A stretch of 282 bases of DNA from a phage. Both the position numbers and the translations under genes were made by a program. The stretch is taken from the sequence record X15720.1; one strand, written 5' to 3'. The notes under the pieces are model-generated. The model was not told the origin of the DNA and made no database searches. It saw only the letters and a program-made list of their open reading frames with translations. Shown one piece after another: positions 1-282 of the stretch (within the stretch, counting starts at the first letter, position 1; the number at the start of each line of letters is the position of its first letter).

Positions 1-203
1 CAATTGAAATGTCTGTTGGTTCTGGTGGTGTTTGTTCTGCTCGCGATTGTGCTACTGTTGATATTCATCCTCGTACTTCTGGTAATAATGTTTTTGTTGG
101 TGTGATTTGTTCTAGCGCTAAATGGACCTCCGGTCGTGTGATTGGTACCATCGCTACGACTCAGGTTATTCATGAATACCAAGTCCTTCAGCCGCTTAAA
201 TAA
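1..203 (+). CDS. G: Major spike protein G of a phiX174-like microvirus (Bullavirinae), C-terminal ~66 codons; 5'-partial, continuing upstream of the window
   Basis: The frame is open from the window edge (first complete codon at 3-5: att gaa atg...) to TAA at 201-203, so ATG 9-11 is probably internal. The translation [20 protein letters not shown] (42-101) resembles the phiX174 G block [20 protein letters not shown] as I recall it, with about 13 of 20 identical. The ending QVI...LQPLK-stop (186-203) matches the phiX174 G terminus (ctc cag cca ctt aag tga there; ctt cag ccg ctt aaa taa here). The middle (102-185) is divergent, so this is a homolog, not phiX174 itself. Codon usage is strongly T-ending (Gly 7/7 GGT, Cys 3/3 TGT, Val mostly GTT), typical of the microvirus viral strand. 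The comparison is from memory, not a database search. Confidence 0.82.
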
Positions 204-282
204 AAGGCTGCCGCACTCCCGGTTAGATGCCTGCCCAGTGTAGGGCAGCCGATAAACTAGGAACGTGGAAGGCGTTAGCCGC
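204..282 (+). other. Noncoding region between gene G and the next gene (probably G-H intergenic); candidate complementary-strand origin region
   Basis: No credible start codon with a ribosome-binding site in 79 nt after the G stop, whereas in phiX174 gene H starts about 11 nt after the G stop. GC content is about 60% by my count (48/79), against a T-rich coding region. It contains the stem-loop and two CTG trinucleotides (208-210, 231-233). The origin assignment is inference. Confidence 0.3.
229..250 (+). other. GC-rich stem-loop in the intergenic region downstream of gene G; candidate origin-associated or weak terminator hairpin
   Basis: Inverted repeat: ctgccc (231-236) pairs with gggcag (243-248) around a 6-nt loop agtgta (237-242), plus an outer g229-c250 pair after a c230/c249 mismatch. 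No T-run follows (251-260 is gataaactag), so it is not a canonical rho-independent terminator. Confidence 0.5.

Follow-up and report, generated by a model that had tools for sequence, protein, structure and literature searches.

The 282-nt stretch of phage DNA analysed here (the window) very probably derives from Escherichia phage alpha3 (Microviridae, Bullavirinae, Alphatrevirus). It carries the C-terminal end of gene G with its stop codon, followed by part of a G4-type origin with a 20-nt deletion. Aligned directly with alpha3 (NC_001330, X60322, DQ085810), 282 of the 282 bases are identical, and the sole difference is one 20-nt gap. No finding spoke against the assignment to alpha3, to gene G or to the origin. 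The same three records were the top matches in a megablast search of 50,697 phage records, at 99.7% in two pieces, followed by St-1 (94.1%), phiK (92.7%) and Lilleven (88.5%), with the WA13-like and ID-series alphatreviruses at approximately 77% DNA identity to the window. This near-identity to the reference genomes is that of a member of the species Alphatrevirus alpha3. The phage, its gene G, the protein structure (PDB 1M06) and the alpha3 complementary-strand origin are all already known, and the deletion in the origin is the sole oddity of the window. We are inclined to read it as the mark of a laboratory-made origin mutant, for reasons of geometry set out below. The features located in the window are collected in Table 1.

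Table 1. Features of the 282-nt window, numbered from its first base
Feature	Position	Strand	Basis or remark
Last two bases of the Pro121 codon of alpha3 gene G	1..2	+	Window starts mid-codon, at the second base of codon 121
Codons 122-187 of alpha3 major spike protein G, C-terminal third of the beta-barrel spike subunit	3..200	+	1M06 chain G, Pfam, DNA identity
TAA stop of gene G	201..203	+	Frame reading and alpha3 CDS
G-H intergenic spacer, first 79 nt; homologue of the G4-type primase-dependent origin (oric)	204..282	+	G4 alignment, conservation, literature; origin runs past the window end
Putative stem-loop III homologue, 5' arm GGCTGCC	206..212	+	Pairs with 244-250
Local hairpin CTGCCC-AGTGTA-GGGCAG (not retained as a conserved element)	231..248 (arms 231-236, 243-248)	+	alpha3 minimum-free-energy fold
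Putative stem-loop III homologue, 3' arm GGCAGCC	244..250	+	Intact alpha3 has GGCAG-A-CC with a bulged A
Junction of the 20-nt deletion relative to alpha3	248..249	.	Missing ACCGAGCCGTACGGAGATAC, NC_001330 5005-5024
First 18 nt of the 28-nt primer-RNA template	265..282	+	Homology with G4 3970-3997
Hairpin I, 5' arm GGAAGGCG	267-274	+	Homology and alpha3 fold
GCGTTAGC mini-hairpin motif (GCGNNAGC) inside Hairpin I	272..279	+	Located by sequence; PMC13037366
Hairpin I, loop and then 3 nt of the 3' arm	275-279 and 280-282	+	Homology and alpha3 fold

The coding part and its relatives

In alpha3, the G coding sequence occupies positions 1140-1703 of the alpha3 sequence L001, and the window begins at L001 position 1501. 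Frame 3 (window 3-203) translates into 66 aa followed by a stop, while the ORF listed mechanically at 9-203 comprises 64 aa. The Pfam family PF02306 (Phage_G) recognises the 66-aa peptide at E = 6.5e-12, its 46 bits exceeding the cut-off of 25, and the match spans positions 117-175 of the 175-position profile. In PDB entries 1M06, 1M0F and 1RB8, residues 122-187 of the alpha3 G chain equal the peptide at every position (100% identity; E = 4.7e-40). Through this identity to a solved chain, the peptide can be assigned to the beta-barrel spike fold, whose pentamers sit at the 5-fold vertices; there are 12 such vertex spikes, and each consists of five copies of G.

An earlier note, made from the letters of the stretch alone, had taken the ORF for the tail of a spike protein G gene rather than a standalone 64-aa peptide, and the Pfam match, chain G of 1M06 and the alpha3 ORF all bear this out. 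In the alpha3 records, outside the window, G is an ORF of 187 aa with F upstream and H downstream, as the note had expected of the flanking sequence; the ATG at 9-11 is accordingly internal Met124. No in-frame stop lies 5' of the window in alpha3, and the ATG at 9 is not a genuine start. A gene of its own beginning at this ATG therefore has practically no chance of being the correct reading: it does appear in the mechanical ORF list, but the alpha3 frame remains open for 121 codons further upstream, as far as the annotated G start, and the peptide aligns to residues 122-187 of the solved G structures.

The homology to Microviridae G proteins proposed in the note is likewise confirmed, far beyond chance, by significant matches to the alpha3, G4 and phiX174 G chains, the weaker PDB matches being those of G4 (E = 1.1e-11) and phiX174 (E = 3.9e-10), within an E range of 1e-11 to 3e-9. 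In a tblastn search, the peptide matched 571 microvirus records, nine of them at an identity of at least 90% and the remainder all below 60%. When the G proteins were aligned together, the window peptide was 95% identical to that of St-1, 92% to phiK, 94% to Lilleven, 53% to WA13, 44% to phiX174 and 43% to G4. A PRTxGNNV[FY]VG block and the terminal LQPLK-stop are kept in eight of eight aligned sequences (alpha3, St-1, phiK, Lilleven, WA13, phiX174 and G4 being represented), in agreement with the likeness to the phiX174 C-terminus that had been noticed in both. The 20 residues between them, encoded at 102-161, share just some three to four identities with phiX174 and G4; the note had described these residues as differing from both phages, and had placed them exactly. 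A weak PDB match of the peptide (window 3-200) was also recorded to avidin (2C4I_A, E = 0.0027), with no stretch passing alone; both proteins are beta-barrels, and the match is probably due to chance.

From this divergence, the note had guessed at a different lineage, either alpha3-, St-1- or phiK-like or an uncharacterised relative, with a possible bearing on host range. The first half of the guess stands, with alpha3 itself as the source (282/282 bases). The second half, an uncharacterised relative, is unsupported because the peptide is 100% identical to a protein of solved structure (1M06), and the bearing on host range is speculative. Similarly, the description of the protein as a divergent homolog holds relative to phiX174 (44%) and G4 (43%) and fails relative to alpha3 (100%). 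An uncharacterised Bullavirinae lineage with a diverged G and possible consequences for host range would be compatible with the G identity of only 43-47% to phiX174 and G4, but is very improbable in view of the 100% nucleotide and amino acid identity to alpha3, with St-1 (94%) and phiK (93%) the next relatives at the DNA level. The coding part thus represents a textbook, crystallised protein of a reference phage and adds nothing on spike diversity or host range.

Base composition changes within the coding part. The fraction of T at third codon positions falls from 0.89 (window 3-110) to 0.43 (window 111-200); over whole alpha3 genes it is 0.70 in G, 0.49 in F and 0.45 in H, and in the last 30 codons of G it is 0.43. 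Ordinary composition within G is therefore limited to approximately its last 30 codons. The drop might stem from an old recombination boundary or from a constraint imposed by the neighbouring origin. A hydrophobic, Leu/Val-rich ORF in the +1 frame (window 4-105; L001 1348-1605), which measures 33 aa in the window and 85 aa in alpha3, was rejected as a gene: a stop interrupts it in St-1 and phiK, and with T at 68% of third codon positions it is explained as a by-product of T-rich third positions. At the other end of the coding part, positions 1-6 form the palindrome CAATTG (an MfeI/MunI site) exactly at the start of the window, which may hint at a cloned or sequenced restriction fragment.

The G-H spacer as a probable complementary-strand origin

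The last 79 bases of the window fall within a primase recognition site that ranks among the best studied, and a scan ending at the G stop codon misses them. The alpha3 spacer aligns column for column with the F-G spacer of G4 (G4 3881-4022), in whose record an 'RNA primer of replication' is annotated at 3970-3997 and an 'origin of compl. strand synthesis' (rep_origin) at 3998. The spacer is present in one piece in 31 phage records. These comprise 27 alphatrevirus records at 91-100% identity and four G4-group records (ID52, NC6 and vB_1081 are represented) at 81% identity over 98% of the alpha3 spacer, in which it is located between F and G. Its conservation is far above that of the flanking gene, at 91-100% even where G is only about 77% identical. 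As judged from ID52 and NC6 against alpha3, the origin cassette is homologous between genera from stop codon to Shine-Dalgarno sequence, lying in the F-G spacer in Gequatrovirus and in the G-H spacer in Alphatrevirus.

On single-stranded DNA coated with SSB, the G4 origin (G4ori) is made up of three stem-loops; primase, with no helper other than SSB, initiates at the T of a CTG located 3' of them, and its primer is at most 28 nt long (PMC6783573). In Hairpin I of the St-1 and alpha3 origins, the mini-hairpin GCGTTAGC takes the place of the GCGAAAGC of G4 (PMC13037366, citing Sims, Capon and Dressler 1979). This mini-hairpin has been proposed to form an alternative structure of unusual stability that keeps SSB away from the priming site (PMC13037366). 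Priming by DnaG with SSB only was reported for alpha3, St-1 and phiK, as far as the original study is relayed in a later paper (Sims, Capon and Dressler 1979, via PMC13037366).

We infer origin activity of the alpha3 spacer from this literature and from homology with G4. On packaged single-stranded viral DNA, the G-H spacer would act as a G4-type origin of complementary-strand synthesis. As in G4, its stem-loops would keep SSB off the flanking DNA, and E. coli DnaG primase, aided by SSB only, would begin a primer of approximately 28 nt at the T of the CTG just 3' of Hairpin I. The window would then carry the stem-loop III homologue and the 5' half of Hairpin I, without the start site. The complete Hairpin I is seen in the alpha3 records and shows one compensatory pair across relatives; in the window (267-282), its 5' arm and loop are complete and its 3' arm is cut off after 3 nt. 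The start trinucleotide CTG lies about 11 nt past the window end and is present in alpha3 and all relatives as CTCCTGC. The Hairpin I loop of ID52 and NC6 (GCGTAGC) is nearer to the alpha3 type than to the GCGAAAGC of G4.

Upstream of Hairpin I, the long-range stem 206-212/244-250 appears to be the conserved stem-loop III, an assignment moderately supported by comparative pairing. Across 16 phages, 99% of the alignment cells in this stem are paired. Two of its Watson-Crick pairs, 209/247 and 210/246, show compensatory changes (T-A to C-G in 12 of the 16 phages; G-C to A-T in Lilleven and NC28), a covariation that rests on few independent substitution events, probably three. When folded as single-stranded DNA, the G4 spacer forms exactly three stem-loops (z = -4.7), and its stem-loop III is the 5'-most, with a long stem and a bulged A (GGCCGCCCC...GGGGCGG-A-CC), as found in the minimum-free-energy fold. 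The local hairpin at 231-248 competes with stem-loop III for a common 3' arm, GGGCAG, making the two helices mutually exclusive. This hairpin was rejected as a conserved element in favour of the long-range stem because it persists across the alignment through G.T wobbles only (in 12 of 16 phages at one pair), with no compensatory change. RNAalifold also suggested an alternative helix between the stem III loop, CTCCCGG, and CCGTACGG in the block missing from the window (alignment columns 27 and 64); at these columns, phiK has a double change from C-G to T-A, ID62 breaks the pair and NC28 has a wobble.

Searches for other kinds of element returned little. The window matched no Rfam family at E values up to 1, as expected since the origin element works as DNA. 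Terminator and promoter scans of the window and of alpha3 1100-1900 gave nothing beyond shuffled expectation, and a T_G terminator role for the hairpins is consequently unsupported by a simple terminator scan.

A 20-nt gap centred on a restriction site

The gap removes all 20 nt of the conserved block between stem-loop III and Hairpin I, leaving the junction GGGCAG|CCGATAAAC. The missing ACCGAGCCGTACGGAGATAC is present in the three alpha3 genome records, in an independent H-gene record (M25640) and in St-1, phiK, Lilleven and WA13. None of the 31 phage records holding the spacer shows the deletion (0/31); all retain the 20 bases. Across 16 phages, including members of the G4 group, 16 of the 20 columns are invariant, making the block as conserved as Hairpin I. 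With its loss, stem III and Hairpin I are 15 nt apart in the window, against 35 nt in intact alpha3. The loss would also leave stem III as a perfect 7-bp helix, because the bulged A is deleted and the CC is now supplied by the downstream CCGA.

The deletion is arranged as 7 + 6 + 7 nt around CGTACG, with its centre (5014.5) coinciding with that of the palindrome. CGTACG, the recognition site of SplI/BsiWI, occurs once in the 6,087-nt alpha3 genome, and the spacer has no other 6-bp palindrome; a 20-nt deletion placed at random in the spacer would have a chance of 1/116 (~0.009) of being centred on this site. The junction is without microhomology.

The junction was sought widely. An exact search yielded no match in IMG/VR, GTDB genomes or JGI metagenomes, and window 150-282 had no megablast match in E. 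coli genomes and plasmids (PLSDB). A gapped pattern allowing any spacing of 3-33 nt retrieved eight IMG/VR contigs, all with intact spacing, and none in the metagenomes. Full-text literature searches for the junction and wild-type strings returned no papers, and a search of literature and records found no description of an alpha3 minus-origin deletion mutant. A metagenome-derived alphatrevirus contig, IMGVR_UViG_3300045988_036090 (6,143 nt), has intact origin spacing and is longer than any cultured relative except NC29.

Exact centring on the unique CGTACG, together with the lack of junction microhomology, makes a laboratory-made deletion the likeliest explanation, and we hold it somewhat probable that the window comes from a minus-origin mutant engineered in vitro, a reading drawn post hoc and solely from the geometry of the deletion. 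Replicative-form DNA would have been cut at the unique SplI/BsiWI site, trimmed by exonuclease by approximately 10 bp from each side and religated to give a minus-origin mutant; exactly symmetric resection is plausible after exonuclease treatment, yet not required by it. Kodaira, Godson and Taketo reportedly published minus-origin mutants of alpha3, G4 and phiK in 1995. Work on origin mutants of this kind probably dates back to the 1980s and 1990s.

It is unlikely, but credible, that the gap arose spontaneously in an alpha3 stock, whether natural or passaged in the laboratory. Intergenic deletions are known to arise in evolved microviruses, and length variants of microviruses do get deposited, as illustrated by phiX174 records of 5,356 and 5,359 nt against 5,386. 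Stem III is intact in the window, even perfected to a bulge-free 7 bp, and the loss could be tolerable if other priming routes exist. Slippage deletions usually involve some microhomology, however, and this junction has none; the gap is also centred exactly on a unique restriction site (p ~0.009), and what it takes away is the best-conserved part of the origin (16 of 20 columns invariant). Neither this gap nor any other length variant was present in the other records and contigs searched.

The gap might instead be an error in the deposited or derived sequence, such as an early gel-reading omission or an assembly artefact, the real phage being wild-type alpha3. That the remaining 282 bases are identical to alpha3 fits such an error, as does the GC-rich and structured nature of the region, a context in which old sequencing methods made errors. 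Compression artefacts lose a few bases rather than 20, though, and the missing block is not itself a strong hairpin; a reading error also leaves the exact symmetry about CGTACG unexplained. On these grounds, we regard a sequence error as improbable.

The consequences of the deletion for priming can be framed through G4, where, in the model, the placing of SSB by the stem-loops lets two primases bind at an appropriate distance (PMC6783573). By analogy with this positioning model, the deleted copy would be expected to show impaired primase-only priming and a greater dependence on other priming routes. It is possible, though doubtful, that the gap belongs to a viable phage, natural or laboratory-derived, that replicates without the most conserved origin block and with the spacing reduced from 35 to 15 nt. 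If so, the block and spacing would be dispensable for primase/SSB priming, or alpha3 would be able to switch to another priming route, such as the PriA/DnaB primosome or RNA polymerase, and such a phage would offer a ready-made test of what the block and the stem-loop spacing contribute to primase/SSB priming.

Comparison with known systems

The closest known counterpart of the coding part is the alpha3 spike protein G (NP_039598; chain G of 1M06, 1M0F and 1RB8), which has the same 66 residues, codons, stop and downstream spacer. There is no difference in the coding part, of which the window covers only the last third of the gene. The spike G proteins of phiX174 (1AL0/2BPA) and G4 (1GFF) belong to the same family and have the PRTxGNNV[FY]VG block and LQPLK C-terminus in common with the window. 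They differ from it in overall identity (44% and 43%, respectively, over 66 residues) and most strongly in the 20-residue segment between the conserved blocks, which is largely unrelated.

For the noncoding part, the reference system is G4oric (NC_001420 ~3890-3998), which can be aligned along the whole spacer and has in common with alpha3 Hairpin I, a stem-loop III with a bulge and, outside the window, the CTG start. By homology and from the literature, the mechanism would also be the same, with primase requiring SSB only. The two origins differ in location, that of G4 lying in the F-G spacer and that of alpha3 in the G-H spacer, and in the Hairpin I loop motif, which is GCGAAAGC in G4 and GCGTTAGC in alpha3. 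Alpha3-type phages have nothing that corresponds to the 3' arm of G4 stem-loop II (TCTCCG). Unlike G4oric, the window is without the 20-nt conserved block, in which the homologue of the other, 5' arm of this G4 stem-loop (CGGAGA) is located. The negative-strand origins of wild-type alpha3, St-1 and phiK, as far as they are relayed in the citing paper (Sims, Capon and Dressler 1979, via PMC13037366), represent the same element in the same position, and the wild-type alpha3 origin sequence is identical to the window outside the gap.

Follow-up and report, generated by a model that had tools for sequence, protein, structure and literature searches.

Alpha3 is a coliphage related to phiX174 and G4. 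In phiX174, synthesis of the complementary strand starts where the PriA/n' primosome assembles within the F-G spacer, and at the minus-strand origin of M13/fd RNA polymerase holoenzyme makes the primer in place of DnaG. For St-1, phiK and alpha3, Sims, Capon and Dressler reportedly placed the origin between genes G and H in 1979, and the same study is said to have observed a unique DnaG primer on alpha3, St-1 and phiK with SSB alone. The alpha3 G-H origin has been known since that year, and its G4 homologue is the standard model for DnaG priming. On G4 DNA, SSB and DnaG suffice for priming, which starts at the T of a CTG located 3' of three stem-loops (PMC6783573). The secondary structure phases SSB in such a way that two SSB-free regions of ~30 nt are left, and two primases are bound there at a suitable distance from each other (PMC6783573). 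Primers of at most 28 nt result, which Pol III then extends (PMC6783573). The G4oric primer was mapped by Bouche, Rowen and Kornberg in 1978, and the SSB/primase complex was the subject of work by Sun and Godson in 1993/1998 (PMC6783573). A 2026 review, citing Sims 1979 (J Biol Chem 254:12615) for the origins, describes hairpin I of St-1/alpha3 with its GCGTTAGC motif (PMC13037366). Mini-hairpin DNA of the GCGNNAGC type is unusually thermostable, and such a structure has been proposed to form in hairpin I of these two phages when SSB frays the stem (PMC13037366).

The DNA under study here, a stretch of 282 nt that we refer to as the window, derives from coliphage alpha3. A megablast search of the phage collection matched it to NC_001330 4757-5058 and also to X60322, DQ085810 and M25640. 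In a four-way alignment with three alpha3 records the aligned bases are 100% identical to alpha3, and the sole exception is a clean gap of 20 nt. The window shares ~94% identity with St-1 and 93% with phiK. Alpha3-like contigs are also present in IMG/VR. Since the genes read on the plus strand, this strand is the viral, packaged strand. The window divides into two parts:

1-203, plus strand: terminal portion of the major spike protein gene G, with 66 codons read in frame 3 and then the stop TAA at 201-203; identical to alpha3 G (NC_001330 CDS 4396-4959).
204-282, plus strand: first part of the G-H intergenic region and, as judged from alignments and from the rep_origin/primer annotation of G4, probably the upstream portion of oric, the complementary-strand origin that alpha3 carries on its viral strand.

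Because the reading frame of gene G stops at the TAA codon, the second part is noncoding. Its G+C content is 61%, as opposed to 42% in the gene G part. The original prediction, made from the letters of the window, had called attention to at least 79 nt of GC-rich noncoding sequence after G and to the short G-H junction of phiX174. Both statements are correct, the phiX174 gap being 8 nt. The intergenic part of the window carries the internal 20-nt deletion, and on its 3' side it is ended by the end of the window; the complete G-H intergenic region of alpha3 measures 135 nt (L001 1404-1538; NC_001330 4960-5094). The ribosome-binding site of gene H, AAGGAG, is located 23-28 nt past the window end, and the H ATG follows 37 nt past it. 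A gene H start just beyond the window had been named beforehand as evidence against an origin. This start does exist, but it does not refute the origin because the origin and the H start sit side by side.

The gene G part contains an 11-nt inverted repeat (TTGATATTCAT at 58-68 and ATGAATACCAA at 172-182; 91% complementary, 103 nt apart) and, at 14-113, T-rich direct repeats that arise from GGT/GTT/TCT codon usage. These repeats are probably due to chance or composition. When the window was compared with Rfam at a permissive E-value, no family was identified and one chance miRNA match turned up inside gene G. The 66-residue C-terminal fragment of alpha3 protein G retrieved no word-sharing candidate from a collection of 5.8 billion proteins, probably because the index is ill suited to short queries.

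Homology to G4 makes it very probable that 204-282 represents the upstream part of the alpha3 complementary-strand (minus-strand) origin, that is, a priming signal of the G4 type carried by the packaged viral strand. The alpha3 G-H spacer shares 81% identity (E 8e-23) with the F-G spacer of three G4-group phages, ID52, NC6 and vB_1081, and 91-100% identity with the G-H spacers of all alpha3-group phages. The window itself matches G4 in 58 of 81 aligned columns (72% identity; full alpha3 versus G4: 74%). In the F-G spacer of the G4 RefSeq record, an "RNA primer of replication" is annotated at 3970-3997 and an "origin of compl. strand synthesis" at 3998. What is annotated as the origin is the G in the CTG within CCCTACTGCAAAGCC, and the primer is the complement of GGACGGCGAAAGCCGCCGTCC (hairpin I) plus flanks. 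The alpha3 sequence aligned to the G4 start region reads CCCTCCTGCTAAGCC, and the alpha3 counterpart of the G4 primer template and start is, according to the alignment, GGAAGGCGTTAGCCGCCTTCC followed by CTCCTGCTAAGCC. We assign the region to the alpha3 complementary-strand origin because it aligns to the annotated primer and origin of G4. The original prediction had proposed that phages of the alpha3/St-1/phiK group have a DnaG-type origin in their G-H junction and had suggested alignment to alpha3, St-1, phiK and G4 as a check. The identity with alpha3 and the homology to the annotated G4 origin bear this proposal out. An origin in the F-G spacer instead, which had been raised as the opposing case, can be set aside since this spacer is only 33 nt long in alpha3.

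With the G4-type origins of the Bullavirinae the region shares a noncoding position on the viral (+) strand and homology to an origin with a mapped primer, that of G4. In terms of descent, this is the alpha3 origin; the deleted allele is unproven as a functional member of this family. It would be unsafe to regard the window by itself as a working origin because the start site, five of the eight pairs of hairpin I and a conserved block of 20 nt are absent from it. The identification alone is of little importance, as the element has long been in the literature.

The start site and the adjacent hairpin are placed as follows:

L001 1511-1513 of alpha3 (NC_001330 5067-5069), 9-11 nt past window position 282: start CTG, homologous by alignment to that of G4.
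267-282, plus strand: hairpin I, incomplete, with the 5' arm GGAAGGCG at 267-274, the loop TTAGC at 275-279 and, at 280-282, the 3' arm as far as its third nt.

The window holds stem III, a spacer and about two-thirds of hairpin I; the start site is outside. Three of the eight stem pairs of hairpin I are kept, and the other 5 nt of its 3' arm lie beyond the window end. In alpha3 and 21 relatives this hairpin is complete, with 8 pairs that are 100% paired. One of these pairs shows a compensatory change, with A-T in alpha3-group phages and C-G in those of the G4 group. The folding z-score is -4.0 for the full alpha3 hairpin I and -4.7 for the G4 origin. A "mini-hairpin" motif, GCGTTAGC at 272-279 within hairpin I, matches the thermostable type introduced above. 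The start CTG, located 3' of hairpin I, is invariant in 21 of 21 relatives.

Upstream of hairpin I, two alternative structures can be drawn:

206-212, plus strand: 5' arm GGCTGCC of a long-range stem equivalent to G4 stem-loop III, identified by compensatory changes; pair probability ~0.89.
244-250, plus strand: 3' arm GGCAGCC of the same stem, in which CC at 249-250 comes from beyond the deletion junction and replaces the A-bulge and CC of the wild type.
231-248, plus strand: local hairpin CTGCCC-AGTGTA-GGGCAG of 6 bp; dG -6.0 and z -2.4 when folded alone.

The local hairpin and stem III compete for the same 3' arm. To compare them, we used a set of 21 natural origins, 17 from the alpha3 group (three of which are IMG/VR contigs) and four from the G4 group. 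Alignment pair 16-54 of stem III is CG in 16 origins and TA in five, and pair 17-53 is GC in 19 and AT in two; the combinations are never mixed. Since these variants occur among sequences that differ in the type of their H-proximal spacer, they suggest more than one event. In the local hairpin, by comparison, the changes across relatives are one-sided (T-A to T.G and G-C to G.T). The compensatory changes therefore support the long-range stem 206-212/244-250 rather than the local hairpin at 231-248, and the equivalent of G4 stem-loop III is present in the window. Across the 21 natural origins the pattern of substitution shows hairpin I and long-range stem III to be the structures under selection.

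Thermodynamic predictions are less uniform. For the allele in the window the predicted fold contains stem III with p~0.89 and the local hairpin with p~0.10, whereas for naked wild-type alpha3 DNA the local hairpin is predicted with p~0.93. With DNA parameters the long-range stem reaches p 0.99 in the G4 group and p 0.0-0.94 in the alpha3 group, which is thus predicted to be bistable. RNAalifold, which tolerates G.U pairs, favours the local hairpin over the long-range stem. Because the prediction for naked wild-type alpha3 favours the local hairpin, the structure of stem III under SSB is uncertain for this phage. The stable hairpin that the original prediction had seen in this region does exist as the 231-248 structure folded alone, but it is a minor species in the predicted fold of the window and its changes are one-sided. 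Folding 204-282 as single-stranded DNA, which had been proposed as a further check, speaks against unusual stability of the whole region: the value of -12.5 kcal/mol compares with -11.7 +/- 2.2 kcal/mol for dinucleotide shuffles (z -0.36), and 69 of 200 shuffles fold as well.

The motif CTGCC occurs twice (208-212 and 231-235), and either copy can pair with the same GGCAG (window 206-212, 231-236 and 243-250; A5 columns 16-54 and 38-55). RNAalifold also drew a closing helix GGC/GCC between window 206-208 and L001 1518-1520 (A5 columns 13-15 and 125-127), which would place the 5' flank of stem III beside AAGCC just 3' of the start CTG. All six columns of this helix are invariant, so that it lies outside the reach of covariation.

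Between stem III and hairpin I the two groups of phages diverge:

249-266, plus strand: spacer between two homology blocks, 41% identical between alpha3 and G4, at the position of the 3' half of G4 stem-loop II.

An equivalent of G4 stem-loop II was sought in the alpha3 group. The G4 register is only 44% paired across the family, and RNAalifold gave only a 3-bp helix. The palindrome CCGTACGG was considered as a substitute and rejected, as it is not conserved and column 64 varies (G, A, T) or is absent. On this comparison, stem-loop II of G4 is not a feature of the family, and the three stem-loop model is not literally transferable to alpha3. In the alpha3 group a conserved GGAG (L001 1461-1464, within the deleted block) is complementary to CTCC (L001 1508-1511) immediately before the start T; G4, where the corresponding sequence is CTAC, lacks this complementarity. 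This 4-bp pairing is a possible substitute for stem-loop II in the alpha3 group.

On the strength of the homology to G4, we infer that wild-type alpha3 uses the same mechanism of priming. After entry, the single-stranded alpha3 DNA would be coated by host SSB. Hairpin I and stem III would resist and phase SSB so that their flanks remain SSB-free, and two DnaG primases would bind to these flanks. The primer would start opposite the T of the 5'-CTG-3' just 3' of hairpin I, and its synthesis, to a length of up to ~28 nt, would proceed leftward across hairpin I before Pol III holoenzyme takes over. Such an alpha3 primer would begin with AGGAGGGAAGGCGG..., complementary to the viral strand as read towards the left from T1512 of L001, and it would copy hairpin I, from which its distal part may thus be templated.

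The feature that sets the window apart from its relatives is the deletion:

248-249, no strand assigned: deletion junction, at which the 20 nt ACCGAGCCGTACGGAGATAC (NC_001330 5005-5024) are absent.

The junction reads GGGCAG/CCGATAAAC, and there is no microhomology at the deletion ends. Slippage between two CCGA repeats was considered and rejected, as it would delete 19 nt and leave GGGCAGACCGATAAA, which is not in the window. The missing 20 nt correspond to alignment columns 56-75, where alpha3 and G4 agree at 18 of 19 positions and the mean column conservation is 0.96. Between the alpha3 and G4 groups this is the best conserved block of the origin, the overall identity of alpha3 and G4 being 74%. 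Its G4 equivalent lies at about 3936-3954. The motif GACCGNGCC(N)TACGGAGATAC, which lies between stem III and the spacer, is accordingly absent from the window. In G4 the block supplies the 5' arm of stem-loop II. The 21 natural origins show that the block has been kept as sequence, not as a helix.

The deletion also alters the structures around it. The A bulge and the two C with which wild-type stem III closes are lost, and the CC after the junction stands in for them. As a result, stem III of the deleted allele is a perfect 7-bp stem (GGCTGCC/GGCAGCC), and the predicted equilibrium flips to the long-range stem. Stem III and hairpin I are 35 nt apart in the wild type and 16 nt apart here. A direct repeat (CAGCCGCTTAAATA at 189-202 and CAGCCGATAAACTA at 246-259, 79% identical) is exclusive to this allele because its second copy crosses the deletion junction; it is probably due to chance. 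Since a strictly conserved and apparently single-stranded block is lost and the spacing between stem III and hairpin I is reduced, the deleted allele would be expected to prime poorly or not at all. Mutagenesis of G4 by Sakai, Hiasa, Komano and Godson, and by Lambert and colleagues, reportedly indicated that sequences upstream of hairpin I are needed.

How, then, did the gap arise? We consider it an evenly balanced possibility that it is an error of the record or its assembly, an engineered construct or a sequence edit, and that the real locus is the ordinary wild-type origin of alpha3. This explanation opposes only the view of the deletion as biology and leaves the identification of the origin untouched. 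The block is present in 24 of 24 relatives, namely 18 natural ones from the phage collection and six alpha3-like IMG/VR contigs, none of which carries the deleted allele, and also in all three alpha3 records. Exact scans of viral, metagenome and genome contig collections gave no match to the junction sequence, and megablast did not find the deleted allele in E. coli genomes and plasmids. The complete identity of the remainder of the window to alpha3 points in the same direction, as does the form of the gap, which is exactly 20 nt long, lacks microhomology and has its limits at the end of the stem III core and at the end of the conserved block. On the other hand, the sequence itself shows no sign of an artefact, spontaneous deletions without microhomology do occur, and the junction recreates a perfect 7-bp stem III, as a viable mutant might need. 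That the window represents a real, replicating alpha3 derivative, which has dispensed with the near-invariant 20-nt block and kept a perfect stem III, seems unlikely to us. If it were true, the block would be dispensable and recognition would depend on hairpin geometry alone, or the phage would survive by way of a back-up priming route. A real deleted allele would therefore provide a ready-made test of what primase and SSB read.

A different reading concerns the G-H spacer as a whole, which might exert its main effect in RNA, by terminating transcription or by forming a hairpin between G and H that stabilises mRNA, rather than serve as an origin. Its location between two genes of a polycistronic transcript and its G+C-rich hairpins would fit such a role. 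However, neither strand of alpha3 L001 1250-1650 contains a site resembling an intrinsic terminator (a stem followed by a T run), and hairpin I is directly followed by CCTCCTGC, without a T run. Moreover, the G4 group has the same element between F and G. Since the element sits at different junctions in the G4 and alpha3 groups, its conservation is independent of the flanking genes. The G4 primer has been mapped to this element, and the Rfam scan offered no family for it. We regard a primarily RNA-level function as very improbable on these grounds; a secondary role of this kind is conceivable beside that of an origin. A promoter reading was also considered and rejected, as no consensus sites were found around the alpha3 spacer.

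The start of primer synthesis proposed in the original prediction, at CTG 208-210 or CTG 231-233 beside the 231-248 hairpin, is scarcely credible: both triplets exist in or next to hairpin-forming sequence, and CTG is the preferred start triplet of DnaG (PMC6783573), but the start CTG of G4 aligns to the triplet past the window end, position 208-210 is CCG in most relatives (St-1, phiK, G4 and others), both triplets are inside stem-forming arms, and the 11 CTG on the two strands of the window are at chance level (8.6 +/- 2.2 expected).

An origin in the G-H spacer, with its start past the window end, can be compared with the known systems. The minus-strand origin of M13/fd is alike in being a hairpin-structured signal on single-stranded DNA that escapes SSB and at which a host enzyme makes one primer. 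It is unlike the alpha3 origin in that this enzyme is RNA polymerase holoenzyme, and the two share no sequence similarity. PhiX174 has in common with alpha3 that the complementary strand of a microvirus is primed on SSB-coated viral single-stranded DNA. In phiX174, however, this is the task of a multi-protein primosome (PriA, DnaB, DnaC) as opposed to DnaG and SSB alone, and no phiX-group record in the phage collection matched the alpha3 spacer. The origins of alpha3, St-1 and phiK are the same locus as the one described here and share with it the G-H position, stem III and a hairpin I that bears the loop motif GCGTTAGC; the window differs from them in lacking the 20-nt block, the start CTG and the H-proximal part. 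The G4 origin differs in its position, which is between F and G in G4 and between G and H in alpha3, and in its predicted structure, as G4 DNA forms three clean hairpins (z -4.7) and stem III of the alpha3 group is bistable with the local hairpin. It resembles the alpha3 origin in its two conserved blocks, in hairpin I, in the long-range stem III and in the CTG 3' of hairpin I, and presumably also in the phasing of SSB and in priming by DnaG alone.
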